Assembly: GCF_000150275.1 (NCBI RefSeq)
Contig: NW_002060944.1
Span: 2,828,152 to 2,892,151, forward strand
DNA: 64,000 nt
Reading direction: 5' to 3'
From: Trichoplax adhaerens
Lineage: Eukaryota > Animalia > Placozoa
Part shown: positions 1-64,000 of the stretch, one piece after another
Position numbering within the stretch: position 1 is the first letter of the stretch
Layout of the letters: each line of letters begins with the position of its first letter
Program-made: the position numbers and the translations under genes
The notes under the pieces: generated by a model
What the model was told of the DNA's origin: nothing
Databases searched by the model: none
What the model saw: only the letters and a program-made list of their open reading frames with translations

Positions 1-813
1 CGAGTTGCCGTCTGAATTTTATACAATATTGGCCTCAGAGTTAAAGCAAGAACAAACCCAAAAGTAAACATTGCAAAGACATAGTACAAGCTAGTTGCTG
101 ATATACGCACTTTAATCTTTATGATTAGCAATCAAGATCCATTGCTATATTCAAAATACTTATAATCTCTTCTACAGATCGAAAGCTGCAGCTCTAGAAT
201 CTGAGCTGAGAACTAAAGCCATGCGAAAAAGAGATGAAGGAAGAATTTCTCGCCATTATTTATATACTATTATTCGCGTAAAATTTCCAGATGATGTTTT
301 AATACAAGGTATGACCCCTGATTATTAGCTCGAATGTTACGCTACCCTAATTACAGATGGTACCGTCTTCCTTTGTAATTTTAAGTGCGATAGCAGCTTA
401 TATTTTTCACTACTTGTTCTTAGGTACTTTTCATAGCAACGATGCGCTAGCAATGGTATTCGAATTTATCAATTCTTGTTTATGCAACGATGCCATCGTT
501 TATACACTTTCGACCTCAATAGGAAAGAAGCTCGATAATGACAAAGCAACCTTGTCCAAATTAGATTTAGTAAGTAGCGCAGTGATACATTTATATACTT
601 TCTCTTTCTTGCTATTAGGATATTCATAGTCACATTTCAATGTTTTATCACTGATGCACTCTCAACTTTCATTAGGTACCTTCATGTGTCTTACATGTAT
701 CATGGGATGTATCAATTATGGCTGAGTTACAAGCAGTTGGCCTTCTAGAACCAAGCCAAAAATTTTACTATCTTAAAAATAGTGTTAAATTTCTGATTCA
801 GGAGCTCCATTAA
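1..813 (+). CDS. UBXN6: UBX domain-containing protein 6 (UBXD1), 3' portion; 5' end lies outside the window
   Basis: Exons 1-63, 178-308, 424-569 and 676-813 splice in frame (GT-AG) to ELPSEFYTILASELKQEQTQK-SKAAALESELRTKAMRKRDEGRISRHYLYTIIRVKFPDDVLIQGTF...VPSCVLHVSWD...QELH*. This matches the recalled UBXN6 C-terminal UBX region (LRTKAMR...YTLLRVRLPDG.LLQGTF...LVPSALL.FSWD). Confidence 0.92.
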
Positions 814-1872
814 TGCTTCAATGCCTTTACGGAATACGTATTTAAATCGCTATATCAAAATAAGTGCTAATTCGAATATTATATACTTTAAACATATTTG
901 AATAGTATATTAATCTCTTGTCATTTATATTCTTGCATTCAGAATATTTGATAATATTCTATAAGGACATACTTTGGTACCACATACTTTAACAAAACGC
1001 GTGCAAACTTTTTATTCTTTCGAATCTTCTCGTTAAGGCTATTTCATATACTTGTAAAATATATTATGATAATTCTATTTGTATGATATACTTATCTAAG
1101 ATGATTTATAGAAAAGTAGGAAAGTGATATCAATACTTAATAATTATTATCATCAAAGTAATAAAAAAAGGCGATACCTCAATGGTATTATTTAATTGCA
1201 AACAACAAAATAACAACTCATAAGTTACCCATAGTGTAGTATATAATAATTACTATTATATACATTGACACGATACGCGATGTCATCTGTACAAGTGAAA
1301 CTGATTAACATAACTGACGCACGCTACGAAAGTAAAGATCATGTTACTCCTGCTAATAGTATCGCGCAAAAATGTAGACAAAAATTGCGCCAAAAACACT
1401 AGTGAACGACTTTTAAACTCTAACAGTGCTTTTAGATAAACTATGCTTGAATTTTCATTAGTGATTACGATTACTAAAAAGTATTACCGTAACAATTTAA
1501 AAGCTAGTCAGAATACTCTAACAAATACTTAATATTACTACATAGCGTTTACTTTTAAGATTCACCAAGCAAACGAATTGATTGATTCATATGATTCTAC
1601 CATAGTTAGAAATAGTAGAATTACTTCGTTTGTTAGGGTATAGAAGAACGCAACATGCAACTAAAGTCGTTTCTTTCTGATCTGTAATATTGTGAGCGTT
1701 CAGATATGGAGTGCATCTGTCTAAATAAGGTGATCACTATTGTTACTTTAATTAGATCTGTTCGACCGGAAAGAACGGCATGATAAAGAATAGAACTAAT
1801 GACCAAGCGATATTCCAACTCTCGTAGATTCCAACAATATGAGATTTCTAATAGCTAAGCAATCGATGAGCA

Positions 1873-4800
1873 TTATGCTAGAAGACTACGATATTTAGAT
1901 GATTTTATGAATCTAGGATAAGAGTCAGTAGCCATTAATTCTTTGATGCATTTTTGACCTTGATCGAAAATGTTATTATCAATTGATTCCATTCTTTTCC
2001 TGATATGACTTCTTGTTTTCGAATCTAAATTAATCTGTATTGTATAGAGTAACGATTATTTTGATTGCCTTAATGTCATTTTTAAAGTAACCCTAAAATT
2101 TACTAATTTTAAAGATAGGGTAACATTTAAATATGAGTTGTCTAATGAATAATAACTTATATCTGTATGTTAATGTGTAATAGGCATATCCAAAATAACA
2201 TGACAGCTATAAGAGATAATAAGTTACTATATTACATACAAAATTCCTTTGTTTAATTTAGGATTAGCCAAATTTAAAAAATCATTAAAAACAAGGCAAT
2301 TATTGGACAATAATAATTAATGTAATGTAATACTGAATATGCTAGAGAAAGAATCAAACAGTTCTTGTCCAAAAAATATTTTGTCATTTTACAGAAGTAA
2401 TATAATGACAGCCTAAATTTGGTTGATAAGAAACATAATGATTGTCTGCAAATGCAACATCACACCTAAACTACAGTATCACTTACTTCAGTTTTAGCTT
2501 TGCGCGAGACGTAAGTATCATAAATCCATTTGGCTCGGCTTTCGATTTCACCCTTGTTATCTATTTTCCTAAATTCTTCACATGCCAACCAAAATTTTAT
2601 ATTCTCATCACTAAATTCTGATTTTAAAAAGCGAGCGAAAGCTTCTATGCCATCTAAAATTCAAGTAGAGGTAAAGCAATCAATATCAGTGAATTTGAAA
2701 TTCTGCTACAAAAACTGCCGTAAACATAAAAGCTATATCCCTATTTTCAACAAATATTCCTTTCTACGGTATACTCGTAGTGTCTTCTGAGGAAATTATT
2801 ACGCAATCTAACATAAAACAATAGTAGTTTAATAAACTAAAACATAAATAATGAGATAATTGTATATAATCAAGCGTTTATCCAGCAAGTATTTTTTCAA
2901 ACAGTACGAACTGTGCTAAATATTTTATTTTGCTGACAAAACAGTGGCTATGTTCATTAATTAAAAACAGTTTATGATATATACACGATTGACGTTTAAA
3001 ATTTTGTCTGTCAGCCTGTAAGATACTAAGTGTATCTGTAAACCTTGCAAATCTAATTTGAATACATAACTCCAAATATAGCAAACAATAATATTCTTGT
3101 TAACTTTGTTGATATTATCGTCTTTTTTAGTGCTACATCAGTATTCTAAGGTATTTATAGAAGACTATACCGAGGATGGTTTAAAATAAATAATTTCAAA
3201 CGTGAACTATCGAAAAATTCCTACTGATGCATATTAAATATTTTTGTTTAACTTAATACGTGTATCATATATACGGGTATATACTATTATGGGCATTTGT
3301 TATTAGTTCTTTCCATTTAGATAGTAAATTGGATATACGTAGTAGGCTGTGCTGTTTGTCTTTGCCTGGAGCTAGCACAGAATTTGATGTAAAACAATAA
3401 TACCAAAATTGATCATCTTTATCGTGGTTTAAAAAAATTATAAAGCAACGTAGAAAACTACGACTACGATAGCCTTATGCGTGAGATTTTATCAATAGGC
3501 TAAAATAAAATTGAGAGCAATACAGCATAGTTTTAACTCAATTAAATAAAATGAAAAAATCAATTCAAAAAAAATAGTGAGACGGTTACGATAGGACCAC
3601 GTATTTTCAGTAGAAGTTAAAATTTAACGATATAAATCGTTACTTATTATTGTTAATGTTTTGCTATTTAACTGCTATGAAAAAGTTAACGTAGAGCATG
3701 AGTTATATAATATTTCCTAATAATTATGTTTTAAACAATAAACTGGCAATAATTATCTACCTATTAAAGAGTTAACTATGAGAAATCGAAAACATCCAAT
3801 AGTACTTCATAGTTGATATTTTATATAATAAAATTAGGAGCAAAATAGTATTACACTATCATTTTGAGATGTATGTTACCAAAGTTTATGTGCTGTAAGT
3901 ATATCTTCGTCGAAAACGGAAGTTTGACTTGTATATCAATACTGGAAAATTTACATAATTTTGTTGAAAAATGCTAAAATATGCAATACCTAAGTAGATG
4001 GTGTGTGATTTACGGAACGGTTACGCTTTAATAATTAATATGATGAATAATATTTTTAAATATTACGCGCTTACGTAGGAAAATTACATAGCGAAGATAT
4101 TTATTAATATGTAATTTGCGGTACGCAATAACAACGTACTATATTAGAGCAAAGACTTTGAAATGTGTTAAAAGGAGAATAAAAGATAACTAATAATACA
4201 GGTATTTAATCGCATGATTACTTATAAAAATCCTGATAGTAAACGGGATGCTGTGATTGACGACGATATCTGTTTAGTTTATTAATATATCCCACTTGTG
4301 TATCAATCATAGCTAATATCACTATTTATTAATTTAATGTGACTTAATTATTAATTTGCTCATTCTTTCTTTGAAGTTTAATTCATTACAGATGTTATTA
4401 TTTGAAAAAGTGATGTCATCTAAATTTGAATAACTGATGAAAATTGACGGTATGGCAAAAATTATAATATGTTGCAAGCCAACAAATATTATAGCTGAAT
4501 GATTAAAATTCTCTCAAATAGCAATACGACAATTAGTATATATAATGGAAGATTATCTACTCCAGCTTCCCTACTTTTCTTTAAAATTTCAGTAATGATT
4601 TTAACTACCGTGAAATATTGCATGTTATTCATTTATTTCAGAGTTCTAACAGTCTTTCAATCAAAAGCTATCACAAATAATTATCATATACATAATTTCA
4701 ATTCGAGTCTGCTTACAGGACTATACTGCACGTACGATAGTGTAATCAGATAGATACAGTTAATTTAAGATTGGTCGAGAACATCATCAATGCAAGGAAT

Positions 4801-7800
4801 TAGAATCATTGTAGCTGTAGTATTTGATAAAATTTTTTTCATATTCGTGAGGCGTTAAAGCAGCTTTAACCTTTCATGATTCAAAATATAACTTGTCAGT
4901 ACTCAGTAGCACGTAGTATTGTGATTATTTTGGCACGCATTTGCGTATTAACATGCATATACAGATATAGATGATATTTGCCCATAGTTATTTCGACTGC
5001 TCGGTTATATTTATGAATGACAGCGCTACAATGTTAGAAGCAACATCTATGGCGCTAGCCGAGAAATTTACAGTTACGTTTAAGAAAAAATTTTCGATTA
5101 CTTTAAATATATCTTATTTGGGCTCATAATTTACATATTACATACAGTATTTATGTTTTGAAGCCGCTAGTAAAAATTTATTGTATGAATATCTTTGTTC
5201 ATCAACAATCTCTTTTAATATGCTGAAAATTTCTGATTCTGTCAATGTTGTAGCGTACCAAATATTTCGTAGTAACAATTTAGCTTTGAAGTATTACTAA
5301 CTGAAAAGGCTATTCAGTTGATTACGTGACATGCATTGCTTTGTGCAATGTTTACTTTCAATGTTACCAAGTCTGTTCGATATTCCTGAATTATACTAGG
5401 GCAATGCTCTAACTACAGGGTCTTTGGACTCTCTCTCATTTTAATTATATATCATAAGTATGATACGAGTTATCCAAATCTGAATTTACTTAATGAATTA
5501 ACATAGACTTTTAGAAGGGCCATAACCATTATTAAAAACGTACAAGGTGTATCTTACTTCTACTACCAAAGGAATATATATTAATAATGCATACGCACCA
5601 TAGTATGTTTAGAAATAGGTGATTTTAAAATATTACTTTTTGCAGTATGATTTGGCTTTAAACAGGGGCCTATTTTGATTTTAATCCATCAAATCTAACA
5701 CTTTTATCAAGAAAAATACCGTTACTAACTATTGCCATCTAGCGTAGATACCTTTCCAAGAAACACTATACTGTATTTGCAGTCATATTATCAAAATAAT
5801 GTGGATACCATTCAAATTTAGCTATTTGACAACATTTTCTAGCTTTTCTAGTTATTTTAGACGTAATGATCTAGTGAAATCGATTAGCAATAAATAATAA
5901 TGATTATATATTTAATTAATTAAGAAAATTACAGTAAGTTTCAAGATATTATCTGAAATAGCCATTGTATAATCATAGTTATTGCATCTATAATACATTG
6001 CACTATAATTTTACATTATGTCTGGTACATCAATATTTTTCCAGTTAATAGCAATGGTATGATTGCATATTGCAATTAATCTGTAAAACTATTGTATGCT
6101 GTTATCTGTTTTTTACATTTTTCCTTCGGAGAGAAAAAAAGAAATATTGTCATGGTCTTCCTATTACTATAATACCACTATACTTTTTCCATATATATCA
6201 CTATGAATAATGTTAAGTTAAATCTGATATCATTAGAAAATGATTAATTGTGATACTGTATTAAATAAATTAAGCGATATGATACTTGCTGAGTACAGTA
6301 AAGATCACAGCATTAACAACGAAAATAAATGAGCCCGTAAAGGATATAATTCATAGCTCGTACTATCTAAGCTTATTAATGTGATCTTATATCATTTTAG
6401 CTCACATTAGACTGGTACTGGTACTTGAATAGGCTACATTCTAGTAATTCATCAAAGAAATACTTGAATAATTCAACATACAAGTTCGTATTACATTTGA
6501 ATTACTATGTTAGACCTACTTAATTATTATGAAGCCTCAAAAAAAGAAAATATAATACCTGATATTAATTGATCGATATATCGCGTATCATCAGTATTTG
6601 TACAACACAGAGATTTGTTTAAACAAATCAAACCAAAGAAATTAGTAGTAAGACTTCAGTAAAATTTAAATTTACTTATAGCTAAAAAAATGTGTCAAAG
6701 TATTTTTCATCTGTTCAGTTAATGATATCAAAAGTAAAATCGAAATGGAACTTCTTTGCAAGATTATTGCTTAGCGCAAAGCTCCAGTTGAGGGGGCATT
6801 ACAGTTCACTTTGCCACATTTTCTTTGGCTAAGTGTTATACTTAATTAGATATTATTTTCTGCCTCATCTCTCTATACCTTTATATGCTCACAAGAAAAG
6901 TTAACATTTACTCTGTCTGCGCCTGATCGTAAAATATAATTTTTTAAAAGTTATTTTCCCTTTTTCTAGTCGGAAAACTATACTGCTGTATATCTATAAA
7001 TTTTATAACACAATCATGTTTGCACGTGTCTCGTGCCAAATGTAATATCTAGGTTTAAGACTCTAGTTTTTAAAGGGATAATTGCAGTTTACTAGCTTTT
7101 CTAACAGTTAACTTATTAAAACTGTTACATCGAATAATAGTGATCGTCAGCTAAAGCATCAACGTAAATCGTAAGTAGCTAATTATAGTCATTTTGATAT
7201 ACACACATTACTGTAATGGATATTAAACATAGGAATATCCTTGAATTAATTTTACCAGTGATAGTGATGGAAATTAGTATATAGCTTCAGGAACTAAAAA
7301 AGGTGGGCCATTACTTACATCATCTATGCCTAGAAGACAATTTTTTCTTAATTTTATACGCGAGTATTAAATTTGTGCATTTAACGCTTACTGTCGCACG
7401 TACTGTATTAATGTATGCTAAGCTAATACTTAAAAAATAGCAAAAATACACTACATGAGCTAACTAGTATTAAAAAAATTTAATAGAAAGTTGTTACAAC
7501 AATGTCAAATTGTATCGCTGATTTTAACTTATGAAATTCATCCTTTATGTTACGTGTATAATACACTGCGAGCCTACCGTAGCATTTAATAATGCTTCTA
7601 TAAATGAAAATGTATATTGTAAAATGCACAAAGTTAAAATATATATGTCGTTCTATGCCGAAGTGAACTTCTGTAGTCCTATTTAACTAATTTTTGATGA
7701 TACTCTCATAAATATGGATTAAAGAAGGCAATTTTACCTAAACTTTTATATTTTTTCTCTATATTCACAAGATATGTAGTAAATTGACTTTCGGTCAAAC

Positions 7801-9534
7801 AAAAAATATTACGACGTGAATGAGCTATTTACTTATGCGCAAACATGATATGGTAAATCTACATAGTACCGAACTGGAGTGTGATTGTGGCGCAAAATGG
7901 CAACGTGTTCAGTGAAGTAGTAGCGGATAGGGTCTAGAACACTATTTAGCACAAATAATTGAAGTCCGCTATTAGACAGCTTTTAGACACAATATTAATG
8001 TACTGCACGAATACATTTGAAAATTTTTCAGGAGCTGTGAAGGCGTAAAGTGGTCAATAATTTTTTACTGACCACTTTTTATCAATGCAACACAAAACAA
8101 CTCAGTCTAATCCAAAAAAAAAATGAAAGACCAATTTTACTTCTGTCGTTATTAATCAATAGCGCTTTTCATTAATACAAGATGTAAAATACTCTTACAA
8201 CTTGAGATTTAATTGGTGACCGAATATACAGATATGCAGAAATACAGAAAGACAGTTATCGTTGATCTTAATAAAGACTCATTGCTTTCTCGTCGTTACT
8301 TATGGCGTACGTACGTACACTCTGTCTAATTATATTCAATACTATCTTACCAGCATCTCTCAGTAAATCATCGAAAGAATGACCCCAAACTTTGGCTTTA
8401 GCAGCTAACGATGCCCTATATTTTATTTTTTGTTAGTTCGATTATTCAAACAAGCAAAACACAGAAGAAAAATTATTACATGATTAATAAGTTTACTACA
8501 TTAAAATGACGATAAAATAATATTTCTGCATTGATTTCAAAAGCTTCTACAATTAGCACATAATTTAGTAAAAATCAACGACTATTAACGAGTATAATAA
8601 AGGATAAGTGGTAGAAGGTACCCTTATTGAAAAACGCAAAAAATAATGCATAATGAAACTAATTTTGTCTCAATTACGTTTTGGAAAAGCAAGATTTACT
8701 TCACTATTATGTAAAACAGAACTTAAAATTGAAAGCGAGTTGCGATAAGTAGTAGAGAAGAACGTATGAAACTATAATCAAGCTAGTTTCTTTGAAGTGA
8801 AACTGCATAAAAATTATTTTAAACATGAGACTTGCTATTAAAATATAATGAATCTCTGTAGTAGATCGATTCTATCGTTCAATTACAATTCTAGAAAGTA
8901 GTTCTAAAGAGAACTCATAAAAATTAACATTCCGTGCTTTTATCGTATCTTAATTTAAGTTTACTTCGTTGACTATTAGTGGCAATCTATATTTAACGAA
9001 AGCAAGGAGTGCTTCTAATGCTTTTAATATCTACAGTCTATAGTACACCTGTACTTGATGCGATTCCTTGACGTTCCGCCGCCATATCAGACAACTAAAG
9101 GAAATATGTTATAGTAGTAACTTCGTCTAGAAATCCGATTTTTCATACAATTTCTATCTGCAACGGTGATAATCGTACTTAAAATGTAAAGCCTACAAAA
9201 TACATTGGGATAAGTTACTATTTTACTATCTCAGACATCTACACCTACTCGTGTGTATGACGAATAAAATACTGAATCGTGAATTTTACCATCACTAGTT
9301 AAGGGTAGTACAGCTTATTATTGGATTCAACATGATGTTACGTTCGTATCTTTGAACGATTTTTACGAAATTTTTTTGAACGGGCAAATCACGCCTCAAT
9401 ATTGATCATTTACGATTTAAAAACATAGCTATGACGGTCTAAAGAAGTATATGCAAACTGTATTAAAAAAATTAAAAATTATTCATATTATTGTAATGAC
9501 AGATAACGAAGGAGTTTATGACATCCACTTACAT
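1873..9534 (-). CDS. Small regulator of G-protein signalling (RGS-domain) protein, R4-like, ~131 aa
   Basis: Minus-strand exons 8415-8351 (ASLAAKAKVWGHSFDDLLRDA), 2653-2487 (DGIEAFARFLKSEFSDENIKFWLACEEFRK...AKWIYDTYVSRKAKTE) and 2034-1873 (INLDSKTR...IFDQGQKCIKELMATDSYPRFIKSSKYRSLLA*) have consistent phases. RGS motifs SEFSxENIxFWLACE and DSYPRF are present. The upstream exon 9593-9533 ends in AT|gtaagt, giving a putative split start codon AT|G (the start is less certain than the domain). Confidence 0.9.
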
Positions 9535-10390
9535 TTGCTTGTCTTGTTGAAAAAACGATGTCAAATTAACAAGTTGTGATGAAATTCTTTCCTCTAGCCG
9601 ATATTATCGACGGTGAAGTTTTAGTACTTTCTGAATAATTAAATAAGCTGATTTTGCCTTTTTCTAAAATTGAAGAAAAAATAGTAATGGCTATCAAGGG
9701 ATTAACGGTTGAAAAAATTAATTTGAATGTGACTAGCGTCTCTAAAGCATTCGCTTCCGTTAATACAATAATTACTGTGTGTATTTCTGCACTATTACGA
9801 TCTTATTATCATAAATGACAAAAACAAGGTAACAAACGACAGTAGCACAATCTTAGTTAATAAGAAGAAAGTGCATCTTAATAGGCGAGCAATAGACAGC
9901 CCCTTTCAATTAGGCTGTGTTATTAATATGGAAGCAAATAGGAATAAAGACTAGTAAAAATCAATAGTTTCCTATGAAATATGTATATATATAATCTAAT
10001 ATCAAAAGGGGCTTACCCTAGTCTTAGCGCCTTTTGGTACTAAAATAGGACTACTCTAGTAATTAGAATCGCATGAAAGACACACAACATTCATCCATTA
10101 TTGAATAATAATGGTGATATCAACCTCTTAGCATATTTTTATTAATAATTTGGATTATAATAGGCAATAGAAATAGACTAATGCATTCAGTTAGGTTGTA
10201 TCAAATCGAACTAGATTTCATACCAGTTATAGGGCAACAAATAAGACTTTTTTCTCTCAAATAGAATATCATTCTATTATGTTTATCGTCTATTATACTA
10301 ACTGATCCGCATACAGCAAGGTTATTGTCTTGCTATATAAAATACTATCGCGTGTGTGAAGTTGATTATTGTTCGACGATTATAAGTTAC

Positions 10391-10680
10391 CTTTACTGCC
10401 CACCTCCTTATTCTACATGTTCACTGGATTATTGGAAAGTGAACGGCGTAACTTTATTGACATCATCAGCATTGTTTGACTTCATCACCATAATAATCAA
10501 AGCTGCCTTAATATTATCGATGGGATTGGCTAGGTTCGTATTCAACCAAGCAATTAAATCAATCAATCTAGTCAAACTGTTTACACATCATCATTCTAAT
10601 GCCGACACAAATCAAATAATTTCCTCCCCTTCAAGCCTTCTTTCTAGTCTTTGTGTCAATAAAGTCCTTTAGCATGCGTA
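10391..10680 (-). other. Candidate upstream (5' UTR) exon of the RGS gene
   Basis: Less AT-rich segment ending in the donor AAG|gtaact (exon end 10391). Its phase fits exon 9593-9533, but there is an in-frame TAG at 10415-10413. The 5' boundary is approximate. Confidence 0.35.
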
Positions 10681-13600
10681 TACATATACTATATCTTTCT
10701 ATAACAAATTCATTTTACCTTTCTATTAATTTGCTACCTCATTATCTAGACCATAATATCCAAATTACTATAATACCGCTTCCTTTAAAGTAAATGTCAT
10801 TATCTTACTAAGGACTCCTTTCTTTATTCATAGTGATAATGATATTGCAGTTGGTAAGAATTTCAAAAAATAACTTAACTAGGCATGAACAGGTTACTAG
10901 TAAAATAATTCATAGTTAAATTTATTAAAAATATGTTCACTTTTAATTCTCAACCCTATTTTGACAGGGCAATACCGATAACGTCAATTATACCCATATG
11001 CGCATCTAGCCTATATAGTGGTAAATAGCCCACTACTATAATTGGTTTGAGGTGGGTATACTGCTACAATATACTCAACCTAAAGTCATCCCCATAGCAA
11101 ATTTGACTACGGAAGAATTGATCATCCTATATGAAGGTCAAAATAAAATTGAGAGTGATAGTAATATTTTTAAATTGATTACAAACTATGCCATTCCTTT
11201 CAAGCTATAACCGTGATTTACGTTACTTCTTAATTTAGTAGAAGCTATTATGTTCGTTGCTGACAAACACTGTGCACGCTTACAGTATCACCTGAAGGCG
11301 GCAGCACCATATTTGAGTTCAGTTACTGTAGTATACTATCTATTGTATTATAACAGTCCATCATGATCAAATTTAACAACATTCCCTACCGTTTAAAACT
11401 GCCGCTTATCGAAATATCTCTTATGAATAAAATAAGAATATTTCGATCCACTGATTGGGCTATTTAAGCACTGGATAAAATTTTATTAAAATATCATTAC
11501 ATAAAGATAATCGTATATATATACAACCACAAATCTGCTAACTGTACAATAAGATTTACTCAATTTCTTTCTATTAGTTTTTTAACCGTACAATTGATCA
11601 CCTTAATGATATTCGTATTGTTTTCGAACTAGAATAATGTTAACCCCTGCCTGATTCAAGTTGTTCAACTAACTATAGTCTACAGATTGCTGTTTTATGC
11701 TTCCCTCAGATCGTACAAACTTCCATTTTTCATCGATATCGTATCGACAGAATTTTCTATTCTATTCTATTTTATTCTATGCTAAAATGTTAAAAAATTT
11801 AATTTTTTCTTAAAATCATATATTTCTATTGCAGGCCACAAATCACTATGACACTTAATTATTCTCGTTTATTCGTATTAGTTGTAACTATTAACTGCTA
11901 TTTCAATCAGTTTTAGAGGGATAACAATAGCTGAAGGCCTGCACCTGATAACATATTTTTCGAAGAAATCAATTCACAACGTATATCTCTAATGAGAATT
12001 TTATACCGTAGCTAGTTCAACTTTGTAAGATTCCCTACCGCATTATAATGATGCACGAGTAAAAGCTACCCAAATAATGATCTACGAACCGATTGCGCAT
12101 TATATCCATAGCCATAGCATTTTTGATTATATTTAAGATTAGCCATAATAACTGTTAAGCTTGCGTTTCAGTTTAATCATGGGCAAAATAATACAAGTTA
12201 TCACTCGGAATATTAATATTGGTCTTTCACTTGCAATGAATAAAATATTCAGCATGAACATATAAGCAATGAAATATCAATTGTGGTAAATTTGTTACTA
12301 AAACTGAATAGAAATCATCAAGTAAAGGAATTGCCATAAGATTACATTTCCTTTGCAAATAAATAATGTTATTCGCACAGCTTCCTTTAATAGTCTACGG
12401 GTGTAATCTATTTTAAGAGGAATTCCGATTATATCCTATTATTAAAGTGTTAATACAACTAAGGTCTCGTTTGTACTTTATTATGAGCTGAGATTGTTAT
12501 GTTTTATCAAATTACTGTATTAAGAATTAAAGAAGCCTAATCTTATTTCGATCATCTGAAATGCATCGTTTTTTGTCAAATAATTAAAAATGAAATATAA
12601 TATTAACTTGAATGGAATGTTCCTTTTTCTGAAATATTTATGCCTCTAAAGAAGTTCTGGAAATTTTCGTAGACATTTAAATTTTGACTATTGGACGCTC
12701 TTTTAGGTTTACTGACTTGAAATTGCATTTCAAAATAAAATAGAATAATACGTTCATTCTCGTTACCAATTTCATACCAACTAGAAAGCTGGTAGGGAAT
12801 GGTAACTATATTACAGAACAGGATTGCAATACTTAATACTACTCTTGATTATCGTGAGGTATTAATGTTTACGTGTGTCACCTCTTTAAAGTTTAAACCA
12901 GAACTGCAGTAGCACTGTTCAATGTCAGAGCAACAAGAACAATGCTACTAAATTGAAAAGTTTTGTAATAATCGCAACTTGATTGCCATGTGCAGTCTTT
13001 GATGATAGATAAAGCCACTGAATGCTATCACACATGATTTCAATTCTAAATCTTTTATAAAGCTACCTTTCGGTAACTGAAATAATATTATAGTCTTTGG
13101 TCATCTTTAAATGAAGAGAATTTACTGATAACGTTATATAATTACTAGAGCTAGTAGCTGACTAAGAAAAAATAGTAATGATTCATTGTTAATAGCGAAA
13201 TTTTTATGCAGTACATATGGAGACGAACATAGGTACCAAACACATTAAATAGGATAATAAAGTAGCTGTATAATAGCATTTTTAACCACCAATCAAGTAT
13301 CTATATCATAATCTGCGAAGTTTAAGAAAGATTTAAGGCTGTTTAAAATGTAAAATTTTTTTACTAGCTTAATGAATAAAAAAGATTTATAGTTTCGTGC
13401 TACTGCTTATTTTCGTCACATATAGCTATTATTCGCTATTCAGTGTGCAGTGGATTTTAACTATTTATATCCACTAATCGTATTTATTAGTATGCTACAA
13501 CTACAGTACTACTTAATTACCTAAGTTTATTCGTACTTTATATCTATCAATAATGAGTCTATTACAACAGAAAATAATTGATGGTAAAAGTGATTTTAAT

Positions 13601-14177
13601 TATTTAAGTATCTTTAAGTTGTATCTACTTGTTTTGCTAGATACTTAGAAAGATACTGCTGTAACCAGTGATTTTAAGACTTATGGATTTGACCATCTTT
13701 TTTCATTATTAGCTAAAATGAGCTGAGATGTTTGCTCATTTTGACGTAGATAGTAGCCCTTTCAAATCGCACTTGTACGTACATTGTTTATAGTCCTCTT
13801 CGAATTTTACTGAGATATAAATATATTGTTGAGAAGGGACTTAGATCACATAAACATATTTCAAAATAGATGATAAACCATATCCATATGTCCACTTCCT
13901 CACGAGATAATATGGATAATTTGGAGACTTGGCTACAAGAGACTCTATTCAGATGCTTTATAATTTCTGGTGTGTAAAAATTTCATTTTTAATGAGAATA
14001 CCTATTCATAAGAATTCTTTAAAACGCTATGATGACCCTGAAGCAGTACGTATCTTAAAAATGAGATAACCCATTTGATGCCCTAACCCATTTACAACGC
14101 AAATATTTTTTTAAATCGCAATAGAAAAACGGACTATGCAATTAGTTTAACAGTACAAAGATATCCCAATGTCTTAC

Positions 14178-14500
14178 CTTGATAAGTCAGACCTTTTCGA
14201 ATTTGCAGTGCAGACAATAGTACAGGTTATTTTAAAGCTAGTATGAAGTTATAAGCATAAAGTTGACGTTCGATTGAGCAGATCACCACGTGGTAAAGGA
14301 TCTTTACCGTATCCAAAATTTTTATAACCTTTGGTTGATGGAATTGGTGATGTAAAATTGTCAAGAGAGATTGTTTACAAAGTAAATCTAACATCTCTTT
14401 ATATATGGCAATGAATGGATGAAAGAGCTTGGACAAATAAATTCAGTTTCATCCAATGATAGTATGACATTAAAGACTACATCTTCAAATAAAGTTTGCA
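14178..14500 (-). other. Candidate alternative first (5' UTR) exon of the RGS gene
   Basis: Strong donor CAAG|gtaagac (exon end 14178). Contains the uORF 14436-14227. The 5' boundary is approximate. Confidence 0.35.
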
Positions 14501-16186
14501 ATAATACGATGATAAATATCCACCAGTATCAAAGCAAGCTGACCAACAAACTAATGACGTTAAAAAGAAAAGATATTGAAAATTACCCATTTTCGTAGTC
14601 TTAAGATTATGTAGTGTCATTAACGCTTTGCCATAAAAGAATGTAAATTTTAAGAGTATCTATGCTCTGTAGGTATAGTGAATCTGTAACGCTACATATT
14701 CGTAAATTTTAATCAGTATATTGAATACATTTGAAATATACGTGAGTTGGCTATCCATATTTGAATTGGCTACCATATTGCACTATAGTTAATAACAGCA
14801 ACTTTCGTATTGCCTTAAAAGGAGATATTTAATTTGTACGTATGCAAGCCATCTACACTCGAATTTATTGGTATTCTACACCGTACTAAAAAAGAATAGC
14901 TTTTCTCATAGCCTTAAATTAGTCAGGATATCACTAAACAGTAACGATAACATCATAATGATGTGATTAGTAATAATAGCATCTTGAATTCTATAAATTA
15001 AAATTGTTTTATCACAAATACAAAACTATTCAAATCAAGAATAAATATCGTAATCAATACGGATACTTACTGTTAATATTCGTATAAGCATAACTTAATA
15101 AGAAGCTCATTAAAACCATTGATTTACGAAGTATCACTGAAGCTCAAAGAATACTTACAGTATAAAAAGTATTTGCAATTATTGTAGCATATTAATATGG
15201 CAAGTACAATGATAGTATATCTTTCAGCAATCTAAAATTGAGACCAAATAGCGTACGATACGATATTATTATCATTAAGTAATTTTCCTTGACATTTAAG
15301 TCTTACTTTAGCTTATAAATTGCTTTTGACCTGTTAAAATTCAGTATTATCTTGAAATTAGCCTTAATAATATTCTGTATCGAATCAGATTTTGAAAAAT
15401 AATAAATTACGTAAACAAAACAATTCACAGTTTTGTTTATTTACAACTGCATGCATTCGTACTGCATATTTATACAATTACATTTTATGCATTTGAACAG
15501 TTCTAGTAAGCAAGTCTGTAAATATGGTGTTTACAACATTGTTTGTGATTAGATACCATATCTGTATTTTCAGAAAAACAATTAGGTTAAATCTTAAAAT
15601 GAATACAGTAAAAAGCATGAAAAGTTAGGAAATAAAATAAAAAGCCTTATTAGTCTGTATAAAGTTGACAATTACAGTAATTGCCGAATATCACGAATAA
15701 GCTTATTGCCAAAAGGAACTATTATTTAAGGTAGGACTCTACCAGATCAGTCAGTAGTTAATTTATTGACGATGCAACATTGGAAATAAATGTAGATAGG
15801 GGTATTCTGACAGCGAAAAAGGTTTATTTTTTTAAGAAGAGTTAGTAGACAGTGATAGTTACTATATATTAGTGTGATGTAATTTCTCTTAAGGTAAAGA
15901 TAAACTTGACTGATAGCAACTGTCGCGATTGTACGTCAATTTTGAAAACGCTTATTCAAGTGACAGTTCGAATCTAGGATCTAAATGTCGATGATTTTCT
16001 TATTTTAACCCCATAAACATTAGATTTAAATCCAGGTTTGATACAAAAACACGATTTTTGAATATCATGATATTGATATAATTTTGCCTTTGTCTGAGTA
16101 GCTTTTGGTCATATTAGCAGTCTTTCTAATTAATTATGCATACAGGTATATCACTTACTTAAAGCGTAAAAAGATGATAGGTCAAA

Positions 16187-16225
16187 CCATGGACTACTAG
16201 ATGTACCATATCCCGTAATCCATGG
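16187..16225. mobile_element. Ultra-short palindromic insertion (CCATGGACTACTAGA family), copy 1
   Basis: ccatggactactaga...gtaatccatgg, flanked by near-identical 5-mers tcaaa/ttaaa. Confidence 0.6.
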
Positions 16226-19200
16226 TTAAATATGTACTCTCTCTAATATTGAGTCTCTTTCTGGTAGTACAGACTAATAATAATCTGCTATTTATTGGTA
16301 ATGATTATAATTAGCCCTTTCTAGTCTAAAGACAGATAGATATTCATGCCTAGAATCGGTAGCCAATCGATACCCTAAAAGGTGAGTACGATTACGAATA
16401 AAACATAACATACTGAAGAATTACATGCAGTAAACAAGTACATGAAGTTTTAGAAGCAAGGAGTTCAACTAGTTCAGATTGAATTGAAAGCAACACTTGA
16501 GCAGTCAGCAATAGACTTTAAATGGTTACCGTACTGAATACACTATCTTCGTTAGTTTCTTCAATATTCATTCATAATCATTTTTGATGCATCATGAAAA
16601 CATCGATAAAGTATCGAAATACAGTCACTTGCATAGCAACTACTACTATAAATACTTACTGGTATACAGAAACAAATTCGTCTTGTGTGATTTCTTGAGT
16701 GAAGATCATTATTATGTAAAATAAACTTCATTATTTTTTCTTTTGCAGTTATTGGATCAGAGTCTAATCAGAGACGGTGGTCTGTACAATTGCAGAAAAG
16801 TGCCATACTATATTAAGCTATATTGCAAATCCTTAAGAAATTATTTAAAGGCACTATAAATGAAATCATCTATTGATCTAGAGCAATAATAATTAATCTT
16901 GAACAGAAATTCTCTAAAATGTGAGCATGACAACTGTCGCAGGGAGTCTCATCTGGTAATATTAATTTATTCGCGTAGTAAATGCACAGCAGTAATGCAA
17001 TCTCTAATGAAGTTTTAATGGAGCACAAAACATTTGAAAAGTTTATTCATTTTCCTGGATAAATGTAATATTAGCCGAAAGATTAATAGATTACAAACAC
17101 AGTTGCTCTGTTACTTATAAATTTACATATCAATATCTGCCAAAAGTACGTTATAGGATCAAATTTATCAATGTCGAGTTTTTCGAAACCGTTAACAAAG
17201 TCAGCAACTTAAATTTAACAGAAATCATGAATTAATCATTTTGGAATTAAAATTAATAGATATTAATGCAGTTAGCAGCCCGACATTCTATTACTTGTTA
17301 TTCTCATCCAAAAAATGACAATAAAAGAAAATATAAGATAAAAGTCGATATACGAGTATCTACTTTTTTCTATGTAATGATTTGTAAGGCGTAAAAAATT
17401 GGACTTTAAGTGTTTCTTTCAAATGAGTTTATAACTGAACATTATAATTTTGTAGATTACGTCGTTGTTAAAAGTACTAGAACCTCCAATACAATCTTCC
17501 AGTTATCTCGGTCACCATAAAAATTTATTTTTGAAGAGGCCTGATCGTAACACTCCAAACCAGCATTGCAACAAATTAAAGTTTGTATATACAATACAAC
17601 TAGCATAATCTGATGCTGTATGCATTATAAACATCTACAATTCTTAATAGAAGAACTAACACTATCAGCTGAAATATAGAATTATTACGAAAGACTGATC
17701 ATTATCTTCAAATGGAATGATAAATTGTTTACTAAAGAACTAAGCAGCTGGACTACTCTATCTTATTGTACGATTATAGTACATCTATGTCACAAGAATA
17801 TTTGTGAGACTCAAAACATAACCTTGTCAACTATAATTTAGGACCTGAAACGAATGTAAATATCATTTATCAAACAAGTTTATTATTTCAATTTAATTGG
17901 GAAATAACGTATAATTTTCTATAATTTATTCATTAATTTTTTATATTGTCAAATTTTCAATATACTGGAAATTTTATGAACTCTTACGTATTTAGAGCAA
18001 CTTTGCATATAAAGCTTAATATGGCTAAGTAGGCTACAGAAATAGCCTAGGTCTATATCAATCTAAAAGTATTCATTGCTTCAGATACCAAGCAAAACAT
18101 TCAATGAAACAGCGACATAAGTTTTACTAGATCTTGTGTTATGGGAAATAAATTGTGTCAACAAGCAGCTAAGAATATAGCATCTTCCAATACTTCGATT
18201 TAAAGCATTTTATACCTGCGTACAGATATTAATAGTTTTCTTTTATAGTCTGAATGTCTAATCTGCTCCTAAGACTATCAATACTTAAACTATAAATGAT
18301 TAATAAATAGTTAATTACTGTACGTATAATAATCATCGTTTAATGACCTATTTTGCTTGCACTTTTGAACTGCAGCACATGTTAGAGATTATTTCCTAAT
18401 AGTCCTGGAGTGAATGAGCATGAAATATTATGGCTATTTCAGATACTGACGCACTCTTAGTAGTATAATCAGTCCGCTAAATGAAATACAATCAGTAGAT
18501 AGAAACCTACTATGTATAGGCCAGAAAAGGTAATAAAAGAGAAGTGAGTACTGCAGATAAACAACTTTCACGGTTATTCATACTTTCATAGTGTAGGCTA
18601 CTTCAGGTTTTGTTAAGTGTTATCGCACGATCTAATATATCATGCCTTCATAAGCTTAAAATTATATCTAATGAACGCCTCAGTGAAATTTATATTTTTT
18701 TATATAACCTATGATATTATGATAGAGGGACAAATCATAAGCCTATCCTTAGATTTTGTTTAGAATATTGAGAAACAATTATTCTATCGTAGATTTAGTT
18801 ACTGGTGTTGAGTCATTAAAAGTGAGAGCTAAAATTTTAAACCATGCTTTGTTTTAAGTGTTATTCATGGTAAATGTTTAAAAATATTTACTTGTCCATG
18901 TCTATTATTTATTAATATCAAATTTTGGCAATTATACACCTGTAAAAGCTTAAACAAATTTTAATTTTAATCGAAGCATAACCTTAGCATTATCAATAAA
19001 GATAAGTCATAATTGTGTTGATACTTATTATTTGTTACACAACCATTACCTGATCGTACTGATATTATTTTTTTGCTGAATACTATAAATATATATATAA
19101 AAATTTAAATTAGANAGCTACTTTATCAATCTTACATATTTCTGTCATACACCTATGCTGCGAATCGTAATATATTATTTATACATAGCACTTATCATAT

Positions 19201-21541
19201 AGAATTAGCTCGATGAAATGGTTAAAAATTAACTACTTTAATCATCTACTGAAACGCCTATTAGCGCTCGAAACTTTTATAGCTGATGCTGTAAGACATA
19301 ATCACCCTTAATAAAGAAGAAACGTTCTACAAATTAGGTTATGTTTCGTCGTATTATTCGTAATGTAGAATTTTCATGACTGCCAAAAAAGCAGATAAAT
19401 ATTTACCTCCGAACTTAATTTTACGAATTCTAAATACGCATGAGATCTTATTTTATTGTAACTTTGACAATTCTAATTTCTGTATATTTTTCTAGAAATC
19501 GAAGCATCCTGCTTTGATCATGACCAGAATACTTAAAATATTGTTCTGAAAATTATTTTACTTCTATTTTATCGAATCGAGCGGAATTCGTATGAAGAAA
19601 ATTATTCTTTTATGCTACGAACTAAAATAATGGTATGTTTGATAAAACGAAATCGGCAACATTATATTAGCATAATAAGTTCTACGAGTAAAATTTTACT
19701 TATGTAAATAATGCAAAATAGGATTGCCTGTTTAATAAATATTATAGTCATTTACTGCTGTTACTAGCATGTTACCGTTTTCAAGAATTTTATTTTTCTT
19801 AATAAGACCTTGTTTATTTACAGCTTTTCAATTTATTTGCTACTTCGCAGCCGTGTCTCATTAGAAAATAATTGGACATGTAATTCGATAGTTTTGCTTT
19901 AGCACATTAACGATGATGCTTTTGTTGCTATTGAAAAGACGTCAGGTACTGCATGTATACTACATTGTTATCTAATGAACGATATTTTATGTAAGCGGCT
20001 GCGATCAATATAAACTTGAAAGTATAATCCGTAATAAGCAATAATATTTTAACTCTCTACATACAGTACGATGATATTTAAATAATATCGCTTTTAACTT
20101 TATATTCAAATTTATATACGTACCTAAATCATGTGAATTTAGCTTCCGGTATGAATGCAAAGAGAAGATTCGGTAGTCACAAGTAATAACTTCATGTCGT
20201 AGTGGCTGATGGAAATATTAAAGTGGCAATGCAAATAATAGTGCTACATCTTGCTGGTATTATATCTCACATGAATTTTATTCTGCTATTTTAGTAGGTG
20301 TATCGGACGTAGTTCAATGCCAACTACTGATATCTAAGAATGTATAGCATCACTATTATTCTAAGATGCTGAATAATACGAAATGTATCATATTTAAGCG
20401 CGTGCGATATCTTATATCAATTTTCATTTCAAAGCAGGAAAGCTTTACTCCAGTTTGCTTTGGTGGCGTTACTAGCTACATGGGTTACTGCTTTAGACCT
20501 ATTTCTACGGAAGAATCAGTTATCGATAACTTCTTAATTCATGACTAAAATTATTACGATATAATTTCTAAAGGTATTGGGCGGAAAAAAATATAAACAA
20601 TCACCAACATTAATGTGCAGGAAGAATAAAATTAACTTTATCATTGAATTTTATTATGTAATGCGATATCACTACTGCTAATTCAATATTATTTTCATAT
20701 CAATTATTAAACTTGTATTTTATTCATTACGAATTCATGAACGTAAATTAAAAACCTATATCTTTGTTAATTATATTCTAAATAATGAAGGTTACTGATC
20801 CGTTTCCTTAGTTAAATTACATCTGTTCGCTAGTTATAGAGGATAAGTAGGGAGCTGAAAATTATAACAATTTTAATTTAAAACATTCAATTGTCTTAAA
20901 ACCTTTGACATCTATAAATAATGAATAAAGTTGTTACTCATATTATTAAAAAATTCACATACTATACTTCATCAATCATTAGCCAGCTAAATTATGTAAA
21001 AATGCCCGGTAATGAGCCAGAGGAGTCAATTTAACAGCAATATTATCGTACTTAATACAATCCTTTAGCCACATCTTCAATTTCAATTATTCTCTTCCCG
21101 GTACGATGAAACTAAATTAAAATATGTCTCTAAAAAACTCTGAAATTAGTTCTCAACTTAGTTTACAATATCACACCGTACTATCTGAAGAAAATTTAAA
21201 TATCATGTTCAATTTACATATAGTATAAACTACCCATTATTGTTGTGCAACGTTACTCTGTTTAAAACTCTAATTGTGATGGGCATATTATACCGATCTT
21301 CTATCGATTTCTTTGCCATAGGTTTTCATTTCTAATGAAAAAATTCTGACCTGTTTTGTAATCGATATTTATTTCTCGTTTAAAATCTATCTTTATAGAA
21401 AGATTCACAGAATCTCTATAGCATCAACGATTTTTTATCTTTTCATCGTTTCCTATCTTTAAATTTTTAGTCTCTAATTTTCAGATCGGAAATATTTATT
21501 CTTGCAGGTATCGCCAAGATTAAATTATCAAATCTAAAAGT

Positions 21542-21889
21542 ATGAAAATCTTGAAAGAAATTGTCATTTTGGCTCTAATTGCTAATATCGGCTGCATGGG
21601 TGTTCCTCAAAATCGGTATGGCGAGATGTCTGATACAGATATATCAGACCCTCAAACGAATGAAAGTGTAATATTCACTAATGAAATTGTAAACGCGATA
21701 GAGGATTACTTGTCTCGATTGGAAAAGGAAGACACAGCCGTTTATAAAGTGCGCGATTCCGTTTCATTGCGTCATAATAGCTTTGCTGATAAACTAGCGA
21801 AATTGCAAGTGCTACTGGAGTTAAATAGGATTACACCAATATTCAAATTTGCCCATAACCAAAGTAGAAAAAAAATGCAAAAATCCTAA
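21542..21889 (+). CDS. Small secreted protein / putative peptide precursor (115 aa), single coding exon
   Basis: N-terminal signal-peptide-like segment (MKILKEIVILALIANIGCMG), acidic middle, amphipathic and basic C-terminus. An acceptor ttcttgcag at ~21507 implies an intron in the 5' UTR. No recognised domain. Confidence 0.7.
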   Translation: MKILKEIVILALIANIGCMGVPQNRYGEMSDTDISDPQTNESVIFTNEIVNAIEDYLSRLEKEDTAVYKVRDSVSLRHNSFADKLAKLQVLLELNRITPIFKFAHNQSRKKMQKS

Positions 21890-24800
21890 TTAATTACCGT
21901 ATATAACAGTAGCCGATTGGTAGATGATTCTAATAACTAAATGTAAGTTGATCACTCTAGTATTTATCCTTTTATCGATTAATATCTGAGTTTCAGATAT
22001 TTCATGCAGCGTAGAAGCTTAAATTTAGCATTATTGAGTCTAAAAAATCGATTTATCAAAATGAGTAAAATTCTCGGTTCTTGAAAAAATATTTTATTTA
22101 AATTGTAAAATGTATACCTTTCCAGCGGCTAAGAGGCTTTTTGAACATAAAAATAGGATTGATGTGTCTCAGAATAAAATGTTTACACTTCTTAGGCGAT
22201 AATTGCTGCCTTTCTTATTTTAAAAATATGCTGCAAATATAATCAGATACACAATTTAAATTTTACTAGATTTATATGTGGATGCCAATATTCTCTCATC
22301 TTTATTCAATTACGCATTTTCAACAATTAATTTTAATACGAAGTAGACAATTATCTTAACTCACACATTGCATTATATGGTATTCTGTCGATAGTATTCT
22401 CTTTCAATTACAGTGACAGAAAGAAATGATTCCATCGTATGCACTTAAATCGTAGAATGATAATTATTAACTAGATAACGTCTTATAAGAATGTTCGAGC
22501 TGCAATTCTGATTAATTACCGTATTTCAATAATGTAATATCTACAATCATGCAGTTTAATTTAATGTTCATTATGAAGTTGTTTAGTATTCACTGATATT
22601 TAGCACTAATATCTATATTCTCACCCTAATTACACAGCAATCATATAAACTTATTTCCTATGCTACTCGTAAATGTGTGGTAGTACTAATTAGAATTTTG
22701 AATAATGTTTTATATCAATGTGATCACATACCGCGTAAATATATGAATAGTTTTGGTTGAACTAAATAAATAAAGATTTAAATTAGTTTTTTACAGTAGT
22801 CCACGGGCTAGTTTAATGTGTGATAACAAGGATATTATAGTAAATGAAGTAGCAATCAAATATAATCAATTAGTATAAACGGGTTTTGTAACTTATTTAT
22901 ATGCTTTAACATTAGTCAATGACTATAGATTGAAACACATAAAATACTATAGTCATGAAATATTTAATTTTGAAATATGTCTCAACGGCAGTACATAATA
23001 AATAATCTTATAAAATGCATTTAAACTTCAGTTTTTAGCACTATTAGATTATACAGATCATGAGTGGATCAGAGTCTAACATCGATCGTATTTACGGAAT
23101 AGAGCTCCTTATGCCTACGCTAAAGCTGCGATATCTTTCCTTAAATTAAAGCATTTAGTCCAAGTGTCATAAAATCGAACTATCCTTGCTATCTGAAGAG
23201 CATGTAGGTAGCTGCAGAATGCGATTTTAATGCAATACTTAACATTTCTTAATTCTCAGATGGAGATTTTGAATAACTACCAGTATCTATTCAAAATACC
23301 TTCACCCCTAGAAGAATCAAATCGATCTAATAGCTCAGGATATTTTATGCCATCTAAATACTTGTATATCTAATTATTGGAGCAGAATATCGATTTTAAG
23401 ATTATTTAAGTACCTTTAGCTATTGTTATTGAAAAGACGTCGAATATTACGTCATTTATAAATCAGTATATATTAACGGTGATAATAACTGACCAGTTCT
23501 AGGAATTTTTATAGCTTATTTATAATACTCTCAAACTAACGGAATATTAAAAGGCCAAATAATGCAAGTGGTATTCAGCAATCAATGAGAACTTATTATT
23601 CAATCAGCCTATTTTAAGGTAATCAATTCCACGAATTTTAATAATGAATAGACTGACATTCTACTATATTCATCATTCATATATATGAATAATAATTCAT
23701 ACGATATTTTTACTTGCTTATTGGTTAGTCTACATAATTTACTTAAATAATTTATAGTTTATTATCACGAATACTGTACCTGTTGAGGTGAATAAATACG
23801 AAAGTTTGTCGACTAGACCTAATTCCTTCAATGTGTATACGTAATGCACTCATCTTTAGCTCAAATACTGTAGCTTAAATCAGATTGGCAATACTTTTCT
23901 ATTTTGAAATACTTACACTTAATCGTCCTCTTTATAGTGCAATTTGAGTCTATTAATCGTTGCTAGTAATCAGGATATAATTGCAACAGAAAATAGATAT
24001 TAAACGTAAGAAATGTCAGGTAGAACTAATTTGGTTCCAATAGTTTCAGAAATCATAATTTTCATGTAAAGGTTTTTTTCTACTAGAGTTTGGTATTCTG
24101 CGAGATGTATCTATCAGCGATAAATAAGAAGGGAGCCAGGTCCATAAATTCTACTGTTTTTGCCATTCCAAAATTATCCATGAGAATTCTTAGATAACTA
24201 AATAACATAATCTTTAAATTCCTATACAACAGATATTTATAAATAAGTAAACTGAATTAATACAGCATACATTCCTGTTACGCCCCATAAATATCTGACA
24301 AGAAACATCAAAAATATTTTCAAAATAATTTGTAAGTTTTAATCTAGAGTACTTGTGATGTTTAATCTAACTTTATTACAATCTATAATTTTTTGTTTAC
24401 TAGATAAATATTTCATAAAAGCAATTAATAGTACAAGCGATCAGATGTTGTATTAACGATTTAATCGCTATTATTACTTCAAGGAATAATGGCAATAATA
24501 ATGATTAATAATTCTTTTTAGTTCTATTGATCATTTAATAGCTATCGCTATGAACTCCTACTGTCAGCGACGGAGAATGATAATTACCGGTATTAAATAA
24601 TCATACCTTATACATATCTTAATTGTTTAAGTAAATTTGATAATATGCAGCCTTATCTCAAGAATAAAAGAATAATTGATACAATTATTAGTTATGGATT
24701 CCTTACAAATTAACATGCTTTTTTGTTATCCTACTCAAATAATTGTCAATGGGATAACTTTAATAAGTTACCTTCAGCATAATAAACTTTATTGAATTAA

Positions 24801-27800
24801 ATTTTAAGGTTATCAAAATTTAGTTTACGTTTAAATCAGTCAATGACTTACTATAATTTCGATAAACTTCGATGACATCAAAGATACTATCAAGGAACGT
24901 AACTTAAAAGGCACGAATTCTTGTAAAAGGATATTTCAATCCAAATTATCAATAGAACTATCATTTATAGACGAATAAGTGCCGTTTATTAAAGTTACTG
25001 ACCACGATGGCGGTTGAGATATTGTCAAGACACTCGAAACGTTGAGGTCCGCCGAAAACTATTGCTTTTACTGTAATTATTATATATAAGGCCGTTCAAT
25101 TTAAAACAGTTGCTGAAAAGTAGAAATTTACAATTAAAAATTAATATAAAACGATAGATTAACTATATGAAGATCTAATGAAATTAAAATCAACATGTAT
25201 CGTCAAAGTTCGCCGAAATTATCATCACTTCATTAACCCGTAAACATATCCAATTATGTTGCCACTACTGTGCATAGTGTCAATTTTACGATTCTATGAA
25301 ATTTTTTATATCAATAGAATTTAATAAAACTCAGTATAAATACACAATATAGCCTTTCATGTTTTTCACTTCAAACTGATGGTCATAATTTATTGACATC
25401 TTTATAACTTACAACCATGTGCTTGGTACAAATCAGCATAAATTTTATTTGATAATTGGTATGCTTTTGTCTATACTGAACAATTAATAGCCATGAAACC
25501 AATCATTTGATAAAATTCGAGTGGTTTCAAAATTGCTTATCAAAATAGATGATTATTTCGTTTATTAAGCTAGCGCCATCGCTAACTTTGAAGTAATATC
25601 TTATCACAACTAATAAACTATTTGTTTGTCTTAAACGCAAATATATATCAATATAGAACACGGACTATAAAAAATCTTAATGTACGGTAGATAACTACTA
25701 GGCATAAAATTTGGAAATCTTTTAATCTCTCAAGGGGGCTAGTGTTCCATTCTCATAGATAGTCTGATGGCCCCTTAATATTATCTATCGACAGTTTAAT
25801 ATGTGTTGCTATATCATATGCTAAGAAAATGTAAGTTTGCAGAAAATGAAGCGATTTAAGACATGAATGGGACTTTGGATCAAATCTATCGTACCTAATG
25901 TTATATCGAATTATAATAAAATTAGTAGCTATTATCTGCGACTATTAATAATAAATATGGCCTCGTTATACGATTGATCATGGATAAATCATGAGCAAGT
26001 ATTATGTTACTTCATATTAACGTCGCATAATTACGTATTCAAAGAAGATTTCATTATCAATATTAATCTATCTTCTCTAAAAACAATTTATCCTTATATA
26101 GCCGGATTTCATAAAGTGCATGAACCGTAACGAAATAAATCAAGCTGTTTCAGGGCTTTATGATCGTATCCTAGACTGAATTAATTCATTGACGATAATA
26201 TTTATTGTACAGAAGATTGCTAAATACAGCATATTTTATTTAATTGGATTCTAAGTGTATCAATAAAGTGGCATTATGGCACTATTTGACTGTGCATAGA
26301 AATCTAGCGTTGATAATTATGCACTATACGTTGAATAACACCTTTAGTATTATTCTCTTAAAATATCGAATATTTCTGATTGACAATAAAACGGGCATTT
26401 TTAATATGTATTAATTACGTTTTCTTGACCTTACTAATCATGTGTCTATATAAATGCCTAATTTCCTAAAAGTGGGCTACAATTATAATCTAGAATTAAA
26501 GTTTAACAAAGCTGTTCCTTTATTTCATGATCTTATTTAGCGTTTAAGATAATTCAGCTTTTTCATCATGCTGGCACTAAACTATGAATGATTAAGGCAC
26601 TAATTCATATGTCTAATTAGATTGAACTTACATTATCAAATTCACTTTACTCCCAAGTATGCACTAAGAATTACATCTTCAAGCTGATATTGATTAAATA
26701 TCTTATCATTATTTACAGATGATGATTATAAATATCAGTTTTATTTGTGTAAACAATATTTTATAAATGTGTGCGCTCAGCATATATAGAAATTGATCTT
26801 ATAAAGAGATTAAACGTAATAAATGCTTTAATTTAATTTAACTATTACTAACATGTATTTTTAAAACAATTGTAGTCAACTATGAATGTGAATATAATAC
26901 CACCTATTCATTAATGCTAATTTCCTGTAACATTGAACATAGAAGAACTTTATTGAGCTTATTTTATTGAACCTAAATTTAGGATATTATTACCAAGTTT
27001 AAAATGCGATATTAGCCACCCTATCTCATCAGATATAGCTATGTTTTTTTCTTTGAAGTAATATTATAGGCTGGTATGCCATATACAGATTTAAATTAAG
27101 CCAGCTGAATCAACAGTGAATACAATAATAATACCCTTTTACAGTGTTATTTCATTACTTTATCGAATTTAGTCTTTATCGAAAGTCTGTGGGTAAAAAG
27201 GAAAGAAATAAACGAAGTGGGAATAACAACGATAGCGACGGTCCTTGACTATAATTTGTCTTCCATCCTTTATTGCAATAGTTTAAAGTGTAATAGACAC
27301 GTCGTTATTTACCTATGTAAGTTCTCGTAAATTAAAAAGTTAGCAAATTTCATACAACCAATATTTATATAGCCACTACAGTATCTAAAAATGGTGAAGT
27401 CCTTTATTAGCGATTTCAAATAGTAATATCAACAATTTCTAAAGATCGATATTTATTTAAACTGAAACAAATGGAGTTGCATTAGAAATTCAATAAGAAT
27501 ATTTTAGCATTGATATAACCTTTATTAAAATATAGAAATCAGATAAAAATAGCCTATATCCGCCTTTTCTTAATGATGCGCATACTTAATTTATATGCAT
27601 AAACAATAAACGAAATAATAATAATAATCTTCAATGGTTAAGGTATTGAATATTTTATTACTGTTCGTCTATTAATTCCGCTACACCTTGAATAATGTAA
27701 ATAAACTATTTATGTAATTTTAATGCTAGCCAGTATAAATTTTCGGAATCTCGATAAATTTAGATTCATATCGTGATAGCGATTTGTTAACAAGAGCGGT

Positions 27801-28390
27801 GAAGTGGTAAGGATAAATCTCCAATATAATTATATTACTGTTTGTTCTAGGTTATAGAAAGTTGTAAGTTAGAAACCTAAATTTATAAAAATTGATCTAC
27901 GTACCTAATAGCATAATCTAGAGTTTCATTCTGTGCATATTATTCAATCAATATATAAAAATTACCCTGTCGTATTAACCTTTATCTATTCGTTGAAAGA
28001 GGTATAACTATCGAGTTTCAGATTATTTCATTTTTGTTATTGTAATTGACTTGTCTAGCCAAAATATTGTGCAGCTAAATGCATTAATTTGCATATTCAT
28101 TTATTATAGATTTTATTGGGTACCAAGCTAGCGTAATTTGTTCACATTGCTTTTACTGAATAATTACGTTTTGATACTATTAGACACTTAGATAAGATTT
28201 TTTCTCTATTGCGATAAATATACGTATAATACTACGGTATTATTGGCTTGATCCAATTCCTCTTGTCACGAACTTTTTGATCTCTGTCGCTAAGATTAAA
28301 TCGATCTGAACATATTAAGTGAAGGAAAATAATTAATCTTTTCTATTCCATCATACCATCATAGAATCACGAACATTAATTGAATTTGCC

Positions 28391-30477
28391 ATGGCTTTTG
28401 GACACTACTTTCTGATTGTTTTATTATGCTTTATCGTCGTGCAAAGTTCTCCAGTTAAAAAGTAAGCAAATATATGCGCTAATATTACGTAATCATCATT
28501 CATCTTAATATTTAGAGTCTTCTGCTATAAGATTTTGGGCATTAAAGTATATTAAAATCGTTATAGCGATTTTATATTAAAAGTATAACATAGATGTTTT
28601 CAAGTAATGATGTATACCGTAGCACAGTATTATTTTGATCATGTTTTAACTGAGAATAAATCTATCATGATGCTCGATCTATCAAGTCTTAAAGTAATAT
28701 TACAGATAAATAAATGTTAAAGTCACAACAATTTTGCTTTAATGAATTTTCTGGGGTGCCTGAAAATATTAGAGAAGATAACATGCTCTTGGATAGGTTA
28801 GTGTTCTCATTCAGAAAATTACATTACGATGATGCATTCGATATAGCAGAATTCCGTTAAAAAATAAACTATGTATTTTCTTAACTTAAATCTTTGCTGT
28901 CCGACGCTCATAATTACAGCTCAGTAAATTTTTATGGCACGTTGAATAATTTAATGTTGATTTAAACTAAATAGTTATAATACATTTTGAGAGTGCGGTT
29001 TCTAATATTGACTTTTACTCTTATCTTTTACGTCAGATACATGGACAATTCAGCAAAGAGGTAAGACACATGCTTATCTTTAAGTTTGCTTTTGCTTCAA
29101 TCTATACACCATATATACATTAGGTAAAAGTTAGTCTAAAGCAAAAAGGTCATTTATGTCGATGATTCTTCATTTAAAGTATTGCTATCTTACTGCTATT
29201 CCTTTACCATAAACCAGCTTATAATTTAGTATTAGTCCTAGTCTATGACTAACTCTATTTCGAATAACATTACTATAAGGGCAAAATAGTACCTTAACAC
29301 CAATATCCATATAGGGATTAGTACCAAGTTTTAGCTTTCAAATATAATAATATACGAGTACAAGAACTTCAGAGCTAAAACTAAATACTTCTCATAATTC
29401 TAATATTCTATGTATTAATTACTAATATTTAATTTAAAAATATTCATATTTTCTAGCGAAGAATTTCGGTAAGCATAGCGCTATTATATCACAATGTAAT
29501 CATAATCACATTGCAATACAAGTTACGCTGACTGCAAACTAATTCTATCCCCCGAAAAGCTATGCTAGACGCAGTGGATTTCCTTGGAAGAGGTAAGAGT
29601 ATGAATTTAAAACTTGTAGGTGATAATATCTATTTCTTAGAAGAGGCTAATATCTAAAAGCATACCTAGTAACGTTCGCGGTTTATGCGAATATGTAGTT
29701 GATTAGTGCGAATAAATACAGTATCTATTGCTCTGAAGTCATAAATTAGCTCCGTATCTCTAAAGGGTATGGCTTTATTTTCTTGCTTAAAGTATGCATT
29801 GCCATATTTACCCTGATAAAGAATGATTAAAATGATTTTCTTGAGTATCTTTTTAGATAATTACTAAATACTCGATAATAATTTCTAAATATCGATAATT
29901 TTAGGGACCAAAATCCAACAGAGGGGTGAGAATAAGACTAAATCAGCATGAGATAATCATGGCTATAGAACTAATAAAAGCTACTATTTATCATTAAATA
30001 TTCCCACTACAAGATAATTGCAATTAACATAAAATATTTGTTATACCTTATTTAAAAAATACCGTAAAAATTTAGGCCGCCATTTCTTTGGAAAAGGTGA
30101 ATGATATATGTAGAAGATATTATCGACGATTTCTATTATTTTATGAACCTAGAGTTACTGATTACACCATTTACAGTGTGTTTCACTACCCTTCCGATAT
30201 AAAATATACCGATATACTTACTGTTCCTTGATTAAAAAAATTGTCCAATATTTAACACCAGCTTACTATTTTACTGCACTTCATTTATTTTCATAATAGG
30301 TCAGAAGACCGTGCTCTAGATTATAAAGAAGCAAAAATCATGGAAAACTTGAAACAGAAGTATAACAAGGCTGAACTTGATGCGTTCATCGAAGGTTTAA
30401 CGATGCGAAAAACTTTAAAAACTTATCTAAAAGCTAACATGTTCAAAGCCTTTAAGAAAGCATCTTTACAGCATTAA
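28391..30477 (+). CDS. Micro-exon-encoded secreted neuropeptide-like prohormone (~124-127 aa)
   Basis: Kozak gccATGg. Exons 28391-28461, 28773-28796, 29037-29060, 29457-29468, 29560 (or 29569)-29592, 29905-29925, 30076-30096 and 30300-30477; all introns are GT-AG and phase 2. Protein: MAFGHYFLIVLLCFIVVQSSPVKKEDNMLLDRYMDNSAKSEEFR(YAR)RSGFPWKRDQNPTEGPPFLWKRSEDRALDYKEAKIMENLKQKYNKAELDAFIEGLTMRKTLKTYLKANMFKAFKKASLQH*. Confidence 0.8.
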
Positions 30478-32559
30478 TATCCGTGAAAGCTGAAGTTCTA
30501 CAGAGAATTGGCAGGTTAGGATAAATATATAAATGATCAATGTTCACTTCTAATATTATAAACTACTAACCTCCAGAATGGTATACGTATATAACTTCTT
30601 AAAACGGTGCCATAATGATTACGTTTATGTTCACTAGGTGCAGTATGTTCTAATATACGATCTGGAAAGCAGAAAGACTTAAATTTGAGACCAGTGATAT
30701 TCTAGGATTAAGATATCAAATTTACTGCAATTGCAGCAATAGTGAAACTCTAGCAATAATAATTCACGTAATAAATATGCATATATTCGTGCACAATTCT
30801 CTAGTCTATAGTGTCAATTAAGTACCAATATTATAATACAGCAATATTTGAGTTTACGTGTATACCTGAAGTAAAGAATTTGCAGCACTAATGTTTAAAA
30901 AATTACGATAGTTATTGCTATAATCGTAATTGTGGTCTATTTCAATCTGAATAAATCTGCATAGAACCATTGAAAGAATGATATGCCAGGAATAGAGCTG
31001 TAAATGTTGTAACAGTAGGAAAATAAAATAAAGCTTATAGATCCGAAACTTCATATCCTTTCGCATCCTTCATAAATATTCTACCATGCTTGCTCAATTC
31101 TCAGACAATATATTTGAATGTGTACCTTACCTGAATGCAACTACGAGTGATGTGTTGTAATAATACATAAAACTGCCTCAGTTTAATAGTTACTTAACGA
31201 AAGATGTCTCCAATTCTATAGACTATTTCATGATAGCCATGATGTTGAGATCTATTCTTGCTCTTTAGTTTTCGAATTTAGAAACACGAAAATTACGTTT
31301 TACTGTATGCAATGAAATAATTAGCTTACTCTTTGCAAATTAATTTTACCTAGCCGCTTCAGATTGATCACGAAGCACTATAAAGCTAATCCGATAGCAG
31401 ATGCTCAAGAATGCGTTATCGTGTCTTATACCCTATTACTTTGTATAAACCTTTACTGCTAACTCAAAACATATAGCGATATCTGCTTCACTAAATAAAA
31501 GTTATTTCTTTTTACTATTAATGATTTTTTAGAATTTAATATATTTCTATTTTATAAAAACCCTCAAATAAACAATCATGAATGGATATTATTATATTCC
31601 GTCCTCCATTTTACTTACTAATATGATACAAGTACGAAAGAATTGCAATCTTTCTACTTTGAACTACCCCATGTGTTTGAATATATCACAAATTTAAGCA
31701 CGTGTCGTAGTTACTAGCATGAAGATTACTCATCAAATGCTACTGTACATTTCATATTTTAATATGAAATGTATCAGCGAAATTCTAAAAGTTACGAAAC
31801 CAAGCACAGAGGGTATACCAACGTGGAAGAAATTATCGATATGCGTGTTTATTTGATAAAACTTATCTACGGATTATAATCGACTATCCATATACGTAGT
31901 TCAATGTTTATCGAGTGATCATACTTACCGAATAAACCATTATCGGGAAACTGTTCAAAATTTAAGTGTATTTCGGACCAGTAACAAGGAAGTTACTCTA
32001 TTACAATTACATTGCGACCAAAGTAGACTATTTCGACAAACAAAATAACCGTTGAATTGTTCATGCTTTTTGATATCGAAAATGCCACTACTTTTCTATT
32101 ATTTGGCCAATATAATAAATAAATATATACAATAGCAAAAAATTTCGCAATAAGTAATTTTCGTGTACGTTCTTAGAAACATTCCACAGTAGTAGCCTTT
32201 ATTTAGAGTTCATGCTGGATTACAATTTTTATATCTTCAACAAATGATGCTGATATATACCACAAGCAATAAGTAATGAAATATTAAGAGTACTATAATC
32301 CTAGCGCTATTGATATTCATTACATAGAAGCTTCTTTTAAATAATGATCGTTGCATAGTCAATATCATAACAATAAGTAAGTATCATTATTACCTATTTC
32401 GAAATTAGTCCAGGCATACACATTAATATAATCTAGTTAGTAGCGATAATAATGGAAATCTACGCCTTGCCTGCATGCGTAAAAGCGACTCTCATATTAT
32501 TACATCGGATCTTCATCAATATACCAGAGTAATGGTTACAAGTGATGTTATTTTCAAAT

Positions 32560-32870
32560 TGTTAGAACTTAGGTGAAAACTGCGACAATAGTGATACTGC
32601 CAGGCCGTTTATTAAAATACATCTTTTGGTCCTGTGTATTTGTAGCAGTTTTTAGGTATTATAAAACTAGGTCATGTTCTAGTATCTTCCTAATGTGTTT
32701 ATAGAAGGCATTGCTAAGATTATCCGTTCTAATGATTTGTTTATTGAATTTCTTATTAAAATAGTGCTGTCGTAATTTGGAAAATGCCTTTATATGTTTA
32801 TCTAACGCCTGGGATAGCAATTTATATGAGTGAGCTTGGCTCATGCACTTTATCGGACTAACACTGTGAT
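32560..32870 (-). mobile_element. Possible decayed non-LTR retrotransposon (CR1/L2-like) fragment
   Basis: ORF 32844-32659 (...KQIIRTDNLSNAFYKHIRKILEH) resembles the basic linker between endonuclease and RT of CR1/L2-type ORF2. Downstream sequence is disrupted and no RT motif was seen. Confidence 0.3.
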
Positions 32871-32968
32871 AAAGATCACAGTTAATTCATTCGGACCAGA
32901 TCAAGATTAGGTTCCCGTTATAGTAATCTCCATAAGAAAATACGGATAGTTTATCAAAATAATATCAT

Positions 32969-35900
32969 TTAGATAAGTATTGGTTCCACTTTTAATTGGA
33001 TTAATGGGTTGGGCAGAATGAACATACCACATCGACGTGGTTCAATGCACTGATTTGCGGAAGGTAAACTAAATTTGAAATTAAATAATAACTTAGCCAA
33101 AGTAATCTTCATTTCGGTCATAGCAAATCTTTTGCCCATACAGGTACGTGAACCGATAGAAAAAGATAAAACCCCATGATCTCGAACGTCTTCACGTTTA
33201 AATCGTTCCGGATTAAACTCATTACCATTTGGAAATGCATCATCGCACCTATAGTTTAGTTATTAATGCACAAAAATAATAAAAAATTACCAATTTAGCA
33301 ATTAAGTTCAAGATTTGTAGAAAATATTGCGTATTGCAATAAGTACGTGGTACTAGTACCTCTGGCAAACAGCTAAGGCAATATATATAAGGGTTCCAGC
33401 AGGAATTTTATAATTTTGTATGACATCATCTTTCTTAGCGACACGTCGCAGAACGTCAACTGGAGGATACAGTCTTATGTATATAGATAGGAAGTTTTAA
33501 CTGCAAGTATTATTAATATGATAAGTGCTATAAGTACTATGAGAGCAAACCTAAGCGTTTCCATGATAATAAATTCAATATATTTCAGTTGGTCTAAATC
33601 AGAATTAGCTAGATCACGATCTTGTTGTAGTACATTCTGAATCTCTGTTCGTGCTTTATCCTGAATTTTAGGATGTTTCGCTAATAAATATAGCGTCCAT
33701 GACAATGCAGCTGTAGCAGTCTAAATTAAAGAAAAGTGCATGTAGATCTAAGCATTTGATATTAGATGAATCAACCAATTTATTAAACATAAATGTCGAT
33801 TGATTACCTCACGTCCTGCCATCATAAATGTTAAAATATTGTCACGTAGCTGCTTATCCGTAAATGCCGGTTTACCAGTCTCATCTTTAATGTCCATTAG
33901 AATATCCAACAGATCGACATCTGAAATTAATTACATAATCATTAGACAATACGGTGCAAAATGGATTATCTCGACACTTGCGTATAAAAAATAACCGAAC
34001 CGGATGTTGATCTCTGTCTTGAATTTCTCTTTAATGCTATCGTAGAATCGATCGCTTTACGCACAACACTTAATCCTGCTTCAATTTCACGGTTGCATGC
34101 CAGAGGAAGATACTGAAAATATGGTATAAACTGTACCAAGCTAAAATAGAAATATATTGGTAGGCTTTTAAGTCTTTTTTACGAATAATGTTAACAAAGC
34201 AATTGCAGGCTCATTTATCTTAATTAATGATGAATATAAGGCTCATTCATACCCGAATAACTGTCCGGTAACAGCACGATTGAAAACTGCGCTAATATTC
34301 TTAGCATCTATATTACACCCAGATAAAGCCTCAAACTCATATCCAAAGGTACAACGACCCATAATATCAAGAGTCTAAAATTAAAACCGCTCAATAAGAC
34401 TAAAGATCTTCTGATTCCAATTAACTGGGTTGGCACTATCGATAAGTGCTATGTATACTACTGTAGAAATACTAGTAGCTTCAATATGTTCATTTAGTAC
34501 TTTTGCCATGCTATCGTTATGAATTGAATTAGTTTCCTTGAAGATTTATTTTAGTACAACAATTTCAAGGAATTATGAATATTATACAACATACCAATTG
34601 TTTAAAATATTTTTGGACACAGATAATACCATCATTGCTCTGTGAAAGATTATGTCGCCATAGTTGACATAAGGAAGTTACATACATATTGAACACAGTA
34701 GTCATGACTATAAATGAAAAGGAAATGAAGTCAATTTATAATACGTCTATAGCAAATTAATGGACAATTTATCAATATTGTATCAACTTAGTAAAAGTAA
34801 AATAACAATACCAGTGATGCTATCTGCATTGAAAGCAGCCGGTGCAATCATTCCTCTATATTTTGCATGATCCCTTCCAGTAGAAGCCATCACACCATCT
34901 CCAATAAGGCGTTGATTGACCCTAGTAAAGACACAAATGCACAAATAATCCTATATATTAGACGATATAAGTATGGGCCCTCTATCTAACAGCATTTAAG
35001 GGCTAATTTTTTTATTCTTTTTTTTATGCTTTCAGAATTTAAGATTTAGTAATTATCGAAGTTAATAGAAACATAAAGATATGTTTTCTTGGTATATACT
35101 GTATTGATTTTTCACTTACTGAAAGGCTTTCTGTTTTTCATAGTTCTTGTGATTAACGATTAAAACATGATTTATAGCCTTGGGGCAACTGATCATGACA
35201 ATATCTTCGTTGAATACGTTATGAAAGTGTACAAATTTGCCGTATTTCTCAGTCCATCTAAAAAGTCATATTAAATCGATCATTTCTGAATAATGTAGAG
35301 TAGGGGTACTATTTTAATGTCGTATTAGTTTATTTAAAATCCTATTTGTTACTAAAAGCAAGCATTGTAAAAACAATCATTACAGAATCCTGTATCGCTA
35401 TAGCTACTCTTACTTGATTTCGATTTCCATTGGCCTTGATGAGTATAAATCATAAAGATTGCCAATGACGGGACGAAAAGCTGGCCCAGGCATCTAGATA
35501 ATTACGATAATATGCATACCTAATAATGCTTACGATAATTTTTACTCTTTTGCACGGCAGAATTATGGGCTAAGAAGTAACGTCACAACTGCTATAAAAG
35601 TTGTTCATTTATTACATCAATTTCGATGATGCAATGTCAGTTTGCTTTGTTAGCATCCTCAAGTAATAATAACAAGCATCTAAGTATACAATTATAAATT
35701 TGTGAATAAGAGAAAAATTAAAATAAACAGAAGTATCGGATTCACTATTGATAGCGCAAAACCATTGGACGTTTGATAAACTTCTTAATTGCAATACTGT
35801 ATTCACTTTTAGGATTGCTCGCATCTACGCGTAACTTACATCCTACAGAAGAAAGGGCATCATCTCTGATCAATTGCTATAGCAATCCACTAGTATACAG

Positions 35901-36482
35901 TATGATAGCGCTTCGCTAGACCATGGACTATCCATCTACAGTACGGGTCTGGAAAACGATTGACGATGACGTTGTAGCCCACTTTGTTATCCACTACTCG
36001 TTGAAAATTGTATATTCCTTATGGTATAATGGCATTTTTTCTGTGTGATATGATGACAAGTTAGGCTTACTTTTACAGTCCATAAGTAGTAATACGATAT
36101 TGATGTCGATTAGGATACCTGTATGATCATGGTTTATGATATGATGATACTATACTGGTGTAGTAACCTGTTGCAGGAATAACGCTACGTTAGCAACAAC
36201 ATGGACGCCATCGTCATCCTATCAGCTAGAGTAGTTTTTGTATCACACTCTCTCTCTCATGGACTGATTTACTATTCGTTATGGAGGATTGATCATGCCA
36301 TAGTTTGATCGATTGGGTACAAATCAGTAGATTGATAATATCGATCCTACCTGTTTTAATGGCGAAAAGTACGGCTTAATGAAACATTTATATGCAACAT
36401 AGACCGCATAAGTTGCCAATGATACCTTGAATCCAACCTTGATGACATACGTAAACGACGATGAGTTGTCATTTAGCGTCAT
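32969..36482 (-). CDS. Cytochrome P450 (paralogue A), 11 exons
   Basis: Exons approx. 36482-36351, 35493-35414, 35257-35119, 34921-34812, 34707-34595, 34374-34253, 34141-34000, 33920-33808, 33720-33551, 33473-33360, 33248-32969. Contains the N-terminal membrane anchor, PGP motif, I-helix MMAGRETATA, ExxR (METLR), FNPERF and heme motif FSIGSRTCMG. Confidence 0.95.
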
Positions 36483-36614
36483 TTCGCAGAAACGATCATA
36501 ACAAGATGTGTAATAGAACAACTTAATTTTATAGCTAGTGCGTTGCGATCGATGATGAAGTTGAAGGCACTAATCTTGTAATTTAGCTATTGCTTGGCGT
36601 ATTTGCCACTCAAC

Positions 36615-37865
36615 GCCTTACAGTACAGGACTTGAGAATTCTATTGATTATTTATTTTATTTTTAGAAGTCTGATGCCGTAAATAAACTGTTTCTCGATG
36701 TCTGCACAGCAGTCTACAGTAGTACTGTACAGTACAGTCTGTACTGTACAGTACTGTACTGTACTGAACGTTACCGTCCTAAGCCTGTTACAGTACTGTA
36801 CCTGTACAGTGTATAGTACTGTAGTGGGAGGCCGAGTATCATCCATTGTACTGAAGTACTGTACTGTACTGTACAGTACAGTACGACGAAGTGATAGTGA
36901 GTTTATTGATACTTGATACTCGGATAGGGTATCGGTATTGGGCCAATAGATATACCGTCGTCTTTCAGACCATCCGCCTCAATATCAGGCCAAAACACAA
37001 ACTACTGTATCAGGCCAAGAATGGATACAACCCTTCCAAAAACACAGTTGTCGCTTGACAAGAGTACTATGACAGTCGGTTCCATCCAGCAGAGTACTGC
37101 AATAGCGAAAATCCTGCATAATTAATTCATGAATCCTAGTTCTGCCAGTAGCGTATCAAGAGCGCTTCGATGTCGTCATCATGGACTTCGACCCCAGTAC
37201 AGTACGGTACAGTATTTGTACTGTAAATTACAATCAAGTACTGTACTGTACACTGTACTGTACAGTACTGTACAGTACAGTACCATACCGTACGATACAC
37301 AGTACTGTACAGTATGCACTGAGCACCGACGTACTGTACAGTACAGTACAGTACTGTACTGTTCTGTTGTGAAAGTGAAGAATTTGCCTGAGACACCGAC
37401 TACTGTACAGTGTACAGTACCATACCGTACGATACACAGTACTTGTACAGTGTACAGTACAGTATGCACTGAGCACCGACGTGTACTGTACAGTACAGTA
37501 CAGTACTGTTCTGTTGTGACAGTGAAGAATCTGCCTGAGCCACCGACTATGTACTGTACACTGTACTGTACACTGTACAGTACAGTAGGATTATTATGAG
37601 ACTAGAGTCACTAGACACAACACAGCTGATTTCAGATTTGAGATTTCAGACGCCAGCCGGTACAGTACAGTCCAGCACTGTACAGTGCACAGTGTACAGT
37701 ACTTTACTGTCCTGGAATGTACTGTACACTGTATAGCAGGATTATTATCAGGCAGACACAACACAGCTGATAGGAGATTTCAGACGCCAGTCGCTTTTCC
37801 TGGCTGATTTCTGTTAGAATCATCCCTTGTTGTACTGTATATATGTCACTATATATATATATAGT
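36615..37865. repeat. TACAG/CTGTA pentamer low-complexity repeat with internal duplications, in the divergent CYP promoter
   Basis: Dense tactgtacagta-type arrays on both strands. A ~135-bp unit is duplicated (~37278-37410 vs ~37416-37555), and agacacaacacagctgat...gagatttcagacgccag occurs twice (~37613 and ~37753). Confidence 0.9.
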
Positions 37866-37968
37866 GCAGTATATATAGATGCTATACAATCAGAGGATAT
37901 TATTATTATCCGAGTAACAGGCGTATATCCACCTTATCCAGTTGATTAACATCATTTTCCGTGCTATC

Positions 37969-40900
37969 ATGGTATTCCATCACATCGATATCAAGGCATG
38001 TGTCTTAGCCATATTGATCGCAGCCATCAGTTGGATTATTCATATTGTTGTTATCAAGAGACTGACATCACCGTTGCGCAAGGTTAGTATACCGCAGTCA
38101 GCGGACTACGAAATGCAAATGATAATAATAGCTATCCAACGTGATGGCACGATAGGCGATTTCGCAATGGATCCGAACTAACACTAACTTTGGCAAATAA
38201 CCATTCATTTGATAATTGAACAATAAACCAAATCAGTTTGTAGTCATTCGCTTCCATACACGTAAAATCCACTCGCATATCGATCATCTTACAGTATATA
38301 CTTTATGTCCTACATGGAGTATAGTTACATGTTATAATATTGAGACTGCTAACAAGTAAACTATTTACGCGTGAGAAATCTATTGTATTCTTCTACACTA
38401 CTCTTACATACTATAGTATGCGAGCATAGGTAGTTCATGAATTAGTAATATACAATTAAATAGAGATATAGAGTATAAAATGCCATTCATAGATAAACGA
38501 TAATAATTGCAATTGGTACATTAAATACTTTATTACCGATGCTCTTCCAAATGAACAGTTACATGTCTACGATGTTTTAGGACTGTGTTATGGATGTTGG
38601 CGTAACTTGCACTTAATGAACGCGTTACTTCTTGACCGTCTAATAATTTAGATTCCTGGCCCACGAACTTGGTCGTTGTTAGGCAATACGCTGCAATTAA
38701 TGCAAGAAAGCGCTGGCGATTCTCATCTTAGGTTGGATAAAAAGAATCATTGTCTAATAGCATCAAACACTACGATTAATGTTGAATGAAATAACAAATT
38801 TGCTGTATTAGTCAAATCTCATATGCTTAACATAATATAAATACTAGTCATTCATTGCTCTAGTGATCATATATTCTGTAAATGCAAATATAAAAATATA
38901 CCATACAAGTCTAAAAGAGATGATAATGCCGTTGTTGATAATACTGCTATACCAGTTAACAGTCATAGCAGCTATTAGTAGTAATCGTTTCCCTGTCGTT
39001 ATTTGACTTAGATGGTCACTACAGTATGGAAAAATCTTTCGATTTGAACTACCGTTTACTAGCGAACGGGTAGCAATATTGGATGCTGATCTCATAAAGC
39101 AAGTACTGGTCACAAGATGCTCGAAATATCGAAAACCCGAACGTTTCTCTATGTTCGTAAAATACAAATTAATCATTAATCTCAGATGATGATACTACCT
39201 ACTATACCTGTATACTTTGAATTTTAGATAACTTCGTAGCTGGTTATATGATAATTAAATTACTGTATCGTACACGATTCGCTGTTGAAATTGATCACTA
39301 TAGCAAGAGACGACAGAATTCAATGATATAAGATACAAATACTATCTCCGAATTTTATTGCATCTTTGTCGTATAATTCATGCAGGTTTTTGGGGCCAAT
39401 TATCGGGAATGGATTGTTTCTGTTAGAAGGGCCAACACATGCTCACTATAGAAAAATAATCAATCCTGCATTTAAATATTCAAAGATTAAAGGTGACGTA
39501 CAAGTCGGTGTTGCAATTAAAATTATTGACTTTGTGTACACAAAACCTTTATACGCTAGCAATCACTTCTGGTTCAGTGGTAGATTAACTATGTTTTTGA
39601 TAACCGTCGGATACCATAACATAACCTCTTTCAGCTTTATATTAGCCATTCCGATTATATTTTAATTACAGCGAGAACTTATCAGTTCTATAGCTAGTAA
39701 GATTTCTTTATCGACCCTACAATTAAATTCAATCAATCTATCTTATTATGCACAGAGATGATGCCTATGTTTCAACACTTTACGGATATATTAGCTGAAA
39801 AATGGCGCAAGGAAATTGATTCAAAAGACCAGGGAAAGGCCGTTATCTGTGTACAAGACAATTTGACTAAACTCACTCTAGATATCATATGCAAAAGCTC
39901 TTTTGGTTACGACTGCAATGCATTAACTGACGAGAGCGTCAAAATATCTCAATGTTTCAACACAGTACTGCAAAATCTTGCGGTCAAGTATGTAAACTTT
40001 CAAATTTACGCTTGCATTCACTTTGAACATTTCTCCTAATTTACACTTGAATGCTTACACAAGTTAGCGTAACAGTGTTCCGCGTTTACACACGTTTTTA
40101 TCAGCACTAGATACTGTATTCCAATCTATTAACATTTCATATTAATTTTTAATTTTTATTGCCACAGTTGGAGAAATTTTATTCCAATGTATAAATCATT
40201 GCCTACCCCTGATAACCTGAAAATCCGAAGATCTCTTAATTTGGCTCATCAACTTGTTGATAAAGTCATCGAAGAAAAACTGCAAGAAACAGATTCAAGT
40301 AATACTACTATTCTTCTATTGTAGCCTTGCTTGAGGTTACAAAATTTATAGTAGCATGGAATTAATATATAAAGGATATATTGAATTAAATATCTATAGT
40401 ATTAACGGCACCTTGTAGAAAATTTTATAGCTTATTAATATAATTCCAGTTAAAGAAAGCAGCTGCCTTTTGGATAGTATGATATCACTAAAACAAGAGG
40501 ATAATACTCCAGCTCTAACAAAACAAGAACTGCATGATCAAGTAATGACATTCATGTTAGCTGGACACGAGGTGACGCCATTAAGAACTGATTTTGGTTG
40601 TAATGATCACAGTTTATATTCTTTAATATTTTATCATCGATATAATGAATAAGCTATCGATTGATTCCTTTGCGATGTAATGTTATACTTCAATATTACT
40701 TATTGCATACTCAAATAGTCGCATTATATCAGAGCAGGTGTAAACTGATATTGATATATATGTGCTTGTTGTAGACTACAAGCGTAGCACTAACATGGGC
40801 ATTGTATGCCTTGGCTAATAACCCGAAAATTCAAATTAAAGCAAGGCGAGAAATTAAGGATGTACTCAACAACTGCGATGAAATTTCATGTGAAAAACTT

Positions 40901-41609
40901 GATGAATTGCTATATCTGGGCAACGTCATTAAGGAATCTCTAAGGTAATTATATATTAACAGAAAAATTATCTCAAGCAATATACATGTGTCGTGGCCAA
41001 TCCGCTAAAGTTGGCCTAGGATCTGCTTAATGTGCTTTATTGCTTAGTGTAATAATATGGTACATTCTCTTGGTAACGTTCTATAGATTATACACTCCAG
41101 CGTCTGTAACGTCCAGACAAGCTCTAAGTGATGATTATTTAGGAGTGTATTATATTCCTAAGGGTACACATGTAGTCATCAGATTCCCACACAGGCTAGT
41201 AGCTTATTTATAAATTATTAATAATCAAATCAAATGTTGGTTAGCTATAAACTATATATGGACTAAGCCTAATTTAATTAATTTTCCACTTATTAACTTA
41301 TATCTATAAATATTTAAAATGAATAGACATCCTGATTATTTTGAGGATCCAGAAATGTTTAACCCCGATAGATGGGATACCACGGCCAAAAATGTTAATC
41401 CTTATGCTTATCTGCCATTTTTGATTGGATCTAGAACATGTATAGGCTACAAGTTCGCCTTGATGGAAATGAAATTAATACTAGCAAATTTGCTAGCTAA
41501 ATTTTCCTTTAATATTGTACCGAATTTCGAATTTAAAAGAAGGCAATTTATCACAATGAAACCTGTACCAGATTTGAATCTAATGGTTTCACGAGTGGTT
41601 GATAGCTGA
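37969..41609 (+). CDS. Cytochrome P450 (paralogue B), 10 exons
   Basis: Exons approx. 37969-38082, 38652-38731, 39012-39152, 39386-39492, 39756-39988, 40169-40297, 40450-40571, 40775-40944, 41087-41194, 41327-41609. Motifs: IPGP, FMLAGHETT, KESLR, FNPDRW, heme FLIGSRTCIG. The last intron requires a GC donor. Confidence 0.95.
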
Positions 41610-43124
41610 TTGTTTTTAATCTTAATTACCCTAACTGGAAATTGCTATAACATGTGAAATGTTGTTGTACTCTAGGATAACTGAAATAAAATTTCTTTTG
41701 TAAGTCAAACTATTGCAGTAAAACTGTAAATATCTTCATATTAGGTAATTTTAAATCATAGATAAATCTAAATCCAATGTACTTTGTATTAATCCTACGA
41801 AACTTAGAAAAAATACTGTTTATCTTTTGTAGTTGAAACTATAATAATGTTGTAGAATTTAAAGCTCATTGCAATAAATTGTTATTTTATCTACAACAGA
41901 AGAGAGCTAATGTGTGTAACCCTCTTGATCTCTCAATGTTACCATGCAGCAAACTACAGTATATCGTGTTATAAAGTAAAACTGAAAACCACAGATTATA
42001 TTCATTCTTTCGAATCAAATAGTAGAATAATTCTAAATGTTTCAAATATCTTTTAATGAACTGTATCAAGTTTAACCTTTAGTAAATGAATTTATGCATG
42101 TTAATACCTTTTAGTAATAGCCTAGCTCCATCTTCGGGTATTTCGTTTCTGGTCGAAGAAAATGAACGAAAAATAGTAGATTCGTTCATTCAAGTGGGAT
42201 GCATAAAAATTTTATATGTACTTAATTATTTTTTAGTGTAATGGAAATTTTTCAGGGCGTTGGTAACACATTTACCGATAAAAGGGCATGAATTCTTGCA
42301 ATTAAGTTACACTATATCGTATAGGTATTTTGATTAAGCAACGAGTATCTCGTATAGAGACATTGAATTAATTTGTTAAGCTTTTAGTTTAATATATCAA
42401 AGCCGGCCTATCTTAGTTTGGAATTTCACTTAAAATCCTTTGAATAACCTGCATATCAGTTTATTAAGGATCTCCGTAGTAGTTCTTTCGATATTTAAAA
42501 ATCAAACAATTAATGCAAAAAACATTATGATATATTTCTTATTGTGATTCTCAAATTAGTTGTATGCCCATCGGATTAAAGTAAGCATACTGCTGCTGGA
42601 TTTCTCGTATAAATTAGTTTCTCTCCAAGATAAGCTAAATTCATTAAGTTACTATATAATATGATATTGTCTTTTGCTTATATTCCTGGATTAAAGAATG
42701 CTTTTCAGCAAAACGAAATAAAGCTACACAAACTTTATGCCACAATTATTCATGCAATAAATTTTCTGTTTTAAGAGGAATAAGTAATGCAATTATTTTA
42801 TAAAATCAATATATTAAAGTATTGAGTCATAGCACCTATGTATAGATACAGTAGAACGACTTAAATTGCATCGTTTAATGGACTAGTGAGTATTCTTCAT
42901 ATCTGTAACTAACATCTCAAAATGGCCAAATGGCGGTGCGAAGACATCCCTTCAATATTCCTCCTACAAGTTTTGTTTAAATTCCTATGATTTAAACAGT
43001 AAAACAATCAACTACTATAGTATAACATCGCTGCTATGCTGACTTTTAAAGACTTTCTATTGTAATAGTATCTTTATAGATGATAGCAACAGGTTGCGTT
43101 TGTAATATTCTATTATAAAATAAA

Positions 43125-43172
43125 ATTACTCTTTAAGACATTCTATTAAAATGGAATGTCTTAAAGAGTAAT
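43125..43172. repeat. Perfect 19-bp inverted repeat (hairpin)
   Basis: attactctttaagacattc (43125-43143) and gaatgtcttaaagagtaat (43154-43172), separated by a 10-nt spacer that can pair further. Confidence 0.9.
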
Positions 43173-45677
43173 CCTAGGGGTTATTAGCAAATATGTCACT
43201 CCTAAATAATTTTTTACCGCTTAACTCAAATAACCCAATTCTGTTTATAGACATTAAGCTAGAGAGCAATGCAATCAATTGGTCGAACACTAGACACCTC
43301 TAATATTTGTTATATTCATGAGCTACCGATACAATTTCATTTACCGAGTTATTGTGAAGATCGGTCGTGCTTAAACTGTAAAATGGTATGATCTATCTGC
43401 AATGAACTACTTCAGTAGGAGATACACGATATTAGTCACCGTAAGTTTACGAAGCCGATAAAATGATAGATATGACTAATATTAGTAAAAATAGATCTCA
43501 GGACTTCATCTGAAATGGGCGGTGGCATTAGAATTGCAACATACTGTGCCAATACAAAAATATCTCCATGAACGCTATTGTTCACGCTACTAATTGTTGT
43601 TGTTATAAATAAAAAGGAACTAAGGCGGCCGCATCATTGTTTTTATTTATGAAAATGGAAAAGTTTCACCGAATTATAACAAAGTGAAAATATCAATCTA
43701 AGGATTCGAAGTGGCTAATTCCATAATCATAGTGAAAATCTGATAAGCTGTAAATATAATTAAATGATATCTACTACTTAATCTCTTAATTATAGTTTAC
43801 AGTTAAACCTTTCTCAATAGAAAGCACGACTTATAATCCTGTGGAGAAGTTGGAATCTAGAAAAGAAAAAATTTACTGACCGGTTGTCGTCAGTGTCAAA
43901 ACATAATAGATCGATGAAAAAATTATTTTCAAATATATAAATTTATGGTTAAAACGTCATGGCGTACGTCTGCCCGGCGATAATAATATACTTTTAATAG
44001 CATTTTGTGGGGTGATATGTGAGTAGTTAGTGCAATTTATTATAGTACCTTGTAAAGGTTAGATTGCTGTGGATAGTAAATTCATTGTTCATATTCGATG
44101 GGAGGAAAAAATATAATTTAAGGCGAACTTTACCTTTTATTACGCTTTTATACTAGAAATCCACAGTAACTAACCTTAATTCAGTCAGGATATGATTAGA
44201 ATCATAACTGCAAAGCCGGTATGTTTGGTATAGTATTTCTTCCTCATCACGACCGAGCCAGTAAGAAGTACTACGTGATACTCACCTTACTGCACGAGAC
44301 ATGGGTCTTGTGACGGAATTTCTGCATTATTCATTTTCGATTTACTTGTACTGGTACTGTTCAAGGTAAAATGCCACAATTCATTTTTCACCTGAAAATA
44401 TTAGGCTATTTCCAGACTATCAGTTCTTTATATCCATTATCCGTGGCGCTGTCCAATAAAAAATTTCTTTTAAGTTTTATAGGAGATACCTTACAGAATG
44501 TACAAGATGCATAGGACAAATAATGTAGTAGTTTATAGCTATTCACCGCGTTGATGATGAATTCTTTGATGATTAATGCTTGAAAAATTATATATCTACG
44601 AAAGTAGGCATGGTCCAAGGTGACTTTGAAGTAAAGAAATTTAGATGGAATGCTTTAAAGAAACAAGACTACTACGAAACTTTTATTAAAAACTTACTAA
44701 CGCTAAAAATTTTTCATCAGGTAAGTAAAAGCCTATAACGGAGCGTTTTTGGCCATCAGGCATAAAAGGCACAGAAAGAATTTGTAAATTAAATTTTAAT
44801 TCACTATTAATTTGTCATCTAATTAAAGGTCTAGTGAATTATAAGTAGATTTTGTTTTTCCTTTATTGCTGTTTTATTATAGCAAGCAGAGACGCGAGTA
44901 ACTGTAACAAAAGAAGCAAGTTAACCTCAACCAAATGTACTATTTAGCAATATAAGTGTTTCAATTCATCACGACACTTTTTTGCTGTGAGCAATTTAAG
45001 TTTTACTGAAAATGCCATTAAAAATTTCTTTCCATGTAAGTTTCAGTGCCTTAAAATTTCCCTAATACTTCTGATTTCACTTGAAAAATTCGTTATCACC
45101 ATAACTAGTTCAGAACAAAAAATTATGTATTTAATGCCTCGAATTCATGTGAATTTAATCTAAGTAAATGTTCCGGTAAAATTATCGCTTATTCGATTGT
45201 ACTATTTACAACACTGCCTTTGTTTACCTTTTTAAAGTAAAAGTAATTAAAATTACCGGTAAATTAATTATATTGTGGCGCCACTGCAACTATAAATTTG
45301 GATACTCTTTCACAGTAAATAGTAATAATTGTTTAGAAAACACAGACATATAACTTCCTCGGATTATAAGCTTTACGAGATTTATTAACAATGGCGCATC
45401 TATAATATCAATAGCTCTGTATGGTACAAATTAAAAAAATTATCTGAGAACGAAATTAATATCGTCTTAAACTGACAATGATTTCGAAGGAATTAATAAT
45501 AAAATATAAGGTAACGCAATACTGAATGTATATTATACGTTGTATATCTATATATTTTGTGTGATATTTCTGTACGGCCAAGCGACATGATTGTTTGGCA
45601 ATTATCATCTTTTATGCTCCCTACCGTGAAACTTATCCGATTCAATCCTGTATTGTTCTTCATTGTCCATCATAGGC

Positions 45678-45684
45678 TATAAAA
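45678..45684 (+). promoter_or_regulatory. TATA box of the secreted cationic-peptide gene
   Basis: gcTATAAAA about 120 bp upstream of the ATG at 45801. Confidence 0.5.
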
Positions 45685-45800
45685 CTAACATTAAATCGTC
45701 ATATTCATTAATTTGGGCTCAGCTGTGAAAGTTTAATAGTTGCTATTTCATCAAGTTCGTTTTGACCTGATTAACAGAACCACTACGTCAATTTATCAAC

Positions 45801-47648
45801 ATGAAGTACCAAGCTGTTTTCCTATTTGCCATGCTATTCGCATTTGTTAGCTGTGATTTTACACAAGATGCTGACGAAAATTTGGACTTTGATAACGATA
45901 TTCGTGAGAGATTCGATCAAATGAACGACAACGATGATGATTTTGACAACAGTCAAAAGTCCGTGGAAGCTTCGCTAGAGTAAGCATGTACTTTGCAATT
46001 TTATAGTTTTGTAAGATCATTATTTTACATTAGTTGTATATATGTTTAATTAGCAGTATCAATATTGATTTTTTGTTCCGTTTGAAAATCTTAGGGATGA
46101 TTTCGAAAATGGCAATGATGAAGATGATAAGCACAATGTAATCAGAGTGAAATCGGTACGAGTATTAGTTCTTGTTTAGCTGATTATCACTAAAATGTCT
46201 GCGGGGTAGTTAACAATTTAGAATAAGCCTAGATCTAACTTTCTATTTCTTAAATGAAATATTTTATTTTTTACTTTTAATTCTGATAATTTCGATTTCG
46301 GAAGGAGTGATTTACGGAAATTAACTCAGGTCTCAATGTATTTGTGAGATTTGATATATTAAAGTCAAATATAGATTAAAACTAATCTTGAAAGAAAAGT
46401 TTGTTCAGCTATTTTAATTTATTACATTATCAAATATTCTTGGCTAACAGCAGACCATAATCATGTCTTGATCATGTAACTATTACAATAGACCATTTCT
46501 TAATTTATTGTTGGCAGTAAAGTACATTAAGATAGTAATTTCATTACATCAAACTAATATTCGTATAATTTTCAATTTTTCTTTACTAAATTAGATTATT
46601 ATAGCATGGTACCGTCAATTTAAAATTGTTATCGGCTGTAGTATAGAAATAATTATAATAATTCTGGTATATAGTTACTGTTTACACAAACAAAAGAAAA
46701 AATCACAGCCATATTTTCATGAATTGAAGATACTGTAGCTTATGCCATTTTAAATTACTAAAACATCGTAGTTATCGCACTTAAGTTAAAATAATACTCA
46801 TTCGATAAGTTTGGTTATATTGGCATCTAATAAGATCATTGTTTCATTGTTTTTGTAATAACTTTATTAGCATTATCGTCGCCGGTTTTTTGATGGTAAA
46901 AAATCAAATGCGGTAAGTTAGATTGGATTACTTTATAATGTATTATCGGTATATTTAAATGCAATACGAACTCCTGATTAATTATTTAACACGATTTTTA
47001 ATTTATTTCTTAATGCAATCATTCTTTATAGTAGAGTTGTCATCGATTTTTCGGTAAATAAAAATCGAAAGCAGTAAATACTTGCTCTATGTATAAATTA
47101 CTGCAATACGTTACTATTAATGATTGTTTAGTTTGTTTATACGCATATATTAAGATCATATTGCTTCCGTGCCGTTTAATGAGGTACTTTATGAATGAAT
47201 AACTATAATCATTGATTTAGTTATTCCACCCTCATCACGCCTCTGGGAGCCAAAAAGCGAGACCGTTAAAAATGTCACCTATTCCTATAACATAATCAAG
47301 AATAGAATAAAATAAAAGTTTAAATAAAATTTGATTACTTTCGATTTACTACTTAAAGCGATTTCATTCCATTACATTTCTGCAATTTTGTTACGGATGT
47401 ACTTATACTTATAGATAACCCAAAAATTTTAAGAAAACCTATTATATTCTCGAGCTATATTGTTATTATACAGCACTATAAGTAGCCATAGACATATTCA
47501 AACTGAATATAACACGTTAAGCTTTTGCTTCGATTGATTATTAAACGTAGCATTTTGTTTCGTTTTTTCATATTGAATATCTCTTTAGTGGGTTTTCCGT
47601 CGTCGTTTTTACCGTCGTCGTATTTTCGGCAGCCAAAAGCAGCACTGA
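45801..47648 (+). CDS. Secreted precursor: signal peptide + acidic propiece + Arg/aromatic cationic C-terminus (antimicrobial-peptide-like)
   Basis: Exons 45801-45979, 46095-46155, 46871-46912 and 47589-47648. A donor 3 nt after the stop leads to a 3' UTR exon from 48170. Protein: MKYQAVFLFAMLFAFVSC-DFTQDADENLDFDND...DDFENGNDEDDKHNVIRVKS-HYRRRFFDGKKSNA-WVFRRRFYRRRIFGSQKQH*. Confidence 0.8.
47032..47073 (+). other. Duplicated or degenerate copy of the 42-nt cationic exon
   Basis: tag|TAG AGT TGT CAT CGA TTT TTC GGT AAA TAA AAA TCG AAA GCA|gtaaat aligns codon-for-codon with exon 46871-46912. Using the second AG of the TAGTAG acceptor it reads SCHRFFGK*. Confidence 0.6.
47221..47295 (+). other. 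Paralogous alternative terminal exon of the cationic-peptide gene
   Basis: tag|LFHPHHASGSQKARPLKMSPIPIT* followed by AATAAA. FHPHHASGSQK aligns with FYRRRIFGSQK of exon 47589-47648 at nucleotide level. Confidence 0.5.
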
Positions 47649-48948
47649 AACGTAAGTTACATAAATTTAAAGCTTCAAGATAATTTAATATCACATGTAT
47701 TAATGGAACTTTAATGTACTTAGTAGTAATTTGTCAGAGTAGAAATCAGTTTGATAAGATCTGGGGTCTATACATAAGGTACAGTAGATATAATGTGTGA
47801 GGTTTATCAAGGAATTTTACTTGCATCCAAGATCATCTAGTTTCTCATAACCATTATGAGTTGTAGCTAATGTTCAGAGTTAATACAATACAACATAAAA
47901 TGTCCATAAATATACTTGTATCATCTAGAAACTATTACTTGATCTGTTTAGTATATTAAACAACCTTTCCGTAAATTGTTCCAAATCCTAATAAATTAAA
48001 TCTAATCTATATTGTATCGGCCGCAACGTACTAAATACAATCATGATTAATAAGTGCTAATGCTTAGTCTAATGCTAATTTCGGACTCCGATCTCTGCCC
48101 TGCATAAATTCTTAGAGTAGCTAAATATTTTAATGTTAACGTTGCCTGATTAATTATTTTTGCATTTAGAGGCCAAATCCCAGTCATCAGGTGCTTGAAT
48201 ATGGAACAAGGAAATTCATTATCGAATCTTTACGATCAAAAATGTTTCCCCAAATCATATATACAGTGTCATAGTAGTTGATTATTGTTATACTTTGTTA
48301 TTATAGGACATGAAATAATGGACTTACGAGCATTTTGTCCTACTTAGTTGACTATTGATGAGTAGTATAGCTGTTGTGCTCATATATTAAATTCTGCTTT
48401 GAAGTTTTAGTCCAACATTTTAATCCATTATAAATTGAATGTATCAATGATCTACCCATTCTCTTTAGTTTCGATTCCATGTTTTGGATAAAAATTACTG
48501 CTTGGATGTTTTGTAAAATGCTGTACTGCTATATGTCTTAATAAATATCAACCCGCTATTTTTTTTATCTCAATTTTGGTACTCTTCCTTGATCTTCATT
48601 ACTGTGAGACTGTTTGAAAATATACCAGTACCAGTCTACTGTCATACAAAAGCATTGCAAACCAGTGGAACTAGGAATTACTGATTGAATTAAACGTTTA
48701 ACTGCAGTACTATACTATGCTGTGCAGCACTGTGCAATCAAATTATACGCCACTTGTGTTGACAGCTCGGAAATACAGTCGTGTTGTTGCCTTATTGGCT
48801 AATCTTCCCTTAATATATTATAGCTAACCTTAGCGTCATCCTTAATACGTACATTAGTACCTATTGCATGTTTTAAGACCTTATATAAAATGGTACCAAT
48901 AATTATTTCTTTATAATTACTGTATTCCTTAATTTTAACTGTACTTAG

Positions 48949-49258
48949 TGTGATGGAGGGTTCGATATCTCGAGGATTGAGATTTAGTCGCCATTTACAA
49001 TTATTACACCAAAGGGTTTATAAAAGTTATGCTTTATTGTAGGTTAGTAATGTGAAGTACAGTGAGGTAGTTACGGTAGATCAGCGTGCAAGCTGTCGTG
49101 AGTAACGAGTAGAAGTATTAGACTGTGAGAGACTAACTAGAAGACTAACTGAGAGGCTAATGAACTCTGAGGTAGAAATCGCCGGTATTTATAGTTTTAA
49201 AGATAGAGCACATGCAGAGAATAGGATTGTGGAATTAGATACAACATATACCATAACA
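48949..49258 (-). mobile_element. Possible solo-LTR-like remnant
   Basis: Ends are tgtgatgg...ccataaca (7/8 inverted, TG..CA). On the minus strand, TATAAATA (49193-49186) is followed by AATAAA (49038-49033). No target-site duplication was found. Confidence 0.3.
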
Positions 49259-49642
49259 GGTTACAAAATAGCAGATGATTGTAGAAAACAGCGAGTACCG
49301 TAATAACTAAATACAGTAGTCTATATATGAATGTAGAGTAAGCGGACTGTAGATCTGTCTAAATATAAGAGCAATACAACATGTCTATATTTAAGAGTAG
49401 AATACAGTTACAGTATGTTCTAAATACACTACACTTAGTAGTACTATAATAGTTCTTTGACTGATATTTTACGGTATATATTAGTGAATTGAAGACCGTA
49501 AAAGCTGCGATAGTGACCCTGGCAAATGCCCTTACTACAGCCTTGAAAATAATGTCGGAGTGGAACATTACAGGGACGTAATGTCATTTGTACAGTATGA
49601 TATAGTATTACTGACCGTCAAATTATTGTCATAGTAGCCAAG

Positions 49643-49685
49643 GCATGGCCCACTAGAAAGAAATCTTCCTTCTAGTAGTCCAAGG
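49643..49685. mobile_element. Ultra-short palindromic insertion (CCATGGACTACTAGA family), copy 2
   Basis: gcatggcccactagaa...ttctagtagtccaagg, flanked by ccaag/tcaag. Confidence 0.55.
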
Positions 49686-49770
49686 TCAAGCAAAATATTG
49701 CTATCACCTTATACAATATTCTCAGAGGCAATAAAAAAATCTGGAGTAGTATCTACAAATAAAATTGATG

Positions 49771-49951
49771 TTGGCTGAGTGATTCAACCGCTGTATATCT
49801 AATTTATCTACTGACTCACTTGAGCCAGTAAATAAGTTCGATCTAAGTGTAACATATATATTATATAATATGAGGATAAACAACGTGATAACGTACTTCT
49901 ATAGAGTTTTAATCGAAGTCTTGTAAAATAGCAGTTGTATCACTCAGCCAA
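49771..49951. repeat. 22-bp inverted repeat pair (20/22) enclosing ~137 bp; MITE-like
   Basis: ttggctgagtgattcaaccgct (49771-49792) vs agcagttgtatcactcagccaa (49930-49951). No clear TSD. Confidence 0.55.
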
Positions 49952-50085
49952 GTTACTTACCATTAGTATCCGTAATATCAAACTCATAATCATAACTAAC
50001 TATATCCTGTAAATCAGTGATCATTTGTAAAGTTAAAGGTCAAGTGACGTATAACACGAGAAGTATAACGAGCGGGGAATCGATT

Positions 50086-50640
50086 AGATCAATTGATTAG
50101 TGTATAACTATTGTTACAAATAATGTAAAGTAAAAAAGTACAAGTACTGTATATCTAGACTGTGTGCTGTGTGTAAAGTATAACAAGTGTGGATCTACGA
50201 TTAAAATATAACAAGACTTTTAAGTCGAAGTATGTTAAACGTGGATCATTAGTTAGTGTATAACGATTGTTACATATAATGTAAAGTAAAAAATACAAGT
50301 ACTGTATATCTAGACTGTATGCTGTGTGTAAAGAATAATAAGTGTGGATCTACGATTAAATATAACAAGACTTTCAAGTCGAAGTATATTAAACATTTGG
50401 ATCATTAGTTAGTGTATAACGACTATTGCATATAATGTAAAGTAAAAAATACAAGTACCGCATATCTAGACTTTATACAGAGTGTAAAGTATAATAAGTG
50501 TGGATCTATGATTAAATATAACAAGATTTAAGTCGAAGTATATTAAACGTGGATCTACGATTAAATGTAACAAGATTTAAGTCGAAGTATAATAAACGAT
50601 CTACGAGTAGATATAACAAGATTTAAGTAACGATAACAAG
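50086..50640. repeat. Tandem repeat: three ~156-bp units followed by ~40-bp sub-unit copies
   Basis: tagtgtataac recurs at 50098, 50254 and 50410 (period 156). The tail repeats gatctacgattaaatataacaagatttaagtcgaagtata. Confidence 0.9.
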
Positions 50641-51023
50641 AGTTCAATAGCAAACATACCAAATAATTATAAGCTACTTTGTATTATGATGCACTCAAGA
50701 ACTCTACAAACTGACTACTGCAGCACTGATGATGATGTCATAATTGCATTACAGTACTGCATCGAATGTTGACATGCTAACGCTACACTCAGAGTCTACA
50801 GTACAGTGCTGTAATATGTCTCATACACACAAGCGCACAGACAGTAAAACCATATGATCGCTTGTAGAGGCCGTTAATGCTGCATAAATTTATTAAAGTA
50901 AAAGTGATTACTCATTACTAGATAGGCAGTTTTGGTTAAATTGACTAAATTGCGTTACAGCGACTTTTTCTAAAACTCGTTATTCATTTCATTTAGTGTA
51001 GACATCGCTGGCATCAAATTAAA

Positions 51024-54000
51024 ATGATTTTTGATATTTCAAACTTATCATGGCCAAGCATTGTTATCACTGGGGTAATTACTTGGTTTATTTATCTCCA
51101 ATTTATTCGCAGATTCCTAACACCGTTACGTAAGGTAAGCTAAGCATGTAAAATAATAAAGCTACAGTTATTTAGATTACATTTTTATCCATGATTGGTG
51201 TAAATTATCACTATTACTTAGCTACACTGTACTAAAGATCTACTGTCTATGCATCATGTGATTTAAATCGTTGTAGACACGGTATATGTGCAATTGGGTA
51301 TGTTATATCTGGCCGATCAGTAAAATATATTTTAATAGAATGTACTATACAAAATAGCCTAAAGTAGCGATGATATTCATGCCTGATATCAACTATTTTC
51401 ATTATCATTAAGAAATCACTCCGTTATGTTCAAGATATAAACTCCAAATGCATTATTCTATCGTAGCTGCCTGGACCTGAAACTTGGTCTTTAACTGGAA
51501 ATCTAGGTGAAATTATACGGGAACCACCAGTCGATCCTTACATAAAGTTAGAATAATAATAATGTTAATCCTTTGCTAATTGATTTAGAATGGAATCATC
51601 ATTCTATTATACTTATACTTTTAATCTGAAATCATACTTTGCATGCCCATAATATTGCAGAGACAAACTTTGGGTTCATAGATACTTCCTGATAATAGCA
51701 AACGCATCCGTTTTGTTACTTACGTCTGATATAATCAAGTCAAAATTCGACAGTAATGATAAATAATGACGTATATAATAATTTAAAACTGTTGATAAAT
51801 TTCAGATGGGCTAACAAGTATGGTGGAATCTTACGATATAGCAGATTATTTGGCAAATATCGAGTCGCCGCAATAGATCCTGATGCCATCAAACATATCC
51901 TTGTTACGCACAGCTCGAGATATAGTAAACCTAAGGGATTTATAACGTAAGATGCATGACGATTTGTAACTTACAAACATTGTAGTTACCAAGAAAGCGA
52001 CTTGTATATAGAGCATGGATTTATATTGTACAGTACGACATACACTCCTGGATACACAAAGTTAAAAAAGTCATTCTGAGACAAGTCGATATCATGTGAT
52101 CCCACTCTGTTGTAATTTCCTAAAAATTGAATCTATTACTACCTAATATTACAGAATTTCAGTGTGTCGTTCGCTGTTTCATATCTTACCCTTTCACAGT
52201 ACATAGTGCGGAGCACAATGTGCTGTGAAAGACTGACTTAAAAGCGGATTACGGTAGATACGCAATAGTTGATTTAAGATACGAGATTCGCTATAGGAAA
52301 TTGTATATCCTGTTTGCGATTAAGTGTCTTCAAAATGATAAAACAAGAACTGCAGTTTCTTGTAAGTTTGACTTTATTACGTAAGTTGGATCGTCTTACA
52401 ACTATTATAATCTAAATCTTTAGCTAATTTGGGGCTGCTCTATACTGTTATTTACTGTTAATACACATTACGTCTTATGATCTGTCATTTAGCACTTTAA
52501 GGCCACTACTAGGCAATGGATTATTTACAGCTGGTGATAAGGATCATTCTCAACAGAGAAAATTAATTAATCCGGCCTTTAAATATGCTAAATTAAAGGG
52601 TAAAATTGAATTTATAATTTGTACAGCTTTGTAACTAAATATATTGTTCCTCTAGCATTCATTCACAAATCATAACCAATTTGCGAATCATAAATAAATA
52701 CAATGTATACTGTATCAAATCAATCAACAGCATGCACTGCATATTGTATGTAAAGTAAGTAGAATGCTATTTTAACATTGCTACGATTAAATACGTGTAA
52801 GTACTATAATTTAGATTTAAGTAATATTCAGGATACAGCTCAGATGCAATCAACAGTTGGTATCATATTTCCTGTCAATGGATATAGCAAGTTAATTATA
52901 TCTTGATATTGGTGTATATATACAGGTATGGTCTCAGTATTTGAAAGTTACACCAAAGAGTTTATACAATTTTGGCAGTATAAGCTAGAAGAAACTAAAA
53001 ATAGTCAAACATATACTGAAGTTCAGGCACAGGATGATCTTACTCGTTTAACCTTAGACATTATTTGTCGGTGCGCTTTTGGATACGAATGCAATGCAGT
53101 ATTGAATCCAGACGATGAAATAACTAAATCTTTACAATCAATGTTTTCTGGTAGTGATCTTTCGTGAGTCTTGATCATAAGATTGAATGCTCATGATGTG
53201 ACGATTAGTGTGTGATTCAATTATGATGCTTGTTATTGCTGCACTACAGATGGAAGGATTTACTTCCGCTTTACTCCTACTTACCGACGAAGGCAAAAAA
53301 GCGACGCCAGCAAGCTCTGACCACTATTAAAAATAAAGTGAACGAAGTTATAGATATAAAAATGTCACAGAATACAAACGCAGACTGTACGTTTCTCTAA
53401 TGATTAGCTTACTTTATAAATGCATTTTCAGGCATGTATTAATACAATCTCGAATTTTTTTAACGCTATCGTTTCAACATATAGCTGACAGTTCCTTGTT
53501 GGATATTCTTCTATCATTAAGAGATCAGAAAACTGGTCAAGGTCTGACAAAGGAAGGATTATACGATCAGGTCGTTACCTTCATGTTCGCTGGTCACGAG
53601 GTAAATTTTATGTAGCTCTTTCCTAGTCACCTTGATACATGGCGATGCGGGCAATACTATCCGCTTATTAAACGTCTCGCTATTTGAATAATAAATTAAA
53701 AGTCACTTATTGAATAGTTACTTGTTACGATGTATATACTGTGAATTTAGATTTAAAAACGGTATAATCAATCCCTAGGGACATTGGATATCTAACAGTA
53801 TTAATACCTAGTCTTAAATATCTGTATTTTTCAATTATTTTCTTTGCCAATAGTTAGTTCTCTCGTTCTACAGTTTTAATCTACTACAGAGATACCGTGA
53901 ATTTCATTATTATGGTATTGAGCGTTTGTAGTAATCTGGTTTTATTACTGCTGATTGCTAATTATTAAAATTGTAGACCACAAGCGTTTGCCTGTCGTGG

Positions 54001-55505
54001 ACACTGTATGTATTAGCCCAACATCAGGAAATACAAAGTAAGGTCCGAGATGAAGCTCGTAAAGTTTTGAAAGAGCATAATTATCAGCTAACATGGGATA
54101 CATTGGATGAATTTGTTTATTTAAATAAAGTCCTTAAAGAATCCTTAAGGTAGAAAATAGCAATCGCTAGTCTTTTATGTACAAGTGTATATAAATCCAA
54201 TTTTTGGCGTATAATGCAAATTTTAAAACTAGATTTCGTAAACAAACACTATATAGTCTCGTTTATATATTTCATCTGAAATGTAATTAGTAATTCTTTT
54301 AATACCTTAGACTGTACTCTCCAGCGCCCTTGTCTGCGCGTGAATGTGTTCAAGATGACGAAATTAAAGGCTATGTTATCCCTAAAGGAACAGTAGTGAT
54401 GATCGTGACACCGCATAGGTAAAAATTTAGCTGCATCAATGACAGATGCAGCTTTTATTGCGGACTTTTCATGAAATTATCATTTTACATTTAAGTCACC
54501 TTCACGTTATTCATACAGCAATATAATTACAATAGGTGGATATGTCGAAGTAATCAATCAGAGCATGTATTATCATAGCTACGGAAAATTACAGTAACTA
54601 AATAAAATTCAGGAGTAAACTACATGCACGTCATAATTAGTACAATCAAGCTCGCCGCTATGCAACTGATCAGTTGCTCTTTGTAATACAGCCCCAAATA
54701 TAGCTTGGATTATGATTGTAAGACTGCACCAGAATAGTAGTACTCGTTTATTGGATTGTATGATTTTGAAGATATCTATTTGTAGCAGAGGTTTACATAC
54801 GTATTGTCGTGATACTATTGAGATGTTTATATTAAGACTTCATGATAGTAATAGATAGCGCTAATTATGTTAGTACTGTGAGAGTTGAATAGTGGTGCTT
54901 TAATTAGACGCGTAAATAATGAATAGCTCGCGCGATGATAAACTGTTATCTCGCGACTTAATTGGCAAGATATGATTGCAATGTGTAAAATTCATTCTGT
55001 AACAAAGGGTATATAAACCGCGAGCTTTCGCTGTAAAAGATATTCCAGAGATAGTCCCTTGGTAGTTATGAGACGAACCTGATCTTATGTAATAATGTGA
55101 AGTTTACAAGAAACTGTAGTTCGTGTTGTATTTTTAAGAAGACACTTTATCACACTCTTGAGTAAATTTAATGACAAAGACCCTATAAACGATAACATCT
55201 ATTATACATGATCTTTCATTAGGTGGGAGAAATATTATGGAGATCCTCTAGAATTTAAGCCTGACCGATGGGATGCTATTGAAGCCGATGATAAGAACTC
55301 AAATTATACTTATATACCATTCTTTATTGGTCCTCGAAATTGCATCGGTAGTAAATTTGCGTTATCCGAAATGAAGTGTGTTCTAGCATTGCTACTAGAT
55401 AGCTTTGTTTTCGATGTTGTTCCTAACATAGAAGTTAAGCGCAGATTAAGGATTACCATGAAACCTAATCCAAACCTTAAACTAAGAATTAGCGTTGCAA
55501 AGTAA
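51024..55505 (+). CDS. Cytochrome P450 (paralogue C), 10 exons
   Basis: Exons approx. 51024-51134, 51467-51546, 51806-51946, 52493-52599, 52926-53164, 53250-53386, 53485-53600, 53977-54149, 54311-54418, 55223-55505. Motifs: LPGP, FMFAGHETT, KESLR, FKPDRW, heme FFIGPRNCIG. Same intron positions as paralogue B. Confidence 0.95.
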
Positions 55506-56096
55506 AGATTTCAATCTGCTCTTGTTATTATTTTATTGCCTGTAAATCTTTGTAGAAGGATAATAGTATCTAAATTCGGGATTTATTGCACTGAAATTAA
55601 ATTCATGTTGATTGCAGTTTATCTTAAAAATTTTTAATCGCGCTTTAAATGTATTGCTCATTAATGTCTATTTACTAATTGTTATGCCATGAATACATAC
55701 AGTATATTGGCTAAACCCAAGACAGGTAATATTGTACTAGTTCTCAGTTCTTAGAGAGACTTTTACAATATATTAAAAGTGGAATTATTAGCCTATTTAC
55801 TAAAATATTATAGATTAAATCCTTCGACGCAGCGATTCTCTTATTATGAACATAGTTATGCCATGAACTACTATAAATTACTACATGGTGACTTCTAATA
55901 GTCCGTAGATATACCAGCTGTACACATGTGTACAGCACATCATGATTACAGCATACGTTCAAATATTAGTAATGCTTTTAGTCCTAGTAATGTAGTAACT
56001 AACGAAAAATAATTTGCAGACAATTATTTTAAGTGACCGATTTTTATAGATTATATGGAATTTAAAGTGTGTGATTAGTACTTACCGTAAGCTTAG

Positions 56097-56134
56097 CCAT
56101 GGATTACTAGAAGGTCTTCTCTAGTAGTCCATGG
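56097..56134. mobile_element. Ultra-short palindromic insertion (CCATGGACTACTAGA family), copy 3
   Basis: ccatggattactaga-aggtcttc-tctagtagtccatgg, flanked by the perfect direct repeat cttag/cttag. Confidence 0.7.
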
Positions 56135-57353
56135 CTTAGCATTCTATGCGGTATGCCGTGCTATCATAAGACACAGCAGCAGTCGCAGCTTTGATGTGTT
56201 ACGAGCATAAATAAATGCTTGCTTTACTATATAAACATCTAGATACGGATTGTAAATTTATAGCTGTTCCAATATGAATTTAAGTTTGCTTTTCAAAGAT
56301 AATAGTGATAGAGGCTAACAACTATATTAGAATATTAGATGATAACCAGGCTTTAAAATTTTATGCAAAATCCACTAGTTGATAATTTGTCAATTTCGAC
56401 GTAGAACAAGTAAATCTAATAATAGTAGCAGATTTACTGTTATTCGGTGAGCGAGACTTAAAATGCTAGTTACTTCAAACAAAACAGACGATATTATTAT
56501 CTCAATAAATCACGATCATGGTGGAGAAAATAAAACGGATCAAAATGCGCCTTAAACACCTAGTATGATCTAAATAAATTTATATAAATATTAATTATAC
56601 TTATTAAAGATAGTATTTTTAGAGGAAAAAAATCGATTATACTTTAACATAGATATAAGGCAGTGTGCGGATTACAATATGTAGATAGATTACATAACCT
56701 ACGATTCTTTGATTGAGCAACCAACATCTACACAATACTCCGCTAGCAAATATAAATATGCGAGAATATAACCTAACGGATACACATTCTGTATGGTCAT
56801 TATTTTTGATGAATAAATTTCTCATCTTAGTGTCTCTAAATATATGTCCAGCTACTTTGAAAGAATAGCATTAGTAATCTACATTTTTGATGAGTAATTC
56901 CAATAGATGAAAGTAGTAAAGAGATAAAGAAGCTACCTCAATTTACTGTACGATTATTTACTCGTTTGACTTTAACACCAATGAAAGACATCAATTTTAT
57001 AAATCCTCATATTCAGTGATAGATATACATAAATTCGATATATGGATTTTGTCGAATAGAACAAGATCCATAGTAACATCTATACCTGCAAGCGTAGGTG
57101 TATATATTTATATTGGAATAATTACCGATACACGATCAAGTATTTGGGCACTTGCATGAAAGTTTCCGCTTTACTATACCCAATTGTACAGGAGTGGGCC
57201 GGACCGTACGAGAGACATTATCATCTATACTTAATAGAACCAATATTTTGTAGTATTATCCATCGAACTTACGGTAAGGTAAGATACTGTACATTGTCAC
57301 AGATATATACAGTATAATTATCGTACTTATTGTACTCACTTATTTCTATGCGA

Positions 57354-57367
57354 GTTTCCATGGCAAC
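57354..57367. promoter_or_regulatory. RFX X-box (GTTTCCATGGCAAC) upstream of LRRIQ3
   Basis: Matches the RFX consensus GTTNCCATGGNAAC, ~370 bp upstream of the predicted LRRIQ3 start. Confidence 0.8.
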
Positions 57368-57734
57368 GCCTATAATAATATAAGCGTTTTCAATACATGT
57401 CGCAATCACTACTTTAGCTGATGTAAAATCTGTAGCAGTGATTTGATCACATTTGCATTTCTACTCGATCGACAAGAGACATTATAGGCTCTGTTTCCTT
57501 CTCAAATATTGTCACTCTATATCTATAAAATTATCATTAAGCTCGATACAAATTTTGTTACAGTATGTACAAATAATCATCCAGAATTATTAGTGTATAA
57601 TGCGGTTGTGAAGAAGATCGATCAAAGTATAATACATATAATTTAGTAAAGAATTAAATCTTAATTTGGTTTATTCTGATTCAATGGGTAACGCTAGGAT
57701 TTAGTCTACTCAGAGATGAATATATCATTTACAC

Positions 57735-60700
57735 ATGCCCCCTAAACAGCAAGTGAGTACATAAAATTTAACTTTGATAGGCCGATTGTTCTTGTTGTCT
57801 CTTTCCTCCATTACCATTTCCGATAAAAATATTCAATCAATTTTGTCTAAACCATGTCTATGATGCTATAATTATCAGTTTTCTGAATTTGATATGTTCT
57901 GTAATAGTTAGGATACAATGAATTATTTCACAAGGAAAGCTAACATTATTGGTGATGACGAGTTTAGACATTATGCTAAACATCGAGAAGAAGGCTCTAT
58001 ACGAGACGCCGAAACTATCGGATACATAAATACCCCAAATGAAGAATTCTTGTTAAAAAATACAATCGATGGATTAAAATTAGATCAAGCGCAGTATTTT
58101 AATCTGCGTAATCGTCGTTTAATCGAAATAGGAAGCTTATATCTATGCGATAATTTGACCGTTTGTATCCTGGCCAACAATTTTATAAGGACATTTGATG
58201 CTCTTATTTATTGCAACAATTTACAAATGTTGGATGTTCATGGCAATCAGGTAAGTAACAACCGTATCTTATGTATTGATATTTTAACCCCATTTTATAT
58301 GTATGCTAGAATAAAAGTGGTACAATTGAATTTGAAGCTTGTATTTTCAGATAAACATGTCAAATTTGATTTATTATGGTAGCCTTTACTACAACTAACG
58401 ATCATGTAGTATTAGTGGCATTAATTTAACTGCGATAACTAATACTTACGTATGTATTTCTTCCAAATTTCATTGCAGATCGTTAATGTGCCATCTGTAG
58501 CTTTCTGGTCTACACTTTCGAAATTATCTGTTATGTTACTACATGATAATGGTATTAGTTCGATGAGTTGTGTAAGAAAAATTGCAAATAGTCCTAATTT
58601 GGCAATTTTGACCTTACATAATACGCCTATAAGTTTAAAACCACACTACAGACACCACGTTGTCAACAGCATTTTCACTCTCAAAGTGCTTGATAATTAT
58701 GTCATCGCGGATGAAGAAATAATTGAAGGTTGCAAATTTACTGACCAATTTTCAACCAAAAATCAGTTTCTTTATTTAAAGACGGAAAGAAACTTTGATC
58801 AGGTTAGTCGCCAAGTTGATGCTGTCCGGTATAATTAATCTATCCAAACTCTTATTTAATAAATTTCCTACGTTTTTAATTGTTTTCTCAAATAAATGAG
58901 TAGATTACAAACGGTGATGAAGCAATAAAGGAAATCAATCTACTCTTATCAAGGGCTAATAAAATTATGGCTAAGAATTCTCCAATACTTATTATTCAAC
59001 GTTATCTTCGAGGCTATTTAGCACGAAAAATACTAAAAGCATACATCAATCATAAAGATACTTCGTAAGTACTCTTATTACTAAATTACTTTACGGCATT
59101 TTTCATAAGTAATGAGGAATTATGAGGCAGCTGTAGGCCTAACTGAATAAACTAGAATATTAAGAAAAATCTCTTCACCTTAATTTATCTTCTAAAATAT
59201 TAGTAATTATTACCGTACTTACATGACAGGCAAAACTAGCAGCTAAATGTCAGATCTTTATTGTTCGTCAGGATTAACATAGAAGACATTATGAACCAAC
59301 ATTTATCGCTGATAGCGGATGCAAACTCATCACAACAAGTATCGACAAATGTGGAACGCCAAATACAGAAAATCCAATCTGAAAAAAGCAATAAGAATAA
59401 GCGATATCTAGATAAAACATATTCTACGGTAAAACACGGTTCAATGAGAATGGGGAAAATTAAAACAAAAAATGTACTTAAAAAATCACAATCCAAAAAA
59501 TCATTAGGAACGGTTTCTGATAATTATTACGCCACTGCTGAATCTCCAATTTTAATTCGACAATTTTCTCCTGCCTTGTCCACGCGCGACAATCAGATCG
59601 TACATTTAGACGATCCTAACTTCAACTATGATCAAGATTTTAATAATAGGGATGAAAGGTTTCATGGACATGAAGATTACTCTTTACCACCAATTCACGA
59701 TGGTCATGGTATTATAAATTCAATGAATTCTAAACAATCCGAAGCAATATCACCCTTAAAAATTAATGTAGACTTACGAGAATTACAAGCACGGGCTGCA
59801 CAATTTACAGAAGAGGAACGTTCAAGTGCTAGCAAGCAATTTAGACTAAGTAGCAGAGAGCTAAGTGCGATTAAGACCGGTAAAGAATTATTGAGCGGTC
59901 TTGAAAGGACTATGAAAAAAGAGAAGGTTGATAAATCCGATAAAGAACGATATTATAGCCCTCTTTCAGACTATAGAATGTCAGTACCTGAGGAAAGTAG
60001 GCCTCCAATTAGTAAAAATAGTAAATTTAGAAATTATAACGAAACTAATGAGAACGATGAATTATTTACTACCCATTTTCGGTTATCCGGTATGAAGGCT
60101 GCCACTACTGCCGTTGACCCTGTAGAAGAGATGATATTAAATAAGCAAGAAACTGCGAAAGATATGCGAGAAGCAAAGGCAATTTATAGGGAAATCATTC
60201 AAGAAAAACGGAAACCTCCTGTTGTTGAGAAACATATTACCCTTAATGGCCAACAAAGACTATATAAAAAATTATACGAAGCGATGAACTTATCCATTCT
60301 ACGAAGTGTTGATCAAGTCCATAAGGACTGGCATAAATCGGAGAAAGCAATACAGAAAATTGATACAATTGCTAATCATCGCTTGCTTCATGATGTTCAA
60401 AAGGAAAGAATTCGACAGTTTCAACGCTACAAAGTGATGATAGCGCGTGAAGGTGGAATACAAGATAAAATAATATCAAGTGATGCATTAAAAATGATGG
60501 AAGAAGAAAGAGAAAGGGAAAATCTAAGAGTTCAATTTGCCAGGCAAGAATTAAATGAGAAAACAAAGCAGAGATTTGAGGAGATGGCTTTAAGTACAGA
60601 TTTTAATTGCCAAGCTACTGCAATTGGTCGGGTCATAAGACAATATGACGGTAAAAAGCATCGTACAGAGATGAAAGATAAGAAAGCAGAAGGTGTAAAA

Positions 60701-60988
60701 GTAAGTCAGGAAAAAGCAATTGAAAAGCGAGAGATGGTTAACAAATACCTAGAGCATAAGCGAATGGTTCAACGCGCTGTAAATCAAGTAGAAAAGAAAA
60801 AAATTAATGGAAAACTATTAGAGGAAGCTAACGATAGAGTAATGCAGGCGCGAGCTAGAGTAACTTATCTTAAACAGCGCCATCGTGTTGCTAGCAATTT
60901 TTGCAAATTGCAGAATACGCTGCTAACATCTGAACAACCCCCTAATGCTGTTTCTAATATGAGCATTGCAATCGATGATCGATCATGA
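57735..60988 (+). CDS. LRRIQ3: Leucine-rich repeat and IQ domain-containing protein 3 (LRRC44)
   Basis: Exons 57735-57752 (tentative), 57912-58250, 58479-58802, 58904-59064, 59272-60988. Contains LRRs (NLTVCILANNFI, NLQMLDVHGNQI, LLHDNGI), LRRcap YRHHVVNSIFTLKVLDNYVIADEE, IQ motif IQRYLRGYLARK and a long coiled-coil C-terminus. Confidence 0.88.
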
Positions 60989-62043
60989 ATAATATAGGTT
61001 ATTTCTAAAGAAAGTTTAAGACTATAATTATATAGTTGTTATTAAATGGGCTTAAATTTAATTTCTGTTGATATATATCTACTCAACGACTGGTGGTTGA
61101 CCAGAATCATGGCCACCTCATTCAATTATACTTAATTATCCAAGATATTACAAATTGCTACAGCATTGCTATCTACGTATCGTAGGGTAGATTGTGTACT
61201 ATGTAATTACCTTAAAAATTCTCTACATTCGATTGTAATTTAATTAATTTACTCTTCTGATATATGAAGCCATGTTAGTATTGGAAAAATTTAAAATTTT
61301 GCCCTGTTCATGTGCTGTAGAAATTCACTCAATATGTATTGTATTTGCCAACAATACTACACTCCATATAACGGCTCTAAAAATTTTGTGAGTACAGTAG
61401 ATTCAGGGTATTTTTTTATTATTATACAGTGGAATATGCAATAATTAATTGTGCAACTGTTTACTGAAGAAAATATCTTGAAGAAAAATTGAAATCTTCG
61501 ACAAGTAATGAACGACATATTTTATTTATAAGTATATCAATACATAATGTAATGTGTTGAAGCGGAAACAGTAAAATCCTACGTTATGTTTTTTAATCTT
61601 AAGAGTTAATATCGTGAGATACTGCAAAAAAAGGCATTTTCAGTATATTAAATAGAGTCAAAAGTAGTTCGCATCACACGTTAAATACAAATCTTTTTCT
61701 GTGATGATGCATAATTTAAAAATAAAAATGACTATATTAAGCAATAGCAAATACGCACTGCATTCTGTACAATCTGAAATTCTTCAAGGTAACGGCCACA
61801 CAGAGCTGATCGGATCAGTATTATTCTGTTAGAGGTGCCTTATAGCATTTGTATTTTATAGGTATAGTTCGGCCGTGATAACAAAAAATTGATATAAATT
61901 TCATATGAAACCAATTTCTGTTCAAAACATCCTACTTATCTGCATGACCTAATAAAATTGTAGATGAGTATTAATAAGTTCAGATATTTGTATTATAAGA
62001 AATAATTGCCCACAGAAACTATCAATAGTTTTGGAAATTATTG

Positions 62044-63534
62044 TTATGAGGCCATTTCCGCTCGAGAGTTGTCTCTTGGTGTTTCTCCATCATTTGATTT
62101 ATCGATAGTGTAGTTGTCATCATTTTGTCTCTGTACTTTTGCATTTAAGATAGCAGTGCTAAATAAGCGGCAATATAATTCCAAGGAAGATAAGCTATCA
62201 TCATTACCAGCAATCGGATAGGTGATAAGATTAGGATTACAATCAGTATCGACAATTCCAATACTTGGTATATTAGCCTGTGCAGATTCTCTTATTGCAT
62301 CCATGTTGTATGGGACACTTAAAAAGATTATTAAATCAGGTAAACGAGGTACTGGTAGTAGTTTATGAGCGTTCGTCAGAATACCACCTCGCCATCTTTG
62401 TATAACGAAAAACTCTTGACATTCTCGTGCTGTCTTTTGTACAAGGTGTTGAAACTGCAAGTAGAATAAAATTGAATTTAATAACATTACTCATTCAATT
62501 TCAACAAAAATCGATGCGAACACGAAGCAGTTGCAACATTTGTATCTTTACTCGTGTACAAATTGTACAGTATAATAGCTGTCGACAGTAATATTGGTAT
62601 AGAAGCCAGCATAAACATTGCGTAAAGTATTTTAGCATGGTTTGACAGCGAAAAAAAGTGTCAAGACTTTATCAACGTTTTTTTACATTCGTAAGGAAAG
62701 TGGAATAGTTTATAGTATTGGTGTGCATGAGAATCATTTATTTCATCGTGAGCGTTATTTTTCTTTACCTGAGGACGACAACAAACGAATAATATCACAC
62801 CTTTGCGATATGCAATATGACTTGTTACATTTAAGGCCAGAAAAAGATGACGATCAGTCTCGTTTAAGTCGATAATATGATTGCCATGTCTATCACCGTA
62901 GATGTATTGCTTCATTAATGGATTCCAAACTCCAGTTTTATGGCCTAAATGTACGCCGGCGTCGAATAACGATTTGATACTGTAAAGCTGACGTACATCA
63001 AAAAAATCTTTGTGGGCTAGTGGATTGATACCTATAACAATAGATATAGATGAGAAGAAATATATAAGAATATGAACCGATATCATTATTAACTATTACC
63101 AATTTCTATTCTCGACTGTCATAACTACAAGGCTGATTTGCAGAAGAGAATGTACGTATGCCCACACGCTTACACGTTAACAGTTAACAACTTCACTATG
63201 CATTATTACAGCTACACATGTTACAGCTAGAGCTCAACAATCCCTTATTACTACAAACTACTGACAAATAGTCATAAAAGAAATAAAAATGATTGCGATA
63301 AGATTCTGGAGGAGAAAGTCCCTGACGATGTCAGAATCCATTTTTGCAAGCATCAAGGCAAATGAAGTTACCTGAGGGCTTACTTTCTGCCTTATCCAGT
63401 TTCCATGTAGTAGTAGAAAAGAGACATGATTGCCTATATAGCGTATTTCTACATGTCCACTGATTAGAATGGCAAACAAATGAGTTCCATTTCTGCAGCA
63501 CTTGTCTAATCTTGGTACTCTTGTGCAACGCCAT
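62044..63534 (-). CDS. MRPS2: Mitochondrial ribosomal protein S2 (uS2m)
   Basis: Exons 63534-63372 (transit-peptide-like MALHKSTKIRQ...), 63031-62769 (LFDAGVHLGHKTGVWNPLMKQYIYGDR...IIDL) and 62454-62044 (RWRGGILTN...RLPDLIIFL...NIPSIGIVDTDCNPNLITYPIAGNDDS) carry the S2 signatures. Confidence 0.95.
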
Positions 63535-63640
63535 GATTCTATTTACTCTATACCATTTAGAGGACCTCAATTTCCTTCAACTTTATGCAAGCAACAGCAT
63601 GGCTTACGCTGCGGCCAACGTGATCAAGGGCAGCACACAC

Positions 63641-63882
63641 TACAGACCCTCATAGAGACCCTTATGGAGACCCTTATAGAGACCCTTATAGAGACCCTTA
63701 TAGAGACCTTTATAGAGACCCTTATAGAGATCCTTATAGAGACCCTTATAGAGACCCTTATAGAGACCCTTATAGAGACCCTTATAGAGACCCTTTTTAT
63801 AGAGACCCTTATAGAGACCCTTATAGAGACCCTTATAGAGACCCTTATAGAGACCCTTATAGAGACCCTATGAGGGTCTCTA
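63641..63882. mobile_element. hAT-type MITE (242 bp) filled with 12-bp tandem repeats
   Basis: 15-bp TIRs tacagaccctcatag (63641-63655) and ctatgagggtctcta (63868-63882), 14/15 match. Perfect 8-bp TSD gcacacac (63633-63640 and 63883-63890). The interior is ~18 copies of tagagaccctta. Confidence 0.85.
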
Positions 63883-63894
63883 GCACACACTGCG

Positions 63895-64000
63895 CAGTAC
63901 TGTACTGTACGGCTTGACACCCATCATACTACAGTGTACTGTAGGGTACAGTACAAGACAGAGGGCTGTACGGTACACTGTACAGTACACTGTAGCCGAT
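63895..64000. repeat. TACAG/CTGTA pentamer low-complexity repeat upstream of MRPS2
   Basis: cagtactgtactgtac...tacagtgtactgta...gtacactgtacagtacactgta; same motif as 36615-37865. Confidence 0.75.

Follow-up and report, generated by a model that had tools for sequence, protein, structure and literature searches.

Placozoans coordinate their behaviour with secreted peptides alone, which makes a full catalogue of their peptide precursors raw material for understanding the origin of nervous signalling. In the vertebrate gene TAC1, peptides lie on separate small in-frame exons and skipping changes peptide content; its isoforms are experimentally established, and its exons are larger than those described below and not uniformly phase 2. 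Such exon use is the mechanism that an initial annotation proposed for the locus analysed here, although the two sequences are unrelated. The classical placozoan precursors (WPPF, PWN, RWamide, FFNPamide and others; Nikitin, 2015; Varoqueaux et al, 2018; Najle et al, 2023) share with this locus a signal peptide and basic cleavage sites, peptides that are rich in proline and aromatic residues with an Asp-Gln start leading to pyro-Glu (here as a prediction) and an unamidated aromatic C-terminus, and expression limited to one peptidergic cell type. Published mass spectrometry of the WPPF precursor identified the species [D].pyroGlu-QKKPYNGWPPF.[R], which corresponds to a cut between Asp and Gln, formation of pyro-Glu, and an aromatic C-terminus left unamidated ahead of Arg. 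The WPPF precursor contains 14 units at a spacing of 45–48 nt within one exon and open reading frame and is assigned to lambda cells, whereas the gene described here has two related peptides that sit on separate micro-exons, and is assigned to mu cells. Homology of the second peptide, DQNPTEGPPFLW, to the WPPF unit was considered on account of a D-Q-N-P..G-P-P-F match and rejected, since 794 of 5000 shuffles (16%) scored as well.

In its architecture, the locus resembles the micro-exon genes (MEGs) known from Schistosoma and further flatworms, where a 5′ signal-peptide exon is followed by very small symmetrical exons and then by a 3′ exon. As here, MEG products are small secreted proteins without known domains that in part undergo fast amino-acid change (PMC4350168; 10.1101/2023.06.21.545858). 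MEGs hold most of their coding sequence in micro-exons, whereas the proportion in the present gene is 126 of 372 coding nt (34%), and it has no sequence kinship with any MEG, the protein searches described below giving no match outside Trichoplax and none in Pfam. An architecture in which splicing completes the cleavage-site codons and every peptide module has its own exon is otherwise known from these parasite genes. A further likeness is to the Wamide superfamily (the cnidarian GLWamides GPPPGLWamide and pQQPGLWamide, and MIP/allatostatin-B; PMC7270403, PMC3268022), whose peptides are likewise short, Pro-rich and cleavage-flanked with a C-terminal Trp; one peptide here also has a likely pyro-Glu start. 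Wamides are amidated, whereas here no Gly stands before the basic site, and their precursor is repetitive (PMC7270403), whereas here there are two Trp-ending copies without demonstrable homology to them.

The gene is real and spliced, and its product is a small secreted, neuropeptide-like precursor assembled from six tiny in-frame exons. In our judgement it is probably a TATA-driven, single-copy gene whose 124-residue secreted precursor is produced by a single type of peptide-secreting cell, the 'peptidergic mu' cells of Najle et al. It spans positions 27768–31048 on the + strand of the window (the whole 64,000-nucleotide stretch of Trichoplax adhaerens strain H1 DNA that was analysed) and has 10 exons, eight of them coding. 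A TATA box (TATAAA) read from the sequence at 27734–27739 (+) lies 29–34 nt upstream of the cDNA 5′ end at 27768, which the sequence of the template-switch oligo adjoins in RNA run X11. The first exon (27768–27806) is non-coding 5′UTR and is spliced with GT..AG borders through the joint 27805/6 > 28364/5, found in RNA runs X15 and X11. The second (28365–28461) contains the remaining 5′UTR and the signal-peptide-like leader; its ATG is at 28391, and its 71 coding nt end in phase 2 as AA|gt.

Six micro-exons follow on the same strand. The first two are of 24 nt each and encode K-EDNMLLD-R (28773–28796; RNA joints 28461>28773 and 28796>29037) and R-YMDNSAK- (29037–29060; sequence and RNA contigs). 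The third, of 12 nt, encodes S-EEF-R (29457–29468); in both X15 and X11 the joint 29060>29568 encloses 11 of the exon's 12 letters, and the twelfth is aligned to base 29568. The fourth is a 24-nt exon encoding R-RSGFPWK-R (29569–29592), read from sequence and RNA, and two 21-nt exons then encode R-DQNPTE-G (29905–29925; RNA joint 29592>29905) and G-PPFLWK-R (30076–30096; letters between the sides of the RNA joint 29926>30298). The 12-nt and 21-nt exons are visible in contigs as letters between two joints. The last coding exon (30300–30514), seen in sequence and RNA, carries 178 coding nt up to 30477 for a 58-residue Lys-rich tail, with the stop codon TAA at 30475–30477 and 37 nt of 3′UTR behind it. 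A 123-nt GT..AG intron within the 3′UTR (30515–30637; read from sequence and joined in X15 and X11) separates it from the final 3′UTR exon (30638–31048), in which AATAAA occurs at 31022 and 31027. Poly(A) is added at 31048, as judged from a poly(A) loose end there in X11 and from very deep 3′-end contigs; the TATA box and the AATAAA signals are both at canonical distances. The genome contains the terminal exon only once. One weak genome match to it (E = 0.43) was examined as a paralogue and rejected as an unrelated helical open reading frame.

Rebuilt from the window, the eight coding exons have the GT..AG borders, the uniform phase 2 and the internal exon lengths in multiples of three that the initial annotation had read there, and all the junctions it predicted are joined in the X15 and X11 contigs. 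These contigs come from two studies and contain the exons in exactly the predicted order. One X15 contig of 777 nt begins 16 nt before the ATG, contains the eight coding exons in full and ends within the 3′UTR. X11, from the second study, has the same joints, apart from one odd +3-nt reading of the exon 2–3 joint, and adds the template-switch oligo at its 5′ end and a poly(A) tail at the other. The DNA-like run X1 follows the window colinearly and contains zero joints. For the fourth micro-exon, lengths of either 33 or 24 nt had been suggested; the TAG acceptor for the 24-nt form, at 29569, is used in transcripts, and that for the 33-nt form, at 29560, was not seen in the RNA contigs.

The 124-residue product consists of a hydrophobic leader, a region with dibasic sites KK, RR, KR and KR in the spliced frame, and the Lys-rich tail. 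The leader has a 12-residue hydrophobic core (residues 6–17), an 11-residue hydropathy window over residues 7–17 peaks at 3.7, and a V-Q-S motif fits the −3/−1 rule; hydropathy and this rule were the sole criteria for a signal peptide, and the leader exon is present in mRNA. The spliced translation contains RR-SGFPW-KR and KR-DQNPTEGPPFLW-KR (the second peptide being D-QNPTEGPPFLW), and at both KR sites a junction divides the Arg codon as AG|G, all as had been noted from the genomic letters. Taken as a prohormone, the precursor would lose its signal peptide, probably after VQS; prohormone convertase would then cut at KK, RR and both KR sites and carboxypeptidase would trim the basic residues. 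The predicted products are SGFPW, DQNPTEGPPFLW and a 58-residue Lys-rich C-terminal peptide, and DQNPTEGPPFLW would probably lose its Asp and then cyclize to pyro-Glu in the manner of the WPPF peptide. The peptides would not be amidated, since the basic sites lack a preceding Gly (FPW-KR and FLW-KR). Prohormone convertase, carboxypeptidases and glutaminyl cyclase form a module common to peptidergic cells as a group. Language-model neighbours of the orthologous protein from Trichoplax sp. H2 are mostly neuropeptide precursors, but at 0.84, which serves as a lead only. The prohormone reading is well supported but unproven: the leader and the dibasic-flanked, Trp-ending peptides that suggested it are present, and no peptide from this gene was found in the available part of the published H2 peptidome table, nor were the predicted strings in the supplements searched. 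SGFPW is shorter than any peptide among the table entries examined, and mu cells are rare.

What is unusual is the structure of the gene: each peptide module occupies its own 12–24-nt exon and every intron splits a codon after its second base, so that splicing itself assembles the final Arg of a cleavage site (AG|G or AG|A), the splice consensus AG|G being at the same time an Arg codon. The junction Arg residues could for their part be a by-product of that consensus and not selected cleavage sites. The F-P-W-K-R and F-L-W-K-R modules look like duplicated exons. The motif F-x-W-K-R followed by GTRA occurs four times in the 105.6-Mb genome; this gene accounts for two of the four, separated by about 500 bases. 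A wider gene family sharing the W-KR|GT exon end was rejected, as these four matches compare with eight for a reversed control pattern.

The orthologue in Trichoplax sp. H2 is the hypothetical protein TrispH2_003117 (RDD44408.1). Across 7 kb, the H1 and H2 loci are 98.6% identical and share seven splice junctions and the peptide region. The public H2 model has the same chain of micro-exons as H1 but begins at an ATG inside intron 1 (window position 28714), and the signal peptide is therefore replaced by 20 spurious residues; hence the 'nSP' flag given to the gene. No equivalent H1 model was found in the protein collections searched; as had been anticipated, the gene lacks a model there for one strain and is mis-annotated for the other. 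Protein searches used the terminal exon and the H2 database protein as queries, the micro-exons (4–8 codons) being too short for protein tools. Among 1.8 billion protein representatives, the terminal exon found no relatives outside Trichoplax, its sole relative being TrispH2_003117; the H2 protein retrieved only itself from 5.8 billion clusters; and Pfam gave no match for the H2 protein, the terminal exon or the neighbouring open reading frame.

The H2 gene is already listed by Najle et al (2023; PMC10580291), whose Table S5, in the portion available, carries TrH2_TrispH2_003117 as an unnamed candidate in orthogroup OG_3483 (H2 and Cladtertia H23), with a maximum fold change of 89 in peptidergic_mu, a 'no signal peptide' flag and no peptide sequence in its row. 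Candidates in that list had to reach a fold change of at least 50 in peptidergic metacells of two species, to lack transmembrane segments and Pfam domains, and to have at least one homologue with a signal peptide. Expression in peptidergic cells, which the initial annotation had named as a check, is thus borne out by the 89-fold value for the orthologue. Because of this earlier listing the gene is less novel than had been assumed. The false start in H2 hides the signal peptide, and this is why an 89-fold enriched gene stayed unnamed. Catalogues built from gene models and signal-peptide filters miss micro-exon precursors, of which this gene is an example, and the corrected structure supplies concrete peptides to seek and synthesize. 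The peptide strings, gene identifier and protein fragments were not found in the literature texts searched, and the same strings are absent from the main text of 10.1101/2025.04.18.649542 and from the main text and two supplements of PMC11452194.

Divergence between H1 and H2 is unevenly distributed over the gene. The leader exon is identical between the strains, the H2 protein is identical to H1 through exon 6, and the first 58 codons (174 nt) contain no differences, compared with 2% in introns (P about 0.02–0.03). In contrast, the C-terminal 66 codons contain 10 non-synonymous and no synonymous changes, so that there is no obvious purifying selection in this part. The four dibasic sites are all unchanged in H2, as is SGFPW; PPFLW in the H1 window reads PEFLW in RNA contigs and in the H2 genome (30080 C>G, 30081 C>A). 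A radical change (Pro to Glu) in one predicted bioactive peptide between close strains speaks against the peptide reading, as does the number of related peptide copies, two here against the 14 of the WPPF precursor.

A reading compatible with a secreted precursor is that the symmetric micro-exons are skipped, in a regulated or a stochastic manner, and that this one gene thereby gives a diverse set of peptides and cleavage sites, as in flatworm MEGs, the issue being whether skipping occurs at a meaningful level. We consider this unlikely. The gene would permit it, since the six internal exons are all multiples of three and the introns uniformly phase 2, and computation bore out the earlier statement that any subset splices in frame: 64 of 64 subsets of the internal exons preserve both the frame and the C-terminus, and the codons formed at new junctions would all specify Lys, Asn, Arg, Ser or Gly and never a stop. 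The individual skips worked out earlier are also correct when computed, with loss of 29905–29925 giving KR-PPFLW-KR and loss of the 12-nt exon giving AKR. Exons of 12–24 nt are difficult for the splicing machinery to define, and skipping is documented in flatworm micro-exon genes of like architecture (PMC4350168). Against this, the contigs of four runs contain full-inclusion joints, bar the +3-nt junction reading in X11, and no exon-skipped transcript, and the sole H2 gene model also has every micro-exon; the absence of skipped joints is weak evidence, because contigs drop rare variants. The fuller proposal, that placozoan peptide-secreting cells contain a device like that of flatworm MEGs in which convertase sites are made at splice junctions and exon choice sets the peptides made and cut out, appears doubtful. 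If true, it would mean splicing-level diversification of signalling peptides in an animal without neurons, and the architecture of the gene makes such diversification directly testable with existing RNA data.

Set against the peptide-precursor reading, it seems improbable that the functional product is the C-terminal piece of about 58 residues or the whole secreted protein, acting as a helical hormone-like peptide or as a granule sorting or packaging domain, with the Trp-ending pieces as spacers that have splice-consensus basic borders. The tail is the largest part of the precursor, is rich in Lys, Ala and Leu and would be set free at a KR site. Peptides of glucagon/secretin and pancreatic-hormone type are among the weak language-model neighbours of the H2 tail, at 0.80–0.82, and count as leads only. 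By gene numbering, the likely upstream neighbour in H2 would be the gene that Najle et al called 'somatoliberin-like' and that has its expression in mu-like cells. However, the tail is the fastest-changing part of the protein, with 8 of 58 residues altered between H1 and H2 and zero synonymous change; the invariant exons are those at the N-terminal end that bear the peptides. For the tail the searches gave neither a Pfam match nor a relative beyond Trichoplax, and comparison with the neighbouring upstream secreted open reading frame revealed no similarity.

That the C-terminus yields a cationic peptide of antimicrobial type, not a signalling peptide, is very improbable: the last 20–25 residues do have a net charge of +5 to +7, but the C-terminal segment has a low helical hydrophobic moment (0.07–0.23) and is therefore not a clear amphipathic helix, and the expressing cells are of a peptidergic type, neither gland nor lipophil cells. 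An open frame arisen by chance or a non-coding transcript, which would accord with nil protein-level evidence and a taxonomically restricted gene, can be practically dismissed in view of the seven canonical phase-2 junctions in RNA, the 124-codon frame open over eight exons, the chance probability of about 0.001 for six consecutive internal exons divisible by three, the identity of the first 58 codons in H2 and the orthogroup with Cladtertia H23 reported by Najle et al.

The micro-exon gene model was rebuilt by script from the window sequence. On the forward strand, coding exon 1 (28391-28461, 71 nt) is followed by six internal exons at 28773-28796 (24 nt), 29037-29060 (24 nt), 29457-29468 (12 nt), 29560 or 29569-29592 (33 or 24 nt), 29905-29925 (21 nt) and 30076-30096 (21 nt), and by coding exon 8 (30300-30477, 178 nt), which ends in a TAA stop. 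The exons proposed in the initial annotation were reproduced, as were its GT..AG introns, which in the coding region all split a codon after the second base, and its internal exons, all divisible by 3 in length. After splicing, the open frame comprises 124 codons with the 24-nt exon 5 and 127 with the 33-nt form. It had been claimed that any subset of exons would splice in frame; all 64 of the 64 subsets of the six internal exons did so by script, leaving the C-terminus unchanged, and the consequences described for skipping single exons were also recovered. It is nearly certain that the gene is real and that this first reading of it was correct.

Four of the seven junction codons encode arginine, because an exon-terminal AG followed by G or A is both a splice consensus and an Arg codon; exon borders therefore coincide with peptide borders. 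The two Trp modules have F-x-W-K-R in common and are identical at 13 of 21 bases, and a genome pattern search found F-x-W-K-R followed by a donor site four times, two of them within this gene. At the sequence level, these observations fit exon duplication.

Contigs from four public sequencing runs were aligned to positions 27000-32000, and the micro-exon chain was found joined as predicted in two of them. A single 777-nt contig from X15, a recorded RNA library, begins 16 nt 5′ of the ATG, spans the eight coding exons and reaches into the 3′UTR. X11, from a separate study, starts with template-switch-oligo sequence, ends in a poly(A) run, and has the same joints except between exons 2 and 3. 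In these contigs the 12-nt and 21-nt exons are visible as letters between two joints. The DNA-like run X1 is colinear over the entire 27000-32000 stretch with zero joints, and the spliced form is therefore absent from DNA. For exon 5, of the two lengths first proposed, the transcripts bear out the 24-nt exon with its TAG acceptor at 29569; the 33-nt form was not seen in the contigs of the four runs. No exon-skipped form was found among these contigs, which rare isoforms could escape, and we consider combinatorial skipping at a meaningful level unlikely.

The RNA contigs also join a non-coding 5′ exon (27768-27806) to 28365 and place the poly(A) site at 31048. A TATA box (27734-27739) lies ~30 nt 5′ of the cDNA end at 27768, a 123-nt 3′UTR intron (30515-30637) begins 37 nt past the stop, and two AATAAA signals are present in the sequence at 31022 and 31027; all these features are on the forward strand. 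The X11 joint between exons 2 and 3 (28795-29037) includes an unmatched C and the final CAG of the intron, making it 3 nt longer than the canonical X15 joint. This reading has non-canonical ends (GG..GT) and would add one residue in frame; either an assembly error or a minor variant could account for it. Two further X15 contigs, one of 107 nt that doubles back on itself over the 5′ exons (27768-27805, 28364-28404) and one in intron 3 (29107) whose terminal 15 letters are the reverse complement of 5′UTR exon positions 27776-27790, are probably non-biological strand-switch artefacts of cDNA synthesis or library preparation. In X1, two equal-length contigs at 29588-29714 (depths 38 and 25) differ at four positions in intron 5, suggesting that the DNA sampled contained two alleles.

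The terminal exon has only one copy in the genome searched (105.63 Mb in 1414 pieces). When 1.8 billion representative proteins were searched exhaustively by HMMER with this exon, rather than the joined H1 protein, as the query, there was a single match: RDD44408.1 (TrispH2_003117, a hypothetical protein of Trichoplax sp. H2). That model has the same micro-exon chain, but its start codon falls within intron 1 (ATG at window 28714), so that 20 intronic codons replace the leader exon. Over 7 kb, the H2 locus (L003, L004) matches the window at 98.6% identity and keeps the leader exon and every splice site intact, and RNA contigs carrying H2 alleles have the leader spliced to exon 2; the N-terminus of the H2 model is therefore mis-annotated. 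An H1 model was not found in the protein collections searched. The expectation that gene predictors would miss or mis-annotate the gene was thus borne out.

The gene is already known as an unnamed candidate, since Table S5 of Najle et al. 2023 (PMC10580291) lists TrH2_TrispH2_003117 in orthogroup OG_3483 (H2 and Cladtertia H23) with neither curated name nor peptide sequence and with the propeptide flag "nosignature_nSP_nTM". The methods of that paper describe such rows as extra candidates: their fold change reached 50 or more in the peptidergic metacells of two species, transmembrane segments and Pfam domains were absent, and one or more homologues had a signal peptide. The maximum expression fold change listed is 89, in the cell type peptidergic_mu. 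In the literature, its leader, peptides and exon structure were not found described; the gene id and fragments of the protein sequence were absent from the paper texts searched.

The precursor combines a hydrophobic leader with the basic sites KK, RR, KR and KR. Cleavage at these sites would yield three products: SGFPW; DQNPTEGPPFLW, probably in the form pyro-Glu-NPTEGPPFLW; and a 58-aa Lys-rich tail. The basic sites are not preceded by Gly, and the predicted peptides would therefore not be amidated. Peptidergic cells have in common a prohormone convertase, two carboxypeptidases, an amidating enzyme and glutaminyl cyclase, according to the literature. Mass spectrometry of the WPPF precursor has detected [D].pyroGlu-QKKPYNGWPPF.[R], a product cleaved after Asp before Gln, cyclised, and with an unamidated aromatic end before Arg. 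We favour, with fair but not high confidence, a peptide precursor that is secreted from one peptidergic cell type and processed by convertase. Among the language-model neighbours of the H2 protein, neuropeptide precursors predominate, and its tail has secretin-type and pancreatic-hormone-type peptides among its neighbours; all are at <0.9 and leads only.

Membership of the Wamide family requires amidation, which the predicted peptides of the micro-exon gene would lack. A relationship of DQNPTEGPPFLW to the WPPF unit was rejected, the resemblance being no greater than that of shuffles. Classical placozoan precursors, unlike this gene, carry many copies in a single exon: the T. adhaerens WPPF precursor (L009:1492-2127; G000 C1410:2300856-2301491) has 14 YNGWPPF-RR units, spaced at intervals of 45-48 nt within a single uninterrupted ORF. 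With flatworm micro-exon genes (MEGs), reported as platyhelminth-restricted (PMC4350168; 10.1101/2023.06.21.545858), the gene shares their defining idea, a signal-peptide exon followed by very small symmetrical exons. However, it has no sequence relation to MEGs, micro-exons make up just one third of its coding sequence, and exon skipping in this gene is a proposal.

Across the first 58 codons (174 nt), H1 and H2 show 0 differences, compared with 47 differences in 2394 intron bases (P about 0.02-0.03). In the final 66 codons there are 10 non-synonymous and 0 synonymous changes, one of them converting PPFLW (H1) to PEFLW (H2), and the non-synonymous rate of this part is above the rate in introns (Fisher P = 0.002), as positive selection might produce. 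All 10 lie within a divergence hot spot at 30080-30502 (24 differences in ~420 nt), which takes in exon 7 and intron 7 together with the last exon's coding part and the first 3′UTR piece; its flanks differ by ~1.3%, and the next 535 nt (3′UTR intron and exon) show 0 differences. Because intron 7 and the first 3′UTR part are unusually divergent too, a locally divergent haplotype explains the pattern as well as positive selection does, and we prefer neither.

About 6.5 kb 5′ of the micro-exon gene lies a single-exon 115-aa ORF with a hydrophobic leader (21542-21889, forward strand), putatively secreted and without sequence similarity to the micro-exon gene. It has a gene call in Trichoplax sp. 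H2, where it is 99.7% identical, and by gene numbering is probably TrispH2_003116, named 'hypothetical_somatoliberin-like' and expressed in peptidergic mu-like cells (PMC10580291). If so, two peptidergic-cell genes would lie 6.5 kb apart. Directly 3′ of the peptide gene in H2 are two cytochrome P450 genes (PF00067; L004 14252-17765, reverse strand, and 19457-21758, forward strand), placed by colinearity at about 32900-36500 and beyond in the window.
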